Of a DNA stretch of 64,000 bases, positions 1-64,000 are shown piece by piece. The notes under the pieces are model-generated. The model ran no database searches, was not told where the DNA came from, and worked only from the letters and a program-made list of their open reading frames with translations. The translations under genes and the position numbers were made by a program. Within the stretch, counting starts at the first letter, position 1; the number at the start of each line of letters is the position of its first letter. Origin of the DNA: Candidatus Bathyarchaeota archaeon (lineage in GTDB: Archaea > Thermoproteota > Bathyarchaeia > TCS64); contig JAOZHO010000017.1 of assembly GCA_026014875.1 (NCBI GenBank), positions 11,611 to 75,610 on the forward strand, in the 5' to 3' direction.

Positions 1-98
1 CACATGTGCGCGCTTTTATAAGTAGAATAACATTTAAATTATGTTGAAACATTACCCAATTTTCGAGAGAACAAGTCGCGCGTGTAGGTGAAAACGAA

Positions 99-536
99 AT
101 GAGTGATCTTTCAAGTGGAGCAAAAGGCAGGATTGGCGAAACTTTAGTGGCTTTAGAATTGGAAAAACGGGGTTGGTTTGTGTACCGACCGGATTTCGAG
201 GAAAAAGTCGATCTCATCGGATTAAGAGAACAAGATGAAATTTTCAAATACATATCTTTACAGGTCAAAACCTCCTTTTTAACAAAAGATCATTCAATAA
301 CAGTTCACAAGAAAAAACACCTAGAAGACCCTACTTTCTATTACGTCTTCTGCTTAATTGATACGTTTGAAAAACAACCCACATTCATTATCGTGCCAAG
401 CGTTGAACTAAACGAGGTAATGGAAAAAGCCTTTAAAACGCCTAGTTGGAAGGAAAAAGGGGCTTACACATTCCATATTCCTTCCAATCTTAGATTGGGC
501 AAATGGGAAAAATATCGAAATCGATTTAAATTTTAG
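99..536 (+). CDS. hypothetical protein, PD-(D/E)XK (Hjc/NucS-like) nuclease-fold candidate, within AT-rich foreign segment
   Basis: 145-aa ORF in a roughly 38% GC segment of an otherwise roughly 60% GC window. N-terminal GxxGExxVxxxLxxxGW followed by PD-x-EEK-VDLIG resembles restriction-endonuclease-like (P)D...(D/E)xK core motifs. Lies immediately upstream of tRNA-fragment copy 1. Confidence 0.4.
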   Translation: MSDLSSGAKGRIGETLVALELEKRGWFVYRPDFEEKVDLIGLREQDEIFKYISLQVKTSFLTKDHSITVHKKKHLEDPTFYYVFCLIDTFEKQPTFIIVPSVELNEVMEKAFKTPSWKEKGAYTFHIPSNLRLGKWEKYRNRFKF

Positions 537-563
537 ACTACGAGTCCAAGCGGACAAGGATTA

Positions 564-611
564 AGGGCTTTGGACCCTCCGACGCGAGTTCGAATCTCGC
601 CCGGGCTACCA
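564..611 (+). repeat. tRNA 3'-half fragment copy 1 (anticodon arm, T-arm GTTCGAATC, acceptor 3' strand, CCA), att-like direct repeat
   Basis: Sequence agggCTTTGGAccct...gcgaGTTCGAATctcgc-ccgggct-a-cca has a T-stem/loop and 3' acceptor plus CCA. No matching 5' acceptor strand lies upstream, so this is a partial tRNA. The loop cTTTGGa suggests anticodon TTG (Gln-like). Confidence 0.6.
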
Positions 612-692
612 ACCAATCTACTTGAATTATCGCGAACGTTATTTCTACAATCCTCAAAAGTTTTTATTATTGACCTAATAAACAAAGATTGT

Positions 693-1070
693 ATGAGAAC
701 AAATTTCAAATCGAAACGCTTTCAATACAATGGAATTCATAAAAAAGTTGTTCCAACCCATGAAAAACGGGGTCGACTCGTTCTAACCTCAGGTATTAAG
801 GGGCCTCATATTTTTCGGGATAGTGTTCATATCCATCAGGAAAATAGTAGTAATATCAACCTCTCTTCAGGTGATTTCAATCTCATTAGAGTAAATGTCA
901 TTCCTAATCAAACAGCAATTGTGAATCTTAGTGGATTTGCATCTTTCGAAGTTTGGCCTGAGATTGGGGTGATATCAATGTTCTCTGGTCTAGTTACGAA
1001 TAATGTTTTACATCTAGAAGCTGACGGGTCGGGAGTTGTACATATCTGTAAACTAATTGCTTCAAGATAA
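693..1070 (+). CDS. hypothetical protein (AT-rich cassette ORF between att copies 1 and 2)
   Basis: 125-aa ORF starting at an internal ATG of the 570..1070 frame. The reported 570 start lies inside the tRNA fragment, so it was trimmed. Low-complexity, AT-rich, no recognisable domain. Confidence 0.25.
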   Translation: MRTNFKSKRFQYNGIHKKVVPTHEKRGRLVLTSGIKGPHIFRDSVHIHQENSSNINLSSGDFNLIRVNVIPNQTAIVNLSGFASFEVWPEIGVISMFSGLVTNNVLHLEADGSGVVHICKLIASR

Positions 1071-1140
1071 TTAAATTAAACATTGACACTTTTCTCTTTA
1101 AAGGCATAGTAGAATTAAAATAACTGGTGTGTGTATGGGC

Positions 1141-1164
1141 GTTCCAATCTCGCCCGGGCTACCA
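1141..1164 (+). repeat. tRNA 3'-end fragment copy 2 (gttcCaatctcgcccgggctacca), att-like direct repeat
   Basis: 24 nt identical to 588..611 of copy 1 except one G/C change. Marks the end of the AT-rich segment 612..1140. Confidence 0.6.
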
Positions 1165-1238
1165 TGTTCCAGATTCGAGTTTCTGCGCGCGAGGTAGATA
1201 TTATACCATGAAGGGACTTTTCTTCATTTGACCTCATC

Positions 1239-2051
1239 ATGGCTAAACACGGAGACATACGAAAACAATGGAATAATCTAGCGGATTACTATATTTCGAA
1301 AGTTAGAGACGGAACAGACTTATGGAGACACTTCCTGAACGCCCCTGCGTTCACGAAGATGATAGGAGACGTACAAGGACTACGAATGCTAGACATGGCA
1401 TGTGGCGAGGGATACTTTTCCAGATTCTATGCCAAGGCCGGTGCACTAGTCACAGGGATAGACTTCAGCGAGAGCCAGATAGCAGCAGCCCAGGAAGCGG
1501 AGACGAGGGCTCCCCTAGGAATCCAGTATCACCTCGCTGATGCCTCTAAAATGGGTAACATTGAATCCGAGAGCTTCGACATCGTCATCAGTTTCATGGC
1601 ATTAATGGACATCGAAAACTACGAGGGAGCAATAATGCAAGCGGCCCGAGTGCTGAAGCCCGATGGTCGATTCGTGTTTATCTTAATCCATCCATGCTTC
1701 GGTTGGTCCAGAAGAGGATATGACGGAGAAATCTTGGTTAGATGGGAGTATAGAAGACTCGAGGACGGCTCCAGAGAGCCCCATTATCTCAAGATTTTCG
1801 AGTATTTCACGAACCATTCATACAAAATGCGGTGGAAGGACGATGAAGGCCACGAGGTTGCTGTCACAACTATGTTCCACCGGACTCTCACAGATTATAT
1901 GAAGACGTTAAGGAAAAACGGATTCCTAGTATCGCAGATCGAGGAGCCGCGGCCCGTTGAGGCTAAATTCGAGCCTAATGACATGAGCAAGCTAACAAAG
2001 ATACCCCACACAATCTGTGTTGAAGCTCTGAAACTTAATCCACATGTGTGA
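1239..2051 (+). CDS. class I SAM-dependent methyltransferase (Methyltransf_11-like)
   Basis: Motif I LDMACGEGYFS and post-I acidic residue (GIDFSE), Rossmann-type MTase layout, 270 aa. Confidence 0.8.
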   Translation: MAKHGDIRKQWNNLADYYISKVRDGTDLWRHFLNAPAFTKMIGDVQGLRMLDMACGEGYFSRFYAKAGALVTGIDFSESQIAAAQEAETRAPLGIQYHLADASKMGNIESESFDIVISFMALMDIENYEGAIMQAARVLKPDGRFVFILIHPCFGWSRRGYDGEILVRWEYRRLEDGSREPHYLKIFEYFTNHSYKMRWKDDEGHEVAVTTMFHRTLTDYMKTLRKNGFLVSQIEEPRPVEAKFEPNDMSKLTKIPHTICVEALKLNPHV

Positions 2052-2088
2052 GGGGGGGTTAGATGACTCTTATCCTACTGCGCGCTCT

Positions 2089-2127
2089 TACCCTCCGACG
2101 CGAGTTCGAATCTCACCCGGACTAGCA
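2089..2127 (+). repeat. tRNA 3'-end fragment copy 3 (diverged), att-like direct repeat
   Basis: accctccgacgcgagttcgaatctcAcccggActaGca, which has a few substitutions relative to copy 1. Confidence 0.55.
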
Positions 2128-2199
2128 GAATTCTTATCATCGAATCAGAGTTCTCAACCCTTATATCTATGGCATGATTCACACCATATGGTTGAATAA

Positions 2200-2475
2200 A
2201 TGGAGAACGCCACAACCATCGACAAACAGGGAAGGCTGGTCCTACCCTCCCACATCCGGGAGGCCCTGGGCCTCAAGGGAGGGGGGGAGGTAACCATAAG
2301 GCTGGACGGCTCCAGGGTCATCATAGAACCCGTCTCCAACGACGTCAAAAAGAATGTCCGGGAGTGGGAAGAACTCGCGAAGAGCCTCAACGCAGAGGCA
2401 TTCACCGAGGAGACCGACGAGAGCTGGAAGTGGACGAGCAGTGACTACGCCCGGAGAAAACTCGGCCTATCCTGA
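2200..2475 (+). CDS. AbrB/SpoVT-type swapped-hairpin antitoxin (VapB-like)
   Basis: KQGRLVLPSHIREALGLKGGGEVTI is typical of the AbrB/MazE N-terminal DNA-binding fold. Sits directly upstream of a PIN gene. Confidence 0.7.
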   Translation: MENATTIDKQGRLVLPSHIREALGLKGGGEVTIRLDGSRVIIEPVSNDVKKNVREWEELAKSLNAEAFTEETDESWKWTSSDYARRKLGLS

Positions 2476-2479
2476 CGGC

Positions 2480-2941
2480 GTCGTCGACGTCGGCATCATC
2501 GTCCCCACGTGCTTCGAGAACCCCCTCAAGGAGCACAGCACGGCGTTCCTCGCGGACGTCCTCACCCAGAGGAAGAAGGCCGCCATACCCGTCACAGCGA
2601 TCATCGGAGCCTACCACGTCGCCACCCGATACCTGCGGATCCCCAGGATGACGGTGAAGAAGACCCTGGGCGGCATCCTGAACACGGGCTCACCCGCCCT
2701 CTACGGCCACGTCTCACCCCAGACGGCCTGGGACGCCCTCGACTACGCCTCCACGTACCTCATCGAGTCGTGGGACGGATACCTCATCTCCCTGGCCCGA
2801 AGCCTCAGGTCGACCGTCGTCTTCTCCCTCGACGAGGAGCTCCGCAAGGTCAGAGAGATAACCCTCGTGAACCCGTTCCCCAGAGAAGACGTCGAGCGGT
2901 ACCACGACTCCCTGAAAAAAGGATTAAGACAACATCCCTAG
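2480..2941 (+). CDS. PIN-domain ribonuclease toxin (VapC-like), GTG start
   Basis: The 2354..2941 frame begins inside the antitoxin in another frame, so it was trimmed to GTG at 2480/2483 (VVDVGIIVP...). Acidic positions fit a PIN fold: N-terminal D, E in CFENP, D in DALDY, and C-terminal VVFSLDEEL (the PIN 'TxDxDF' equivalent). Confidence 0.55.
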   Translation, partial: VVDVGIIVPTCFENPLKEHSTAFLADVLTQRKKAAIPVTAIIGAYHVATRYLRIPRMTVKKTLGGILNTGSPALYGHVSPQTAWDALDYASTYLIESWDGYLISLARSLRSTVVFSLDEELRKVREITLVNPFPREDVERYHDSLKKGLRQHP

Positions 2942-2983
2942 ATCATGCGTCCAACCCCGGGTCAACCAAGGGTGGACGACGCA

Positions 2984-3021
2984 GGACCCCTCCGACGCGA
3001 GACCGAATCTCCCCCGATCTA
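2984..3021 (+). repeat. tRNA 3'-end fragment copy 4 (most diverged), att-like direct repeat
   Basis: ggacccctccgacgcgagaccgaatctcccccgatcta aligns to copy 1 with substitutions and one indel. Confidence 0.5.
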
Positions 3022-3168
3022 TCAATCCTCATCTGCCATGATATCCCGGGTCTTCACTCAATCACGCGCGAGGTCCCCCGTGGCCTCTATGCGCCAGCCC
3101 CGTCAAGGATGTCCCCCCGCATGGGAATGTTTATCTACCATTTTACCATAACTCAAACCAGTGGTATT

Positions 3169-3438
3169 ATGGCATCATTGGTGGAGTCGGACGGGTCAGG
3201 CCGGATAGTGATACCCAAGAGGATACGGGACGAGCACGGAATCACGGGCAGGACCCAGTTCCTCCTCACCAGCAACGGGAAGGGCCAGATCACACTCCAG
3301 AAGATAGACGTCGAGGAGATGGCCCAACGCCTCCAGGAGGAGCTCAGAGACGTCCCCGTCGAGGAGATGGCCAAGTCCATCAGGAAGGAGATAAATGACA
3401 AAATCAGATCAAGGCGCCGGGACCTTCCTCCTCGATAA
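3169..3438 (+). CDS. AbrB/SpoVT-type antitoxin (VapB-like)
   Basis: MASLVESDGSGRIVIPKRIRDEHGI... matches the AbrB swapped-hairpin motif. The long 2509..3438 frame spans att copy 4 and is a GC-frame artifact. The gene overlaps the downstream PIN gene by 44 nt. Confidence 0.65.
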   Translation: MASLVESDGSGRIVIPKRIRDEHGITGRTQFLLTSNGKGQITLQKIDVEEMAQRLQEELRDVPVEEMAKSIRKEINDKIRSRRRDLPPR

Positions 3439-3835
3439 CAACGTCTTCGTCTCCGCCATCAAGGACCCCGCCAGGGAGACGGCCACCCTCACGCTCATCC
3501 TGGAGATGATCCGGGACAAGAGCGTGGGCCTGGTGGGCAACGAGTTCCTGGCGGAGGAGATGGCCCGATACGCCGAGGCCTTCAGGTCGGAGACCGCCTC
3601 CCTCCTCCTCCACGCCCTCATCTCCAAGATGGACATCGTGGACGTCCAGGAGAGATTCACCGCCGCCTGCAGGAGCATCATGGGCACGGAGGACCCCGCC
3701 GACCTCCTCCACGCCGCCACCTGCCTCCAGACGGGCGCCACACTCATCACCAACGACCGCCACTTCAACAGCATAAGAGACCAGGGGATCATCGAGGTCT
3801 GGAGCACGGCAGAGGCCATCCGGAGGCTCCTCTGA
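3395..3835 (+). CDS. vapC: PIN-domain toxin VapC
   Basis: Classic PIN motifs FLLDNNVFVSA (N-terminal D) ... E ... D ... TLITNDRHF, 146 aa. Confidence 0.8.
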   Translation: MTKSDQGAGTFLLDNNVFVSAIKDPARETATLTLILEMIRDKSVGLVGNEFLAEEMARYAEAFRSETASLLLHALISKMDIVDVQERFTAACRSIMGTEDPADLLHAATCLQTGATLITNDRHFNSIRDQGIIEVWSTAEAIRRLL

Positions 3836-3891
3836 GCATCTCGCACCACGGACGTCCCTCCCCGGCCGCCCCACCGAACAGCCCCCCCTGG

Positions 3892-4452
3892 CTATTCACG
3901 CAGTGACTCGGCGAACCTGTGCGCGAAATCCCTTATCCTGTCCCAGTCCCTTAGATCGTTCCTGCCCTTCGCGTCGAGCTCCAGCCCCTTCTCCTTGGAC
4001 AGCCCCAGCATCACCGACTGAGCGATCTTCTTATCCAGGAACCCCATCCGGGACCCCGGCCCCACGTCCAACACCGGACCGAAGGCCTCCATCAGATCCG
4101 CCTCCACCCCCGCCGCCTCGGCCACCTTCTCAAGGAGATCCCTCCGGGCGTTCTCCGGCTCTACCAGCACCGACATGCAGGAGACGAACAGCGCCACCCT
4201 CCTCCCCCTGAGCTCGCCGGCCTTCCTCCTGAGGAACGCCAGGGGCTCCCCCATCCACTTGGATATCTTGACCCCGGAGCCCACCATCACACCGTCGTAC
4301 CCCTCCAGGCTAGGCCAGAGCCTGATCCTCTTGACATCCAGAACGGTGGCCTCCACCCCCTCCTCCCCCAGGAACCCCGCCAGCCTCTCCGCGATCTCCT
4401 CGGCGCTCCCCCACCGCGAGCCATAGGCGATCAGAACCCTCATGATCGACAC
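3892..4452 (-). CDS. flavodoxin-like fold protein
   Basis: MRVLIAYGSRWGSAEEIAERLAG... is a typical flavodoxin phosphate-binding N-terminus. Confidence 0.55.
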   Translation of the reverse strand: MSIMRVLIAYGSRWGSAEEIAERLAGFLGEEGVEATVLDVKRIRLWPSLEGYDGVMVGSGVKISKWMGEPLAFLRRKAGELRGRRVALFVSCMSVLVEPENARRDLLEKVAEAAGVEADLMEAFGPVLDVGPGSRMGFLDKKIAQSVMLGLSKEKGLELDAKGRNDLRDWDRIRDFAHRFAESLRE

Positions 4453-4726
4453 TGCGCCGACAAGGATAAAATAGGTTTACATCGGTCGCCGAGACCCAAT
4501 CCCCAGATCACTCGAATCCCTCCCACGACTCGCATGCAGACATACACACCATTCCTCGGGGACGATGAGGGATCCCCCGTTCATGCCAGCCATCCCGCCT
4601 CGACACACCATTTTCCTGCTCTATTTCCTTCCGTTCTCCGATAGGGGTCGCCCCACAGAAGCCTTGGACCCGCCATCGACGCTTCCCCGATCCGGGGTCG
4701 GCCGGGGCATCGGTTTTGTTAAAAAC

Positions 4727-6034
4727 ATGTTGCTGATTCCATTAATGATCGGAATGGAGTGCGACGTCCTAGTCATAGGCGCAGGAATCCTGGGCCTCAG
4801 CTCGGCCTACCACATCAAGAGGGAGAACCCCGGCAAGAATGTGGCGGTCATCGACAAGCACGGCGGCCCCGGGCAGGGGAACAGCGCCAAGAGCGAGGGG
4901 GGCTTCAGGAACCTCTTCACCTCGGAGACCAACTTCCTCCTCGCGGACTCCACAATCGACTGGTTCAAACACATGGAAGAAGAACTGGGCCACCACATCG
5001 GCCTGTCCTACATCGGCTACCTCTTCCTACTGAACGAGGAGCACTACACCGGCCAGAAGGAGTCCTGGGACAGGATCAGGGACCACGGGGGCGAGATGAG
5101 GGTGCTGGATAGGGAGGAGCTCGAGGAGATGATACCCGGTCTGGTCACCCACTTCGGGGACGACGAGGAGGCGGAGCTCCTGGGGCTAAACCCGGTCGAC
5201 TACGGCGTCTTCGGGAAAAAATGCGGATGCATCGACGCCGACGCCCTCACCAGGGCCTACGAGGCGGAGTTCCTCAATCTGGGCGGCGAGATACACTACG
5301 GCACCGAGGCGAAGAGCCTCACCCTGGAACCCGAACAGGAGCTGGAGATACCCGGGGAGCCCTTCGTCTGGCAGGACGCCCACATAACCGGCGCAGAGAC
5401 CACCCAGGGGAAGATACGAGCCGACACGACCGTCGTGGCCGCCGGGGTCTGGTCGGAGGGGCTCCTGGACCCCCTCGGCGTAGACTCCTTCATGAGGCCC
5501 AAGAAGAGGCAGCTCTTCGTCTTCAAGGACCCCCGGCTGGAATCCCTCTTCAACGTGGAGGGATTCAACGAGTACGGCACCATGCCCCTCACCATCCTGC
5601 CCAAGGCGGGCGTCCTATTCAGGCCGGAGCGGTCCGAGAACACCATCTGGCTGGCGTGCGCGGACAACCTGGGCAGGAAATACGAACTCGAGGAGGACCC
5701 CCAAGCCGAGGAGGGCTTCTACACCGAGAGCATATACCACATCCTGGTGAAGTACTTCCCCTGCTTCGAGGGCGTCCGCCCGATGAACAGTTGGGCGGGC
5801 CAGTACGCCATCAACGGCTACGACGAGCTGCCGGTGGTGACTCCCGCACCCGGCATGATCTACGTGGGCGCGGCCAGCGGAAGCGGCATCATGAAGTGCG
5901 ACTCTATCGCCCGCATAGCGGCGGCCCTATACGCCGGCAGGGAGGAGGCCGAGCTCTACGGCGGGCGCCGCTTCAGGGTGGCGGACCTCGGCATCCACAA
6001 CAGGAACGTCGAGAGGGAGAGCCTGATTCTTTAG
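4727..6034 (+). CDS. FAD-dependent oxidoreductase (DAO family, glycine/sarcosine-oxidase-like)
   Basis: DVLVIGAGILGLSSAY is a dinucleotide-binding motif. The C-terminal GxGxxG-type closing motif is typical of DAO enzymes. The start is probably ATG 4727 or 4754, and the reported 4565 start is an upstream extension. Confidence 0.8.
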   Translation: MLLIPLMIGMECDVLVIGAGILGLSSAYHIKRENPGKNVAVIDKHGGPGQGNSAKSEGGFRNLFTSETNFLLADSTIDWFKHMEEELGHHIGLSYIGYLFLLNEEHYTGQKESWDRIRDHGGEMRVLDREELEEMIPGLVTHFGDDEEAELLGLNPVDYGVFGKKCGCIDADALTRAYEAEFLNLGGEIHYGTEAKSLTLEPEQELEIPGEPFVWQDAHITGAETTQGKIRADTTVVAAGVWSEGLLDPLGVDSFMRPKKRQLFVFKDPRLESLFNVEGFNEYGTMPLTILPKAGVLFRPERSENTIWLACADNLGRKYELEEDPQAEEGFYTESIYHILVKYFPCFEGVRPMNSWAGQYAINGYDELPVVTPAPGMIYVGAASGSGIMKCDSIARIAAALYAGREEAELYGGRRFRVADLGIHNRNVERESLIL

Positions 6035-6333
6035 TTCTCCCTGTTCTTCAGGCCCCGGATCACCCCCTCCACCACGTTGTAGACGGCCTTCAGGGACCAT
6101 CTATCGGGGTCGCCGCCTGCTGGGTAGGAGGCCACGCCGAAGGCTGCGGCGCCTCTGGTCGGCGACGATGTCGCAGGTCATTCTCGGCACGTGCGTTCAG
6201 CCGCACAGGGCATGAGGCCTAAGGGAGATCAGGACTCTCCGTTGTTGGATGATAATCGTTTTTATTAGAGTCTAGGTTAGACTATCCATTCATTGCTTAA
6301 GAGGGAGAACTGTGAGAAAAGGGAGACTGCAGT

Positions 6334-6498
6334 ATGGCTAAGGAAAAAGTTAGATACCCATGCAAATGCAACAAGACCGACCCCGAGCACACCAAAGAAG
6401 ACAGCGGGGAAGGCTGGATGCGATACGTCTGCTCCTCATGTGGCAAAGTCAAGTTCGCGTGGCGCGCTCACGGAGCCAAGAACTTGGACGAGAAGTGA
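6334..6498 (+). CDS. small CxC...CxxC zinc-ribbon protein (54 aa), unlisted because <60 aa
   Basis: ATG at 6334, TGA at 6496. The protein reads MAKEKVRYPCKCNKTDPEHTKEDSGEGWMRYVCSSCGKVKFAWRAHGAKNLDEK. It has 4 Cys in a ribbon arrangement and lies 60 bp upstream of tbp. Confidence 0.35.
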   Translation: MAKEKVRYPCKCNKTDPEHTKEDSGEGWMRYVCSSCGKVKFAWRAHGAKNLDEK

Positions 6499-6557
6499 CA
6501 GCAGTCAATATACCTGACCAGGATATTACCAAGTTTGGTTGAACGCGGGGAAACTGT

Positions 6558-7136
6558 ATGACACAGGAAAAAAGCGTGACACTCAAGGATCTGGATATCA
6601 GCGTAGAGAACGTGGTCGCCACGGCGACACTTCACCAGAAGCTGGACCTCATAGCCATCATGAAGGTGTTCAGGAACGTGGAGTACAGGCCCAAAAAGTT
6701 CCCCGGGCTGGTGTTCAGGCTGAAGAGGCCCAAGACGGCGACCCTCATATTCAGCACGGGTAAAATGGTGTGCACAGGGGCTAAATCGGACAAGTTGGCC
6801 CGGAGCGCCATCAAGAAAGTTGTCAAGGAGCTCAAGAACAACGGCATCATCATCCTGGGCAAGCCCGAAATAGTGATCCAGAACATGGTCGCCACGGCTA
6901 ATCTTCACACATATATCGACCTGGAGGCTGCCGCGGACGTCCTGGACAACGTGATGTATGAGCCCGAGCAGTTCCCCGCTCTCATCTACCGGATGGCGGA
7001 ACCCAAGGTCGTCATCCTCGTCTTCGCCTCCGGGAAGCTTGTCTGCACCGGAGCCAAAAGTGCGGAGATGGTTGACGTGGCCATCATGAAGCTCCACGGG
7101 ATCTTGGATGAGTATGGACTCCTATTCCAAGACTGA
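6558..7136 (+). CDS. tbp: TATA-box binding protein
   Basis: Two direct repeats with ENVVATA(T/N)L...KFPGLVFRL/QFPALIYRM...(I/V)LIFSTGKMVCTGAKS/LVFASGKLVCTGAKS give a canonical archaeal TBP. Confidence 0.95.
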   Translation: MTQEKSVTLKDLDISVENVVATATLHQKLDLIAIMKVFRNVEYRPKKFPGLVFRLKRPKTATLIFSTGKMVCTGAKSDKLARSAIKKVVKELKNNGIIILGKPEIVIQNMVATANLHTYIDLEAAADVLDNVMYEPEQFPALIYRMAEPKVVILVFASGKLVCTGAKSAEMVDVAIMKLHGILDEYGLLFQD

Positions 7137-7261
7137 ACGCCGCATGCCCCTGTCCGAGTGCTAATGATATTCCCTGCGGGACCTATCTCCGTGCGCTCTC
7201 ACTCGGATGCGGCGCGCAGAGTGAGCATTTTATTTGCCCTCATCCCTCTCTGATATCCAAT

Positions 7262-7627
7262 ATGACCGGGAAGATGCTGTTCGTCATCACCAGCGGCCCC
7301 GAAGAGGTGAACAAGGTGAGCTGGGGGCTCCGGATGGCCCTGAACGTCCACACCCACCCCTACGGCGAGAGGCTCGTCGACGAGGTGAAAGTGCTCCTGT
7401 TCTGCGGGGGGGTCCAGATCGTCGACCCCGGCACGCCCCACTACGAGGAGCTGAGCAAGAGGCTCAGGGACCTGAGGGACGCGGGGGTCGAAGTGGCCTC
7501 GTGCATGTCCATCGCAATACGCCTGGGCCTCGAGGAGGAGACACGCTCCCTGGGAATCGAGTGCGTCCACGCCTCGGTCTACGTGGCCCAGTCCGTCAGC
7601 GAAGGCTTCACGATAATGACTTTCTGA
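7262..7627 (+). CDS. DsrE/DsrF-like family protein
   Basis: About 120 aa. MLFVITSGP...VKVLLFCGGVQI...VEVASCMS resembles the DsrE/peroxiredoxin-like sulfur-relay fold. Confidence 0.5.
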   Translation: MTGKMLFVITSGPEEVNKVSWGLRMALNVHTHPYGERLVDEVKVLLFCGGVQIVDPGTPHYEELSKRLRDLRDAGVEVASCMSIAIRLGLEEETRSLGIECVHASVYVAQSVSEGFTIMTF

Positions 7628-7746
7628 CTCGAAAAACGTCGCTTGATCGATTTCCGCTGGTCATCAATACCGTTAGCCGCTGATCGACAACATTATAGAG
7701 GTAGCTGGGTCGATGAAAGAGGAGAGAAAGGGATCCCCCTAGGAGC

Positions 7747-9669
7747 GTGCGTCGATCCATGACACCTGAAATCGAAGTCGTATTCCAACCCCACGGGAAG
7801 CGCGCCAAGTTTTCCCAGGGCGTCACCGTGATGGAGGCGGCGCAGGCCCTCGGCGTGGACATCTCCGCCCTCTGCGGGGGGAAAGGGAAATGCGGGAAGT
7901 GCAAGGTCAGAGTCTTGGGCGGTGTCGGGACGGATTCCAAACCCACAGATAAAGAGCTGAAGCACCTCTCCGAGGATGAGATCCGGGACGGATTCAGGCT
8001 CGCGTGCACCACTCGCCTGGGGGCCTCCACGGTCATCCACGTGCCCCTGAGGAGCAGGATAGGCAGGCAGAGGCTGCAGACGGGGGGCCTCGAAGTCCCC
8101 GTGAAGCTGGACCCCCTCGTGAAAAAGTATCGCGTGACCATGCCCCCGCCCCATCTCAGAGACTCCAGGGCGGACGAGGACAGGCTCCTCGCCTCGTTGA
8201 CCGAGGAACATGGCCTCCCGGAGCTAGGGATCGACTTCGACATCTACCGGGTCCTCCCCAGGGTCGTCCGGGAGGCCAAGTGGGACGCGACCGCCGTCGT
8301 CTGGAAGGACAGGATCATCGCCCTGGAGCCCGGGGACACATCTGACAGGTGCTTCGGGCTCGCCGTTGACGTGGGGACCACCAAGCTCGCCGGCTTCCTC
8401 ATCGACCTCAAGAGGGGGGAGGTCGTCGCCGTGGCTGCGAGGATGAACCCTCAGATCCCCTTCGGGGAGGACGTCATGTCCCGGGTCTCCCATGTCATGA
8501 GCGGGGGATGGGATGCCCTCGAGAAGCTCCAGGACGCCGTCGTCTCGGGGGTCAACGAGATCGTCGTGGAATGCTGCGGGAAAGCCGATGCGAGACCCGA
8601 GGAGATCTACGAGCTCAACTTCGTGGGGAACACGGTGATGCAGCTCCTCCTCCTCGGAGTCTGGCCGAGACACGTCGTTTCCTCCCCCTTCACTCCAGCT
8701 ATAAGGAGGGGGGTCGACGTCAAAGCCGCTACTTTGGGTTTAAGGGTTAATCTAGGTGCCAACGCCCACCACCTGCCGGTGATAGGGGGATTCGTGGGGG
8801 CGGACAACGTCGCGATGGTGCTTGCGTCGGGGATTCTAGAGTCCGACGAGATGATCATAGCCATCGACGTGGGCACCAACACCGAGATCGACCTGGGGAA
8901 CAGGGAGCTTGTCATGGTGGCCTCGTGCGCGTCGGGTCCGGCCTTCGAGGGGATGCACATAAAGTTCGGGATGAGGGCCACCACAGGGGCCATAGAGAAG
9001 GTCGGCATCGACCCCGAGACCTTCGACGTATACTATCGGACCATCGGGGACGCACCTCCCATCGGGATCTGCGGCTCCGGCATAGTGGACGCCCCGGCGG
9101 AGTTCCTCAAGGCGGGCCTCATCATGCCCCGGGGGAACTTCGTCACCGGAATGACTGAGCGGACGGACCGGTTGAGGAAGGGTCCGGACGGCTGGGAATT
9201 CGTGATAGCGTGGGGGAAGGAGACGGATATCGGCACGGACATCGTCGTCACCCTCAAGGACATCAGGGAGCTCCAGAAGGCCAAGGCAGCCATCCACACC
9301 GGCGCAGACCTCCTGATGCAGAGGATGGGAATACGCGAGGCCGAGATCAGCAAGCTCGTGGTCGCTGGGGCCTTCGGCAACTACATCGACCCCGAGAACG
9401 CCCGCATCATAGGGATGTACCCTGAGATTCCCTTGGAACGCATCGAGTTCGCCGGCAACCTCGCAGGAACGGGCGCCAGAATGACACTAATGAGCAGGGA
9501 GATGAGGGAGCACGCCGAGATGATCAGCTCCAGGGTCAGGTACCACGAGCTCGCGGCGGACCCGGGCTTCCAGAAGGAATACATCGACTCCCTGAACTTC
9601 CCCCACTCCGACCTATCGAAATACCCAGAGACCGTGGAGCTACTCCGGAGATACGGTCAGAAGATCTGA
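7747..9669 (+). CDS. RACo-like protein (DUF4445): N-terminal plant-type 2Fe-2S ferredoxin plus ASKHA ATPase domain, putative reductive activator of corrinoid proteins
   Basis: N-terminal CGGKGKCGKCKV ... C is a 2Fe-2S ferredoxin. The central AVDVGTTKLAGFLIDL...NPQIPFGEDVMSRVS and the later AIDVGTNTE are ASKHA phosphate motifs. Length is 640 aa. Confidence 0.65.
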   Translation: MRRSMTPEIEVVFQPHGKRAKFSQGVTVMEAAQALGVDISALCGGKGKCGKCKVRVLGGVGTDSKPTDKELKHLSEDEIRDGFRLACTTRLGASTVIHVPLRSRIGRQRLQTGGLEVPVKLDPLVKKYRVTMPPPHLRDSRADEDRLLASLTEEHGLPELGIDFDIYRVLPRVVREAKWDATAVVWKDRIIALEPGDTSDRCFGLAVDVGTTKLAGFLIDLKRGEVVAVAARMNPQIPFGEDVMSRVSHVMSGGWDALEKLQDAVVSGVNEIVVECCGKADARPEEIYELNFVGNTVMQLLLLGVWPRHVVSSPFTPAIRRGVDVKAATLGLRVNLGANAHHLPVIGGFVGADNVAMVLASGILESDEMIIAIDVGTNTEIDLGNRELVMVASCASGPAFEGMHIKFGMRATTGAIEKVGIDPETFDVYYRTIGDAPPIGICGSGIVDAPAEFLKAGLIMPRGNFVTGMTERTDRLRKGPDGWEFVIAWGKETDIGTDIVVTLKDIRELQKAKAAIHTGADLLMQRMGIREAEISKLVVAGAFGNYIDPENARIIGMYPEIPLERIEFAGNLAGTGARMTLMSREMREHAEMISSRVRYHELAADPGFQKEYIDSLNFPHSDLSKYPETVELLRRYGQKI

Positions 9670-9724
9670 GTCTAGGCAGCCTCGGCTTTTGCTCCTTAGC
9701 CCGGCGCGCGTATATCCGATGTCT

Positions 9725-10699
9725 CTATACTTTTCCCTCTGGTATCGTCACGGAGAATCGGCATCGGGGGTCTCCTGCGAGGACGCTTTCCAGGAGTTCC
9801 ACCTCCAGCTCCTCCCCGAAGACGGTCTCGAAGGGGAGCTTCCCGTAGCCTCCGCTGCAGTAGCACCACTCGGGGGAGACTTCGGGCTCCCCGGTGATTA
9901 TGGAGGACCTCGCGAGGGGGCAGTGGCATGCGTGGTAGCGTTTCATCAAGGGGTCGTCCTCTCCGAGGTAGGCGTCGGGGTCGTAGGGGATCTTGGTGAA
10001 GTATATCCTGTCCCCGCGGCGGACGCCTCCCAGCATCTCCTGGTTCCCCCTGACGAACTCCACCACCCTCGGGGTGATCTCCTGCTCGTACCAGACCTTC
10101 CCCTCGGCGAGGTGCTCCTCCAGCACGGCGACGGCCCTCTCATGCCTCCCCTTGAGGAACTCGTCGACGCTCCCCGACTCCTCGTAGAGCTTCCTGAGGC
10201 CGTCGAAGGCCTCCAACGGTATCCTGTGATGGTTCCCGGCGAGGACCCTCCGGTACACCTCTGGCGGAAGCTCCTCCATGAGCCGCTCCATTAGGCGCTG
10301 GGTCACGTAGGGGACATCCTCCGGGGGGGACCCGAGGGGGGGCATCTCGACGCCGTCGAAGACCCTCTTCATCGTCTCCTCGTCGACCAGGGATTCGAGC
10401 CTCGCCGAGATCGAGGGCAGGACGGTTCTCCCCCCCAGGACGGCGGTGAAATAGATGTAGAGGTCGTTCCTGTCGGTGGCGTAGAAGTAGCGGGACAGGG
10501 CCACTAGGCGGTCCAGGGAGTTCTCCCTCCGGGACACGAGGCGTGCCAGGTAGCCCCTGAGGTCGTCGAGGGTGGCTGATTCGACGGTTTTGTCCCCCAG
10601 CTCTCCTTCGAAATCCCGTACCGCCTCGACGGCCTTCTCGATCTGTGCTTCGTCCTGCTCTCTATTCCGCAGGTATTCCCTGAACTCCTTCTCCCTCAT
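9725..10699 (-). CDS. hypothetical protein with C-terminal Cys/His cluster (HACHCP...CYCSGG...C)
   Basis: 324-aa ORF with good coding potential and no recognised family. Confidence 0.45.
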   Translation of the reverse strand: MREKEFREYLRNREQDEAQIEKAVEAVRDFEGELGDKTVESATLDDLRGYLARLVSRRENSLDRLVALSRYFYATDRNDLYIYFTAVLGGRTVLPSISARLESLVDEETMKRVFDGVEMPPLGSPPEDVPYVTQRLMERLMEELPPEVYRRVLAGNHHRIPLEAFDGLRKLYEESGSVDEFLKGRHERAVAVLEEHLAEGKVWYEQEITPRVVEFVRGNQEMLGGVRRGDRIYFTKIPYDPDAYLGEDDPLMKRYHACHCPLARSSIITGEPEVSPEWCYCSGGYGKLPFETVFGEELEVELLESVLAGDPRCRFSVTIPEGKV

Positions 10700-10756
10700 T
10701 TCTCGGGCCCCTGTCCAGATGGATCATCGGATGGGCGAGGACGGCTATATAATGTT

Positions 10757-10845
10757 GTTCAAATCGTTGTTGCCGTCCAAGCATCGTTTATGGCGAAGCG
10801 GGGGCCTCTGAAGCATCTTTAAGGCTTGTTGCGCTCACGTGGCTG
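10757..10845. repeat. 89-bp direct repeat copy A (about 82% identical to 12204..12292), 58 bp upstream of minus-strand gene start at 10699
   Basis: Manual alignment shows about 16 mismatches in 89 bp versus copy B. A TATATAAT element lies between the repeat and the gene start. Confidence 0.6.
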
Positions 10846-10901
10846 CTCTTACGGCATCATCGCCGCGCGTGCTTCTGGGTAAAGGCGAACACGATGCATT
10901 G

Positions 10902-12143
10902 CTATAATTTGCGGAGTTTGGGCACAATTAAAACCAGTATAACGAAGATGATTACCATAATTGCTCCATAGATACTCTGGGCAAGCGGCGCTCCAAGTGT
11001 TTCAGCTATGGCTCCCAGTGCCACGCTCCCCAGTACGCCAAATCCGATGCTTAGCTGCCATATGCCCATGGCACGGCCCCGCTGCTCTTCGGTAACGTTG
11101 AGTTGGAACAGGATGTGTTGCATGGCGTCGTGTCCCGCCGCTGTTATTCCAACTATGCCTATGAAGAATAGTGAGAGAGGATACGATGATGAGTTGGCGA
11201 ACAGAATCAGTGAAACACCGAATGCGAGGAAGAGGCCGAGTTGTATCCGTCCCTTGTACTCGTAGTCTCCGAGAGAGGCAAGAGTCAGTCCCGCTATTAG
11301 GCCGCCTACCGAGCGTACGGTGCTGAACATGCCGAGGCCGACGGCGCCTACGCCCAGGATGTCCCGGGCAAAGACGGGTAGGAGTGCTGAATAGGAGAAG
11401 CCGAACATCTCACAGGTGGCTGCCATCACCATCAAGGCGAGGATGACCCTGTTGTTCAGGACGATCTGTATTCCCTCAACAAGGTCGCTCCAGAGCGATT
11501 GCGTTTTAGTGATCGCTCTTTCTTCAATCCCCCGGATGTAAGCTGTTATTCCAATTGCCAGGATGTTAGCCGCGGTTATCACGAAGAAAGGCCACTCCAT
11601 ACCAAACAAATGGATTATAATTCCGGCGACGGCACCACCGATGATGCCGATGCCTCGCAATCCAACCGCGTTAAGAGAGATACCGCTCATGGCGCCCTCA
11701 CGGCCGACGATATCCACAATGAAAGCCTGGCGTGCGGGGCCTTCGAAGGCACGGATGGAACCCCAGACAAATGTGATCAGGAGGACATGCCAAAGTTGAA
11801 TCCAGCCTCGCAGGACCAGGTAACCCAATAGAAAACCACAGGCGGAATACAAGGCCAAGGCTACTATCTGTAACTTTTTCCGATCAACCCTGTCGGCTAC
11901 AGCTCCTGCCAACATTCCCAAGATTAGATTTGGTGCCGAGCGTGTTGCCCACACTAGGCCCAGGGATAAGGGGGAATCAGTTAGTTCCAAGACCAACCAT
12001 CCTGAAGACACCATCATCATGATGTTTCCAAGGGACACAGTAATCGTAGTCAAAAAAAAGAGACCAAAATTCCGAGACTTGAAAGGTTGAAAAATCCGTA
12101 TATTGGCGATGCCAGAAAATAGATCAGTCACTTTATTTGCCAC
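10902..12143 (-). CDS. MFS transporter
   Basis: 413 aa with 12 predicted hydrophobic segments and a MFS-like loop 2-3 motif (G..ADRVDRKK). Confidence 0.85.
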   Translation of the reverse strand: MANKVTDLFSGIANIRIFQPFKSRNFGLFFLTTITVSLGNIMMMVSSGWLVLELTDSPLSLGLVWATRSAPNLILGMLAGAVADRVDRKKLQIVALALYSACGFLLGYLVLRGWIQLWHVLLITFVWGSIRAFEGPARQAFIVDIVGREGAMSGISLNAVGLRGIGIIGGAVAGIIIHLFGMEWPFFVITAANILAIGITAYIRGIEERAITKTQSLWSDLVEGIQIVLNNRVILALMVMAATCEMFGFSYSALLPVFARDILGVGAVGLGMFSTVRSVGGLIAGLTLASLGDYEYKGRIQLGLFLAFGVSLILFANSSSYPLSLFFIGIVGITAAGHDAMQHILFQLNVTEEQRGRAMGIWQLSIGFGVLGSVALGAIAETLGAPLAQSIYGAIMVIIFVILVLIVPKLRKL

Positions 12144-12203
12144 GGTTTATGCCTTTCTGTACTCCTACAGCGCCTATTTACATTTACCCCGCGCACGATT
12201 GTC

Positions 12204-12292
12204 GTTCAAAACGTTGTAACCGCCCAAGCATCGATAATGACGAGGCGGGAGCCTCCGAAGCATCTTTAAGGCCGACTGCGCTCACATGGCTG
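12204..12292. repeat. 89-bp direct repeat copy B, 61 bp upstream of MFS gene start (12143) and ending 4 nt before the + strand gene at 12297
   Basis: See copy A. Same orientation, and a GTAAATGTAAATAGG TATA-like element lies between the repeat and the MFS start. Confidence 0.6.
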
Positions 12293-12296
12293 GACC

Positions 12297-12506
12297 ATGA
12301 AGGGCGACGGGAGAGCCAGGAGCAACATCAGTATAGGCGCCGAGGTCGATATAGTCCTCAAGAAGGACCAGAGGACCGGCAGGCTCACCCGGGGAAAGGT
12401 TAAGGACATACTCACGAGGTCAGCGAACCACCCCCACGGCATCAAGGTCCGGCTGACCGACGGGAAGGTCGGGCGGGTCAAAGAAGTAGTTTCTCAACCA
12501 GAGTGA
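12297..12506 (+). CDS. YwbE-like small protein (DUF2196)
   Basis: 69 aa. The run EVDIVLKKDQRTGRLTRGKVKDILTRSANHPHGIKVRLTDGKVGRV closely resembles Bacillus YwbE. Confidence 0.5.
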   Translation: MKGDGRARSNISIGAEVDIVLKKDQRTGRLTRGKVKDILTRSANHPHGIKVRLTDGKVGRVKEVVSQPE

Positions 12507-12558
12507 ATCGGAACTCTTAGTGTTCTCTTCGAGGATATACTGTCTAAATAAATGTAGT

Positions 12559-13026
12559 TCAAGCTGCCTCGGCGACGTCGACGACCCTGAAAGCCACGAC
12601 CTTCCCCAGGTCTCGGGTCCTGATCTCCAGTCCGTACATGTGATTCCCCGACCCGAAGTTGATCCTCTCCGTCTCCATCACCCTGCGGTCCACGAGGAGG
12701 CCCATATTCAGTGTGACGGGGCATACCGCCCCGGGATCCACTCCCACCGCCTCCCTGACCTCCGCGAAGCTCGCGATGCTCACCTTCTCACCGATGGCCT
12801 CCCCGGCTTTCCCGTAGTCCACCCTGTCGCCCCCCAGGAGGAGGACTGCGTATCTCCCCCCTTCCCTGTCCTTGAGGATCATCGTCTTGCAGATCTCGTC
12901 GACGTTGATCTCCTCCTTGGAGAAACGGATCACGTCCTCTATGGAGAGGGCTCTCTCCTCGAGCTCGATGAGCCTGTACTCGACGCCCATGCCGTCCAGG
13001 ACCTCGGCGGATCTCAGCTTCGCCAT
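12559..13026 (-). CDS. YbaK/ProX-type aminoacyl-tRNA deacylase domain protein
   Basis: 155 aa with YbaK/EbsC fold signatures (TMILKDREGGRYAVLLLGGDRVDYGK...). Confidence 0.75.
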   Translation of the reverse strand: MAKLRSAEVLDGMGVEYRLIELEERALSIEDVIRFSKEEINVDEICKTMILKDREGGRYAVLLLGGDRVDYGKAGEAIGEKVSIASFAEVREAVGVDPGAVCPVTLNMGLLVDRRVMETERINFGSGNHMYGLEIRTRDLGKVVAFRVVDVAEAA

Positions 13027-13110
13027 AACGTTTCCCTTTATGGGTTAGTTTGTTAGTTCTTTGATCGGCTATTTGAAATAAATCTTGGGAAAGAGGTGAT
13101 TCGATATAAA

Positions 13111-14559
13111 ATGTCAAACGACCTGAAAGAGAGAGCAGTTGCATGGGTCGAGGAGAACAGCGAGCTCATCGTCGACGCCCACATGAAGTACTGGGAGTGG
13201 GCCGAGGTGGGGCTCCAGGAGATCAAGACCGGGATGCACATGGCCGACGTCCTCGAGGAGCACGGCTTCACCGTGGAGAGGGGCGTCGCCGGGATGCCCA
13301 GCGCCTTCGTCGCGACCTACGGCTCCGGGAAGCCCGTCATCGGGTTGATGGGGGAGCTCGACGCCCTCCCCAGCATATCCAACAAAGCCGTCCCCTACAG
13401 GGACCCCCTGGTCGAGGGGGGGCCGGGCCACGGATGCGGCCACAACAGCTACGCCGCGACGGCTCTGGGGGCGAGCCTCGCGTTGAAGGCGGTGATGGAG
13501 GAGGAGAACATCCCCGGCACCATCAAGTGCTTCGGCTGCCCCGCCGAGGAGACCCTGGTGGGGAAGGTCTTCATGGTCCGGGACGGCTTCTTCGACGGCC
13601 TCGACGCCTGCCTCGGCCACCACCCGGGGAGCATGAACACCTCGGGCCTCCGCAGCGGCAACGCGATGAACAGCGTCAAGTTCGAGTTCTTCGGCAAGGC
13701 GAGCCACGCCGCCGGGAGCCCCGAGCAGGGCATCAGCGCCATGGACGCGGTGGAGCTCATGAACGTCGGGGTCAACTACATGCGGGAGCACATCGTCCAG
13801 GAGGCCAGGGTCCACTACATCGTGGAGGAAGGTGGGGTCCAGCCCAACGTGGTGCCCCCCTACGCCCGGACATGGTACTACGTGAGGGCCCCCCGGCGGG
13901 ACCTCGTGGACAGGTACTACAAACGGCTCCTCAAGATGGCGGAGGGGGCCGACCTGATGGCGGAGACCACCCACAAGGTGGAGTTCCTCACGGGGGTCCA
14001 CAACGGGCTCCCCAACAGGCCCCTCGCGGAGCAGGTAGTCGCGAACATGAGGGAGATCGGAGCCCCCACCTACACCGACGAGGAGCTGGAGTTCGCCGCT
14101 AAGCTCGGCGAGAGTGTCCCCCGCGAGGAGAAGATGGACAGACTCCAAAAGCTCTCCAGATTCATCCCCGAGGCCATGGAGCTGGAACACATCAACCTTG
14201 ACAGCAACATCTACGATCCCTTCGGGGAGGAGATCAAGGGGGGCGGGGGCTCAAGCGACGTCGCCGACGTCGCCTGGAACTGCCCCACACAGCAGTTCAG
14301 CACCGCCTACTTCATCGTCGGGGCCCCGGGCCACAGCTGGCAGCACACCGCCGTCGGGGGGATGAGCATCGGCCACAAGGCCACGATCTTCGCGACGAAG
14401 GTGATGGCGGCCACTGTCGTCGATCTCCTCACCGGCCCGGAGCTCGTCAAGAAGGTGCGGGAGGACTGGGAGGAACGGATGAAGGGGCTCACATACAAGT
14501 CGCCGCTGCCCCCAGACCTGAAGCCACCCCTGGACCAGCTCGAGAAGCAACCCGAGTGA
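13111..14559 (+). CDS. M20D family amidohydrolase (AbgB/hippurate-hydrolase-like)
   Basis: GHGCGHNSYAA is a metal-binding motif. The gene shows M20 catalytic/dimerisation domain order and starts at ATG 13111 (MSNDLKER). Confidence 0.85.
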   Translation: MSNDLKERAVAWVEENSELIVDAHMKYWEWAEVGLQEIKTGMHMADVLEEHGFTVERGVAGMPSAFVATYGSGKPVIGLMGELDALPSISNKAVPYRDPLVEGGPGHGCGHNSYAATALGASLALKAVMEEENIPGTIKCFGCPAEETLVGKVFMVRDGFFDGLDACLGHHPGSMNTSGLRSGNAMNSVKFEFFGKASHAAGSPEQGISAMDAVELMNVGVNYMREHIVQEARVHYIVEEGGVQPNVVPPYARTWYYVRAPRRDLVDRYYKRLLKMAEGADLMAETTHKVEFLTGVHNGLPNRPLAEQVVANMREIGAPTYTDEELEFAAKLGESVPREEKMDRLQKLSRFIPEAMELEHINLDSNIYDPFGEEIKGGGGSSDVADVAWNCPTQQFSTAYFIVGAPGHSWQHTAVGGMSIGHKATIFATKVMAATVVDLLTGPELVKKVREDWEERMKGLTYKSPLPPDLKPPLDQLEKQPE

Positions 14560-14703
14560 TACCCTCACTCCCTTTTTTCTTTGAACTCGGTCAGCATGAG
14601 ATGTCAGAGTTTAGATTCGAGAAGACACAACTTGCGCCCGATTTGATTCGCCTGTTCTTGCAGACCGAAAAGGATATTTTTCCTCCTGTCTCTCCAACAG
14701 GGA

Positions 14704-15180
14704 ATGGTGAACGAAATGCCCGAGACCGTCATCGGCGTCTTGGAGAACGTCCAGACGAAGCCCCCGGGGAGCCTGACCGTGAAGAGCTGCGACCTGGTAT
14801 TCACCGACAGGAGGATGCTCTGCCTCAAGGTCGGGGGATCCAGCCTCGTCGCCGGCATGCTGGGATCGGCTGTTGGCGGAGCAGGCGGAGCCATAGCCTT
14901 CGGACGGGACAACCTCGCAGCCCAGGAGAGCTCGAGGAAGGCGATGGACGGCAGGGGCCTCGACGACATCCTCCGCACCGACGAGGAGAACTATGCGATC
15001 GAGCACTCCGTGGTGGAGAAGGGCTCCTTCAAGACGGGGTTCCTCTCATCCATGGGGTTGATGTCCCCCTTCACGATCCACGCGGGAGGCAGACGATATT
15101 TCTACAACGTCTACAACCGGAGCAAGGAGCAGGTCAAGGCGCTCATCCGAGCCACGATGCCCAACGTGAAGGTCTCCTAG
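14704..15180 (+). CDS. hypothetical protein (PH-like/YokE-like?)
   Basis: 158-aa ORF with a Gly-rich segment. No confident family. Confidence 0.4.
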   Translation: MVNEMPETVIGVLENVQTKPPGSLTVKSCDLVFTDRRMLCLKVGGSSLVAGMLGSAVGGAGGAIAFGRDNLAAQESSRKAMDGRGLDDILRTDEENYAIEHSVVEKGSFKTGFLSSMGLMSPFTIHAGGRRYFYNVYNRSKEQVKALIRATMPNVKVS

Positions 15181-15237
15181 GCTCCGCTCCCAAGTTCATC
15201 GATGAAAGAAAAAGGGATGCCGTAGGCTCTATGCTCT

Positions 15238-15567
15238 CTAGGGGAGCTTTGTTCCGCAGGACTTGCAGAATTTTTGTCCGGGTTCTGCCTCGACGCCGCA
15301 TCCGGGGCAGGTTCTGGCCGCCGGGGCCTCGCCAAGGTAGCCCTTGGATCTCCCCCTCCTGAATATATCCTCGACGAGGGCATCCGCCGAAGAGATGTCG
15401 AGCTCGTTCTCGTGGGGCGCACCGAAGGCGCTCATCGTCTCAGAGAGGATGCGCTGGCGCCCGGCGTCGGAGAGGGCTCCCTCCTCCACCAGGACGTCGA
15501 TGAGCATCGCGATCAGGTTCCGGTTCATGAACATGGCGTGGGGTATCGTGAGATTGGATTCTGCCAT
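15238..15567 (-). CDS. hypothetical protein with C-terminal zinc ribbon (CPGCG...CKSCG)
   Basis: 109 aa with a C-terminal CxxC-x10-CxxC. Confidence 0.45.
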   Translation of the reverse strand: MAESNLTIPHAMFMNRNLIAMLIDVLVEEGALSDAGRQRILSETMSAFGAPHENELDISSADALVEDIFRRGRSKGYLGEAPAARTCPGCGVEAEPGQKFCKSCGTKLP

Positions 15568-15678
15568 TCAAGTCACGATAGAGAAATCGCAGCACGTACT
15601 CTATAATCCTTCTCTTCCAGAGCGGCTGGGAAAAGGAAATAAGGAGATCCAGCTACATCATCCTGATGTGATCCGAGT

Positions 15679-16044
15679 ATGCATACTTCTGAGAGGATGC
15701 TGAAGATATTCACGGCCGTTAGGAACGCTATGCGAAACGAAGAGAATTATGTCATCATTGAGAACCCGGGGAGCGAGAAGATCATCCAGTTCGCAGTGGA
15801 CCCCTCTTCGAGAGAGCTAGTAATGGACATCCCCATCCACGGTTTGACCCAGAACGAGTTCGACGGCCTCATCAACGAGCTGTCAGGGGTCGCCAGGGAC
15901 ACCGCGACTAACGAGGCGATCTCCTTCCAGGAGAGCTATTCATACGAAAGGATCAACGATGCGGTCGCCCAGACGGAGAAAATTTTCAGGGAGGTGTACA
16001 GCCTCCCCCCGAACTTCGATGTCACCATCCAGGTTTTCAGCTGA
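15679..16044 (+). CDS. hypothetical protein (YbjN-like?)
   Basis: 121-aa ORF with weak resemblance to YbjN-type putative sensory/chaperone-like domains. Confidence 0.35.
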   Translation: MHTSERMLKIFTAVRNAMRNEENYVIIENPGSEKIIQFAVDPSSRELVMDIPIHGLTQNEFDGLINELSGVARDTATNEAISFQESYSYERINDAVAQTEKIFREVYSLPPNFDVTIQVFS

Positions 16045-16065
16045 GTGGGAAGGGCTTTTCCCCGG

Positions 16066-16743
16066 TTAGTCCCCGTGGCGTCTGCGGAGGGGCGGCGAGA
16101 GCCTGAGCATTATCAGGACCCGCTCGAAGATTTCCGCCCAATCGGAGAGCTCCTTCTCCCTAGCTTTGGGGCTCAGGATTCCTCCGTCGAACTCCCGTCC
16201 GATCTCCCTCGCGGCCTTGGCTCTGTAGACGCTGAGGGTGCGCTCCCCGAAACGGGCCATCTCCCAGAAGTCCTCGGAGAGGAAGACCAAGATGGGCACC
16301 CGGGTCGCCCCCACTATCCTGAGTTCTTCCATGAGCTCCGGGGAGGCATCCCGCTCGATGAATTTGATCTTCACTTTCTCTCCGCAGGCCTCGGCGAGCT
16401 TCTTCAGCAGGGGCCCCTGGCGGGCGCAGTCTCCGCACCAGATACCTGAGTAGACGAGGACGTTCAGCTCCCGGTCGTATCCCTGGAGGCGCTTCAGCTG
16501 CTCCTCGCTCAGTGCGGGGATCCTCTTCTCCGAGTCCCGCCATCTCTGGATGTGTTCCTGTTCGCTCCCCTCGATGTACGCCTCGTACTCGGAGGCCTTA
16601 TCGAAGTGGGCTCTCCAGAACTCGCTTCGTTTATCTTGATACCCCGGCGTATCACTCAAATTGACCACGCTCCAGTGATCTATCTCGCCCTCTTTATAAC
16701 CGTGCGTTTTAAGAGTGGGGGAGTTGGGTCCTCCCCTTCCCAC
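16066..16743 (-). CDS. thioredoxin-fold protein (TlpA/thioredoxin-like, WCGDC active site)
   Basis: SGIWCGDCARQGP is a CxxC redox motif in thioredoxin context. The protein has a long N-terminal extension. Confidence 0.75.
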   Translation of the reverse strand: MGRGGPNSPTLKTHGYKEGEIDHWSVVNLSDTPGYQDKRSEFWRAHFDKASEYEAYIEGSEQEHIQRWRDSEKRIPALSEEQLKRLQGYDRELNVLVYSGIWCGDCARQGPLLKKLAEACGEKVKIKFIERDASPELMEELRIVGATRVPILVFLSEDFWEMARFGERTLSVYRAKAAREIGREFDGGILSPKAREKELSDWAEIFERVLIMLRLSPPLRRRHGD

Positions 16744-17100
16744 AGAATAGGTTGGCCCTGGGATGCCACTCCGCGGCTAGCGCGGAGGTCCCTCAACGGA
16801 AGTGTGACCGGAATCCATTTCAGGAGACACTCCCAGGGGCCTGCACACTTTGACCCGGACGCCTCTTTAATATATTACGACACAAATGCACCAAAAATCG
16901 GTTCCGCTGTCAAATTTGGGACACGGGTTATTATGTTAACCCGCATGCGAAGTATCGAAACGGATGAACAAGTATCTGAGGCTCTCTTAAACAGGGAATT
17001 ATATTCAAAGCTCAAAGCCTCGTCAAATAGGCTGACTGATCGACCCATCGCATTACTATATTGTGTGAAAAAGAAACAGGGATGATTTTCCCGGCTTTCA

Positions 17101-18060
17101 TCAGATTCTGATCACGTAGATGAGGGTATCCCCCGAGTTGGCGACCGCCGAGGTCCGCGAGTTGTTCGCGACCCCGTCGAAGGGCGCCGTGACAGTCTGC
17201 AGTGTGTCCCCGAAGAGGTCCACGACCTCCCCGAGAACCTGGCCCTCCTTCACCCTCTCGCCGGCAGCCGCCTTCTGGATCCACAGGCCTCCCCGCTCGG
17301 CGTGGAACCTTGCCTGCTCGGGGTTCACCGGGACCCCGACCTTCATCTCGGGGTCCCCCTCCAGCATGCCCATGTGCTTCATGACGTTGACGATGCCGTC
17401 CCTGTGGAATGCGACCTCCTCCTCCCGGACAGGGTACGGGGTCCCCGACTCGGGGGTGATGCAGGGGATGCCGTACTCTCTGAGGGCCTCCCCGCTGCTC
17501 CCCTTGATCTCCGAGGTCTGGATGTAGAGTGTGTCGTAGCACGAGGCCATCTCCATCATCTTCTTCCTGAGCCCCTCGTCCTCGGTGTTCCCGAAGATCA
17601 CGAACTTGTAGATATCCTCGGTGAGGTCCCCGCCGTGGCTGTCGATGAGCGCATCGGCCTTGGAGACAAAGTTCTCGAAGAGGCAGCTCGCGACCCGCCT
17701 GCTCAGGCTCCCGTCGGGGCTCCCGGGGAAGACCCTGTTCTGGTTGACATAGTCCACCGGGTTGATGAAGGCGGCCCGGGCGTTGAACCCGTCGGTGTTC
17801 ACCACCGGGACCAGGATGAGGGTGCCCCTGAGCCCCTCCGGCTCCACCTCCTGGGCCACCCTGAGGACCCCCTCGATGCTCGCGTACTCTAGAGGATGAA
17901 CGCCGCCCAAGACGCAGAGGGTCGGCCCCGGCTCGGAGCCGTTCACGATGACGTAGGGCATCATGACGTCGTGGGTCGAGGCCTCCCCGGCCTTCACGAA
18001 TCCCTTCGCCTTCTCCCCCTGCCCGATCTCCCTATCTCCTACTTTGAAAGACAAAACCAA
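17101..18060 (-). CDS. succinylglutamate desuccinylase/aspartoacylase (AstE/AspA) family zinc hydrolase
   Basis: CVLGGVHPLEYASIEG ... DSHGGD are His/Glu zinc ligands and give the fold typical of the AstE_AspA family. Confidence 0.8.
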   Translation of the reverse strand: MVLSFKVGDREIGQGEKAKGFVKAGEASTHDVMMPYVIVNGSEPGPTLCVLGGVHPLEYASIEGVLRVAQEVEPEGLRGTLILVPVVNTDGFNARAAFINPVDYVNQNRVFPGSPDGSLSRRVASCLFENFVSKADALIDSHGGDLTEDIYKFVIFGNTEDEGLRKKMMEMASCYDTLYIQTSEIKGSSGEALREYGIPCITPESGTPYPVREEEVAFHRDGIVNVMKHMGMLEGDPEMKVGVPVNPEQARFHAERGGLWIQKAAAGERVKEGQVLGEVVDLFGDTLQTVTAPFDGVANNSRTSAVANSGDTLIYVIRI

Positions 18061-18149
18061 TCACATCACTCATGGTTCAACCGATTTAAAACGTTTCAAA
18101 CCGAGGATAAACCTTGTAAATCTTCGAGGCAAATCAGGTTTGAGCCACT

Positions 18150-18938
18150 ATGAGCGTCAAGCTTCATCACAAGAGCTGGGTCACCATCAAGAAGCACCTA
18201 GAGTCCTCGGACACTGTGATCATACCCCTCGGCTCCATGGAGGCCCACGGGGAGCACAAACCCGTGGGATGCTGCTACCTCCTCGCCGAGGCGGCCTCGG
18301 AGGAGGTCTCCGAAAGGACCGGAGTTCCCCTCACCCCCGTTATCCCCTTCGGGATCTCCCCGCCCTACAAGCACTTCCCGGGCACAGTCACGGTGAGCTC
18401 CGAGACCCTCAACCGGTACGTCTACGAGGTCTCCGAGAGCCTCGCGCGCGCCGGCTTCAGGAAGATACTGTTTTTCAGCGCCCACGGCGGCAACAACCTC
18501 TCAGTCCTGAGGGAGGTCTCCTACAGGCTCCGGGAGGAGCACGGCGTCCTATGCGCCGTCATCCACGTCTGGGGCGTCATCTCGAAGATGATCCCCCCGG
18601 ATTTCTGGGGTCCCGGCCACCGCAGGGGCCACGGCGGGGAGCCCACCACCTCGGTGATGCTCCACCTGAAGCCAGACCTGGTTGACATGGCGAAGGCTCA
18701 GCTGAAGCCCCTGAAGGACATCGGGGAGGGCTTCGAAGCCAAGTCCTACGGGAACCACGAGTTCCAGGGGATAGTCCACAGCATCTTCCTCCACGCCGAG
18801 GAGGTGCAGCCCAGCGGGTTCATGGGGGACCCCACCAGGGCCACCCCTGAGAAGGGGAAATTCCTCTACGAGAAGGCAGTAGATCACCTCGTGGACCTCG
18901 TCGAGGCCTTCAGGAAAGTGGACCCCGATCAGGGCTAG
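18150..18938 (+). CDS. creatininase-family amidohydrolase (paralog 1)
   Basis: IIPLGSMEAHGEHKPVGCC ... FFSAHGGN ... GHGGE are metal-binding motifs of the creatininase/ArfB/MftE fold. Confidence 0.85.
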   Translation: MSVKLHHKSWVTIKKHLESSDTVIIPLGSMEAHGEHKPVGCCYLLAEAASEEVSERTGVPLTPVIPFGISPPYKHFPGTVTVSSETLNRYVYEVSESLARAGFRKILFFSAHGGNNLSVLREVSYRLREEHGVLCAVIHVWGVISKMIPPDFWGPGHRRGHGGEPTTSVMLHLKPDLVDMAKAQLKPLKDIGEGFEAKSYGNHEFQGIVHSIFLHAEEVQPSGFMGDPTRATPEKGKFLYEKAVDHLVDLVEAFRKVDPDQG

Positions 18939-19707
18939 CCTGCAGGGGTTATCTCCCAGTCTTTCCCATCCATCTCCCCGATGAAGTCAACCAGGAGGTC
19001 CACCAAGGCGTCCCGCATCAGCCGCCCCTTCTCGGGAGTCGCCTTCGTGGGATCACCGGTCACCGCATAGGGCGTTATCTCGTCGAACCTCCACTTCACC
19101 TGAACGTGGACCGGCAGATCCGGCACGACACCCCTCGCCCTCTCCATCTCCACGAGCTCCGGGGCAACCGCCAGCATCATGGAAGTCTCCCCCTCCCCGC
19201 CGTGGCCCAGCCCGTCCCAGACCTCGAAGGTCCCCTCGGGGAGGAGCTCCCCCGCGGTCACCCACCATGCTTCGAGGACGGCGATCCGCATCTCCGGGTG
19301 CTCGGTCCTGAACTCCCGGGTCGAGGCCTCGATGGCTGGAATGTTCCCGTCGTGGCCGTTGACGATGAGAAGCTTTTTGATCCCGTGGCTGAGGAGGGAT
19401 GCGAAGACCTCCCGGAGGACCCGCATCAGTGTCTCCGTGGTGAGGGTAAGCGCGATGGGGAACGAGGAGTAGTGGACGCTCATCCCGATGGGCAGAGCCG
19501 GGAGCACCAGGAGCCCCTCGACCCTCTCAGCGACAGCCTCAGCGAGATGGGACGCGATGAGGGTATCGGTGCCATGGGGGAGGTGCTCACCGTGGGACTC
19601 CGTTGATCCCACCGCCAGGACGGCCTTGTCGAAGCCCCCGGCCTCGAGTCCATGCCCCGTGAGCCGGAGCAGACGTTTCTCGCTCAAAATTTCACCGTAG
19701 AGCATTA
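18935..19707 (-). CDS. creatininase-family amidohydrolase (paralog 2)
   Basis: LAVGSTESHGEHLPHGTD ... IVNGHDGN ... GHGGEGE. Trimmed to ATG (MLYGEIL) at 19705-19707 because the longer 19978 frame is an extension. Confidence 0.8.
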
Positions 19708-19760
19708 AACCGGATTCGAATATAAGGACAGGAGGATAAAGTCTACGAGGAGGGTTACGG

Positions 19761-20510
19761 ATGTCTGATGAGGGTTCCCCGAGGGGGAGCGTCTGGATCG
19801 AGAATCTCACTTGGGTGGAGGCCGAGAGGGTTCTGGAGGAGTATGAGGTGGTGATGATACCTCTGGGGGCCAGGACCAAGGAGCACGGCCCCCACCTCCC
19901 CCTGAACAACGACTGGGTCATGGCGGAGTACCTCGCCAAGCGGGTGGCTGCTGAGGTCCCCGTCGCGGTGATGCCCACGCTCCAGTACGGATACTACCCC
20001 TCGTTCCTCGAGTACCCGGGCTCAGTCTCCCTGGGCTTCGAGACCTTCAAGGATCTGGTGAAGGACGTCTGCGTCTCCCTGGCGGGCTACGGCGTCCGCA
20101 AATTCTACGTCCTCAACACAGGGGTCTCAACCGCGAGGGCCCTCGGGCCGGCATCCGAGGAGCTCAGGAAGCAGGGGATCGAGATGAGGTTCACCGACAT
20201 CCTGGCCTCCGGGGCCAGGGCCGAGGAGGGGGTCTCCGAGCAGGAGGGGGGCACCCACGCAGACGAGATGGAGACCTCCATGATGCTCTACATCGACCCC
20301 GAGATGGTGGACATGTCCAAGGCCGTGAAGGATTATGATCCATCGGGGGGCCTGGGGCTCACCCGGGACCCCGAGAAAATAGGCTCCAAGTACTCGCCCA
20401 CGGGGGTCTTCGGGGACCCGACGCTGGCCACTGTGGAGAAGGGGAGGGTCGCGGTGGAGGCGAGGGTCCGCTTCATCGTCGAGGAGCTGAGAGCCCTCAT
20501 CGATTCTTAG
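19761..20510 (+). CDS. creatininase-family amidohydrolase (paralog 3)
   Basis: MIPLGARTKEHGPHLPLNNDW ... VLNTG ... GTHADEME. Confidence 0.85.
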   Translation: MSDEGSPRGSVWIENLTWVEAERVLEEYEVVMIPLGARTKEHGPHLPLNNDWVMAEYLAKRVAAEVPVAVMPTLQYGYYPSFLEYPGSVSLGFETFKDLVKDVCVSLAGYGVRKFYVLNTGVSTARALGPASEELRKQGIEMRFTDILASGARAEEGVSEQEGGTHADEMETSMMLYIDPEMVDMSKAVKDYDPSGGLGLTRDPEKIGSKYSPTGVFGDPTLATVEKGRVAVEARVRFIVEELRALIDS

Positions 20511-20519
20511 ACGCCGGGC

Positions 20520-21605
20520 TCACGATCTGAGAAGCCTGAATCCGGGCTTCAGCTTCCTGAGGGAGGCAACGAGTATCTCCACGAGGCCCGACATGTCTTT
20601 GAGGTCAAATGTCTCAACGGGGCTGTGGGAGTACCTTCGGGGAACGCCCACCGTCGTCGCCGGGATTCCTCCCCGGGTCTGGGCCATCGCCGAGGCGTCG
20701 GTCCCCCCGAGCTGGTAGCCCGACTGGTACGGGAGGCCCTCGGCCTCCGCCGTCTCGATTAGCCACTCCCTGAGACGGGAGTGGTAGATCCAGCTCCCCC
20801 TCCTCCCCATCTCCCCGATGTGGATCGCCGGGCCCCTCCCCACCTCGTAGACCATGTCCCTCATGTTGATGTCTGGCTGCCAACCCGAGGGCGCAGTGTC
20901 CACCGCCACAGCTGCGTCCACGTCGAGGTCATGGAGAGCCACGGCCGCCCCCCTGAGGCCCCCCTCCTCCTCCACTGTGCCGATATAGTAAACGGTTGCG
21001 GGTATCTCCTCGTCCTTCAGGGCCTTCGCGACGGCGATGAGCACCGTGAGCCCGGCCTTGTCGTCCACCGCAGGGCTCGTGATCAGGTCGTTGGCGAGCT
21101 CCCGGGGCTCGGCGTCGAAGACGATGGGCGTCCCCACTTTGACCCCCATCCCCTCAACCTCATCCCTGCTCCAGGCCCCCACATCGATGTACATCTCCTC
21201 GATGGGGGGAATCGTGTTCGCCTCGGACGGCGGGGTGACGTGCCCCGGCTTGATCCCCACCACCCCGGGAACCGATCCCTTCTCGGTGGCGAGGCGGACC
21301 CTCTGCCCCAGGATGGCCCGGTTGGAGGCCCCTCCCACCTTCCTGAACCTGATGAATCCCCTCTCGTCGATGTTGAATACCGTGAAGCCCACCTGATCCA
21401 TGTGGGCAGCTAGGGCGACCTTGGGAGCTTTTGGGTCTTTGCCCCGCTGGACCCCCACCACGTTGCCCCTGGGAGTCTCCTGGACCTCGTCCACGTAGGG
21501 GGCCAGGGCCTCCTTGAAGTGCCTGATCATGGGCTCCTCGAAGCCGTAGGGGGAGTCCACAGCCACGAGCCCTATGAAGGTCTCCTTGAGGAATTCGATA
21601 GACAT
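20520..21605 (-). CDS. M42 family aminopeptidase (TET/FrvX-like)
   Basis: Characteristic M42 N-terminus (LKETFIGLVAVDSPYGFEEPMI) and a PDZ-like insert with metal ligands (HMDQVGF..., ...EEGG...). Confidence 0.85.
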   Translation of the reverse strand: MSIEFLKETFIGLVAVDSPYGFEEPMIRHFKEALAPYVDEVQETPRGNVVGVQRGKDPKAPKVALAAHMDQVGFTVFNIDERGFIRFRKVGGASNRAILGQRVRLATEKGSVPGVVGIKPGHVTPPSEANTIPPIEEMYIDVGAWSRDEVEGMGVKVGTPIVFDAEPRELANDLITSPAVDDKAGLTVLIAVAKALKDEEIPATVYYIGTVEEEGGLRGAAVALHDLDVDAAVAVDTAPSGWQPDINMRDMVYEVGRGPAIHIGEMGRRGSWIYHSRLREWLIETAEAEGLPYQSGYQLGGTDASAMAQTRGGIPATTVGVPRRYSHSPVETFDLKDMSGLVEILVASLRKLKPGFRLLRS

Positions 21606-21711
21606 GCATCTCCCTCACCCGTCTACCCTCAATAGCTTAATGGTCGCATCGCAGGGTCCTCGAATAATGTAATAGTTTATCAAGCGCGTTTCGAATAAAA
21701 CTGGGATAGAA

Positions 21712-22206
21712 ATGGGTGACACCAAGGAAAACTTGGCTTCCGCCTTCGCGGGAGAATCCCAGGCGAATCGCCGCTACCTGGCCTTCGCGAAGAAGGCCGT
21801 CGAGGACGGGTTCCCAAACCTCGCCAAGCTCTTCAAGGCCGCCGCGGCCGCCGAGACGATCCACGCCCACAACCACCTCAGGGTGATGGGGGGGATAGGG
21901 TCAACGACCGAGAACGTCCAGGAGGCATTCGACGGGGAGACATTCGAGTTCCAGCAGATGTACCCCGAGTTCCTCGCCGTCGCCAAGGAGGCGGGGGAGG
22001 CCCAGGCCACCTGGTCCTTCGACGTGGCGCTGCAGGTCGAGAAGGTCCACGCCGGGCTCTACGAGGGCGCCCTCGCGTCCATCAACTCCGGGAAGGACTT
22101 GGAGGTCGAAAAGTTCTACGTCTGCAAGGTCTGCGGGAACACCTTCGAGAACGAGCATCCCGATGAATGCCCTATCTGCTACGCTACCGAGTTCAAAGAG
22201 GTATAA
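21712..22206 (+). CDS. rbr: rubrerythrin
   Basis: N-terminal diiron four-helix ExxH motifs (GESQANRRY, AETIHAHNH, ...E..H) plus a C-terminal rubredoxin-like CKVCG...CPIC. Confidence 0.9.
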   Translation: MGDTKENLASAFAGESQANRRYLAFAKKAVEDGFPNLAKLFKAAAAAETIHAHNHLRVMGGIGSTTENVQEAFDGETFEFQQMYPEFLAVAKEAGEAQATWSFDVALQVEKVHAGLYEGALASINSGKDLEVEKFYVCKVCGNTFENEHPDECPICYATEFKEV

Positions 22207-22487
22207 TCTCTTTTTTTCTATAACCACGTATAGTGGTAGCCATGCGCCTCTGGTCCCTCCACTCCCGCTACCTAGACTTGAAAGGACTCGGCGGTCATCA
22301 CCGCGATCTGGTATTTCAGGAGAGGCGGGTCGGATCAAGTCCGGAGGGGCCCCGTCACTCTCGTCTACGTCCCCGTCGGTGACGGCTTCCGCATCGCCCA
22401 CGCCAACTTTGCATGCTACTGAATCTGCAGGACTCGCAGACGCGCCTGATGGCCGTGCAGTAAACTTATCACATATGATCCTGAACA

Positions 22488-23681
22488 TTGGGAGTGTGTC
22501 CGGAATTGGATGAGGGCTTCGAGGAGATCTACACAGTCAGAGACGATTACAAGAGATTCCACCAGGAGAACACGGCTTTCGGGAGGGCCATGAGGGCCGG
22601 GAAGAGGGGATACGTCGACCCCGAGGCGAAGCTGAAACGGATGAAAGACGATATTCCGGGTTACGGCATCGTCGACTACGCCTTCAGCGGCGCCGCCCTC
22701 ACAGCCGCCCAGGCCTCCCACTCCGGCCGCGGGAACCAGGACTCCGGCTTCTACTCCTGGAGCCCCCTGGGGGTGACCCACAAGCCCGAAGGAGTCCCCC
22801 GGTGGGAAGGGTCCCCGGAAGAGGCGGGCAGGATCGTCGCCAAGGCCGGGAAATTCTACGGAGCCGTGAGCGTCGGCTTCACCGAGCTCGATAAACGCTG
22901 GGTCTACAGCCACGACTCCGACGGGAGGCCCATCGTCTTCGAGGACGTCGATGAGGGCTACGTCACCGAGGAGAAGGCGGTGATCCCCGAGAGCCACAGG
23001 TGGGTCATCGCGATCACCGTGCCCATGGAGGTGGATGAGATGATGTACGCCCCGACGGCCCTGAACCCCGTGAGCAACATGGGCTACAGCAGGATGCCCG
23101 TCGTCGCCGGGAGCGTAGCCGAGTTCATCAGGGGCCTCGGGTACCACGCCATCCCCTGCGGCAACGACACCGCCCTCAGCGTCCCCATTGCGATCCAGGC
23201 CGGCCTGGGCCATCTGGGGCGCCACGGCCGCCTCATCACCTGGGAGAGGGGGCCCATGGTGCGCATCGCCAAGGTCTTCACCGACCTGCCCTTCGAACAG
23301 AGCCCCCTCGCCCCTAAGGGGATCATCGAGTACTGCGAGGTCTGCAAAAAGTGTGCCAAGGAGTGCCCCAGCGGCTCCATCCCCGAGGGGCCCCGGACGT
23401 ATGAGGGGTTCAGCGAGGCGAACAATCCGGGGGTCCTCAAGTGGTACTGCAACGCGGACACCTGCCTCGACTACTGGAGGGAGGTGGGCTCAGGGTGCAG
23501 CATCTGCTTCAGGGTCTGCAGCTTCACCAAGGAGAGGGGAATCACCCACGGCATCGTGAAGTGGTTCATCAGGAACGTCCCCCAGCTCAACAGGCTCTGG
23601 GTCTGGACAGACGACTTCCTCGACTACGGGAAGATGGCCGATCCATCGGAGTACTGGGACCTCCCCTACAAGAGGAGCTAG
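22488..23681 (+). CDS. reductive dehalogenase / epoxyqueuosine reductase (QueG) superfamily protein: corrinoid-binding core plus 2x[4Fe-4S] ferredoxin motifs
   Basis: C-terminal CEVCKKCAKECP and C..DTC...C...CSICFRVC look like two Fe-S cluster motifs as in the RdhA/QueG superfamily. Start is uncertain (TTG 22488 or ATG 22590). Confidence 0.5.
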   Translation: MGVCPELDEGFEEIYTVRDDYKRFHQENTAFGRAMRAGKRGYVDPEAKLKRMKDDIPGYGIVDYAFSGAALTAAQASHSGRGNQDSGFYSWSPLGVTHKPEGVPRWEGSPEEAGRIVAKAGKFYGAVSVGFTELDKRWVYSHDSDGRPIVFEDVDEGYVTEEKAVIPESHRWVIAITVPMEVDEMMYAPTALNPVSNMGYSRMPVVAGSVAEFIRGLGYHAIPCGNDTALSVPIAIQAGLGHLGRHGRLITWERGPMVRIAKVFTDLPFEQSPLAPKGIIEYCEVCKKCAKECPSGSIPEGPRTYEGFSEANNPGVLKWYCNADTCLDYWREVGSGCSICFRVCSFTKERGITHGIVKWFIRNVPQLNRLWVWTDDFLDYGKMADPSEYWDLPYKRS

Positions 23682-23699
23682 AAAGGGGGAAATCTCCCC

Positions 23700-24224
23700 T
23701 CAGAATTTCTCTTGGGACACTATCTCCGAGAGGGGCTTCCGCCGATCCGTCTCGTGGAACGCCTTCTCGGCCTCGGGGTAGCCCAGGGGGCTCACGGCGA
23801 CCACGTCGTAGTCTTCAGGGATACCCAGGGCACCCTTGATGGTCTCATTCTCGAAATCCCCTATCCAGCATGTCCCAAGTCCCTCCGCCCTGGCGGCGAG
23901 GATGAACTGGGTGAACGCGATGGAGATGTCCAACAGGAACGACATGTCCCCCATGTAGCCCCCCCTGTTAGAGCCGGTCTTGCGCCCGCAGGCCACCACG
24001 ACTATCGGGGCCTCGTCGATCCACGCTTGCCTGCCGCAGGTCGCCACGACCTCCGCCTTCTTCTCGGAGTCGCTCACCAGGACGAATTTCCAGGGCTGCC
24101 GGTTGCTCCCCGAGGGGGAGAGCCTCACAGCCTCCAGCACCCTCGCCATGGCTTCCGGGTCGGGTTCATCGGGCCTGAAAGTGCGGACGCTCCGCCTCGT
24201 CTTCACGACTTCGTAAAACTCCAT
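23700..24224 (-). CDS. nitroreductase family protein
   Basis: RRSVRTFRPDEPDPEAMARVLEAVRLSPSGSNRQPWKF is the nitroreductase FMN-binding signature. Trimmed to MEFYEVV. Confidence 0.85.
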   Translation of the reverse strand: MEFYEVVKTRRSVRTFRPDEPDPEAMARVLEAVRLSPSGSNRQPWKFVLVSDSEKKAEVVATCGRQAWIDEAPIVVVACGRKTGSNRGGYMGDMSFLLDISIAFTQFILAARAEGLGTCWIGDFENETIKGALGIPEDYDVVAVSPLGYPEAEKAFHETDRRKPLSEIVSQEKF

Positions 24225-24315
24225 GATCCTCGACATGATGAGGGTGCACGGATTCTTAAGATGTGAGGTGAAGGGCATCGACAGTCTTTTTATCACATGT
24301 GAACTACCGCTTTCC

Positions 24316-26007
24316 ATGTCTTCTGATTCCTTCACCTATCAAGCCCGGCAGTGGGCCGGGGCGGGGAGGCTCGACTGCGTCGCCGAGAGGGGCATGATCG
24401 CCTCGAAGCACCCCCTCATCGGGGAGGCCGGCCTCAAGATGATCCGGAAAGGTGGGAACGCCGTGGACGCCGCCATAGCAGCGGCCTTCATGGACTGCGT
24501 CGTGGAGCCCGCGAGCAACGGCATCGGGGGCGAGGGGGTGCTGACCATCCACCTCTCCTCGGGGGAGAACGTCGTCGTCGACTACGTGGGGCGCCCCGCC
24601 AAGAGCTGCGCCCCCGAGATGTTCGAGCTCGAGGAGGACGCGGAGCCGGGCTGGATGGGCTGGAAGAAGGCGAAAGGAGACGCCAACGTGGTCGGCCACA
24701 AGGCCTGCACCACACCGGGCACGGTGGCGGGCCTCGCCAAGGCCCTGGAGATGCATGGAACCCTCAGCCTCGGGGAGACATTGGCCCCGGCTATCGGCGT
24801 GGCGGAGGAGGGATTCGTCGTGGGCTGGGGAACCGCCTCGGCGATCTTCCAGGGGATGAGGCTCTTCAGCAGGAACCCCGGGTGGAGGCGCATCTACCTC
24901 CACGACGAGAGATGGCCCTACAAGCCCTACTCCACGGCCCTCGCCAACCCCGAGCGCCTAGTCAACAAGGACCTCGCAAAGAGCCTCCGCGCCATCGCGA
25001 AAGACGGCCCCGAGGCCTTCTACGAGGGCTGGATCGCCGGGAAGATCGTGGAGGAGATGGAGAGGGGCGGGGGCCTCATCACCGCGGAGGACCTCGCCCG
25101 GTACGAGCCCATCGTCCTAGAGCCCGAGCCCGGGAGCTACAGGGGACACGACGTGGTCTACGACCCCACCCACTCGGGAACCACGATGTTCCAGATCCTC
25201 AAGATCCTAGAGGGGTACGACCTCACAGGCCTCGGTTTCGGGACCCCCGAGACGGTTCACCTCATGGCGGAGGCTATCGGCCTCGCCTTTGCGGACCGCT
25301 TCGAGTACATGGGGGACCCCGGCTGGGTGGATGTGCCCCAGAGGGGGATGGTCTCCGGGGAGTACGCCGCCGGGCTCAGGGAGCGGATCAAGATGGACGA
25401 GGCCGGGGCCATGACCCCCGGGGACCCCTGGCCCCACGAGCCCGAGCACACCACGGCCCTCGCCGTGGGGGACGGGGACGGCAACCTCGTGTCTGTCAAC
25501 CAGACCCTGGTGAACAGCTTCGGCTGCGGGGTCGTGATTCCCGGCACGGGGATATTGATGAACAACGCGATGTACGGCCTCAACCCCAGCCCGGGGACCG
25601 CGAACAGCATCGACGGCAGGAAGCGCCGGATCCAGAATGTCTGCCCCACCGTGCTCCTCAAGGCCGGGGAGTCTTTCATGGCGCTGGGGGCCCCGGGGGG
25701 GAGGGCGATCCAGATATCGGTCGCCCAGGTGATCAGCCACGTCATCGACCACGGGATGGGGATCCAGGAGGCCATCGAGGCCCCGAGAATCTTCAGGGAA
25801 ACCTCGACCGTCTACGCGGATAGCAGGTTCCCCGTCGAGGTGAAGGAGGGGCTCGAGGCGAGGGGCCACGATCTGGTCTGGGTGGAGCAGGAGCTCCAGA
25901 ACTGGGCTAGGCCCGTGGGCGTTCTCAGGGATCCCGGGACGGGGCTGCTCCACGGCGGGGTCCAATGCCACCTGACAGGGTTCGAGTCTGTGGCTATTGG
26001 GCTCTGA
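24316..26007 (+). CDS. ggt: gamma-glutamyltranspeptidase
   Basis: GGNAVDAAIAAAF, the autoprocessing/nucleophile region EHTTALAVGDGDGNLVSV (Thr) and GxxGG. Start at ATG 24316 (MSSDSF). Confidence 0.85.
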   Translation: MSSDSFTYQARQWAGAGRLDCVAERGMIASKHPLIGEAGLKMIRKGGNAVDAAIAAAFMDCVVEPASNGIGGEGVLTIHLSSGENVVVDYVGRPAKSCAPEMFELEEDAEPGWMGWKKAKGDANVVGHKACTTPGTVAGLAKALEMHGTLSLGETLAPAIGVAEEGFVVGWGTASAIFQGMRLFSRNPGWRRIYLHDERWPYKPYSTALANPERLVNKDLAKSLRAIAKDGPEAFYEGWIAGKIVEEMERGGGLITAEDLARYEPIVLEPEPGSYRGHDVVYDPTHSGTTMFQILKILEGYDLTGLGFGTPETVHLMAEAIGLAFADRFEYMGDPGWVDVPQRGMVSGEYAAGLRERIKMDEAGAMTPGDPWPHEPEHTTALAVGDGDGNLVSVNQTLVNSFGCGVVIPGTGILMNNAMYGLNPSPGTANSIDGRKRRIQNVCPTVLLKAGESFMALGAPGGRAIQISVAQVISHVIDHGMGIQEAIEAPRIFRETSTVYADSRFPVEVKEGLEARGHDLVWVEQELQNWARPVGVLRDPGTGLLHGGVQCHLTGFESVAIGL

Positions 26008-27160
26008 CTCGCACGCCTCTTTATCATCGATCAGACATCATAAATTTGCTTGGGGTAATCTCTTTTCGATCGCTTTGAAGAGCTATCTGGACATCAGTAA
26101 GGACGAGGAGAAGCACGCCCTCACCCTCCACGGGGAGAGCGTCGTCATCGACGCGAGCCTCGTCGCGTTCATCGACTACGTGGGGGAGGACATCTGGGTA
26201 GACGACGTCCTCAAGGGAGGATTGACGGCGAGCAACGCCACTGTCTGCATGGGGCGGAGCTTCAACGGGGCCCTCACGGAGCTAGGGGAGCACCACGACT
26301 GGGCTGAGAAGAATGAGAAGGCCCTCATCGCCCTGAAGGCGTCTGACATCGAGAAGGCGAAGAAGGAGAGGAGACACGCCATCATCCTGGGCCCCCAGGA
26401 CAGCAGCTTCCTGGAGGGGAACATCCGATTCCTCGAGACGGCCCGGGAGTGGGGCATCCGCATCATTCAGCTCACCTACAATCACAGGAACGAGGCGGGG
26501 GACGGCTGCAAGGAGCGATGCGACGCGGGGCTCAGCGTCTACGGCGTCAAGCTCGTGGAGGAGATGAACAGGCTGGGGGTCCTCATCGACCTGAGCCACA
26601 CGGGGGACGCCAGCGTCATGGAGGCCATCGAGATGAGCGGGGACCCCGTGAGCTTCACCCATGTCATCCCCCGGTCCACGACTCCCAGGGAGATGGGGGG
26701 CTACGCTAAGTGGATGAGCGGCGGCCCCTACGGCGAGTTCCTCGAGTACTCCCTCCAGAGGGGGAAGAGCGACGAAGCCCTACAGGCCTGCGCCGAGAAG
26801 GGGGGCGTCATCGGGGTGACCCCCTACTTTGCGAAGAAGGCGGGGGACTCGACCCTCACCGACGACCTCATGGACCAGGTGGACGCCACAGTGAACCTCG
26901 TGGGGGCGGACCACGTGGGCTTCGGGTCCGATCTCGACTTCAGGAACAGCGTCACCCGGGGGGCCTATATCTGGAAGCACCCGGACAGGCTCGGAGTAGA
27001 CTACTTCACCCCCATGGACGAGTCCTGGGGATACGGCTGGCTGGAGCACATGCCCAACTTCACCAGGGGGCTCGTGGCCCGGGGCTACTCCGACCCGGAG
27101 ATCGAGGGAATCCTAGGGGGCAACTTCCTCAGGCTCTTCAAGAGGGTCTGGGGGGAATAG
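25997..27160 (+). CDS. membrane (renal-type) dipeptidase, M19 family
   Basis: Zinc ligands in ...IIQLTYNHRNE...LIDLSHTGD...H fit the Peptidase_M19 layout. The start may be downstream of 25997. Confidence 0.75.
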   Translation: MGSDSHASLSSIRHHKFAWGNLFSIALKSYLDISKDEEKHALTLHGESVVIDASLVAFIDYVGEDIWVDDVLKGGLTASNATVCMGRSFNGALTELGEHHDWAEKNEKALIALKASDIEKAKKERRHAIILGPQDSSFLEGNIRFLETAREWGIRIIQLTYNHRNEAGDGCKERCDAGLSVYGVKLVEEMNRLGVLIDLSHTGDASVMEAIEMSGDPVSFTHVIPRSTTPREMGGYAKWMSGGPYGEFLEYSLQRGKSDEALQACAEKGGVIGVTPYFAKKAGDSTLTDDLMDQVDATVNLVGADHVGFGSDLDFRNSVTRGAYIWKHPDRLGVDYFTPMDESWGYGWLEHMPNFTRGLVARGYSDPEIEGILGGNFLRLFKRVWGE

Positions 27161-27239
27161 CTCCTCCCTTTTCCCGCTATCAGTTTTCTCTGGCAAGCCC
27201 TGATAAGCTTCATCAATCTCCAAGGACATTGTTTCAACC

Positions 27240-27659
27240 ATGACCCGTCTCACAAGAGATGAGATCTCGAAAGCCCTCGCCGAGATGAACGAGGCCTTCA
27301 ACGCCCACGACCTCGATGCGGTCTTGGAAAAACTCCACGAAGATATTCTGTTCGAGAACTGGACCGGGGGCAGTGTGAAGGGGATCGAGTCGCTGAAAAC
27401 GGCGTGGTCCCCCTGGTTCAAGGATCACGGAGGCTTCCGGTTTACCCACGAGGACGTCCTCATCGACGAGGAGGAGCAGAAGGCCGTCACTCGCTGGTGT
27501 CTGGACTGGCCGTCCTCGGAGGCGGGCTATGCGGGGCTGCATGAGACTAGGCGGGGCGTCGACGTGATGCGGTTCGAGGACGGCAAGGTCATCGAGAAGC
27601 TCACCTACTCCCAGACCACCCTCGAGATCGATGGTCGCAGTGTGAGGCTCCGAGCCTGA
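27240..27659 (+). CDS. SnoaL/NTF2-like (ketosteroid-isomerase-like) protein
   Basis: 139 aa with the DLDAVLEKLHEDILFENW pattern of the SnoaL_2 fold. Confidence 0.6.
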   Translation: MTRLTRDEISKALAEMNEAFNAHDLDAVLEKLHEDILFENWTGGSVKGIESLKTAWSPWFKDHGGFRFTHEDVLIDEEEQKAVTRWCLDWPSSEAGYAGLHETRRGVDVMRFEDGKVIEKLTYSQTTLEIDGRSVRLRA

Positions 27660-27945
27660 AACTCCCCTTCCCCGGAATGCCAAAACGACAGTTGGATACG
27701 TCATAGGCATCAGGTCTGATAGCCCAGATATTGCGGCGGCTCACCGATCACTGGGAGGATGATTCGGGCAATATGAAGAACCTGGGCATAAGGGAACTCG
27801 GTGTGCATTTGGTTACCTTGGCCTTCGGCTTCGTCATCCTCGCCGGCTGCTTCTGTTTCTTTTAGGATAATCTTTTTAACCTCAGCCACGGCCCTTTAGC
27901 TCCATAACCTGAGCGAAGTGACCGGACCGATGTTAGCTGAATGAG

Positions 27946-29181
27946 ATGACCGAACGTCCATCGAGTAGGTGGGCCTCCATCAAGGGTAACATCGGAGTCA
28001 TGCTTCTCAGCTCAGGACTGTGGAACCTCGCAGGCGCTATGACGTGGCCCTTCTACTCGCTATATGTCCTAGAACTCGGCGGAATGCACGCCGACATAGG
28101 CTTCATATCGGCCCTGGGAGCCGTGACCAGGATCGTCCCCACCCTCTTCGGGGGATACCTCGCGGACGCCCTGGGCAGGAAGAAGATACTCTACTCCATG
28201 AGCTTCCTCCTCGCCGCGAACGAGCTCCTGCTCGCCTTCGCCCCCGACTACAGGTGGCTCTACCTCATCGTCGTGGTGGAGGCCCTGGCGGGGGGGCTCA
28301 GGGACCCCTCGTTCATGTCCCTCATCGCCGACTCCACCAACCCCGACAACAGGGCCTTCTCCCTGTCCCTCTTCCAGGTGGTCCCGCCCCTCTTTGGGCT
28401 CCTCTCCCCCTTCGCCATGGGGGTGCTCATGGACTCCCGGGGGGTCGTGGTGGCGATGAGGTATACCTACACATTCACGTTTCTGATGGCGACCGTGGCC
28501 TCTTTCCTGAGGTACAGGTACATCGAGGAGACCCTCACCAACGGGAAGGGGGTCCAGAAAGATCCGAGAGTAGCCGTGAAGGAGATCCTCCGGGGCTTCA
28601 AGGAGACCCTCCGAGTCCTCCCCTCCAAGCTCTGGCTCTTCCTCTCGATAGACTTCATCTTCACATTCGCCTGGGGCCTCACGGAGCCCTACTTCGTGAC
28701 CTACGCGACGGAGGCGGCCATGCTCACCGGGGCCCAATGGGGGCTCGTAATCATGGGCGCCACGCTCATCCGCACGACGGTGAAGCCCCCCGCGGCACTG
28801 GCCTCGGACAGGTACGGCAGGATCAAGTTCATCCTGGTCTGCATGTTCCTCTGGCCCGCAGGGTTCCTCCTCTTCGTCAACTCAGCGGGATTCCAAGCCC
28901 TCCTGATCGCCAGGCTACTCATCGCATTCGCGGGGAGCCTCGGGGACCCCTCCTGGGAGGCCCTCTTCGTCGACTATCAGCCCAAGGAGCACCGGGGCCG
29001 TTTCAGCGCCATCGCGAGCGTCTCCTGGAGCCTCATCTGGGGCGCCGGGAACGTGGTGGGGGGCCTCATCTACCAGAACGTCTCCAAGAGGATGATCTTC
29101 GACCTCAGCGCGGGGCTCCTGATAATCGGCGCCGTCCTCGCCCTCATCAAGATCAGGGAGCCCGATCACCGGGAGACCTAG
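27946..29181 (+). CDS. MFS transporter
   Basis: 411 aa with 12 hydrophobic segments and a GGYLADALGRKK motif. Confidence 0.8.
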   Translation: MTERPSSRWASIKGNIGVMLLSSGLWNLAGAMTWPFYSLYVLELGGMHADIGFISALGAVTRIVPTLFGGYLADALGRKKILYSMSFLLAANELLLAFAPDYRWLYLIVVVEALAGGLRDPSFMSLIADSTNPDNRAFSLSLFQVVPPLFGLLSPFAMGVLMDSRGVVVAMRYTYTFTFLMATVASFLRYRYIEETLTNGKGVQKDPRVAVKEILRGFKETLRVLPSKLWLFLSIDFIFTFAWGLTEPYFVTYATEAAMLTGAQWGLVIMGATLIRTTVKPPAALASDRYGRIKFILVCMFLWPAGFLLFVNSAGFQALLIARLLIAFAGSLGDPSWEALFVDYQPKEHRGRFSAIASVSWSLIWGAGNVVGGLIYQNVSKRMIFDLSAGLLIIGAVLALIKIREPDHRET

Positions 29182-29229
29182 CCCCGAAGCTGCGCAAACC
29201 GTTTAAACCATGTCCCCTATTCACAGCCG

Positions 29230-30126
29230 ATGTCCGTCGAGGCTATAACAGACACCATCTCGATGATCGACTCCCCCTACCACGGACTCGGGGAGGTGCT
29301 CGAAACATACCTGATACAGGGACAGAAGTCAGCTGTAATCGACCCGGGCCCCGCACCCCTCGTCCCGGGGGTCATCGAGACCCTCGAAGCGACCGGGGTG
29401 ACCCATCTCGACTACATCCTACTGACCCACATCCACATCGACCACGCCGGCGGCTGCTGGAAGATGCTGGAGACGTACCCCGACGCCACGATCCACTGCC
29501 ACCCCCGAGGAGCGGAGCACGTCATCGACCCCTCGAGACTCCTCGCCGCCGCCGGGAAAATCTTCGGCGACGCCCTCAGCGAGTTCGGCGAGGTACGAGG
29601 CGTGCCAGCGGAGAGGGTCGCAGAGTCCACGGACGGTGAGACCCTGAACCTGGGAGGGGTCAGCCTCGAGACGATCTGGACCCCCGGCCACTCAAGCCAC
29701 AGCCAGAGCTACTTCGAGCCGGACTCCGGGGTGGTCTTCGCGGGGGACGCCGCCGGCTACTACCCCGGGAACAAGGGGGTCCTCGTCCCCGATGCCCCCC
29801 CTCCCCACAACCCCGCCCAGGCCGCGGATAGCCTCCTCAAACTGATGAGGTACGAACCGAAGACCATCGCCTACAGCCATTTCGGGTACTACGATGAAGC
29901 GACGACTCGGCTTGAACGCTTCCTCGATCAGACGAGGCTTTGGGATCGACTCGCCCAGGACGGGGTCGAAGCGGGCCTCTCGTTGAACGATATATTCGAT
30001 CTGCTCGTCGAGGAGGATCCCGAAGCCCGGGAGCTCGCCGGAATCGACGAGGAGGGCAAGAGGGCGGTCTACTTCAATCTGAAGAGCTTCGTCGGATATG
30101 CGAAATGGCGGAGAAAGTCTCCGTAA
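29230..30126 (+). CDS. MBL-fold metallo-hydrolase
   Basis: LLTHIHIDHAGG is an HxHxDH motif, with downstream His/Asp ligands. Confidence 0.85.
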   Translation: MSVEAITDTISMIDSPYHGLGEVLETYLIQGQKSAVIDPGPAPLVPGVIETLEATGVTHLDYILLTHIHIDHAGGCWKMLETYPDATIHCHPRGAEHVIDPSRLLAAAGKIFGDALSEFGEVRGVPAERVAESTDGETLNLGGVSLETIWTPGHSSHSQSYFEPDSGVVFAGDAAGYYPGNKGVLVPDAPPPHNPAQAADSLLKLMRYEPKTIAYSHFGYYDEATTRLERFLDQTRLWDRLAQDGVEAGLSLNDIFDLLVEEDPEARELAGIDEEGKRAVYFNLKSFVGYAKWRRKSP

Positions 30127-30253
30127 GGGGATGACCTAGTTCCCTTTTTTTGAGCAGTATTCAGATCACCCACTCGCTTGAAAAAGAGAAAAAAACATCA
30201 GAAAACTCGATTCGACTATAAACTCCTGGCCGCCTCTCGGCGTCTGAGCTTAT

Positions 30254-30433
30254 CTAGAACCTTCTTGGCGGCCTGTGCTTAGCAAAGCACTCACGGCAGT
30301 AAACCGGCCTGCCCTCTGTCGGCTTGAAGGGGACCTCGGCCTCCTTCCCGCAATCAGAGCAGATGATCTTGGTCATCTCACGCGGGCCACGGTCGTATCC
30401 ACCGCGCCTATCTCTATAACCCAATACTTTCAC
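30254..30433 (-). CDS. small CxxC-x17-CxxC zinc-ribbon protein, copy A (59 aa, GTG start; core MTKIICSDCGKEAEVPFKPTEGRPVYCRECFAKHRPPRRF)
   Basis: Hand translation of the minus strand. Paralog of 30752..30934 and not in the ORF track because it is 59 aa. Confidence 0.6.
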   Translation of the reverse strand: MKVLGYRDRRGGYDRGPREMTKIICSDCGKEAEVPFKPTEGRPVYCRECFAKHRPPRRF

Positions 30434-30751
30434 TCCTATTCTGTGTGTATGCTCAGAACGCCTCTCGGTATTCGCCGCACACTGGGCACGCAGGGGTATT
30501 TCTCCCTTTTAAACCATTTTACGCAAAGCCAACCATAAACAACCTAAACCAGAGTCGTGCGCGATGAGGGCGGTTTTATTCAGTCTGAAGAGCTTCGTCG
30601 GATATGCGAAATGGTTGAGAAAGTCTCAGTGACCAGATTACCTGTTTCGGGTCATCCTTCAGAACCCTCACTAGCTTGGAAAAAAAGAAAAAACAATAGA
30701 AAACTCGATTCGACTATAAACTCCTGGCCGCCTCTCGGCGTCTGAGCTTAT

Positions 30752-30934
30752 CTAGAACCTTCTTGGCGGCCTGTGCTTAGCAAAGCACTCACGGCAGTAA
30801 ACCGGCCGGCCCTCTGTCGGCTTGAAGGGAACCTCGTCCTCCTTCCCGCAATCAGAGCACGTGATCTTTGTCATCTCACGCGGGCCGCGGTCGTATCCAC
30901 CGCGCCTGTTGTCTCTATAACCCAATACTTTCAC
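30752..30934 (-). CDS. small CxxC-x17-CxxC zinc-ribbon protein, copy B (60 aa)
   Basis: MKVLGYRDNRRGGYDRGPREMTKITCSDCGKEDEVPFKPTEGRPVYCRECFAKHRPPRRF. Differences from copy A are mostly synonymous, plus one in-frame 3-nt indel. Confidence 0.65.
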   Translation of the reverse strand: MKVLGYRDNRRGGYDRGPREMTKITCSDCGKEDEVPFKPTEGRPVYCRECFAKHRPPRRF

Positions 30935-31100
30935 TCCTATTCTGTGTGTATGCTCAGAACGCCTCGCGGTATTCTCCGCACACTGGGCACGCAGGCGCGG
31001 TTCTCCCTTTTAAACCCTTTTACGCCGACCCAACTATAAACAGGCAAATCCAAAAGAACCTCCTAGAATAAATAACTGGAGAGGACCCGGGGGATATACG

Positions 31101-31766
31101 ATGGAAACAGTCATACTGATACGCCACGGGGAGGCGGAGCACATGGTGAGCGACCTGACAGGGGGCTGGTCCCAGACCCCCCTCACCGAGAAAGGCAGGG
31201 CCCAGGTGCGCGCCCTGGCGACGAGGCTCGAGAAGGATCTCGAGGGGGTCGATTATGCTTTCTACTGCAGCGACTTAAAGAGGGCACACCAGACCGCCGA
31301 TATCATCGCCGAGGCGGTGGGGCGTGAGCCGATCCCCTCCCGGGAGCTCAGGGAGTTCAACAACGGCGTCGCCGCCGGCAGGGCCAAGGAGGAGGTCGCC
31401 CACCTGTACCGCCCCCCATCGGAGTCAATAATGGACTGGCAGCCCTACCCCGAGGCGGAGACGTGGCGGAGGTTCTACCGCAGGATCACGGCGTTCATGG
31501 ACGAGGTCCATGCTGAGGAGGATCGTCCCACCCTCATAGTCTCCCACGGGGGCACCATCGTCAACCTCGTCGCCTGGTGGATCAGGCTCGAGGAGGCCGG
31601 CCTCTCATACACCACGTTCCATACGTCCCCTGCGAGCCTCAGCGTCCTCAATGTCACCCCCCTCAACGAGAGGGCCGTGGAGAGGCTCAACGACACCGCG
31701 CACCTGCATAAACTGGGGCAGGTTCCCCGCCTCCCTCTAGAGGCGAAACCTCAGAGCGCTCCTTGA
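31101..31766 (+). CDS. histidine phosphatase family protein (phosphoglycerate-mutase-like)
   Basis: ILIRHGEAEH is the RHG catalytic motif, with a later His in SHGGTI. Confidence 0.8.
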   Translation: METVILIRHGEAEHMVSDLTGGWSQTPLTEKGRAQVRALATRLEKDLEGVDYAFYCSDLKRAHQTADIIAEAVGREPIPSRELREFNNGVAAGRAKEEVAHLYRPPSESIMDWQPYPEAETWRRFYRRITAFMDEVHAEEDRPTLIVSHGGTIVNLVAWWIRLEEAGLSYTTFHTSPASLSVLNVTPLNERAVERLNDTAHLHKLGQVPRLPLEAKPQSAP

Positions 31767-31800
31767 CTTTGAGTCGCGCACACGTGCCCTTCGGTGATCC

Positions 31801-32685
31801 TCAACGGGTCGTGTCGAGGCTGACGCTGCCGACCCCCAACCTGATGTCAAGTCTCAGGCTGGGCTCCTGGGATTTCTCGTAGGCGTCGTTGGTGTAGACC
31901 CCTCCCAAGGGGAAACCCTTGCTCCGGGTTCGGAGGAAGCCCCCGTGGGCGCTCACGCTGGCGAGCCCCTCTACCGAGACCCTGGTGGGCACGGTCTCGT
32001 CCACGGTGATCCTGAAGCTCCCGACCCCTCCCCCGATGTCCACCCTTGCGTCGCGGTCGAGGCTCTTCCCGGTGAAGCCGAGCCTCATCTCCCCGACCCC
32101 GCCCTCCACCTTCATCCTGTCGAAGTTGGCGTTGAGGAGGCCGCTGGCGTCGAGGTCCCCGGCCCCCGCGGAGAGCTTTAGAAGCCTGAGGGCTTCGGGG
32201 TTGGGGGAATCGAAGCTCAGGGAGTTGTTGCTCACCCCCGCCTGGAGTGTGAGGTCCGTGAGGGGGAGGCCCCCGAGGTCCCAGTCCCCCATGCTCACTC
32301 CGCAATTTACGTCCATGGAGAAGGGCTTCCCGTCCCCCAGCTTGATGTCCCAGCGGTTCACGGGGTTCGACCTGACTCGGACAACGAACCTCTACTCCTG
32401 GACGATCCTCACCCTGTCCCCCTGGACACGGACCACCGGGGCGAGCTCGGAGTCGTCATACTCCACCGTCCCCTCCACGAACCTTCCGGATGCGCCCCCG
32501 GAGACGTTGATCCGCCCCGCGGAGCGGACCACGATCTCGAGCCTCGCCGAGTCCCCCTCCGGGTAGGGGATGTCCAGGGTCTCCACCTTGATCGCCTGGA
32601 GGGTCTCTCCCACGGGCGTGCCGCACGCTGAGCAGAATAAGTCTTCGACTCCCAGCTCTTTCCCACATTTGATGCAAAAGGGCAT
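31801..32685 (-). pseudogene. zinc-ribbon plus DUF4097-like (beta-strand repeat, putative adhesin/LiaG-like) protein interrupted by a single in-frame TAG at 32392-32394
   Basis: ORFs 32392..32685 and 31801..32361 are in the same frame, separated only by TAG plus 10 sense codons. Combined length (about 293 aa) and domain order (N-terminal CxxC..CxxC ribbon, then repeated ...V.V.GG.G...V strands) match a single DUF4097-type protein. Confidence 0.5.
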
Positions 32686-32803
32686 AATGATCCTTTCCCT
32701 GTGATTGAGACTCGGACCCCGTCAAATAAGGTCTTCCAGTGTTGGCTCCGGACCCGATGGATAGTTTTTAGAGCATGAGTGACTCTGAAGCATTTGATCG
32801 ATT

Positions 32804-34294
32804 ATGAGGATAGCGGTGGCTAGCTTCTCCCACGAGACCTGCACCCTCTGCCCCAGGCCGACGACGGTCGAGGATTTCGAGCGGGGCGGGGTTTACTACG
32901 GGGAGGAGGTTCTGGATCGGGTCAGGGGCAGCCCCACGTACATGAATGGGTTCATCAAGGCGGCCGAGGTAGAGTCCGACGTGGAGCTCGTAGGGGTTCT
33001 CAGCGCGGCGAAGAGCTGGGGCGGCTCATCGGGGAGCTGGCTGACCCGGGAGTGCTTCGACAAGTATTCCCTGGGCATCGAGGAGGGGCTCAAGAAGGCG
33101 GGGAAGCTGGACGGGGTCCTCCTGGCGCTCCACGGGGGCATGGCGGCGACGGGGGTCCCGAGGCCCGAGGCAGAGATCGTCCGGAGAGCCCGCAGGGCTG
33201 TGGGGGGCATCCCCATCTTCGTGACATTCGACATGCACGGCAACGAGGACCAGGAGATCGTGGATGCCGTGGATGGCGTCTTCAGCATCAAGACCTTCCC
33301 CCACATCGACTCGGAGGAGACGGGAGTGGCTGCGGCTAAGTGCCTCTTCGAGACTGTCCGGGGGAGTTTCAAGCCTACCATGGCTCTGAGGAAGCCGGGG
33401 GTCATCTCCCCGGGTGTCTTCCAGCACACGGGCTCCCACCCCATGAAGGACATCATCGCTAGGGCGAAGGAGTGGGAGGAGAAGGAGCCCGACGCCCGAT
33501 GGGTCTCCTCGATGCCCGGGTTCCCCTACGCGGACGTCCCCGACGCGGGGTTCACCGTGATAGCCCTCACCAACGGCGACCAGGAGCTCGCGGAGCGCAT
33601 CGCCGACGACATGGCGGACCTCGTCTGGAGCCTCCGGGTCCCCCTCGCGAGCAGGAAGCTACCCAAGCCCAAGGAGGGGGTAGAGAAGGTCCTGAAGCTC
33701 GTCGCAGGGGGGAAGACCCCTGTCATCATCGCGGATCACAGCGACCGCACGGGGGACGGTACCCATGTCCTGGAGCAGCTCCTCAAGCAGGGGGCGAAGA
33801 ACTTCGGCATCTCAACCATCAAGGACCCCAAGGCGGTCCTAGAGATCATGGATCAGGCCGAGGTGGGGGACACCGTGACGGTGAAGGTCGGGGGATACGA
33901 GCACCTCTCCGGGAACCCGGTGGAGCTCACCGGGCGGGTCGAGTTCCTCGGGGACGGAGACTACATCAAGGCGGGGCCCATGAGCAAGGGCAGCAAGACC
34001 CTCCTGGGGCCCACCGCCGTCCTTGACCTAGGGGACAACAACCACGTGGTGATAAGCTCAACCCTCCACCAGGTCACCGACTCTGCGGGCTTCACCGCCT
34101 TCGGCATCGACTTCGACAGCCTGGAGATCATGTCCCTCAAGTCTAGGGTTCACTTCAGGGCCTTCTACGAGAGCGTCGCGGGGTCTATCGTGGAGATCGA
34201 CTCCCCGGGGCTCGGGATAGCGGACCTCACCACCATCGACTACAAGAACGTCCCCAAGGACATCTATCCCTTCGTCGAGGAGCGACCCGGCTGA
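32804..34294 (+). CDS. M81 family metallopeptidase (MlrC/microcystinase C-like, DUF1485+DUF1446)
   Basis: MRIAVASFSHETCTL... N-terminus and overall 496-aa architecture are typical of MlrC-like proteins. Confidence 0.75.
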   Translation: MRIAVASFSHETCTLCPRPTTVEDFERGGVYYGEEVLDRVRGSPTYMNGFIKAAEVESDVELVGVLSAAKSWGGSSGSWLTRECFDKYSLGIEEGLKKAGKLDGVLLALHGGMAATGVPRPEAEIVRRARRAVGGIPIFVTFDMHGNEDQEIVDAVDGVFSIKTFPHIDSEETGVAAAKCLFETVRGSFKPTMALRKPGVISPGVFQHTGSHPMKDIIARAKEWEEKEPDARWVSSMPGFPYADVPDAGFTVIALTNGDQELAERIADDMADLVWSLRVPLASRKLPKPKEGVEKVLKLVAGGKTPVIIADHSDRTGDGTHVLEQLLKQGAKNFGISTIKDPKAVLEIMDQAEVGDTVTVKVGGYEHLSGNPVELTGRVEFLGDGDYIKAGPMSKGSKTLLGPTAVLDLGDNNHVVISSTLHQVTDSAGFTAFGIDFDSLEIMSLKSRVHFRAFYESVAGSIVEIDSPGLGIADLTTIDYKNVPKDIYPFVEERPG

Positions 34295-34345
34295 CTCCCC
34301 CTCGACCTGAATAATTTAAGGCAAGATGAGCATACAGATTCCAAT

Positions 34346-35692
34346 ATGACGCTGTGGGATTCCATCCAGAGAGAGATCGACGAGGCTAACCGGAGAGCCA
34401 TCGAGATCATCAAGCCCAGCGAGCAGGAGACGGAGAGGGGCCTCCGAGTCCACGGGGAGGCCATCGTCTTCGACTTCGGCCCCCCGGGGGGCCCCCTCAT
34501 CTACTCCGATAGGCTCACCGCGAAGATCAACCAGCTCTACGACGAGGGGCGCCTCAGGCAGACCTACGCCCGCTCCAGGGGACCCGCTGACAGGATATCC
34601 AGGTACTACCCCCCCGAGAAGCACCTCAGGTTCGACGGCCTCCCGGGGCGCCTCAGATACGAGGCGGTGAAGGAGCACGCATACGACCCCGAGGCGAAGG
34701 AGGCCTACAAGCGGGCGTGGGGGATCGCGGGGGTCACCGTGATGAGCACCGGGGGAGGGGGTTCGAGTCTGGAGGGCTACGACTTCCACAAGTACAAGAT
34801 GGAGACCCTCAGGGACGTGCTGGTCCCCGCGACATGCGCCGAGGACGTGAGGCGGGCGAAGGCGGAGGGGAGACACGGCATCATCTGGAACACTCAGGAT
34901 CCGAAGCCCTTCTTCAAGAGCGGCGATCTGGACCAGGACCTGGACCGCCTCGACATGTTCCACCGTCTCGGGCTCAGGGAGGTCCAGCTCACATACAACC
35001 TCAACAACCTGGTGGGGGCCGGCTGCACCGAGAGGTACGACTTCGGCCTCACCCGCTTCGGGTTGAAGGTGCTGGAGAGGCTCAACGATCTCCGGATCCT
35101 AGTCAACGTCAGCCACTGCGGGCGTCAGACCACCCTCGACGCCTGCGAGGCCTCGGAGGCTCCCGTGGTCGCGAATCACGCGAGCTGCGAGGAGGTCTAC
35201 GCCCATCCCAGGGCGAAATCCGACGAGGAGATCCACGCCGTCGCCGAGTCCGGGGGCTACTTGGGCATCTGCAGGGTCCCCCACTTCATAGGGTGGAACG
35301 CCACCATCAAGGACCTCTTGGACCACATCGATTACGCCGTCGAACTCGTCGGAGCCGACCACGTGGGGATAGGAACGGACCAGGGCTGGGCTGCTCCCAT
35401 CCCCCGGGGGATCCACGAAGAGTACGCGAAGATCGAAGCCGAGTACATCCCGGCCTCCCGGATGCCCCCGGACGCCCCCATGCCCACGAGGGACAACTAC
35501 GCGGGGTGGTGGTCGGGGTTCAGGCCGGAGCATTTCCCCTACGCCACGGACGAGCGCAACTTCGGCTCCCTCAGCTGGATCAACTGGCCCTACTACACCG
35601 TGGGCCTAGTCTCCCGGGGCTACTCGGACCAGGAGATAACCAAGATCCTCGGGGGGAACTTCCTCAGGGTCTTCGAGAAAGTGGTGGGCTGA
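34346..35692 (+). CDS. membrane dipeptidase, M19 family (second paralog)
   Basis: LREVQLTYNLNN...LVNVSHCG...H ligands fit the Peptidase_M19 layout. Confidence 0.8.
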   Translation: MTLWDSIQREIDEANRRAIEIIKPSEQETERGLRVHGEAIVFDFGPPGGPLIYSDRLTAKINQLYDEGRLRQTYARSRGPADRISRYYPPEKHLRFDGLPGRLRYEAVKEHAYDPEAKEAYKRAWGIAGVTVMSTGGGGSSLEGYDFHKYKMETLRDVLVPATCAEDVRRAKAEGRHGIIWNTQDPKPFFKSGDLDQDLDRLDMFHRLGLREVQLTYNLNNLVGAGCTERYDFGLTRFGLKVLERLNDLRILVNVSHCGRQTTLDACEASEAPVVANHASCEEVYAHPRAKSDEEIHAVAESGGYLGICRVPHFIGWNATIKDLLDHIDYAVELVGADHVGIGTDQGWAAPIPRGIHEEYAKIEAEYIPASRMPPDAPMPTRDNYAGWWSGFRPEHFPYATDERNFGSLSWINWPYYTVGLVSRGYSDQEITKILGGNFLRVFEKVVG

Positions 35693-35782
35693 GCTAGGCC
35701 GCAGTAACAGGGTGTTCGCACCCTTCTTCGCCCCGCTCCGGAGCGGGACTCCCTTCGAGGAGAACGAGTATTTATTTAACCC

Positions 35783-36694
35783 ATGAGTGTTGATTATCGG
35801 ATGCAATCCATGAAGGTTCTAGTCTTATACGGTAAATCCCAGAGCGCCAACGGCGTCGAGCTCAAAGAGACCGCCGTCAGGCTGGGGCACGAGGTCACCT
35901 CCGGGAGCATCATGGATGTCTCCTCGGAGATCTCCAACGAGGCCTCCCGGTTCTGGCTCGGCCGCAACGAGATCACCGACGTGGACGTCTGCTTCGTCCG
36001 GAGCTTCGGCCCCGGGACCTGCGAGCAACTCACCCGGCGCATCAGCCTGATCGAGCATATGGAGCTCTCGGGGATCAGGGTGGTGAACCCCACATACAGC
36101 TTCAGGAGGGCCCGGGACAAGTACTCGACCCAGTACGCCCTCGCCGGGGCGGGGTTACCCATCGCGACCACATACACCACGGAGAGCATGGAGAGAGCCT
36201 ACCGGAGGAGCCGGGAGATGGGGGTCTCCGTCTACAAGCCCATCCTCAGCAGCATGGGAAAGGGCAGCCTCAAGTTCGACGACCCGGAGATCGCCTACAA
36301 CGCCTGGAAGATGCTGAGCAGGGTGGGGATGCCCCTCATCGTCCAAGAGTACCTCGAGAACCCCGGGAGAGACCTAAGGGTCTTCGTGGTGGGAGACGAG
36401 GTTGTGGCCACGGCCTACAAATACGGGGGGCCTGGAGAGTGGAAAACCAACGTGGCCCAGGGAGGAAAGATGGTGGAAGAGCCCGTACCAGAGGACATCC
36501 TCGACCTCGGGATCAGAGCCGCCAAAGCCCTAGGGCTAGACTACTCCGGCGTCGACATCATGGAGACACCGCGAGGCCCAGTGGTCCTGGAAGCGAACGG
36601 CGCCCCGGGATGGCAGGCCCTCAAGGCCGTGACGGGGGTCGACATCGCAGAGAAGATCGTACTGCACGCCACGGAAGGGACCCGAGTTGGCTGA
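35783..36694 (+). CDS. RimK-family ATP-grasp ligase (alpha-L-glutamate ligase / MptN/CofF-like)
   Basis: ATP-grasp motifs (VYKPILSSMGKGS, LIVQEYLE, RVFVVGDEVVATAYK, VLEANGAPGW) in a 303-aa RimK-like architecture. Confidence 0.8.
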   Translation: MSVDYRMQSMKVLVLYGKSQSANGVELKETAVRLGHEVTSGSIMDVSSEISNEASRFWLGRNEITDVDVCFVRSFGPGTCEQLTRRISLIEHMELSGIRVVNPTYSFRRARDKYSTQYALAGAGLPIATTYTTESMERAYRRSREMGVSVYKPILSSMGKGSLKFDDPEIAYNAWKMLSRVGMPLIVQEYLENPGRDLRVFVVGDEVVATAYKYGGPGEWKTNVAQGGKMVEEPVPEDILDLGIRAAKALGLDYSGVDIMETPRGPVVLEANGAPGWQALKAVTGVDIAEKIVLHATEGTRVG

Positions 36695-37061
36695 AAGCGT
36701 CTCGAGGACCCCTGTGAAGATCGTCGTTGAGGGTGTGGGAGAGGCAAAAGGGGAGCTCGTGAGGATCCTCGCCCCCCTCACAGTCGGGACGATCCTCGGC
36801 AAGCTCCCCCTGAAAGGGAGGGCCCACGTCAGGGGCGGGGGGCTCTCGATGATCCTAGGGATCCGGCGGGGAGCGGAGAAGGCGGTGAACTCGGTGAAGG
36901 CCGGGGACATCGCGTACTGGCCGATGCAGGACTCCCTAGTCATCTATTTCCAGGACTCGAAGCCCTATGGTCCCGTCAACAAGGTGGGGACTGTCTCCGA
37001 GAACCTCGAACTCTTCCAGAGTCTCAAAGGCGGAGCCAGGATAAGAATCGAGAAAATATAG
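36687..37061 (+). CDS. hypothetical protein, cyclophilin-like fold candidate (DUF3830-like)
   Basis: 124-aa ORF overlapping the rimK-like stop by 8 nt, so co-transcription is likely. Confidence 0.4.
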   Translation: MAESVSRTPVKIVVEGVGEAKGELVRILAPLTVGTILGKLPLKGRAHVRGGGLSMILGIRRGAEKAVNSVKAGDIAYWPMQDSLVIYFQDSKPYGPVNKVGTVSENLELFQSLKGGARIRIEKI

Positions 37062-37112
37062 CCTATCCCAGAGTTCAGGGATAGCTTGAGCCCTTGCGTT
37101 TATGCTGTCTCG

Positions 37113-37415
37113 CTATTGGGTGAGGGCGTAGACTTTGAGGTTGTGGCTTCTGGAGGCGAGGGTGATAACTTTCTGCTCCATGAGTTCATTGAGGAGCTTA
37201 TTGGCGGTGCTCACCTTCAGGTTGTAGTGGATCGCGAGACCGGTGGGGGTGATGGCCTTCATCTTTCCCAGTTGCTCCATGAGTTCCTCGTTGCTCATAT
37301 CGGGGATGTCCAGGGAGCCGATGGTCTTTTTGAATCGCACTTTCTCCTTGGTCTCCCCCTTCGCCTTCCGCCTCTGCTGCTTCTCGATCTGCTTCATGCT
37401 TCTTTTAGCGGGCAT
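37113..37415 (-). CDS. rps25e: 30S ribosomal protein S25e
   Basis: Lys-rich N-terminus followed by the winged-helix SNEELMEQLGKMKAITPTGLAIHYNLKVSTANKLLNELMEQKVI, typical of archaeal S25e. Confidence 0.75.
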   Translation of the reverse strand: MPAKRSMKQIEKQQRRKAKGETKEKVRFKKTIGSLDIPDMSNEELMEQLGKMKAITPTGLAIHYNLKVSTANKLLNELMEQKVITLASRSHNLKVYALTQ

Positions 37416-37524
37416 AGCGTTTCACATTCTGTATCGGAGAGTCACTGATAAACGTGACGCCAAGGGCCATTGGGCACCCAACCCGAGCGAAACAAGGTTT
37501 AGATAAAGCCTCCCGAATGTACTA

Positions 37525-37761
37525 GTGAGCGCTTTGTACGTCGAGGTCATGATCGATAAGGCTCTGAGGCTGCTACAGTCAGGCCGGGTGGAGCGCCTCG
37601 AAGGTGACAGGTACAACGTGATCGGCAACCACGGGACCTACAACGTCGTCGCGAGGGACGGGAAGGTGATGTGCACCTGCCCGGGGTTCCAGTCCAGGAG
37701 GCGATGCTCCCACTCCTCCGCCGTCACGATCCTCAGAGCCCGGCGTAGACAGAGAAGCTGA
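37525..37761 (+). CDS. small SWIM zinc-finger protein
   Basis: CTCPGFQSRRRCSHSSA fits the SWIM CxCxnCxH signature. 78 aa. Confidence 0.5.
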   Translation: MSALYVEVMIDKALRLLQSGRVERLEGDRYNVIGNHGTYNVVARDGKVMCTCPGFQSRRRCSHSSAVTILRARRRQRS

Positions 37762-37955
37762 TTTCCTGAGATCCGGCCCTAGTCCACACTCTAGAACGGG
37801 GAGCGATCCGCCCCGCAGACCGTGCAGATCTGCTACGCGGTGCTCCTCTCCCAGATGATGAGGACCTTCGCCTTCTCGACGTAAGCCTTGTGGACGTTGT
37901 CTGCAGTGCGTTTATCCATCAGTATACTTTTACTTGAGGGCCGAATGCGGAAAAT

Positions 37956-38011
37956 GTTTATAAGTTACCTTTCGGTAATTACCGTTCAGTAACTTACCAA
38001 ATGGTAAGGAG
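37956..38011 (+). promoter_or_regulatory. promoter/operator: TTTATAA TATA box (37956-37962), two TTACC-N4-GGTAA palindromes (37964-37977, 37993-38006), GGAGG ribosome-binding site (RBS) at 38007-38011
   Basis: Read directly from the sequence. The palindromes straddle the expected transcription start site (TSS) about 25 bp downstream of the TATA box. Confidence 0.5.
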
Positions 38012-38022
38012 GATCTTCGGCT

Positions 38023-38424
38023 ATGCTGAAACTGAAGCTCGAGGAGGACGGCAAGGTCCTGTGGGAGATACCCCTCCAGGCGAAGGCCTGGGACAGACAC
38101 TCCCTGAGGCGGGAACTCGACAAGGTCGAGAGAGACATGGCCCGATTCGAAGCCACATTCAACGCCCTCGCAAACCACGGCAGGATGCGGATGATGCGGA
38201 TCTTCTTCAGAGACACGGAGAGGCCCATGGGCTTCACGGAGCTCATGAACGAGCTCGGGATGAACCCCAAGATCGTCTCAGAGTCCACCAAGCGCCTTAG
38301 GAGCACCGGGCTCATCGAGAAGAACGAGAACGGCAAGTACAGCCCCACCCGAACGGGGGAGGCCCAGTTCCTCATGATGAGCGTCGCGATGAGGCGGATG
38401 CTGGAGATCATGGAACAACTATAG
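38023..38424 (+). CDS. winged-helix transcriptional regulator (ArsR/MarR-like wHTH)
   Basis: 133 aa with the wHTH segment GFTELMNELGMNPKIVSESTKRLRSTGLIEKNENGKYSPT. Lies immediately upstream of hsp20. Confidence 0.6.
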   Translation: MLKLKLEEDGKVLWEIPLQAKAWDRHSLRRELDKVERDMARFEATFNALANHGRMRMMRIFFRDTERPMGFTELMNELGMNPKIVSESTKRLRSTGLIEKNENGKYSPTRTGEAQFLMMSVAMRRMLEIMEQL

Positions 38425-38435
38425 GAGGAAAGTGA

Positions 38436-38993
38436 ATGAATTTCGACGAAATAATCAAGGAGATGGAGGCCTTCCAGAGAAAGGTAATGGGATCCATGCT
38501 CGACGACTTCGGAGACTCCGGACGGTTCAAGCCTTTCGGTGGCTTCGAGGGCATCGACGAGAGGTTCAAGGAGCTCGAGAATGGGGGCCGGTCCGGGATG
38601 CCCCAGGGTGAGTGGCGCTTCGAGCGCATCGACCGCCCCGGGGTCAAGGGGTTCATAGCCAGAGGCATGTTCACCCACCCCGACGTGCTAAAGAAGCCCG
38701 ACGAGATCCTGCCCCCCCTCAGGCCTGAGCCGGGGAGGCCCAGAAGGCCCCTCTACGACATCCAAGCCGAGGAGGGGCGGCTCAGGATCTACATCGAGCT
38801 CCCGGGCGTCGACGAGGATGCCATAAGCCTCGAGGTCATGGACGGGATGCTGAGGCTCCATGCCGGGGACTTTGAGGAGGAGATCGACCTCAACCGCTGG
38901 ATCGTCGACCCCGACAAGATGGCCACCCAGTATGGCAACGGGGTCCTAGAGGTCACCATCCCCAAGGAAGACCTCGAAGAGCAGAGGGTCTAA
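38436..38993 (+). CDS. hsp20: small heat-shock protein, Hsp20/alpha-crystallin family
   Basis: Alpha-crystallin domain PLYDIQAEEGRLRIYIELPGVDEDAISLEV...GVLEVTIPK. Confidence 0.85.
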   Translation: MNFDEIIKEMEAFQRKVMGSMLDDFGDSGRFKPFGGFEGIDERFKELENGGRSGMPQGEWRFERIDRPGVKGFIARGMFTHPDVLKKPDEILPPLRPEPGRPRRPLYDIQAEEGRLRIYIELPGVDEDAISLEVMDGMLRLHAGDFEEEIDLNRWIVDPDKMATQYGNGVLEVTIPKEDLEEQRV

Positions 38994-39613
38994 CCCCCAT
39001 CCATTTTTTGCAGCCTTTTTTCCGCTTCAACGATCACTTCCGCTGTGTCCACGTCGAACAGCGTGAGAAGCTCCGGGTCCCTCTCCCTCAGGGAATCAAT
39101 GGGGATATGCTTCACATCCGGGAGCCTCCTCAGGATCATCCGCAGCCTCATATTTTTCTCCTCGAAAAGCTCCCCGGCAATTCTCAGCGAAGGCTCCACG
39201 CGATAGACAGAGAAGAAAGGCTCAATCCACCCGTTCGGCCACTCGAATGTGGCACCGTCGTGGCCCTCGGCCTCGGCGAAGAGCCACCGGACGACGTCAG
39301 GGACGACGAAGGGCATATCGCATGCGGTGATCAATGCGTATTCCCCGCGAGCCCTCTGGAGACCCGTGATGGCGCCCACCAGGGGTGAGCCGTCCCCGTA
39401 TACGTCGATGAGAATCTCGGCACGATCCCCCAACACGTCGGAGTATTTCCCATGCTGTTCCACAGAGCCCACGACTATGAGCACCTCATCAACGACAGCG
39501 GAGACCCCATTCAAAATATGGCAGACCATGGGCTCATCGGCGAGGTCCAGTAACCCCTTGTCCCTCTTCATCCGGGTCGAGTCCCCCCCGGCGAGGACGA
39601 TAGCGGTTCGCAT
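38990..39613 (-). CDS. mobA: molybdenum cofactor guanylyltransferase MobA
   Basis: AIVLAGGDSTRMKRDKGLL...ITACDMPFV is the MobA nucleotide-binding signature. Confidence 0.85.
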   Translation of the reverse strand: MRTAIVLAGGDSTRMKRDKGLLDLADEPMVCHILNGVSAVVDEVLIVVGSVEQHGKYSDVLGDRAEILIDVYGDGSPLVGAITGLQRARGEYALITACDMPFVVPDVVRWLFAEAEGHDGATFEWPNGWIEPFFSVYRVEPSLRIAGELFEEKNMRLRMILRRLPDVKHIPIDSLRERDPELLTLFDVDTAEVIVEAEKRLQKMDGG

Positions 39614-40133
39614 GCTTGGAATCTACTTTCTCTATGTTTACTAGATTAAAGTACTCCTGTTGGTGGGCATCTGTATCCTATGCTCGTACATGGACTCAGG
39701 CTCGCTGAAACGTAAGATACGGTTTTTTCCCATTTTATTGCGTTTTCAAGCGTTCCCGCCCTGTTTAGGCTCCTTTCACTATCGGTTTCCGATACATTGC
39801 CCGTAATAATCGTTTTATTAACGGAAATTAGGGATGAGACCGAGCATATCGTTCACATGGAAAGGGGTGCGTCGGATGTCGAACATGCCTACCTGGTTCC
39901 TGAAGATATACGTGTTATTCGGATCTTCCTTATTGTTCTGGATTTTAGGCGGCAAAGCATGGTTCATGAGAGAACGAACCTGATGGAAGGATATGCTCAC
40001 CCCCTTTTTTTGGGGGATAGGATCTCGTTAATCGAGCCGTTCCCAGCTCCCGTTTGAGAGAACTCGATGATAAAGTGAACAATTCTGTTAATATAAGATA
40101 ATTTATACGCTTACCCTCCCTAGATAATCCATT

Positions 40134-41021
40134 ATGGCGAAGGGGCTGCCGAGCTACGAGGAGGTCGTGGAGGCCTCCCTCGAGGTCTTCGAGCAGTACG
40201 ACACCGCCCTCACCCTCCGCCAGCTCTACTACCGCCTCGTCTCGAGACACCTCTTCCCCAACACCATCAACAGCTACAAGCGCCTCAGCCGCCTCATGGT
40301 GAAGGCGAGAGAGCGGAGGGATGTCCCGGTGAACTGCCTCGAGGACCGGAGCCGCCGCATCCTGGGGAGGGGGGACGCTGGATTCACCTCGGCCGAGGAG
40401 TTCCTGAAGAAGCGGATCGCGAGCCTCAGGGAGAGCTACAAGGAGTTCAGGCTGCCCATGTGGGTGGATCAGCCCAACTACATCCTGGTGAGCCTGGAGA
40501 AGGACGCCCTGAGCCGCCTCGTGGGCGACATCGCGAACCAGTACTCTGTGCGCACCTTCCCCACCCGGGGCTACCCCAGCTTCACCTACGTCCAGAGGAT
40601 GGCCTCCTACATGAGGAACCGCCTCAGCGGGAAGCCCACCGTGGTCCTCTACTTCGGAGACTTTGACCCCAGCGGCGTAGACATCGAGAGGGACCTCAGC
40701 GAGAGGCTGGGCAAATACGATGCGGGGGACTTCACAGTCGTGAGGGTCGCCCTCACCGACGAGCAGATCACCAAGTACAACCTCCCCCCGATGCCTGTGA
40801 AGACCAGCGACGCCCGATCCGAGGCCTTCCTGGAGGCCTACGGGAACAAGTCGGTGGAGCTAGACGCCCTCGACCCGAATACGCTCAAACTCATGGTGGC
40901 CCAGAGCATCTCCTCCCACATCAACCTCGACGCTTGGAAGAAGAAAGAGGCGGAGATCGAGAAGCTCAAACTCTGGATCAAGCAAAAGCTCGAGAACATG
41001 GAGAACCTTGTCACCGAGTAA
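40134..41021 (+). CDS. Topo VI-A / Spo11-like core protein (5Y-CAP plus Toprim), stand-alone, no adjacent Top6B
   Basis: TLRQLYY (R29, Y32/33) matches the Spo11 KRDI(F/Y)Y catalytic-Tyr motif. YILVSLEKDAL (E122) and LYFGDFDPSGVDI (D176, D178) are the Toprim E and DxD. Spacings Y->E 89, E->DxD 54 and DxD->C-terminus 117 match M. jannaschii Top6A (94/52/118). The protein lacks the roughly 70-aa N-terminal region of canonical Top6A. Confidence 0.7.
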   Translation: MAKGLPSYEEVVEASLEVFEQYDTALTLRQLYYRLVSRHLFPNTINSYKRLSRLMVKARERRDVPVNCLEDRSRRILGRGDAGFTSAEEFLKKRIASLRESYKEFRLPMWVDQPNYILVSLEKDALSRLVGDIANQYSVRTFPTRGYPSFTYVQRMASYMRNRLSGKPTVVLYFGDFDPSGVDIERDLSERLGKYDAGDFTVVRVALTDEQITKYNLPPMPVKTSDARSEAFLEAYGNKSVELDALDPNTLKLMVAQSISSHINLDAWKKKEAEIEKLKLWIKQKLENMENLVTE

Positions 41022-41059
41022 AAGGCCCCCTCGATCCCCCTGCTGAGATAACTTTGAAA

Positions 41060-41536
41060 TTAATTTGTGATGCTTGAGAAACGAGGATTATCCAGCAATC
41101 CCCTGATCGCCTCGTCGCTGTAGCTGAGGAGCTTCCCCAGCCCCCAGGCGAGCTCCAACTCCACCTCCTCGGTGAGAGCGCCCTCCTCAAGGCTGCGTTT
41201 CCTCAACTCCTTCAACCGCCTGTACTCGTCGAGGGTCGCCCGCTCAGCCGCTATGTGGATCACCCGTTTCCCCCGGGTGTACTCTGGGTTGAAGAGCTGG
41301 GTGACTAAAAAGTCGTCGTCGATATCCAGGATTAGCCCGTACTCCTCGGCGATCAGTCTCACATCATCCCAGATGGCGTCGAACTGCTCCACCGTGAGGG
41401 TGGGGCTCAGGGCCAGCCTCTTGCAGCCGGAGCCCACGATCTCAGCGAAGGCGTAGATCATCCCCAGCTGGTACGACCTCTGGTCTAAGACGCTAGAGTC
41501 GAATCTCCTTTTCTCGGATCTATCGACCATTTTCAT
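41060..41536 (-). CDS. hypothetical protein
   Basis: 158-aa ORF convergent with the Top6A-like gene. No recognised family. Confidence 0.4.
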   Translation of the reverse strand: MKMVDRSEKRRFDSSVLDQRSYQLGMIYAFAEIVGSGCKRLALSPTLTVEQFDAIWDDVRLIAEEYGLILDIDDDFLVTQLFNPEYTRGKRVIHIAAERATLDEYRRLKELRKRSLEEGALTEEVELELAWGLGKLLSYSDEAIRGLLDNPRFSSITN

Positions 41537-41585
41537 GAAGAGAGTTCCGAAGGGTTAAAACAGTTATCAGGAAAGACTAGGAACC

Positions 41586-43361
41586 TCAGCCGGCCAGAGC
41601 CGTCGCCTCTTCGATCAACCCCGTCGCCCTGTCGAGGGCTTTGCAAACCCTGTTGGTCTCCCTGACCATCCTCGTCCTCAGGAAGCCCGCCTCGTCGCTC
41701 CCCGGGTCGAGCCCCGCGATTTTTGCAGCGTTCTGGAGGGCCGGGAGGTGTGGGATGCCGTAGGCGGGGTCCTGGTCGAAGGGGCCGGTGTCGGTATAGA
41801 AAGTCGATGTCAGTATTCGGGTTATCTCGACGAGTAGGTCGTTGATTGCGGGAGCCTTCTTCTCACCTAGGCCGTCAATGGCCCCGTTCAACGTCTCCGC
41901 CTTGATCTTAAGTGCCCTGACCCTGTCGAGGACGGGTCCCAGATTGTAGGTTCCCGAAGCTGCCCGGGTCTGGATCTCCGTGGCGGTCTCTTCATACATC
42001 TCCGCGACCTGGGCGAAATCGAAGGGGAAGACCCTGGAGTTCACTGATCGGCGTATGGCGAGGGCCTCCATCCTGATGTCCCTGAGGAGGTTATCCTTGT
42101 CCCCCTTGTCCAGGGTGTCGAAGGCGCTGTGCCACCACCAGGCCCCGCCGCTCCCCCCGATCCATCTGCCCCTGTGGGGGCTCCCCTCGGGGATGTTGGC
42201 CCGGACGGCGACGCTGGGTATCCCTATGCCGTAGAAGGACTGGTCCCCGGCCCTCATGTAGTAGGCCCGGGACTCGATGCCCTCCTGGCCCGAGGCGTCC
42301 TCCGCGGCTATCCGGATGGCCTCCATGGTGCCCATGAGGCCTCCGCCTCCCAGCTCCGAGGCCCCCAGGACTCCGGGGGAGTCGATGTTCATGGAGAGGA
42401 AGCAGTTGCGGTCCAGGTCGTGGAACCTGTTGTCGGCGTACCATGTCGAGGCTGAGTAGCGCCCCGTGGAGTGGCCGGACCACCAGGCGATCCTTACGCT
42501 CCTCTTGAGCTTCCCCTTGTTCTCCTCGAGGAGCCTCGCGAGCTCCAGGAGGGCAGCGTTCCCAGTGCAGTTATCCGTGGTTCCCAGGTACCAGGAGTCC
42601 ATGTGGCCGTGGACAAGCATGAACTTCTCGGGCCTCTCGGAGCCCTCGATCTCTGCGACGGTGAAGGGTATCCTCCTCCACCGGGTGTCCGTCCTCGCCT
42701 TGAGGTTGACCCTCACGGGGCCCTCCTTCGCCATATCCATGAGCCTCTCCCCGTCGCTGTGCTTCACTGAGACCGCGGTGATGTCCGGTATCCTCTCCGC
42801 GGATTCGGGGGTAGGAGTCCCCCAGATCGTGGTGACGATCATCTCATGGAGGACGTCCCCGCCGCAGATGTGGATCTGGGCGATGGCTCCCGCCTGCTGG
42901 GCCGCCCAGACCACCGCGGGGCTCGCGACGCCGTACATCAGTGCGATCTTTCCTTCGACGTTGGAGGCTTTGTACTGGTCCACGAGGTCCCCTAGGCCCG
43001 TGAATAGGCTGCTGGGGGAGACGGGCACGTAGACCATCTCGGCCTCGATTCCCTCCTCGGGGGTGGCCTTGGAGAACGAGTGAGTGATGCACTCCACGTC
43101 CCGGCCTGCCGGGGAGACGACTCTGAGGGACGCCTCCTTGGGGTGGCTTATCAGGGAGTCGAACTCGATGGCCTCATATTTGACGCCGTACTCCTCGAGC
43201 TTCTCCCGTATGTACTCGTGGGCCTTCATCTCCCCCTCGGTCCCGGAGGTCTTGTCCAGGGTCGAGAGGTGCTCCACGTGGCTCCAGGTCTCGTCGATGT
43301 CGATCCCGGAGAGGAACTTTTTCTCTTCTTTCGATAACATCTTCAAACCTCTTCTCTTCAT
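41586..43361 (-). CDS. M28 family peptidase with PA domain
   Basis: HGHMDSWYLGTTDNCTGNAALLELAR and WWSGHSTG are M28 zinc-ligand motifs, with a PA-domain insert. Confidence 0.8.
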   Translation of the reverse strand: MKRRGLKMLSKEEKKFLSGIDIDETWSHVEHLSTLDKTSGTEGEMKAHEYIREKLEEYGVKYEAIEFDSLISHPKEASLRVVSPAGRDVECITHSFSKATPEEGIEAEMVYVPVSPSSLFTGLGDLVDQYKASNVEGKIALMYGVASPAVVWAAQQAGAIAQIHICGGDVLHEMIVTTIWGTPTPESAERIPDITAVSVKHSDGERLMDMAKEGPVRVNLKARTDTRWRRIPFTVAEIEGSERPEKFMLVHGHMDSWYLGTTDNCTGNAALLELARLLEENKGKLKRSVRIAWWSGHSTGRYSASTWYADNRFHDLDRNCFLSMNIDSPGVLGASELGGGGLMGTMEAIRIAAEDASGQEGIESRAYYMRAGDQSFYGIGIPSVAVRANIPEGSPHRGRWIGGSGGAWWWHSAFDTLDKGDKDNLLRDIRMEALAIRRSVNSRVFPFDFAQVAEMYEETATEIQTRAASGTYNLGPVLDRVRALKIKAETLNGAIDGLGEKKAPAINDLLVEITRILTSTFYTDTGPFDQDPAYGIPHLPALQNAAKIAGLDPGSDEAGFLRTRMVRETNRVCKALDRATGLIEEATALAG

Positions 43362-44104
43362 TTCATGCTCGGGGGGACCGGGTACGCCCTCTTGCTGTGG
43401 GTGAGTCCCAGGTCGATGAGGGTCTCAGCGGTCTTAACGGCAGCCTTGACGGGGTTCACGACAGGCACACCGATCTCCTCGGATAGTTTCTCGTCCACCA
43501 TGAGGAAGCCCATGCTCATGCAGCCGTAGGTCACGGAAGCGGCTCCGTACTCATCGACGGCCTTCTTCCCTTCCCTCACCATCGCCTCGTAGGCCTCCCT
43601 GGGCTTGGCCCTGACCTCGGGCACCGTGAGCCCCGTCTGGTGGATCGAGACCAGCTTCATGAGGCCGTCTCTCTCGTGGATCTCGGGGACCTTGACCGGC
43701 CCCTTCCCCACTGTGATGATCGAGAATCTGGAGCCGAGCAGGGAGCAGATGTGCTTCGCGGCGGATCCCGGCGGCACCACGGGGATGGTGAGCACCTCCC
43801 TCAGGGGGGCTATGCCAGGGTCGCCTCCGCAGGGGATGATCACCGCCTGGTAGCCCGCCTCCTCGGCGGCCATCGCGCACTTGAGGTCCCCGATGGTGGA
43901 GAGGGCGGCATCGTAGCTCGACTCGACGGTTCCCAGGTGGCTCTTCTCCGGGTCAGGTTCGAGCCCGAATATGTCGATCTCGGTGCCAGGGGAGGCGATC
44001 TCCCTGAGGACCCCCTCTCTCCTGGCGAGCTCCCCCGAGAGCCTGCCGGTGGAGGCGCTCTCCATCAAGTAGGCGATCTTTCTCATGATCAATCGGAGGT
44101 GCAA
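43358..44104 (-). CDS. Asp/Glu/hydantoin racemase family protein
   Basis: Two-Cys racemase-like layout (AVIIPCGGDP ... VTYGCMSMG), 248 aa. Confidence 0.75.
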   Translation of the reverse strand: MHLRLIMRKIAYLMESASTGRLSGELARREGVLREIASPGTEIDIFGLEPDPEKSHLGTVESSYDAALSTIGDLKCAMAAEEAGYQAVIIPCGGDPGIAPLREVLTIPVVPPGSAAKHICSLLGSRFSIITVGKGPVKVPEIHERDGLMKLVSIHQTGLTVPEVRAKPREAYEAMVREGKKAVDEYGAASVTYGCMSMGFLMVDEKLSEEIGVPVVNPVKAAVKTAETLIDLGLTHSKRAYPVPPSMK

Positions 44105-44612
44105 AGGCTTTACATGATAATAACATTGACGTTAGACTTCGTGATGCGTGGGCCCAGGATGCTAGGAGAAAAGAGGCGGAGAGGTCCAAGGCATGTCAGG
44201 TGCCCTGACATTTAGCTCAGGGACCGCTCCTGTGCGATTTATCGTCAGACGTCTCTTAAGGTTTATGGATTATTTACACATGAATTGAAAGTACACTCCG
44301 GTTTGAACTGGGCGGTTCTCCAAGCATTCCTTTACCGACCCGACCATAGGCCATAGACCCTTCTTTTAAGCGACCTAGTTTCATCCATCTCCCTCCTCCT
44401 GATAGCTGGGTTCCGTTTATATCGTGCCCCGGCTCCTCGCGTGATGGAAGCCATGGGTGAGTCCAGGAATCTCCTTGAGTGGGTGAAGAAGAACAGGCCC
44501 AGAGACCTCAGAGCCAACCGGATTAGAGTCTCCGAGAAGCCTCGTAGGCGCAGGCTGGCTATCAGCTGAATCATGGCTTTTAGGGATAATATTATTCGTG
44601 CTTGACAGAGTC

Positions 44613-45137
44613 TCAGCGTTCATCGATGAGGTTATCGTATCTCATCCATTTCCCGTTCTCCAGATCGTAGAACCAGGCCTTCTTGGGGCGTTCCCGGGCT
44701 CTGGCGCTCACCTCCAGGAGCCTCTCGGCTGAACGCCTGTCCTCGAACCTGATGCGTAGGCCAGTGCGTCCCTCCACAATCTCCGCCAAGGCGGGGCAGT
44801 TGAGGTCGAGGCCCATCTGCTGCCTGCCTTGGGGGCCCTCCCTGAGGGAGAAGGGAAATTGTCGGCAACTCGCAGGCCTCCTGTCGTGAATGCGGCACTC
44901 GGCTTCCCCAAGGTGAGGGCACGTCTCCTCAACTAGCTGGTGGGCGATGACGGTGAAGCCCCTCTCATGGGGGCGTCTCCCGATCCCGACGGCGGGCCTG
45001 ACAGATGCCTCAGGGAACAACTCCTCCTCTCCCGGGAGCAGCGTGAGCCCTCTCAGGACCCCCTTGTCCTCCTGCACGAGGTCCCTGCAACACGTGCCGC
45101 ACCTTCGGCACTCGAAGACCGTTTCATCCCCCGGCAT
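44613..45137 (-). CDS. YkgJ-family cysteine-cluster protein (UPF0153)
   Basis: FECRRCGTCCR ... CPHL...C ... C is the CxxCxxCC signature of the YkgJ Fe-S/Zn-binding family. Confidence 0.75.
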   Translation of the reverse strand: MPGDETVFECRRCGTCCRDLVQEDKGVLRGLTLLPGEEELFPEASVRPAVGIGRRPHERGFTVIAHQLVEETCPHLGEAECRIHDRRPASCRQFPFSLREGPQGRQQMGLDLNCPALAEIVEGRTGLRIRFEDRRSAERLLEVSARARERPKKAWFYDLENGKWMRYDNLIDER

Positions 45138-45637
45138 ATCGAATCATCTTGGAGTTCGGAGTTATTGAACTAACCTGCCTGTGATGCCTCAATGGACCCC
45201 CCTCATTCACTTTCATAAGAGTCCTCAGCCAAGCACGGGGAACTCAGTCAGATGCGGTTTGGTGCATCCATATGGGATGAAAAACGGTGCGTATGGTGTC
45301 AATGAAGATTATTCTCATAAAAATATCTGAGAAAGGTGATGATCAAATATCTCGATGGGTTATGTGACACTCATGTCGAAGGGAGAACGTACACAAGAGC
45401 AAAAAAAGCCGCTACCCCCAAGTATGGTTGAACAACTCTTCAATTTTTAATGATGTAAACGTCAAGCCCGTTGAAACGTGATTGAAAAAAGAGAAGAAAA
45501 ATTTGTAACCCCCGTTTAATGACCCTTCTCTCCGCGAACAGCCAATTTCCGTTATACATATTGAAGTTATATGGCAAATCCTAGCCCCCAGAACCACCCT
45601 TAGTTTTAAATATGAATAAAGAAAGAATAAGATCACC

Positions 45638-45883
45638 ATGAGTGACGTAACATTCAACCTGCAACCAGTAGATGAAAAACCCACAAGGAAATACCGGAAG
45701 GGCAGCAAGTACGACCCCCTCCTCGACGCCTTCATGTCCGGCCCCAACGACCTGGTCTCCGTCAACGTGGCGGGGAAAGACGCCAACTACCTCAGGACCC
45801 AGCTCAACAAGAGGATAGACGCCAGAAACCTCCCCAGCGTCAAAGTCTCCGTCGTCAACAACGTCTGCTACCTGGAGAAATAG
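45638..45883 (+). CDS. hypothetical small basic protein (81 aa)
   Basis: Preceded by a strongly AT-rich 500-bp region and followed by a T-rich terminator-like run (ccccttttttctc). Confidence 0.4.
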   Translation: MSDVTFNLQPVDEKPTRKYRKGSKYDPLLDAFMSGPNDLVSVNVAGKDANYLRTQLNKRIDARNLPSVKVSVVNNVCYLEK

Positions 45884-45997
45884 TAGACCCCAGCCCCCAA
45901 TATACCCCTTTTTTCTCTTAAAACCATAAAACCAGGTTTAACCCCGGGACCCCTTATCCTATGCTACCACCCATAACGAAACACTTCATGGAGAGAA

Positions 45998-46083
45998 TGG
46001 CGCCGCGGAAGGGATTCGAACCCTTGAGGCACAAAGGCCACTGGTTTTCGAGACCAGCACGATAACCACTCTGTCACCACGGC
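45998..46083 (-). tRNA. tRNA-Ser (anticodon CGA), long variable arm, CCA encoded
   Basis: Minus-strand reading GCCGTGG...CTGGT-CTCGAAA-ACCAG...variable arm...AGGGTTCGAATCCCTT-CCGCGGC-G-CCA. The acceptor pairs 7/7 with one G·U. The 86-nt length fits class II tRNA. Confidence 0.8.
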
Positions 46084-46104
46084 CTAATGAAAACAGGCGT
46101 ACAA

Positions 46105-46118
46105 CCCTATTTACTTTT
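46105..46118 (-). promoter_or_regulatory. putative BRE/TATA (AAAAGTAAATAGG on minus strand) about 28 bp upstream of tRNA-Ser 5' end
   Basis: Sequence inspection only. Confidence 0.3.
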
Positions 46119-46775
46119 CGAGTTGAAGCTGCGGACCCCGTCCCAGCCATCCCGAGCCTTCAAACCTAGGACCTCCAAGGCCTCCCTCGCCGAACCGAAC
46201 TTCCTCCGCCGCCCCGTCGTCTCCCTCACCAGGTACTCCGCCGCCCGCAGAGACTTGCGGCTGAACTCCGAATCCGCGAGATCCGCAATGCTCACGATCA
46301 GCGCCTCCAGAGTCTTCGGCCGGGTAGGGCTCTGATCCCCGTGGTGAGAAGCGGCGACGTGGACCACATCCAAGGGAAAACCCCGCTTCAGGAGCTCCGA
46401 GACCAGCAGAGTCAGGTGATCCACCCGCTCCCCCAGGGGCGAGGTCCTGAAAAAAACCCCGCCCACACTCGAATACGCATAGCGCTTCATCACGTCGTGG
46501 ACCAGGGCCCCCGCCAACACGACATCCCGATCCACCTCCCCACCGTAGACCCTCTCCACTAGATCGCACATAGTCACGCAGATGTGAACCATCGCAACGG
46601 TGTGCTCCAAGAGCCCCCCCTCGTAGGCGTGGTGAACATATGCGCCCCCAGGAGCCTCGTCGAACCCCAGCATCGGCCCCCCTAGCTCGATCCCGGGGTC
46701 CTCCAGGAGGGATCTGACCTTCTCCCGGAGCCCTTCGTCGCCGATCATCCCCACGAGCCTGTGAAGCTCGTCCAT
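46107..46775 (-). CDS. HD-domain phosphohydrolase
   Basis: H...HD...H...D motif (VHHAYEGGLLEHTVAMV, ALVHDVMK, ASHHG). Start trimmed to MDELHRL. Confidence 0.75.
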   Translation of the reverse strand: MDELHRLVGMIGDEGLREKVRSLLEDPGIELGGPMLGFDEAPGGAYVHHAYEGGLLEHTVAMVHICVTMCDLVERVYGGEVDRDVVLAGALVHDVMKRYAYSSVGGVFFRTSPLGERVDHLTLLVSELLKRGFPLDVVHVAASHHGDQSPTRPKTLEALIVSIADLADSEFSRKSLRAAEYLVRETTGRRRKFGSAREALEVLGLKARDGWDGVRSFNSKSK

Positions 46776-46953
46776 CAGATGGAGCTCGCCCTTCACTTGA
46801 ATCCCAAATATGAGAATCTGAACACACATAAAACTTACTCAAAGAACGGGATTATCTCCCAGCCCCCGCCACCCCACAAGTAAATCGCTGAAAATGACGC
46901 CGAGGAGATACATCTCGTAAAGAAACGAAGAAGGCTATCGAAACAGGGGATTC

Positions 46954-47397
46954 CTACATCTCCCTGAGCTTCGCCTTGACTTTAACATAAGCCTCTTCGG
47001 GATCCGAGACGCCCTGAACCAGCCTCTCGAAAGGGCAGAAGATGACCCCATCCTCCGTCTTGATGGCATCGGTCTCCTCCCGGAACTGGAAAACGATCCC
47101 ATACTTTTGCAGCATGTCCCTGGCCCCCGTGGTGATGAGCATTGCGTGGACCTCGCTGACCCCCAGGTGGATGTTCAGCAGGACCGCGGCCCTTCCCACG
47201 ATGCGGTCGGCGGTGACGAGCTCTCCGAGGCCCTCCCTGTCCAAGCAGTCGATGGCCTCGATGAGAGGTATAATCCCCCTGCTCCCGCTTGAGAACACGG
47301 TCTCTCCCCCGCTGAAAACGAGGAGGTTCAACCCGGACTCTTCGAGAATGTCCAAGTAACGGCTCGAGCTCATCCCGAGGATGGACAACACCATCAC
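46954..47397 (-). CDS. hypothetical protein (DUF1893/TM1506-like?)
   Basis: 147-aa ORF. Family assignment is tentative. Confidence 0.4.
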   Translation of the reverse strand: MMVLSILGMSSSRYLDILEESGLNLLVFSGGETVFSSGSRGIIPLIEAIDCLDREGLGELVTADRIVGRAAVLLNIHLGVSEVHAMLITTGARDMLQKYGIVFQFREETDAIKTEDGVIFCPFERLVQGVSDPEEAYVKVKAKLREM

Positions 47398-47469
47398 ATT
47401 TACCTCTTGCGCTTCCTAGGTCCCCCTGCAAGGGAAAGAGAAATATTCGGGGAATCCAAGAACCCCCCC

Positions 47470-47877
47470 ATGCACGAGTGGGCGCTTGCGGAGGGCGTTA
47501 TCCAGACGGCCTCGGGAATAGCCGAGGAGCAGGGTCTCGAGAAGATCACGGAGATCGTCGTCCGGATCGGGGAGCTCCAGCAGATTGAGCACGATATCCT
47601 GCAATTCGCCTTGGAGCAGCTCAGGACCCCCCTGATGACGGACGCCAAATTCACCCTGGAGACCGTCCCGGGGAAATTAAAGTGCAGGATCTGCGGCGAG
47701 GAATGGACGTTCAACCCGAAGGGCGTCGGGGAGGAAGAGTCCGAGGCAATCCACTTCATCCCCGAGGTCGCCCACGTCTACATCAGCTGCCCCAGCTGCG
47801 ACAGCCCCGACTTCCAGATCCTCGAGGGCCGAGGAGTCCTCCTCGCATCCATCACGGGCGTGAAACCCGATGATTGA
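47470..47877 (+). CDS. hypA: hydrogenase nickel-insertion metallochaperone HypA
   Basis: MHEWALAEGV N-terminus (Ni-binding MHE) and a zinc site CRICG...CPSCD. Confidence 0.8.
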   Translation: MHEWALAEGVIQTASGIAEEQGLEKITEIVVRIGELQQIEHDILQFALEQLRTPLMTDAKFTLETVPGKLKCRICGEEWTFNPKGVGEEESEAIHFIPEVAHVYISCPSCDSPDFQILEGRGVLLASITGVKPDD

Positions 47878-48595
47878 CCCCCGCCCCGGCCTTATCAGCC
47901 GCCGCCTCGAGGGAGTGGATGAGATCATCGCCGTCTCCAGCGGGAAAGGGGGCGTCGGGAAGAGCATAGTGGCCTCCACCCTCGCCCTCCACCTCGCGGA
48001 GAAAGGCCACAGCGTGGGGCTCCTAGACCTGGACTTCACCAGCCCCGCTACCCACGTCATCCTCGGGATAGACGGCCTCTTCCCTGAGGAGGAGTACGGA
48101 ATCCTCCCCCCCGTCGCCCACGGCATCAAGTACATGTCCATCACTTTCTTCGCCCTCGACAAGCCCGCCCCCCTGAGGGGCGCCGACGTTTCCGACGCCA
48201 TCATTGAGCTCCTCGCCATTACCCGCTGGGGAGACCTCGACCGTCTCGTCATCGATTTGCCCCCGGGCCTCGGGGACGCAACCCTCGATGTCATCCGCTT
48301 CGTAGAGGGCATCCGCTTCCTCGTCGTGACCACACCCTCCAAGGTGGCCTATGAGACAGTCAGGAAGCAGCTTACCCTACTGAAGAGGCTCCGGGTCCCA
48401 GTCATCGGCGTCGTCGAGAACATGGCTAGGAAGCCCTCGGATTACGTGAGTCTCAATGTGGAAAACGACGGGGCCCTATATCTGGGGGCGATCGGCTACG
48501 ATGAGGGGCTCGAGGAGTCCATCGGGGACGAGGCGAGGCTCAAGGAGACCAAGTTCTACGCGGAAGCCTCGAAGCTCTACTCGACTATCAATTGA
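47870..48595 (+). CDS. Mrp/MinD-family P-loop ATPase (archaeal HypB-analog candidate)
   Basis: Deviant Walker A SSGKGGVGKS. Overlaps the hypA stop by 8 nt. Confidence 0.75.
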   Translation: MIDPRPGLISRRLEGVDEIIAVSSGKGGVGKSIVASTLALHLAEKGHSVGLLDLDFTSPATHVILGIDGLFPEEEYGILPPVAHGIKYMSITFFALDKPAPLRGADVSDAIIELLAITRWGDLDRLVIDLPPGLGDATLDVIRFVEGIRFLVVTTPSKVAYETVRKQLTLLKRLRVPVIGVVENMARKPSDYVSLNVENDGALYLGAIGYDEGLEESIGDEARLKETKFYAEASKLYSTIN

Positions 48596-48617
48596 AACCC
48601 GGCGCACGCGGAGGAAT

Positions 48618-49685
48618 CTATTCTATGGGCTTCGGGATGGGGACCCCCAGCTCCTCTGCCAGGGCCACGATGTCCCCCCATGTCTTGTCCTCGATGAAGA
48701 CGCCGTCCCGCAGCCGCTTCTCCTTGCTCCTCCTCTCGGGCTCCCCGGGGATCAGGATCTCCTCGAAGCCGGGGGCCGTGGGGGACTCTTTGACCTTCCT
48801 GAGAAGGTCGTCCACCTTACCCTTGAACCTGTCCAGATCGGTTATCTTCCCGATGTCGATGGCCATCATGAAGATCCCGTTGCCCCCATAGAAAGGCCTA
48901 GACCTGTACTCGTCGCTGTTGGAGGTCCCGGCCTCGGTGAGTATCCCGGTGAGGATCTCAACGAGGAGGGAGAGACCGAATCCCTTGTAGCCCGCGATGG
49001 CCCCGAGGGTCCTAAGCACCCCGCCTCGGGTGTACCAGCTGGGGTCCGTGGTGGGGTTCCCGTCGGGGTCCATGAAGATCCCCTCGGGGAGCTCCTCCCC
49101 CCGGGCCATGGCGACCATAACCTTCCCCCGGGCCCAGACAGAGGTGGCCATGTCCAGCACCATCGGAGGCTCCTCCCCGGTGGGAATCGCGAAGCACAGC
49201 GGATTAGTCCCCAGCTGCTTGGACTTGCCCCCGAAGGGGGCGACGTAGCTCGCGGAGTTCACCGACATTATCCCCAGCATGCCCTCGCGCATCGCCATCT
49301 CGGCGTAGACGTTGCACCGCCCCACGTGCATGCTGTTCCTCACCGTGACGAGGCCCACGACACCGTTCCTCGCCTTCTCGATGCAGACCCCCATCGCGTA
49401 CTTGGCCACCATCTGGCCAAGGTTCCACCCCCCATCGATGACAGCCGAGGTCGGGGTCTCCTCCACGATCCTGATCTCTGCCCCGGGCTTCACGGCCCCC
49501 ATCTTGATCCCCCGAGAGTAGATGGGAAGCCTAATCATCCCGTGGCTGTCGAACCCTGTCAGGTTTGCCTCGACGAGGAGGTCTGAGACGAGCTCGGCGT
49601 CTTCCACGGGGACGCCCAGCCCCGAGAAGATGGATGTCCCGATTGTTCTGAGCTGTTCTGCGCTGAAGGTTGGCATAAATTTCAC
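48618..49685 (-). CDS. Ldh_2 family dehydrogenase (malate/L-sulfolactate dehydrogenase type 2)
   Basis: GFDSHGMIRLP and NSMHVGR are the Ldh_2 signature. Confidence 0.8.
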   Translation of the reverse strand: MKFMPTFSAEQLRTIGTSIFSGLGVPVEDAELVSDLLVEANLTGFDSHGMIRLPIYSRGIKMGAVKPGAEIRIVEETPTSAVIDGGWNLGQMVAKYAMGVCIEKARNGVVGLVTVRNSMHVGRCNVYAEMAMREGMLGIMSVNSASYVAPFGGKSKQLGTNPLCFAIPTGEEPPMVLDMATSVWARGKVMVAMARGEELPEGIFMDPDGNPTTDPSWYTRGGVLRTLGAIAGYKGFGLSLLVEILTGILTEAGTSNSDEYRSRPFYGGNGIFMMAIDIGKITDLDRFKGKVDDLLRKVKESPTAPGFEEILIPGEPERRSKEKRLRDGVFIEDKTWGDIVALAEELGVPIPKPIE

Positions 49686-49758
49686 CAGTCCATGTTGAGA
49701 TACTCTCTTGGTTAATATCTTTTATTGGATGAAAAGGGGGGGAGAGGAGAATGTAAAT

Positions 49759-50922
49759 CTATTTACCGGTGATCTTTCCCGCATGATCCTCGATTGACTG
49801 GGCAATCTCCTCTAGAACCTCGACGGGTTTGATGAGGGGAATCCTCATGTGGCTCTCCCCCGTGACCCCGAAGGCGGTTCCGGGCCGGGCCAGAATCTTC
49901 TTCTCCTTGAGCAGCGACTCGCAGAACTCCTCTGAGCCCATGCCCAGTCCCCCGATGTTGGGAAACAGATAGAACGCTCCCTCTGGGTTGTGGCAGTTGA
50001 TGCCCTCGATCTCGGAGAGGCGGGGCACCATGAATCTGCGTCTCCTGTCGTACTCCTCCGCCATGGCTTTCACGGGTTCCCACGATCCCCGCATGGCCGC
50101 GACTCCCGCAATCTGGACGAAGGTGTTGGTCCTGTAGCCCAGGGGGATCTTCTGGATCCGGGATGTGAGGCTTTTGTCGGCGATGAGGTATCCGAGGCGC
50201 CATCCTGTCATGGCGAATGTCTTGGAAAAGCTGCTGCTGATGAGTGTCCTCTCCCTCATCCCCGGGAGGGAGGCGATGGTCATATGCTCTATCCCGTCCC
50301 AGACGAACTCGCAGTAGACCTCGTCGCTGAGGACGAGGAGGTCCTCATCTATCGCCACGTCGGCTATCCCCTTCAGCTCCTCCTTGGTGAAGACGGTCCC
50401 GGAGGGGTTGTTGGGATTGCAGAGGACTATCATCTTCGTCTTCCCTGTAACCCTCTCGTTCAACGCTTCGAGGTCGAGGCGGTAGCCCTCATCCTCGTCC
50501 AATGGGACCCCCACCTCCCTGGCGCCGATGTACTCGACGAGGTTGGAGTAGGACATGAAATAGGGCTCCAGGAGGACGACCTCTTCCCCGGGGTTCACGG
50601 TGCCCGCCATGGAGGAGAAGAGGGACACACCGCTCCCGGCTGTGACCGTGACATCCCCGACTTCCCAGTCGACGCCGTGTTTGCAGTGGTATTCAGCGAT
50701 GGCGCTCCGCAAAGCGAGGAGGCCGTGGGTAGGGGGGTAATGGGTTTTCCCCTCCGCAATCCCTTTCTGGAGGGCGTCCGTGATGTGGCCCGGAGTGTCA
50801 AAGTCGGGGTCTCCCCCGGCCAAGTTGATCACCCCGTTCATCCCCCTCGCCATCGCGACGACTCTTGCGTGTGATCGCGCCTTCATCGACGCGAGGCGCT
50901 TTTCGAAGAATCTTTCGGCCAT
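49759..50922 (-). CDS. pyridoxal-phosphate-dependent aminotransferase, class I (aspartate aminotransferase family)
   Basis: CNPNNPSGTV and SFSKTFAMTGWRLGY give a PLP-Lys context. Confidence 0.85.
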   Translation of the reverse strand: MAERFFEKRLASMKARSHARVVAMARGMNGVINLAGGDPDFDTPGHITDALQKGIAEGKTHYPPTHGLLALRSAIAEYHCKHGVDWEVGDVTVTAGSGVSLFSSMAGTVNPGEEVVLLEPYFMSYSNLVEYIGAREVGVPLDEDEGYRLDLEALNERVTGKTKMIVLCNPNNPSGTVFTKEELKGIADVAIDEDLLVLSDEVYCEFVWDGIEHMTIASLPGMRERTLISSSFSKTFAMTGWRLGYLIADKSLTSRIQKIPLGYRTNTFVQIAGVAAMRGSWEPVKAMAEEYDRRRRFMVPRLSEIEGINCHNPEGAFYLFPNIGGLGMGSEEFCESLLKEKKILARPGTAFGVTGESHMRIPLIKPVEVLEEIAQSIEDHAGKITGK

Positions 50923-50986
50923 GATATCTCACATCTATCTCGGGGGTCTCCTTAAAAGAGTGAACTTCCGATAGTCGGAGTTGACT

Positions 50987-52159
50987 CTACTCATCGATAT
51001 CCTCGACCATCAAGGAGACACCGAAGGCCACCGCTGAGATGACAGCGAAGAAATAGAACACGTAGTCCATGGAGTACTGGGCTGCCAGGAAACCGGCGAT
51101 GGCCGGGGCGAAGCTCCCGATGCCGTATTTGATAGAGAAGTTGACCCCGTAGGTGACCCCGACGGTGTCCCTATGACTCACGTCCCCTATGAGGGCGTTC
51201 ATCGGAGACTGGGTTATGAAGAAGCTGAACCCGAGAACAGCGACCATCAGGAACATCAGAGCGAGGTTCCCCGGGGCTACGGTGAGGGCCAGCAGGGAGA
51301 CGGTGAACAGCCCGAAGCCGAAGAGAAGAATCTTACGCCGACCCAGCTTGTCCGAGAGCTCCCCCCCGAGGATGTTCCCGAAGGCCCCGACGGTGTACTT
51401 GAAAGTGGAGAGCCCCCCGGCGATGAGGAGGCCAACCCCCTTCACCTCGTTGATGTAAACTAGGATGAACGCCGAGACCCCGTTCCAGAGGGCCCCGCTG
51501 CAGACCACGATGACCGAAACCAGAAGCAGGTTCCTCAGGTGATCCGTGGTGAACATCTTCCTCAGGGTCTCCAGGTAGCCAAGGCGTTTAACGGTGGGGT
51601 CGACCTGGACTGTCTCGTCTATGATGGTCGCCATGTCCACGACCGCCATCACGATCCCTAGTGCCCCCCAGGCCAGGAAGGCGCTCCGCCACCCCAGGTA
51701 AGATCCGATGGCCGTGGTGGTGAAGAATGAGATCGCCATCCCCATGTCGCCGCCGAGCCCCTGGATCCCCATGTAGCGGCCCCGCATCTCCTTGGACAGC
51801 AAGGCCATCGATGCGTACCCGGGGGGATGGAAGAGGCTCGCGCCTATCCCGAGGAGTATCAACGCGAGGGCCGTGATGGGGAGGGAGTGGGAGAGGCTCA
51901 CGAGGATTGCCGAGACTCCGCACAGAGCCATGGATGCCGATATCAGGAGTTTCTTGGAGACTCGGTCCGCGAGGAATCCCACGGGGAGCGACCCCCAGCC
52001 GTAGAATAGGAAGACGAGGGACGTCAGGAGTCCCAAGGTCCCATAATTGCCCAGCTCTCCCTTCAATAGGGGGATAAGTGCGGGGAGGAGCACGAGGTAG
52101 GCGTGCATGATTCCGTGGGAGCCGGCTATGGCGATGACGCTCACGTCTTCTTTCTTCAT
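50987..52159 (-). CDS. MFS transporter
   Basis: 390 aa with 12 hydrophobic segments. Confidence 0.8.
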   Translation of the reverse strand: MKKEDVSVIAIAGSHGIMHAYLVLLPALIPLLKGELGNYGTLGLLTSLVFLFYGWGSLPVGFLADRVSKKLLISASMALCGVSAILVSLSHSLPITALALILLGIGASLFHPPGYASMALLSKEMRGRYMGIQGLGGDMGMAISFFTTTAIGSYLGWRSAFLAWGALGIVMAVVDMATIIDETVQVDPTVKRLGYLETLRKMFTTDHLRNLLLVSVIVVCSGALWNGVSAFILVYINEVKGVGLLIAGGLSTFKYTVGAFGNILGGELSDKLGRRKILLFGFGLFTVSLLALTVAPGNLALMFLMVAVLGFSFFITQSPMNALIGDVSHRDTVGVTYGVNFSIKYGIGSFAPAIAGFLAAQYSMDYVFYFFAVISAVAFGVSLMVEDIDE

Positions 52160-52290
52160 CTAAACATGTCCCCCTGAATCCTATCTGGTGGTGCTTTCAT
52201 CGTATTTATCAGTACTTGAATGGATCCACTCCAAGTTGATCTCCATCGGTTGTTCTACAATTAATGAGACCAGAGCATGCGCTCCCGTCA

Positions 52291-53397
52291 TTATCTGATT
52301 CGGAAACGCCTCTGATAGTAGTACAGGGTTTGAAGAACCAAGAATTGGATGAAGGCGTTCGCCACTGTCGAAAACTGGTCAATATAGAACTGTATCAAGT
52401 TAATCCCCACTAGATAGATGAGCAGCCCAATTGAGCCCAACCCCAATCCTGCCTTTTCCTTGCCAAAAATCAAGAGGGCCGCACTAAGTAGCAAGATCAA
52501 CCCCACGATCCCCTCCATCCCTACTTGGACGGTCGCCCAGAACATTGACATGCTGGTTACCACCGGTAACTTCGCAAGCCTCTCTTGGAGCAGGTCCCTG
52601 AACGCCAATGGGTCGCCCCACACACCGAGATAGTAAACGAGTCGGAGCGACGCAGCCAACCCCATGAGCAACACGCCCACTATGATGAATACTCTGAGTC
52701 TACCTTGGCTCAGCCATCTCCCCTCAAAATCGGTGAACCGGTCGATGGCCCTATCGTAAAGGCTCGGTTCATCGGGGGCGATGTGGATGGCCTCCGAGTC
52801 GACGAACTCCAGGATCTGATCGGCTAGCAGTCCGAGATCGGTGTTCTGCGCCTTCTCTTTGATACGTTTCAGCCTCTCCCTGAGCTCGTCGTGCTCCTCT
52901 GGATCCATGTCGTGGTCTATCGCCTCCTCCAGCGACTCCAAGACTGCATAGAACTCAGTCCTCGTGTCTAACGGGGTCTCTTTGGTCACCCTGCTATAGA
53001 CCAAGACCGAGGTCAGGAAGAACGCGTAGATTATGGGGGCCGCGGCGGGGAAGAAGTAGTCATTGTTCTGGGTGATGAATTTCCCGACTTCGTCTATGAA
53101 CAGCCCAACCCCCACGCCGGATATCACGCTCGTCCACGTGTAGGCCCATCTGTTCGCGTATATGAGGGGGATTAGGCTGCTGATGTACAGGAGGACTCCC
53201 CCGTATAGGACGTGGGCTATATGGAGGGTCTCGTTCCCGAGCTGAGGGTAGCCAGTCAACTCCAGGAAAAATCTGGTGAATGTCACGGAGGCTGCGAAGC
53301 TGAGCAGGTTCAACTGGAGATATCTTTCAGCGCCTTTACGCCTCACGGGCTTGGAAACCCTGCTTATTATCTGGCTCAATCTAGATCCTGTGGACAT
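52291..53397 (-). CDS. polytopic membrane protein, hypothetical
   Basis: 368 aa with multiple hydrophobic helices and an acidic cytoplasmic loop (DHDMDPEEHDELRERLKRIKEK). Confidence 0.5.
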   Translation of the reverse strand: MSTGSRLSQIISRVSKPVRRKGAERYLQLNLLSFAASVTFTRFFLELTGYPQLGNETLHIAHVLYGGVLLYISSLIPLIYANRWAYTWTSVISGVGVGLFIDEVGKFITQNNDYFFPAAAPIIYAFFLTSVLVYSRVTKETPLDTRTEFYAVLESLEEAIDHDMDPEEHDELRERLKRIKEKAQNTDLGLLADQILEFVDSEAIHIAPDEPSLYDRAIDRFTDFEGRWLSQGRLRVFIIVGVLLMGLAASLRLVYYLGVWGDPLAFRDLLQERLAKLPVVTSMSMFWATVQVGMEGIVGLILLLSAALLIFGKEKAGLGLGSIGLLIYLVGINLIQFYIDQFSTVANAFIQFLVLQTLYYYQRRFRIR

Positions 53398-53608
53398 ATT
53401 TAGGAAAGGATTTTATTAAAGAACGCCCCGGAAAAGAATAATCCCCCAATCTCTCCAATAGTGAAACATACTCATTTCGCAAATTAGGATACTATAAAGA
53501 GAGGACCCTCAATTCTAATTCTCTCTAAAATGACCATGTTATGGTCGTCGCATACCGCTACAAACATTAAATTATTTAGCCTGCGCGATATATACAAGGT
53601 GATCCGAC

Positions 53609-53809
53609 GTGTCAACAGCCAAGCTGAAGAAACAGATACTTGTACACCTCGATGAGAAGCCCCTGAGCCTGAGCGAGGTGGCTGAAATGATGGAACTCAA
53701 GGAGAAGAGAACGTTCAAGCTCCTCAGGTCCCTATTCAGCAAAGACCAGATCAAGATGATCCGGGACGAGGACGGCATCAGGAAATACAAAAAAAACGCC
53801 AAGGCTTGA
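53609..53809 (+). CDS. small winged-helix-like protein (66 aa), hypothetical
   Basis: KLKKQILVHLDEKPLSLSEVAEMMEL resembles a wHTH recognition unit. Confidence 0.35.
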   Translation: MSTAKLKKQILVHLDEKPLSLSEVAEMMELKEKRTFKLLRSLFSKDQIKMIRDEDGIRKYKKNAKA

Positions 53810-53944
53810 ACCGGGATACTCGTTTGTTTATGGCCCCTTCGTCTTTAGGGTGAATTAATCCCAGAGCAAGTAAGGCGTCTTTCCGGAGAGACACTTTAAT
53901 AACAGAAATGAATACCTAACTGAAAGTCCAACGAAGGTATCGAA

Positions 53945-55012
53945 TTGGGAAAGATCAAGGTCGCAATAGCGGGACTAGGTAGCTGCGCCTCAGCCCTAAT
54001 ACAGGGCGTTGAGTACTACAAGGACCAGAAGGAGGGGGAGATCCCCGGCCTAATGCACGTCGACTTCGGCGGCTACTTCATCGAGGACATCGAGTTCGTC
54101 GCCGCCTTCGATGTGAACAGCAAAAAGATCGGCAGGGACATCTCGGAGGCCATCTTCGCGGAGCCCAATCTCTGCGCGAAATATGCCGAGGTCCCCGCCA
54201 CCGGGGTGAAGGTTCAGCCTGGCCCAGTCTCCGACGGCGTCGCCCCTCACATGCGGGAGCCCTTCTTCGTCGAGGGCCACGAGCCCGTCGACGTCGCGGA
54301 GATCCTCAGGGAGTCCGAGGCTGACATGCTCATCAACTACCTCCCGGTAGGCAGCGGCGAGGCCACCCAGATCTACGTCCAGTCGGCCCTCGACGCAAGG
54401 TGCGCCTTCGTCAACTGCATCCCCGCGTTCATCGCCTCAGTCCCCGAGTGGGCCGAGAAATTCGTGAACGCCGGCCTCCCCGTCGCAGGGGACGACATCA
54501 AGAGCCAGGTCGGGGCCACCATCCTCCACAGGGCTGTCGCGGAACTCTTTTCTGACCGTGGGGTTCACATCGATTCCACCTACCAGCTCAACATCGGGGG
54601 GAACACCGACTTCCTCAACATGACCGTGGAAAACCGCCTTCACACGAAGCGGGTGAGCAAGACCGAGGCCGTCACGAGCATAATACCCTACGAGGTCCCC
54701 ACCCGGATCGGGCCCAGCGACTATGTTCCCTTCCTTGAGGACCACAAGATCTGTTACATCAGGGTCAACGGTAAGGGCTTCGGGGATCTCCCCGTCACCT
54801 TGGACCTCAAGCTGGTGGTGAACGATTCACCCAACAGCGGCGGCGTGGTCATAGATGTCGTCCGGGCGGTGAAGCTTGCCCTCGACAGGGGCATATCTGG
54901 CCCCCTCACCAGCATCTCGTCCTACGCGTTCAAGCATCCCCCACTCCAGGTTAGCGACGACGTCGCGAAAAATCTGGTGGAAGACTTTATCCAGGGGAAA
55001 ATCGAGCGCTGA
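53945..55012 (+). CDS. myo-inositol-1-phosphate synthase (archaeal type)
   Basis: KVAIAGLGSCASALIQG is the NAD-binding N-terminus, and the downstream NIGGNTDF is characteristic of archaeal MIPS. Confidence 0.85.
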   Translation: MGKIKVAIAGLGSCASALIQGVEYYKDQKEGEIPGLMHVDFGGYFIEDIEFVAAFDVNSKKIGRDISEAIFAEPNLCAKYAEVPATGVKVQPGPVSDGVAPHMREPFFVEGHEPVDVAEILRESEADMLINYLPVGSGEATQIYVQSALDARCAFVNCIPAFIASVPEWAEKFVNAGLPVAGDDIKSQVGATILHRAVAELFSDRGVHIDSTYQLNIGGNTDFLNMTVENRLHTKRVSKTEAVTSIIPYEVPTRIGPSDYVPFLEDHKICYIRVNGKGFGDLPVTLDLKLVVNDSPNSGGVVIDVVRAVKLALDRGISGPLTSISSYAFKHPPLQVSDDVAKNLVEDFIQGKIER

Positions 55013-55063
55013 CATAGGCGACAGACCTGTCCCCCTTATCTTCTTAATGGTAGGCCGTAGGAA

Positions 55064-55333
55064 CTACTTTTTCATCTGCCCCGAGAACAACTCGGCGCCA
55101 ATAAGGCGCTCAGGATTCTTAATCCTCGTCCTGACGGCGGAGTATGGGCTATCCACGGGGCCGAAGACGTCGAAGACCACTCCCACCCTCTTCCCCTTGG
55201 AATCGGTCACCGTCTCCCCGATCTTGGCGTTCCGGCTAGATTCAAGGATCAGGTTCCCGCTGCTCCTGGAGATGTGCATCACCGTGCCGATCCGACTGCC
55301 CTTCCTCATGGGCCCCCGCTTGCGAGCAACCAA
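55064..55333 (-). CDS. gar1: H/ACA ribonucleoprotein complex subunit Gar1
   Basis: RIGTVMHISRSSGNLIL...GKRVGVVFDVFGPVDSPY is the Gar1 beta-barrel signature. Confidence 0.8.
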   Translation of the reverse strand: MVARKRGPMRKGSRIGTVMHISRSSGNLILESSRNAKIGETVTDSKGKRVGVVFDVFGPVDSPYSAVRTRIKNPERLIGAELFSGQMKK

Positions 55334-55375
55334 TTTTCAGAACACCTCTCTCTTTTCTCGAGTGGACGAACCCGT

Positions 55376-55666
55376 TTATCTCTTGGACCTGTTGGAGCGT
55401 ATCCGCGACGCGAGCTCAGCGGTGATGAGGGTTTTCGACTTTGCCTTGTCGACGATGATGGATCCGGTCCTGTCCCATGGCTTCTTCGAGAAGGCCGCCC
55501 CAGGTTTCAGCTCTGGGTTCAGCTCCAAGTCCTCGGCCGCCTTGTAGAGCTCGTCCACCTTGACCCCTCGGAGGGCAAGCCCCTTGGGGACTCTCCTACC
55601 TTTTCCTCGAGTGTTTTCGGACTCGAAGTAGGCTGGCCAGAAGACTAGTCTGCCTTTTGTTCTCAA
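55376..55666 (-). CDS. srp19: signal recognition particle protein SRP19
   Basis: LVFWPAYFESENTRGKGRRVPK is the SRP19 signature. Confidence 0.85.
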   Translation of the reverse strand: MRTKGRLVFWPAYFESENTRGKGRRVPKGLALRGVKVDELYKAAEDLELNPELKPGAAFSKKPWDRTGSIIVDKAKSKTLITAELASRIRSNRSKR

Positions 55667-55693
55667 CCGGGCCTCAACTCGTGAGGGATAGTG

Positions 55694-56173
55694 CTACTCC
55701 TCTTCTATGAGGATTGCGTTGAAGACCCCGTGCTGGCCGGGGCGTGAGACTATCCTTGCGAGCCCCCCCTCGATGCGCACGATGGCTCCCTTGGTTATAA
55801 CTCCCCGCCTGTTGTAGTCTATGTTGGCGGGGTTTTCCACGACGGCCTGGATCTCGAGTCTTTCCGTGGTCCCCGTAGAGGGGTCGGAGACGTTGACAAT
55901 GTTGTCAGAGAAAAGCTTCACCTTGGTAAGACTGCTCTTCCCGGACACCACCCTCCTGATGGTATCGCCCAGTTCCGACTCCAGTGGGCCGCTCCCTGAG
56001 TCCCTGCGCCTCTTGGATCTGTATGCTCTCTTCTTTCCGCCCGTCTTTTTCCGCTTTGTGATTCCGCTCTGCCAGGCCAACTCGTTTTCCTCAGTGTAAA
56101 AGGGTTCAGCCCTTTCTTTAGGCTTAGACCGATGAGAGATATAAAAATGTGTGGAATCCCTCTCAGGAACCAT
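55694..56173 (-). CDS. rps8e: 30S ribosomal protein S8e
   Basis: C-terminal VVENPANIDYNRRGVITKGAIVRIEGGLARIVSRPGQHGVFNAILIE matches archaeal S8e. Confidence 0.85.
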   Translation of the reverse strand: MVPERDSTHFYISHRSKPKERAEPFYTEENELAWQSGITKRKKTGGKKRAYRSKRRRDSGSGPLESELGDTIRRVVSGKSSLTKVKLFSDNIVNVSDPSTGTTERLEIQAVVENPANIDYNRRGVITKGAIVRIEGGLARIVSRPGQHGVFNAILIEEE

Positions 56174-56197
56174 TCCCAGGGGAATTCTCCGGTGCCC

Positions 56198-56830
56198 CTA
56201 GGGGAGCTTGTCCATTGACTCGACGAGAGTGCTCCCTGTGAAGGCTAGGTCGAGGGCCTTCTTCCCGGCGCTCTCCCCTTCCCCGTTGTCGAGTCTGTGG
56301 ATCTTTATCTGATTGAATATCCTCCTGAGCTGTATCCTCGTGTTCGAGGGGTCCGTGCCGAAACCGAAATAGTCCGCGAAGAACGGCGTGGTCTCGATCA
56401 CATACGCCCTGTTCTCGTTTCTCTCCCGGGTGATGAGGCCCATGTCCTCCATCCTCTTCAAGTGGGAATAGATGTGGTTCCCCCTATACTCCACGACCTG
56501 AGACTGGAGTACGGGCTGATGGTAGGCGACGTAGGACAGGGTCTTCAGGGGACCCATCGTGAGGAGGGGCCTCGTTGTGAACCTCTTCACCGACTGATCG
56601 TACCTCTGATTGAGCCTCATGACGGCCCGGTTCCCCGGCAGGACCTTTACCTCCAGGGCGCTCCTCCGCGCTTCGTATCGTAGAGAGAGCTCCCGGATCA
56701 GCCGGGCGATCACCTTGTCGGATTTCGTTCTGACTACTACCTTCATGCTCTCCATGTTCACCGGGCGCCCGGCGGCGTAGAGGGCCGCCTCAAGCATCGC
56801 CAGGCGCTTATTGTTCTGTTGGTTGCTCAT
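56198..56830 (-). CDS. scpB: segregation and condensation protein B (ScpB)
   Basis: Tandem winged-helix organisation. Overlaps scpA by 23 nt downstream of smc. Confidence 0.75.
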   Translation of the reverse strand: MSNQQNNKRLAMLEAALYAAGRPVNMESMKVVVRTKSDKVIARLIRELSLRYEARRSALEVKVLPGNRAVMRLNQRYDQSVKRFTTRPLLTMGPLKTLSYVAYHQPVLQSQVVEYRGNHIYSHLKRMEDMGLITRERNENRAYVIETTPFFADYFGFGTDPSNTRIQLRRIFNQIKIHRLDNGEGESAGKKALDLAFTGSTLVESMDKLP

Positions 56831-57482
56831 CTTCGTTCAACTCTCTGACGTTGACCCGTATGTCGGTCTCTTCCTCGTCCTGGTAGAGGTCCACCTTGAG
56901 CCCTTGGGCCAAGAACAGCAGCATCATGAATACCCGGACCACCTCTATGGGGGTCCAGTCCTCGACGAGGTCGTAGATGCTGAAGGGTCCTCCCCCCATC
57001 TCCACTAGGCGCTCATAGAGCCCCTCCGCCCGTTCCTCCACCTCGAGGAGGTACTGCTCCACGTCGAGGAAGTCGGGTATCTGAACCGGGAGCACGGGGA
57101 CCCGGGGGAGGGTTGACCTCCTCTCCTCCGTGAGGGCCTTCTCCAGGGCCGTGATGAGGTCTGTGACACTCGTCGTCGTGAACTCGAACCTGAACGGGAG
57201 ATTCAGGGCGGGCGGAACGTAGATGTCGGGCCTCGCAATCTGCTGCTTCCTGGGCTCCTCCATCTTGAGGAGAAGCTCAGCCTTCTTCTGGTAGATGATC
57301 ACCGAGGAGTTGATGGCCGTCCCCGCGATCCTGAAGTCGATGCCGACCTTGTTCATCTCCTCCAGGAGGGTGGTGAGGATGTACACCAGATCGATGCTCC
57401 AGGGGCTGGTCCTCCCCAGCTTCCTGTCCTTGAAGAGGATCTCCCAGGGCTCCCGGAGGTAGTAAGGCTTCTTCCTAGGCAC
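56808..57482 (-). CDS. scpA: segregation and condensation protein A (ScpA kleisin)
   Basis: 224-aa kleisin-like protein immediately downstream of smc. Confidence 0.75.
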   Translation of the reverse strand: MPRKKPYYLREPWEILFKDRKLGRTSPWSIDLVYILTTLLEEMNKVGIDFRIAGTAINSSVIIYQKKAELLLKMEEPRKQQIARPDIYVPPALNLPFRFEFTTTSVTDLITALEKALTEERRSTLPRVPVLPVQIPDFLDVEQYLLEVEERAEGLYERLVEMGGGPFSIYDLVEDWTPIEVVRVFMMLLFLAQGLKVDLYQDEEETDIRVNVRELNEDEQPTEQ

Positions 57483-57483
57483 C

Positions 57484-60400
57484 TTACAGCGGCACCTCCA
57501 CCTTCATCGGCAGCGACACGACCCGGCTCCGCCCCTGCTGGGCGAAGACCCCGTAGATCTTGTCAGCGTTATGGACCATGATGTCCTTGAGGCTCACCAT
57601 GAGGAACTGAGCGTCCATCGCGTTCTCCTTCAGTACGTCCGCCAGCCTCGCAGTGTTCAGGTCGTCGAGGTGGGCGTCTATCTCGTCGAAGAGGTAGAAC
57701 GGGGCCTTCAGGAATCTCTGGATCGCGAGGAGGTAGGCTATCGCGGCCACCGATCTCTCTCCGCCGCTGGCTCCCGCGGCGAGCCTCATGGGCTTGCCGG
57801 GGAACTGGACGTATAGGTCGACGCCCCCGGAGAATGGGCTCTCGGGGTTCTGGAGTTCTAGGCGTCCGTCGCCTCCACCTGTGAGCTTCTCGAAGAGGAC
57901 CGAGAAGTTCTCGCAGATATCGTTGTAGGCCGCCATGAATTGCTCGGTCTTCTCCCTCTCCACCTCTTCGATGAACCTCAGGATGGAGCCCTTCTCCTCC
58001 TCGAGCTCGTTGATCCTGACGCTGAGCATCTTGTAGTTGTAGGCGTCCTCCTCGTAGGCTTGGATTGCGAGCTGGTTCACCATCCCGAGGCTACGCTTCT
58101 CCCGCCCGATCCTCTGGAGGGTCCTCTCCACATGGGCGAGGTTGACCCCCTCAGTCTGGAGTATATCCTCGAAGCCCAGCCTCGCCAGATCCTCGAAGCG
58201 CTGCTCGCTCTGGAGCCGAAGCTTCTCGAGCTCGACGTCGAAGGACATCGTCCTCCTCTCGACGTTCACCCTCCTCTGGCCGAGCCTCTCAATATTTCGT
58301 TCGATCCCATTGACGACTCTCCTGTGCTGCTCAAGGATCTTGCCCGTCGCCTCCACCTCGGAGGTTATGCCGTTGAGGACCCCCCGGAGCACCTCTATCT
58401 CCGAGCCCCCCTCGGCGAGCCTCGTAGAGGTCTCCTTCATGTTCTCCTCATAGACCTTGATCTCTCCCTTCCAGCCCTCGATCTGGTCCTTGATGTCCGA
58501 GGTCTTCAGGTTGAGGAATCCGTCGATGTGGTTAGTCTGAATCGAGATTTCGGTCTGGATCTGAGACCTCTCTTTCCGGAGTTCGGCGGTCTCCCTGACT
58601 CGAGTATCATAAGACATCTCGAGCTTGACGACCTCGGATGGTTTCCCTAGACCCCTGAGTTGGGAGATCTCCTTCTTCGCCCTCTCGATCTCATGGAGGG
58701 TCCTCGCCTTCCTCTCCTCGAGGACGACGACCAGGCTTAGCTCCCTCGCCTTATCCTCGATGAGCTTGCCGATGTTCCCGTCGATGGTGGCGATGTTCTT
58801 CTTGTACCTCTCGATCGTCTCCACGGTGTCCCGGATCTGCCGGTCGATTCCGTCTATATTCTTGTTGAAATGGTCGATGTAGCCGGTGAACTCCCTGAGG
58901 CTCCCACCCGACTTTTTGAGATCCGTCATCTTCGAGGAGAGGCTCTTCCTCAAGGCCTTGATAGTCGTGGAGAGACTGTTGATGGATTCCTCGCTGGGGA
59001 TGAGCTTGGTGAGATCCGGGGGGCGCCTCCAGTGCCCTCCCAGTATCCCCCCCTTGGGCTCGAAGAGGTCCCCTGCTAGGGTCACGGATCGATATCCCTT
59101 GCTTGCCAGGGAGATCGCCGATTTCCTGTCCTTAACGACATAGGTGTCTCCCCAGACAAGGTAGACGGCGGTGCGGTACTCCTCGTCGAATCTGATGAGC
59201 TCGGGCATATAGCCCTCTACTCCCGATTCATTGATCTCTGGGAGTGGCCCTGGGGCCTTTATGTCTTTCAGGGGTATGAATCGGGTCATCCCGAGCCTGT
59301 TCTTCTTGAGGCTCTCGATGCACCGGAACGCCGTATCCACGTCGGCGACAACCAAAGCGGTGCTCCAGCCGCTGGCGGCCGTGTTCGCCGCCTTCTGATA
59401 TTTGAGGTCGATCTTCACCAAGGACCTGAGCTGTCCATGATACCCCTGCAGGGCTCCCGCCTCCGCCATCTCGAGGATCCGAGCCTGGGCCTTCTCCTCG
59501 GTGACGATGTTCCCCCAGAGGTCCCTCTTCGCTGCGAACTGGGTTATGGTGAGCTCGGCTTCCTTGGCGAGCTTGTTGGCTCCCAAGATGGTGTCCCGAA
59601 TACCCTTCTGTCGCCCCACCTGACCCTCGATGTTCCCGAGCATCTTCTCGAGCTTCTCGGACTCATCGACCTTGAGGGCCTCGTACTCCCCTATCTTCTC
59701 CCCCAACTTCGACGTGGAGGCGAGAGTGTCCCTCTTCTTCCTCTCCAAGTCGTCGACTCTGCCCTGGATGGTGGCGGAGGTGACGTTCTGCTTGTTGATC
59801 TCGATCTCGAGGCCGCTGAGGCTCTCCTGCATCGGTACGAGGTCCTCGGTGAGCTGCTCGATCCTCTTGAGATTATATTCAGCGAGCTCCTTCTGGGTCT
59901 CGATCTCAGCGGCCTGGTTCTTGAGGCTCTCCTCCTTCTTTCCGATTCTGACGTCGATCCGTTTAGACTTCCTCGTCAGCTCCCGGAGGGTCTTCTGCTT
60001 CTCTCTCTTCTCGACCTTTGATCTCCCGATCTCTTCGAGCTTCGCCTCGATGTTCCTCTGGGTAGCGAGCTTTCTGGATTCGAGTTCCCTCAGACGGTTC
60101 TCGAGGCCTCTCCTCACGGTCTGTTTCTCGACGAGCTCCGACTTCAGGATCGGTAGTCTAGTGTTGCCCTTCTCGGAGGCCTCGTTGGTGAACTCCTCGA
60201 GGCGCTCCCTCGCCTCCTCCCGCTCCGCGAGGAGCTTCTCCCTCTCCTCGACGATCCGCTCGATCTCTGCGCCGCTCTCCGCGATCTTTTTCTTCGTCTC
60301 CCCGATGTTTGATTCGATCCTGTTGATCTGCTCTGAGAGCCGGTAGGCCTCGAGGCGCTTCTCCTCCCGCTCCAAGAGGCGGGACCGGATCGCATCGTTC

Positions 60401-61032
60401 CTCTCACGCTCGAGCCCCATCACTCTGCGACGGACCTCATCCCCCTTCGCCGAGGCGACCTCGATCTTCCGCTCAGCATCATTGAGTCTGACCTGGGCCT
60501 CAGCCTTCTTCTCGTCGTACTCGGTGATCCCGACGAGATCCTCGAGGGCGTTCATCCTCTCCGGAGGTGTCAAGTCGCTGAGGCGGGTGGCGAATCCCTG
60601 GAGGACCATGTTGTAACCCCCGGGGCTGATCCCTGCCATCATGAGGAGCTCGAGGAGGGCCCGCCTCGACGTCTGCTTCCCGTTGAGGAAGTACTTGCTC
60701 TTGCCATCCCGGTCCACTCTCCTCCCGACGCTCACAGTCTTCCGGTCGACAGGGAGAGCCCTGTCGGTGTTGTTGAAATATATGGTGACCTGGGCGTAAT
60801 GGGGCTTCGCCCCGTCATCCCCCGCTCCGTCAAAAATCAAGCCCGACAGGTCGGGAACCCTCATGCGCTTGGATCCCAGCTCCCCGACGACGAACTGGAT
60901 AGCATCGATGATGTTGCTCTTCCCGCTGCCGTTGGGCCCAGTAATGACATTGAATCCCTGCTGGAAGCTGAGCTTCAAGCTTCCGCTGAAGGACTTGAAG
61001 TTCCGGAACATAATCCTGCTGATATACACCAT
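57484..61032 (-). CDS. smc: chromosome segregation protein SMC
   Basis: 1182 aa with N-terminal FKSF + Walker A GPNGSGKSN, long coiled coils, hinge, and C-terminal signature LSGGE... + Walker B DEIDAHLD. Confidence 0.95.
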   Translation of the reverse strand: MVYISRIMFRNFKSFSGSLKLSFQQGFNVITGPNGSGKSNIIDAIQFVVGELGSKRMRVPDLSGLIFDGAGDDGAKPHYAQVTIYFNNTDRALPVDRKTVSVGRRVDRDGKSKYFLNGKQTSRRALLELLMMAGISPGGYNMVLQGFATRLSDLTPPERMNALEDLVGITEYDEKKAEAQVRLNDAERKIEVASAKGDEVRRRVMGLERERNDAIRSRLLEREEKRLEAYRLSEQINRIESNIGETKKKIAESGAEIERIVEEREKLLAEREEARERLEEFTNEASEKGNTRLPILKSELVEKQTVRRGLENRLRELESRKLATQRNIEAKLEEIGRSKVEKREKQKTLRELTRKSKRIDVRIGKKEESLKNQAAEIETQKELAEYNLKRIEQLTEDLVPMQESLSGLEIEINKQNVTSATIQGRVDDLERKKRDTLASTSKLGEKIGEYEALKVDESEKLEKMLGNIEGQVGRQKGIRDTILGANKLAKEAELTITQFAAKRDLWGNIVTEEKAQARILEMAEAGALQGYHGQLRSLVKIDLKYQKAANTAASGWSTALVVADVDTAFRCIESLKKNRLGMTRFIPLKDIKAPGPLPEINESGVEGYMPELIRFDEEYRTAVYLVWGDTYVVKDRKSAISLASKGYRSVTLAGDLFEPKGGILGGHWRRPPDLTKLIPSEESINSLSTTIKALRKSLSSKMTDLKKSGGSLREFTGYIDHFNKNIDGIDRQIRDTVETIERYKKNIATIDGNIGKLIEDKARELSLVVVLEERKARTLHEIERAKKEISQLRGLGKPSEVVKLEMSYDTRVRETAELRKERSQIQTEISIQTNHIDGFLNLKTSDIKDQIEGWKGEIKVYEENMKETSTRLAEGGSEIEVLRGVLNGITSEVEATGKILEQHRRVVNGIERNIERLGQRRVNVERRTMSFDVELEKLRLQSEQRFEDLARLGFEDILQTEGVNLAHVERTLQRIGREKRSLGMVNQLAIQAYEEDAYNYKMLSVRINELEEEKGSILRFIEEVEREKTEQFMAAYNDICENFSVLFEKLTGGGDGRLELQNPESPFSGGVDLYVQFPGKPMRLAAGASGGERSVAAIAYLLAIQRFLKAPFYLFDEIDAHLDDLNTARLADVLKENAMDAQFLMVSLKDIMVHNADKIYGVFAQQGRSRVVSLPMKVEVPL

Positions 61033-61306
61033 TTTTACTCCTCATCCTCCGGTATTTTCCATTCTACCCTTATTCCTATTTCGGATTAAATCCAATGGGG
61101 ACGTCCGTTTGTAGATTTCAATATTCCTTTAAACAATTCAAAACTGACGTTCGCGAAATGGTGGATCTTATACGGTATTATCGAGTATTATGATGGGATT
61201 ATGGAATTACACCACTTCGAAGTCCTTTCCGAAGCCTCGGGGAGCGTAAAACCGGCGTGAACGCCCACATTAAATACAGTTGTAGACAAACTTTGAGCGG
61301 ATCCTG

Positions 61307-62371
61307 ATGAGAACAGAGAGATTATCGAAATCCTTGGAGGATGCGGGGCTCGACGCATACATCGTCACGCGAGAACCCAACATCTTCTACTACACCGGCT
61401 CCATCAGCGGCGGAGTCCTCATCATCGCCCCGGATACCAGCCCCCTACTTTTCACATCTCGCCTCAACCTGTACATAGCCCAAGACAACGCCCAGGGCTG
61501 CAACGTGGAACCGTACACGAAAAAGGACAAAGACGAAAAGATCTTAGAGCGGCTGAACCAGATAGCTCCCGAGAAGATCGGCTTCGATGAGCTCTCCCTT
61601 GGGGAATACAAAGCGCTCGAAGACAAGCTTGGTGATGTGAAACTAAAAGATAACCCGGATCTCGTCTGGGCGATGAGAAGGGTGAAGGACGCCTCGGAGC
61701 AAAAGTTCATGAAGCGGGCTGGAGAACTCTCTGACATCGGGATGGAGGCGATCAGAGAGTTCCTCGCCGAGGGGGTGAGAGAGCACGAGGTCGCCGCAGC
61801 AGCGGCCAACGCGATGAGAAGGGAAGGGGCGGGCGACATCTCGTTTCCATTCATCGTCGCCTCAGGGCCCCGCTCGGCCTACCCCCACGCTGGTGTCTCC
61901 GAGAGGAAGATCCGGAGAGGCGATTTCGTCACCATTGACATGGGCGCCACATACAGGAGGTATTGTTCCGATATAACCCGGACATTCATCGTCGGCTCCC
62001 CCTCCGAGAAGCAGAGGACGATCTACGAGACGGTCCTCGAGGCAAAGGAGGCGGCCCTCCCGGAGATCAGGGAGAGCGCCAAAGGGATCGATGTCGACCG
62101 AATCGCCAGAGACATAATCACGAAGGCTGGATATGGGGAGGACTTTATTCACGGCCTCGGCCACGGGGTGGGCCTCGAGGTCCATGAGCCCCCTTCCCTT
62201 AGCAAGAGGAGCGGGGACACTCTGGCTGTAGGGAACGTTGTCTCCAACGAGCCCGGAATCTACATCAAAGGATTCGGTGGCGTGAGGATCGAGGACACAG
62301 TCCTGGTGACCTCTTCAGGTCCCGAGAGACTCACAAATTTCGATACTGGCTTGGACGCGATGCGCGTCTGA
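61307..62371 (+). CDS. M24 family Xaa-Pro aminopeptidase/prolidase
   Basis: Pita-bread metal ligands (DFVTIDMGA, HGLGHGVGLEVHE, NEPG, IED). Confidence 0.85.
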   Translation: MRTERLSKSLEDAGLDAYIVTREPNIFYYTGSISGGVLIIAPDTSPLLFTSRLNLYIAQDNAQGCNVEPYTKKDKDEKILERLNQIAPEKIGFDELSLGEYKALEDKLGDVKLKDNPDLVWAMRRVKDASEQKFMKRAGELSDIGMEAIREFLAEGVREHEVAAAAANAMRREGAGDISFPFIVASGPRSAYPHAGVSERKIRRGDFVTIDMGATYRRYCSDITRTFIVGSPSEKQRTIYETVLEAKEAALPEIRESAKGIDVDRIARDIITKAGYGEDFIHGLGHGVGLEVHEPPSLSKRSGDTLAVGNVVSNEPGIYIKGFGGVRIEDTVLVTSSGPERLTNFDTGLDAMRV

Positions 62372-62375
62372 TCAT

Positions 62376-63158
62376 CTATTTCCCGTATCTCCTGTGCCTG
62401 TTCTGGTAGCTCCTGATGGCCCTGGCGAGGTCGATCTCCCTGAATTCGGGCCAGTAGACGTCGACGATGAAGAGCTCGCTGTAGGCTGTCTGCCAGATCA
62501 TAAAGTTGCTGAGGCGGGCCTCCCCCGAGGTCCTGATGATGAGGTCGGGATCGGGCTGGGGGAGATGGGCGGTGTAGAGGTGCTTCTCGATGAGGGCCTC
62601 GTCGATGCTCTCCGGGTCGATCTCCCCCTTCCTCACGAGGGCCGCTATCTCCCTCGTCGCGTCGACTATCTCGGCCCTCCCTCCATAAGCGAGGGCGAAG
62701 TTGATGTAGAACTGGTCATAGTCTTTGGTGACGTGCTCCACCTCATCGATGATTGATCTGATCCTCTCGGGGAGGAGGTTGATCCTGCCGATGGCCCGGA
62801 TGTTCACCTTATTATCGTGGATGGCATCAGAGTAGACGAGCTCCTTGAGGTTCTCCTCGTAGATCTTCATGAGTTCGTCCACCTCCTCCTTGGACCGTTT
62901 GAAGTTCTCGGTGGAGAAGGCGTAGAGGGTGAGGGTGTTGATGCCGAGGTCGAAGCACCATTCCATGAACTCCCGTACTTTATCTGCCCCTTCATGGTGG
63001 CCCTGCCAAGGGATGAGCGATCTCTTCGATGCCCACCGCCTGTTTCCGTCCAGGATGATGCCGATGTGCTCGGGTATCCTCTCTTTCTCAATCTGGCTGA
63101 GCAGCCATTGGCGGTATATCTTGTAGACGCCGATGGCGGAGAGGAAGCCTTGGAGCAT
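62376..63158 (-). CDS. uppS: cis-prenyltransferase (undecaprenyl-diphosphate synthase family)
   Basis: HIGIILDGNRRWA and downstream ERIRSIIDEVE...RTSGE.RLSNF motifs. Confidence 0.9.
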   Translation of the reverse strand: MLQGFLSAIGVYKIYRQWLLSQIEKERIPEHIGIILDGNRRWASKRSLIPWQGHHEGADKVREFMEWCFDLGINTLTLYAFSTENFKRSKEEVDELMKIYEENLKELVYSDAIHDNKVNIRAIGRINLLPERIRSIIDEVEHVTKDYDQFYINFALAYGGRAEIVDATREIAALVRKGEIDPESIDEALIEKHLYTAHLPQPDPDLIIRTSGEARLSNFMIWQTAYSELFIVDVYWPEFREIDLARAIRSYQNRHRRYGK

Positions 63159-63219
63159 CGATTATCCATCCATCATCATTTGCCCGCCTGATAAAGCCAT
63201 GCTGTATTTCCCTCACGTG

Positions 63220-63993
63220 TCACTGAAATGGGATCTTCCTGTCCGACCCGTAGATGATGAAGACCGAAGTTATGGTCGTCACGACCCCTGCGAGAGCGTA
63301 GAAGACGAGGGGCGAGAAGAGGGACACTGTCTTGTCGGGCTCGAGGAGGACCTTCGCCGACTCGAGGGCGATGAACCTGATCCAGAAGGTCACAATGATC
63401 CCGACAACGTTCTGCCAGATCTTCGGGTCCTTCCTGATGTAATGGGCGGCGACGCTCCCGATGAGGGAGACCATGCCCCCGAGGATGATGAGGTCGATCG
63501 CGGCGAGCATGAAATGGCCTACGAGGTTGGGGGACTGCTGGACCCACCATGCAAAGTCCTCCCACCAGAGAGGGGGGGGGTTGGGGAGGTATTTCCACGC
63601 GTTGCTGATCCCCCTTATGGCTCCCACGAGGAACAGGATGAAACCGAAGCTCGCGGAGGCTGCGGTGAGCTGGCGGTCGGGGGAGGGGAGGCGGAGCCTC
63701 ACGATGTTGAGCTTGTCCTCCCAGCCGAAGCCCTTGATGAGGAGCACGAGGCCCATCACGAATGTGAGTATCATGCCGGCGTTCTGGAGTTGGTTGAAGA
63801 CTTGGAGGATCCCGACAATGATGAGCATCACCCCGGGCACCCCGAGGCTCACCCTCGAGTAGTAGGGGTCTTCCACCAGCTGCTTCAGGTAGCGGAATAT
63901 CACCGCCCAGGTTTCCTCGAGGCGCTCGCTGTGCTTCACCACGACGTGCTGGATCGAGTTTATCGGGACCCTGGACTGGATCAGAGGGATCAC
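63220..63993 (-). CDS. DUF373-family membrane protein (conserved uppS neighbour in archaea)
   Basis: Polytopic membrane ORF immediately upstream of uppS on the same strand. The start is close to the window edge. Confidence 0.55.
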   Translation of the reverse strand: MIPLIQSRVPINSIQHVVVKHSERLEETWAVIFRYLKQLVEDPYYSRVSLGVPGVMLIIVGILQVFNQLQNAGMILTFVMGLVLLIKGFGWEDKLNIVRLRLPSPDRQLTAASASFGFILFLVGAIRGISNAWKYLPNPPPLWWEDFAWWVQQSPNLVGHFMLAAIDLIILGGMVSLIGSVAAHYIRKDPKIWQNVVGIIVTFWIRFIALESAKVLLEPDKTVSLFSPLVFYALAGVVTTITSVFIIYGSDRKIPFQ

Positions 63994-64000
63994 AGCCTCA

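Follow-up and report, generated by a model that had tools for sequence, protein, structure and literature searches.

The gene on the minus strand at 31801..32685 of the 64-kb window (by which we mean the whole stretch of DNA that was analysed) is a single gene for a zinc-ribbon/Toastrack protein, broken at codon 98 by an in-frame TAG that we consider probably to be a genuine and very recent nonsense allele, i.e. either a nascent pseudogene or a loss-of-function variant that is still segregating. Translated from 32685 to 31801, the sequence runs in one frame for 294 codons, with a single stop inside it and a TGA at its end, and is orthologous over its whole extent to zinc-ribbon/toast-rack proteins of 292-299 aa from Bathyarchaeota. 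The interrupting codon lies at 32394-32392 (32392..32394, minus strand), its changed base being plus-strand position 32394, where the coding strand has T and the orthologs have G. No frameshift is involved, and the original prediction was thus correct in describing two open reading frames that share a frame with a TAG alone between them. The upstream fragment (97 codons plus TAG, 32392..32685, minus strand) has the NCBI entry MCW3988886.1 (‘zinc ribbon domain-containing protein’), and a 186-codon open reading frame that starts from an internal GTG (31801..32361, minus strand) has the entry MCW3988885.1 (‘hypothetical protein’, NWE88_02280). The complete downstream continuation (codons 99-294 plus TGA, 31801..32391, minus strand) corresponds to the beta-helix body of the toast-rack fold.

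Pfam profile HMMs identify a Zn_Ribbon_1 domain (PF13240; 27.5 bits, cut-off 25) at residues 3-25 (32611..32679, minus strand), with the pattern CxxC-x10-CxxC, which bears out the N-terminal CxxC..CxxC ribbon that had been read from the sequence; its four cysteines are invariant across the close orthologs. When the two halves are joined, Toast_rack_N (PF17115) matches residues 47-130 (32296..32547, minus strand) with 33.5 bits against a curated cut-off of 22, taking in profile positions 6-92 of 92, and on this score the protein belongs to the Toastrack superfamily. Scored separately, the upstream and downstream halves reach 17.7 and 14.0 bits respectively, both under the cut-off. As the match to the joined sequence spans codon 98, the stop sits within a domain rather than between two.

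The fold was examined using an intact ortholog that is 91% identical (P0001) and not the interrupted sequence itself. The AlphaFold2 model of this ortholog (pLDDT 89.5, pTM 0.82) is a continuous all-beta fold in which residue 98 occupies a loop between strands 91-96 and 110-117, and its top match in the PDB is 4QRK (E=1.7e-14), with further matches to the ‘putative adhesin’ structures 3LYC, 3PET, 3JX8, 4OPW and 3LJY. The Toastrack domain unifies DUF2154, DUF4097 and DUF2807, and 4QRK, one of its representatives, is a beta-helix in which seven N-terminal strands form an intertwined region (PMC11237479); given such an intertwined fold, a cut after residue 97 parts one folding unit. The straddling Pfam domain, the single fold of the ortholog model and the uninterrupted orthologs described below together establish that both halves belong to one gene, as had been proposed from the single-gene architecture. 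The accompanying label, ‘DUF4097-like’, is sound at the level of fold and superfamily (Toastrack, PMC11237479) but does not hold by profile HMM, where the assignments are Toast_rack_N together with, in homologs, LiaF-like_C/DUF2154 (PF09922): PF17115 matches 32 of 36 family members and PF09922 18 of 36, whereas DUF4097 (PF13349) matches one of 36 homologs, weakly (E=0.0058), and gives no match to the window protein at E<=1.

In its above-cut-off HMM match and its predicted fold the protein resembles other Toastrack proteins (PF17115 plus PF09922; 4QRK), from which it differs in having no TM, PspC or LiaI-LiaF-TM module, with a small zinc ribbon at the N-terminus instead, in adjoining peptidases and transporters rather than psp/lia genes, and, in the window copy, in bearing a premature stop. 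The intact protein is probably soluble and intracellular, a Toastrack protein headed by a zinc ribbon, and its beta-sheet surfaces may serve in protein-protein interaction, the role proposed for such surfaces across the Toastrack superfamily (PMC11237479).

A search of 5.8 billion proteins provided a set of 48 homologs, of which the full-length members are uninterrupted and the shorter entries examined are truncations at contig ends. One of these short entries, P0054 (186 aa), was considered as a second split copy and rejected because it starts 18 nt from the end of its contig, and we found no orthologs in this set that are naturally two genes, the arrangement that would have spoken against the original prediction. 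About 14 of the homologs are uninterrupted orthologs of 292-299 aa, with 87-91% amino-acid identity to the window protein over its full length, and all derive from Bathyarchaeota MAGs or metagenomes. At the nucleotide level the identity to the intact orthologs is 86-94% over the full length, without indels.

Codon 98 is GAG (Glu) in every one of the 11 orthologous DNA loci that cover it. These loci come from JGI, ENA, Logan and NCBI assemblies, and across the 123 nt that were compared they are ~72% to 96% identical to the window in nucleotide sequence; the position therefore carries a sense codon in relatives, and one that is a single step from TAG. The context is nearly identical (GTCCAGGAGTAGAGGTTCGT in the window, GTCCAGGAGGAGAGGTTCGT in the orthologs), the codons flanking the TAG being the same as in the orthologs for several positions on either side, and the interruption is evidently a single G to T transversion on the coding strand, private to the window sequence. 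At the protein level the close orthologs have Glu at residue 98 (…VQEE-RFVV…) and the more distant homologs R, E, D, P or G, a variety which indicates that the position is not conserved. The nearest species-representative genome, the Bathyarchaeota MAG BS750m-G27 (JADHWM010000088.1), is 93% identical over 5.4 kb and has the same gene order as the window, with an intact toast-rack gene and GAG at codon 98. An exact-pattern scan found no TAG allele in JGI metagenome contigs, and the exact 97-aa product is recorded only in the NCBI entry for the window's own MAG and in no independent assembly, so that the TAG allele is unreplicated.

These comparisons bear directly on whether the two fragments might constitute a functional natural split, with a zinc-ribbon piece and a 186-aa piece re-initiated at GTG 32361 that either act separately or reassemble. 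Both pieces are separate CDS at NCBI and the GTG follows the stop by 30 nt, but we regard this as the least credible of the readings considered. The spacer between TAG and GTG consists of 10 sense codons (RFVVRVRSNP) that match the orthologs residue for residue in the alignment, indicating that the coding sequence is unbroken across the TAG, and these conserved codons would be lost upon re-initiation; the GTG itself corresponds to Val codon 109 in the intact orthologs. The arrangement occurs in no relative, the break would fall inside Toast_rack_N, leaving each half under the family cut-off, and would divide what the ortholog model presents as one intertwined fold, and no SD-like motif is suitably spaced from the GTG, the only candidate being a GAGG ~27 nt upstream. 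The 186-codon reading frame from 32361 to 31801 is not an independent gene, and functional re-initiation at its GTG was accordingly rejected.

TAG is an ordinary terminator in this window, as the original prediction had maintained. Among 72 putative genes selected by a codon-position GC filter, 31 end in TGA, 28 in TAG and 13 in TAA, giving TAG a share of ~39% that includes housekeeping genes. Pfam matches stop just before the TAG in an undecaprenyl-diphosphate synthase (259/260) and a cyclophilin-like gene (122/124), full-length Pfam matches likewise finish near the TAG in an aminotransferase, an Ldh_2 protein and three creatininase paralogs, and the genes for ScpB and ribosomal protein S8e are also TAG-terminated. 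No PylS-, PylB-, PylC- or PylD-like protein and none of the methylamine methyltransferases MtmB, MtbB and MttB occurs among the ~60 annotated genes of the 64-kb window, and there is no tRNA-Pyl in the window, where the only tRNA is Ser-CGA and there is no other Rfam hit. The 131 nt from the TAG onwards fold no better than shuffled sequences (z=0.42). On the basis of TAG usage, the GAG of the orthologs and a window without pyl genes, tRNA-Pyl or methyltransferases, we reject genome-wide TAG recoding with Pyl, in keeping with the earlier lean against it; TAG is not a sense codon in this organism and an expanded genetic code is very unlikely. Programmed read-through is disfavoured in turn, since the stop is absent from all relatives and no stable structure follows it. 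Of the four options originally offered for the interruption, a recent nonsense pseudogene and a sequencing error therefore stand, whilst programmed read-through and a Pyl-type amber codon are both contradicted by the presence of GAG in every ortholog.

A narrower form of the same idea is that this particular TAG is translated, whether as Pyl by means of a pylTSBCD cluster elsewhere in the genome or by near-cognate suppression, to yield the 294-aa protein. PylRS genes are on record for a few Ca. Bathyarchaeota MAGs (PMC9630628), so that the phylum alone does not rule out Pyl. The window also encodes a corrinoid activator of the RACo type (7747-9669), a sign that corrinoid methyl-transfer metabolism is present, and the frame downstream of the TAG is intact and by its substitutions under purifying selection; were the TAG translated, the cell would go on producing the complete Toastrack protein, and the undiminished selection would be accounted for. 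The case resembles the Pyl-encoding UAG of MtmB, MtbB and MttB only in that an archaeal gene contains an in-frame TAG, in a phylum with sporadic PylRS. Unlike those codons, however, the TAG is not conserved in the orthologs (GAG in the close ones; R, D, P and G among the distant homologs), which leaves no conserved site for Pyl insertion or read-through; the protein, a Toastrack protein, is unrelated to the known Pyl-protein families; TAG is far from scarce (28 of 72 stops), and the window is without pyl genes, tRNA-Pyl or the three methyltransferases. In archaea, moreover, Sec and Pyl are the only demonstrated cases of termination read-through (PMC8211752), and no stable structure follows the stop. 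Translation of this TAG is consequently very unlikely, and that the TAG is at once real, fixed and translated through, by Pyl or by near-cognate suppression, is still less to be expected.

The state of the coding sequence beyond the stop constrains how old the lesion can be. For the codons after the TAG, comparison with three orthologs gives dN/dS values of 0.22, 0.20 and 0.14; the values between intact orthologs are 0.17, 0.16 and 0.13. Eleven synonymous and eight non-synonymous substitutions fall on the window branch in this region, with three of the eight non-synonymous sites sharing their base with a partial relative (contig L008). Non-synonymous sites make up ~76% of the total, and a binomial test rejects neutral evolution along the branch as a whole (P=0.002), the corresponding value being P=0.09 under a deliberately conservative 60%. 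The codons downstream of the TAG thus appear, from their pattern of substitution, to be still under purifying selection, and their coding signature is preserved (GC3 = 0.90). Taken together, purifying selection, the lack of indels and the high GC3 imply that the stop is much younger than the ~3% private divergence of the sequence, or is unreal, or that the protein is still made. Ordinary nonsense pseudogenes or loss-of-function alleles of prokaryotes and MAGs provide a close parallel: as in those, the stop is one step from a sense codon (GAG to TAG), is private to one genome and leaves the rest of the gene intact, but the window gene as yet shows neither relaxed selection nor further lesions, and is on that account either very young or not real. 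A downstream dN/dS of 0.14-0.22, like that of intact orthologs, fits a very recent lesion and an artefact equally.

A sequencing or assembly artefact, in which the organism itself has GAG and the T reflects a base-call or low-coverage error, or a minor strain variant carried into the consensus, is accordingly a serious alternative, albeit one that we judge doubtful. It would account for the occurrence of the TAG allele in no other assembly of what is, after all, a MAG, for flanks that are identical to the orthologs on each side of the codon, and for an intact downstream sequence under purifying selection, as expected of a whole gene. Three considerations weigh against it. First, of the window's genes, about 70 in number, the toast-rack gene alone is split: every in-frame abutting pair of open reading frames was inspected, and the other pairs proved to be distinct genes or antisense and non-coding frames. 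The MFS and metallo-beta-lactamase pair, considered as a split gene, consists of distinct genes that share a frame, and the ScpB, S8e and SRP19-like reading frames (55376-56836, minus strand), which lie in the same frame with TAG stops and short spacers between them and could be taken for one long TAG-interrupted frame, are three distinct conserved genes (ScpB identified by Pfam, S8e and SRP19 by eye from the translation). With no comparable defect elsewhere in 64 kb, the assembly is not generally error-prone here. Secondly, only 67 of the 2646 possible single-base changes in the gene create a stop, so a rare random error would seldom yield one. Thirdly, natural populations commonly harbour real nonsense alleles of non-essential genes.

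It is because such alleles are common, and because random errors seldom make stops, that we favour a genuine nonsense allele as the most likely explanation. Against it stand the lack of replication beyond the NCBI record of the window's own MAG, the fact that G to T changes are also a known class of oxidative-damage artefact, and the absence of downstream decay, which would be expected just as much of an artefact or of a product made by read-through. Under the nonsense-allele explanation, one gene for a soluble zinc-ribbon and Toastrack protein, conserved in one group of Bathyarchaeota, would have undergone one G to T transversion in the lineage or population of this MAG, converting the Glu codon 98 from GAG to TAG, and the change would be a real one in the DNA rather than a feature of the consensus alone. 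Given that TAG is an ordinary terminator, translation should end after residue 97. What remained would comprise the zinc ribbon and six beta-strands of the seven-stranded N-terminal region, a region that would normally be intertwined with the downstream beta-helix, and the truncated product would most likely be non-functional.

The biological weight of the interruption is small, one non-essential gene having been knocked out, or miscalled, in one MAG, and there is no novelty beyond the correction of an annotation: the entries MCW3988886.1 and MCW3988885.1 ought to be merged into a single gene that is marked either as a pseudogene or as having a stop codon inside it. The intact family, in which a zinc ribbon is fused to a Toastrack domain, occurs only in a clade of Bathyarchaeota and adds modestly to the Toastrack architectures already described. 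Where Pyl machinery is sporadic in a phylum, recoding should be inferred from an in-frame TAG only when orthologs conserve that TAG.

The surroundings of the toast-rack gene vary between close relatives. When the window is set against contig L001, to which it is 85% identical, additional genes appear on both flanks (31101-31766 and 32804-35692): a histidine phosphatase on one side and a pair of M81/MlrC and M19 peptidases on the opposite side. The peptidase pair is also present in the closer MAG BS750m-G27 (L007), and the phosphatase in the short contig L008, which indicates a fluid neighbourhood. A tandem duplication of ~500 bp lies nearby at 30060-31052 (copies at 30060-30551 and 30566-31052, with 83-90% identity across three aligned segments). 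On the minus strand each copy has a gene for a small treble-clef zinc finger, of which the copy at 30752-30934 matches PF23477 zf_Tbcl_2 (E=2e-20); contig L001 has a single copy at this position.

At the start of the window, positions 1-2130 are of low GC (0.42 vs about 0.60 elsewhere) and contain three 38-nt direct repeats that resemble the 3' end of a tRNA, at 574-611, 1127-1164 (68% identity) and 2090-2127 (92%). A sub-threshold tRNA match at 543-600 (28.3 bits, cut-off 29) has D, anticodon (UUG-like) and T arms and is without a proper 5' acceptor strand, and low-GC open reading frames, including one for a class I methyltransferase (1239-2051), lie between the 38-nt copies. The region looks like the remnants of one or two elements integrated in a tRNA gene, with duplications of the att site.

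Genes for peptide and amino-acid catabolism are unusually dense in the window (13096-36694, 41586-43361 and 61307-62371). They encode M20, M42, M28, M24, M81/MlrC and two M19 peptidases and a gamma-glutamyltranspeptidase, together with a succinylglutamate desuccinylase-like protein, a RimK-like ATP-grasp protein, an Asp/Glu racemase and several MFS transporters, a complement that fits a peptide-degrading lifestyle. The three creatininase-family (PF02633) paralogs mentioned above are adjacent (18150-20510, strands +/-/+) and all TAG-terminated; the longest reading frames of the second and third overlap by ~218 nt, and one of the two starts is probably further downstream. The RACo-type reductive activator of corrinoid proteins at 7747-9669 has Fer2 plus RACo linker, middle and C-terminal domains, and a reductive-dehalogenase-like protein (PF13486) is encoded separately at 22488-23681; the activator and the PF13486 protein hint at corrinoid-dependent metabolism, but the window showed no methyltransferase partner. 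Ribosomal proteins S25e and S8e, TBP and SMC/ScpB, which the window also encodes, bear out its archaeal origin.

Follow-up and report, generated by a model that had tools for sequence, protein, structure and literature searches.

Gene content of the locus

The locus described here lies in a 64-kb stretch of DNA from a Candidatus Bathyarchaeota archaeon MAG (hereafter the window) and centers on a gene for a 295-residue protein of the Topo mini-A type. An exact-sequence look-up identified the product as MCW3988896.1 (NWE88_02335), which is annotated as "hypothetical protein". The gene, its recognizable parts, and its immediate neighbors are arranged as follows.

38990-39613, minus strand: MobA-like NTP transferase, the divergent upstream neighbor
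40134-41021, plus strand: Topo mini-A gene, called as an open reading frame (ORF) of 295 aa plus stop
40134-40448, plus strand: truncated 5Y-CAP (winged-helix) part, about residues 1-105, boundary approximate
40218-40220, 40227-40229 and 40230-40232, plus strand: codons of R29, Y32 and Y33, the last being the predicted catalytic residue
40467-40808, plus strand: Toprim domain, about residues 112-225, boundary approximate
40497-40502 and 40659-40676, plus strand: E122-K123 and D176-F-D178-P-S-G181, containing the predicted metal-binding residues
40851-40871, plus strand: T2BI box S240-V-E242-L-D-A-L246, the mini-A signature xWELDAL with V replacing W
40926-41018, plus strand: C-terminal 30-residue helix, residues 265-294, as modeled by AF2
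41060-41536, minus strand: hypothetical protein of 158 aa without a Pfam family, the convergent downstream neighbor

A preliminary description of this DNA had presented the protein as a Top6A/Spo11-like "mini-A" that stands alone, whose catalytic constellation is intact, and which has no B-subunit gene beside it, and the profile, fold, and context comparisons reported below support this picture. The flanking genes are divergent (MobA-like) and convergent (158-aa protein), as described, and neither encodes a topoisomerase subunit; with the neighbors annotated, no GHKL protein is found among them. In the 64-kb window, we detected neither a second A-like gene nor a GHKL/B-like gene, the latter by tblastn with the N-termini of fused relatives (see below), a probe of limited sensitivity. 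The same GHKL/transducer probe found nothing in related loci either.

Assignment to the Topo mini-A family

The protein clearly belongs to Topo mini-A, a family published by Takahashi et al (2019) that constitutes the third subfamily of type IIB topoisomerases and that has been described exclusively from viruses, proviruses, and mobile elements (PMC7671362). Named mini-A proteins include those of Listeria, Pseudomonas, and Salmonella phages. It matches PHROG 6247 ("DNA topoisomerase") over its full length (residues 12-290, E 5.9e-68) and aligns with phage mini-A proteins at 35-38% identity overall (E 1e-37 to 1e-42), for example with those of Listeria phage LWP01 (36.9%, E 1e-37) and of the Pseudomonas phages PaMx25 and JG054 (38%, E ~1e-41). 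Homologues number 5447 in a 90%-clustered collection, and 7381 clusters were obtained at 50% identity, mostly of 280-320 aa; members also occur on Streptomyces and Natrinema plasmids. Neither TP6A_N (PF04406) nor the TOP6A-Spo11 Toprim domain (PF21180) is matched at the Pfam gathering score, the sole Pfam matches being DUF2399 (E 0.018) and a spurious LINES_C. As NCBIfam likewise contains no match to the protein and Top6A was not significantly matched when the single sequence was searched against the PDB, the identity of the protein is settled only by PHROGs, the family profile, and the fold search. Matches to the PADLOC JetD models are marginal (E 3e-4 to 8e-3) and confined to the Toprim region.

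In its architecture, the protein displays the features that distinguish Topo mini-A: a length of ~300 aa, a 5Y-CAP domain shortened to its C-terminal half and followed by Toprim only, an RxxY/FY motif, a glutamate with a subsequent DxDxxG motif, a T2BI box, homology to phage mini-A proteins, and no B gene nearby. Location in a virus, provirus, or mobile element, which has been described for the family but does not belong to its structural definition, does not apply here. The defining publication gives RxxY/FY as the family motif and xWELDAL as the T2BI signature (PMC7671362), and SVELDAL of the window protein matches the literal form of the latter at six of seven positions. Across the family, we found the box as x[W/V]ELDA[L/I], with V and W alternating also among members in a viral context; SWELDAL is present, for instance, in Listeria phage LWP01 and Pseudomonas phage PaMx25.

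The published mini-A set includes three archaeal sequences (PMC7671362). Reviews up to late 2024 and a 2026 preprint treat the function of mini-A as hypothetical and report no measured activity.

Some homologues depart from the stand-alone form. We found proteins of ~720 aa in which a GHKL/transducer-like N-terminus is joined to a mini-A-type C-terminus with a WELDAL box, the latter being 39-42% identical to the window protein. These fused proteins form a clade with 100% bootstrap inside the mini-A family; the named ones come from Nitrososphaerota MAGs, and the one genomic context examined places the gene beside a transposase and an integrase. Thus, a B-like partner does exist for some mini-A-type modules, to which it is fused. 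A search for a "Mini-B" with the GHKL N-terminus of fused relatives retrieved 14 proteins, two of them with an organism name (Nitrososphaerota) and none labeled Bathyarchaeota. Another mini-A homologue, P0196, carries an intein.

Catalytic motifs and predicted fold

All residues highlighted in the preliminary description (R29, Y32/Y33, E122, D176, and D178) are located at these positions of the 295-aa ORF, as verified codon by codon, and lie in the sequence contexts LTLRQLYYRLV (R29/Y32/Y33), VSLEKDAL (E122), and YFGDFDPSG (D176/D178). In an alignment of 90 family sequences that are 28-81% identical to the window protein, R29, Y33, E122, K123, D176, D178, G181, and E242 are invariant, and L243, D244, and A245 are each conserved in at least 90% of the sequences. 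The catalytic residues are likewise invariant in a close-set alignment of the Bathyarchaeia clade described below. The AlphaFold model (pLDDT 89.5) has helices at residues 8-20, 28-37, and 45-60 in the 5Y-CAP part, and it matches Top6A, MksG, and Spo11 in a fold search. W268, located in the C-terminal helix, is invariant in the close alignment set; our guess is that this helix serves in dimerization or partner binding.

Comparison of the family profile with M. jannaschii Top6A (1D3Y) aligns the DxD region with DGDPYG (E 0.006, Toprim only), so that the motif alignment underlying the preliminary description persists in a profile-based comparison. In the same alignment, the family consensus tlRqiYY pairs with STLREAYY of 1D3Y (R99, Y103), a pairing that is not significant. 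Based on the numbering of this alignment, the N-terminus of the protein is ~70 residues shorter than that of Top6A, which bears out the truncation proposed earlier.

The truncation is relevant to the question of whether the protein could be the housekeeping A subunit of Topo VI, with its partner Top6B encoded elsewhere in the genome. It has the fold and the catalytic residues of Top6A, and in the loci seen, its gene is a conserved chromosomal one and present as a single copy, the genome coverage being the 64-kb window. However, the missing N-terminal segment is the part of Top6A that binds Top6B in Topo VI (PMC7671362), the Pfam domains of Top6A are not matched at threshold, and the protein groups with the mini-A proteins of phages and other mobile elements. 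Moreover, top6A and top6B have been described as invariably adjacent in archaea (PMC7671362), whereas no top6B adjoins the gene here, and a canonical Topo VI is listed for at least one Bathyarchaeota MAG (PMC11302465, Suppl. Table 1). We therefore consider a housekeeping Top6A very unlikely.

The conservation pattern also bears on the possibility of a catalytically dead structural or regulatory protein. Nothing specific favors this explanation, although no activity has yet been shown for the mini-A family. The invariance of eight residues (R29, Y33, E122, K123, D176, D178, G181, and E242) across the 90 sequences and the Bathyarchaeia clade, together with a dN/dS of 0.08-0.3, makes it extremely improbable.

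A conserved chromosomal gene of Bathyarchaeia

In Bathyarchaeia, mini-A is a conserved, vertically inherited chromosomal gene. Its neighbors encode RimK, a cyclophilin-like protein, rpS25e, ArsR, HSP20, MobA, an M28 peptidase, an Asp/Glu racemase, and a CxxCxxCC protein; farther off in the window are genes for RACo, a dehalogenase-like protein, and SMC/ScpAB, with SMC 16 kb away. A genome-collection scan with one protein query gave only eight close loci and is not a measure of taxonomic spread. Synteny is kept across Bathyarchaeia species at 67-98% protein identity. The order ArsR-HSP20-MobA-spacer-mini-A is present in the closest relatives (L021, L004, and L020; 92-98%), RimK-cyclophilin-S25e-ArsR-HSP20-mini-A in loci at 86% (L012-L017, one TARA sample among them), and ArsR-HSP20-MobA-mini-A-M28-racemase on a closed 1.5-Mb chromosome (L005; 76%), while at 67-72% (L006, L008, and L009) the CxxCxxCC gene is still found 3-4 kb downstream. 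Deeper contexts likewise consist of housekeeping genes, including those for eIF2a, rpL44e, GINS, PriS/PriL, DHDPS, GMP synthase, and archease. Mini-A is single-copy in the loci seen.

Codon usage and substitution rates agree with this setting. The GC3 of mini-A (0.92, compared with 0.75-0.92 for the real genes of the window) indicates host-like codon usage, and the GC3 of each orthologue tracks its own genome over a range of 0.51-0.93. Compared with its orthologues, the gene has a dN/dS of 0.08-0.30, similar to that of neighboring genes.

We found no conserved operon partner in the Bathyarchaeia loci compared. The convergent gene for the 158-aa protein was rejected as a candidate: it adjoins mini-A only in the lineages of the window and L004 and of L001, the L012 lineage and others lack it, and in L004 an S8 peptidase gene lies between it and mini-A. 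A single-sequence AlphaFold model of the 158-aa protein has a pLDDT of 49.

The Bathyarchaeia mini-A sequences form one clade with 100% neighbor-joining (NJ) bootstrap, set off by an identity gap between members of the clade (at least 62%) and all other sequences (at most 49%). The nearest relatives outside it are 43-49% identical, and the two that we examined are both on virus-like contigs: One gene directly follows that of a tape-measure protein, and near the other are genes for a UvsX/RadA-like recombinase, a DNA methyltransferase, and an HNH protein. Taken together, the housekeeping synteny, the host codon usage, the fully supported clade, and the virus-contig relatives make the gene look like a domesticated viral mini-A. 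The specific grouping of the clade with its sister group has an NJ bootstrap of 1%, so the direction of transfer, from virus to cell or from cell to virus, is not proven.

These observations also bear on the possibility that the gene is cargo of an integrated provirus or another mobile element. In its favor, the mini-A genes published so far come from viruses or proviruses, both of the nearest relatives examined outside Bathyarchaeia lie on virus-like contigs, and the spacer adjoining the gene is AT-richer. Against this stand housekeeping flanks whose order is kept over 67-98% protein identity, the absence of any integrase or viral gene from nine independent contexts inspected over ±8-10 kb, codon usage that is host-like and tracks each host, and a conserved promoter (see below). 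Such cargo is therefore hardly credible, and we regard this explanation as largely refuted.

Another explanation would make the protein a defense nuclease, acting on its own or in trans as an MksG/JetD-like effector that cuts invading DNA. The gene, however, has no JetABC or MksBEF genes adjacent to it, and the only SMC in the window is ScpA/ScpB-linked and 16 kb off. The JetD matches are marginal (E 3e-4 or weaker) and cover the Toprim part only, and conserved housekeeping synteny with low dN/dS does not resemble a variable defense island. In addition, JetD and MksG are not known to have the conserved catalytic tyrosine, whereas Y33 is invariant here. We consider a defense nuclease unlikely.

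What is new is the chromosomal, vertically inherited setting, whereas the family itself has already been published; in the mini-A literature consulted, we found no mention of a chromosomal Bathyarchaeia mini-A clade. The preliminary description chose the right label but overlooked both that mini-A is an already named, published family and that this gene is chromosomal and vertically inherited.

Upstream spacer and promoter

Between the MobA-like gene and mini-A lies a spacer of 520 bp with a GC content of 45-47%, compared with 59% for the window. Five other gaps of at least 500 bp are present in the window, where the median gap is 73 bp. The spacer contains the following features.

39734-39740, plus strand: TATA-like TTTTATT preceding the conserved core
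39761-40010, plus strand: conserved core of ~250 nt, a candidate small gene (49-aa ORF) or sRNA, apart from the predicted mini-A transcript
39834-39983, plus strand: 49-aa ORF with a hydrophobic stretch, potentially membrane-spanning
39991-40007, plus strand: CCCCC-T7-GGGGG, after the ORF
40075-40133, plus strand: predicted core promoter of mini-A
40078-40089: inverted repeat AACA-N4-TGTT, within the promoter region
40102-40107, plus strand: TATA box TTTATA, centered 29.5 nt before the ATG

All Bathyarchaeia orthologues examined (L001, L004-L010, L012, L020, and L021) have the sequence TTATAC at this distance. With the spacing usual in archaea between TATA box and transcription start, transcription is predicted to start 2-4 nt before the ATG, which would yield a near-leaderless mRNA. 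The length of the spacer varies among other lineages (523, 398, 265, 78, and 44-92 bp), and the MobA side has a TATA-like box of its own near the MobA start. The closeness of the TATA box to the ATG, the variable spacer length, and the MobA-side box indicate that the spacer is not a 5′ UTR. Thus, the long, AT-richer region upstream of the gene that had been taken for a leader is real in length and composition, but the conserved TATA box 29.5 nt before the ATG and lengths of 44-523 bp speak against its being a leader. The suggestion that it may hold regulatory or ncRNA elements holds insofar as a separate conserved core is present, which is not part of the predicted mini-A transcript.

This core is 96% identical to that of L004, compared with 83-86% for the flanks of the spacer and 92-95% for coding regions. 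The 49-aa ORF is intact in four of four sequences, with 1, 2, and 6 substitutions at the first, second, and third codon positions; a 60-aa ORF on the opposite strand is intact as well (3, 4, and 7 substitutions). An 86-aa ORF at 39797-40057 was rejected, as it has stop codons in relatives. In a metagenome scan with exact 24-mers, we found only two further copies of the core, both in the same synteny, which shows that it is no repeat; the lineages of L012, L005, and L001 lack the core, and the window contains no paralogue of it. Searches of Rfam gave no match in the spacer (gathering scores for the whole window; permissive mode for 39500-40250), minimum free energy folding of the core was no better than that of shuffled sequences on either strand, a terminator scan of the spacer gave no matches, and the 49-aa peptide had no exact match in the protein collection. 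The core is possibly a small protein gene or an sRNA, specific to its lineage.

Proposed history and mechanism

The best explanation of the locus as a whole, which we regard as probable, is a single-copy, monocistronic, chromosomal Topo mini-A gene with its own promoter, inherited vertically under purifying selection, whose product would act as an ATP-independent break enzyme. Most likely, mini-A was captured from an archaeal virus and then domesticated. By analogy to Topo VI, the protein would form a Top6A-like homodimer via the T2BI box, in which Tyr33, positioned by Arg29, would attack a DNA phosphodiester at the Mg2+ site of the partner subunit (E122, D176, and D178). As in Topo VI, the expected product would be a 5′-phosphotyrosyl link between protein and DNA. 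The lack of a GHKL gate implies that no ATP-driven strand passage takes place, which points to an ATP-independent enzyme that breaks and rejoins DNA or only makes breaks.

Among the three functional options put forward in the preliminary description, a DNA-cleaving module that works without a GHKL ATPase is the best reading. A regulatory subunit is unlikely, as every catalytic residue is invariant, and the option of a genuine Top6A with an unlinked top6B is disfavored by the evidence discussed above.

The gene context of viral relatives suggests that such a module may act in replication- or recombination-type transactions. In phage PaMx25, mini-A follows genes for an ATP-dependent ligase and a small hypothetical protein and precedes those for a Sak4-like SSAP and then a Cas4 exonuclease and a helicase; in LWP01, it belongs to the early region and lies upstream of the DNA polymerase gene. 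One of the related loci (L018) has a RadA/UvsX-like gene near mini-A.

A more specific proposal is a site-specific nicking enzyme that starts replication, by a rolling-circle mechanism or by nicking at an origin, and that was kept for a chromosomal or episomal replicon. Skuldvirus mini-A has been proposed as a replication initiator (10.1101/2021.07.29.453957), a hypothesis repeated in a 2026 preprint. The replication modules in which phage homologues are situated are in line with this role, as are the PriS, PriL, and GINS genes located 4-7 kb from mini-A in one Bathyarchaeia lineage. However, this primase linkage is not kept in other lineages, neither origin-like repeats nor an Orc1/Cdc6 gene were noted beside mini-A, and replication of a 1.5-2.3 Mb chromosome is unlikely to depend on an initiator of the viral type. 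An initiator of this kind thus appears quite unlikely.

A bolder extension of the domesticated, ATP-independent break enzyme is that a viral mini-A has become a core cellular enzyme, B-less and ATP-independent, that introduces programmed, protein-linked breaks into the chromosome of the cell itself, as a prokaryotic functional analogue of Spo11, or acts as an ATP-independent topoisomerase. We put this forward as a rather unlikely reading.

That a clade is fixed in a cellular chromosome, under purifying selection and with its own predicted promoter, indicates that a stand-alone A module can serve the cell. The Bathyarchaeia clade thereby offers a second and independent context for studying what the mini-A module does, and it bears on the published debate over a lone A protein as the possible ancestor of Topo VI, Topo VIII, and Spo11. 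Its practical value is limited, since Bathyarchaeia are uncultured and the proposed functions of mini-A are hypothetical.

Comparison with known systems

With Top6A (1D3Y, S. shibatae 2ZBK, and M. mazei 2Q2E and 9O0G), the Bathyarchaeia protein shares the fold, at an identity of only 12-18% in structural alignments. It differs in the ~70 residues missing from its N-terminus (the B-binding part), in having no adjacent top6B, and in its T2BI box. Spo11 (8URU), a eukaryotic protein, retains the N-terminal part and acts together with Top6BL and further partners; beyond the fold match, we found no evidence of a specific relationship with Spo11. MksG/JetD of the Wadjet/MksBEFG systems (8B7F) matches only marginally in sequence, and the Bathyarchaeia gene differs in having no adjacent SMC-type partners and in its invariant catalytic tyrosine.

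Topo VIII comprises plasmid-borne B-A fusions or split forms and is characterized by a GHKL module, an RVELNAM box, and an arginine at position +3 after the catalytic tyrosine (PMC7671362). The window protein has no GHKL/transducer module, carries VELDAL in place of RVELNAM, and has no arginine at +3 (YYRLVSR); an identity as Topo VIII was accordingly rejected.

The closest known system is Topo mini-A itself (PMC7671362; LWP01, PaMx25, JG054, and NP1; PHROG 6247), with which the protein shares the ~300-aa length, the architecture, the motifs, and direct homology. In the T2BI box, V takes the place of the W of the published signature; V is also common in other members. Whereas the published mini-A genes are viral, proviral, or carried by other mobile elements, the Bathyarchaeia gene is syntenic and chromosomal, with host codon usage and a conserved promoter of its own.

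Conserved core and promoter elements 5' of mini-A

The spacer that separates the mini-A gene (a stand-alone Top6A/Spo11-like gene) from the divergent MobA-like gene contains a lineage-specific conserved core, and a short inverted repeat lies closer to the mini-A start:

39761-40010, conserved core of the MobA/mini-A spacer
39834-39983, + strand, candidate 49-aa ORF within the core, containing a hydrophobic stretch
40078-40089, AACA-N4-TGTT inverted repeat directly 5' of the mini-A TATA box

The core is 96% identical to its counterpart in L004 (the locus of a relative with 93% identity), whereas its flanks reach only 83-86%. The 49-aa ORF is unbroken in all four related sequences, in which substitutions are biased to the third codon position; a TATA-like box precedes it and a T7 run follows it. 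An Rfam search of the core returned no match, and its folding revealed nothing unusual. The core could represent an sRNA or a gene for a small protein. The AACA-N4-TGTT repeat may be a binding site for a regulator; it is kept in the window and in the mini-A loci L004, L020, and L021 of relatives, mostly kept in L012, and not conserved in L001 or L005.

Genes downstream of mini-A

On its other side, mini-A faces a convergent gene, from which it is separated in L004 by an inserted gene:

41060-41536, - strand, gene for a 158-aa protein
L004 2818-4278, 486-aa gene between mini-A and the 158-aa gene

The 158-aa protein matches no Pfam family, and its single-sequence AlphaFold model is unusable (pLDDT 49). 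A 62% identical counterpart also adjoins mini-A in the closed genome CP070784.1 (L001), and the gene is absent beside mini-A in other lineages. By eye, the 486-aa product resembles a subtilisin-type (S8) peptidase; its insertion indicates local gene turnover at this junction.

Wider features of the window

56198-61032, - strand, SMC gene with the Pfam domains SMC_N and hinge, followed by genes that look like ScpA and ScpB on visual inspection
44105-44612, 45138-45637, 6035-6557, and 30127-30751, long intergenic gaps
45998-46083, - strand, tRNA-Ser(CGA), near two of these gaps

The SMC locus lies 16 kb from mini-A, and in other lineages the two are unlinked. The four further gaps measure 500-625 bp, compared with a median of 73 bp in the window. 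ORFs at 1-2150 and 10902-12143 have a GC3 of 0.28-0.57, as opposed to 0.75-0.92 elsewhere in the window, and these stretches may be recently acquired DNA. Two of the ORFs have no family, one encodes a SAM methyltransferase, and one a putative transporter that resembles the MFS type by eye.

Intein-split and fused mini-A homologues

One homologue, P0196 (674 aa), is split by an intein with Hint and LAGLIDADG domains. Other homologues (P0170, P0226, and P0344-P0354), of which those with an organism name come from Nitrososphaerota MAGs, are proteins of ~720 aa that fuse a B-like N-terminus to a mini-A-type C-terminus:

L024/L025 7001-9169, ~720-aa fusion genes

Their N-terminus comprises GHKL (HATPase_c) and transducer-like parts, and their C-terminus carries RQxFY and xWELDAL. 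They share 39-42% identity with the window mini-A protein and group as a separate clade with 100% bootstrap support. In the one context examined, the fusion gene neighbours genes for a DDE transposase and for a phage integrase. Unlike Topo VIII, these GHKL fusions lack the Topo VIII box, RVELNAM, and instead carry a box of the mini-A type.
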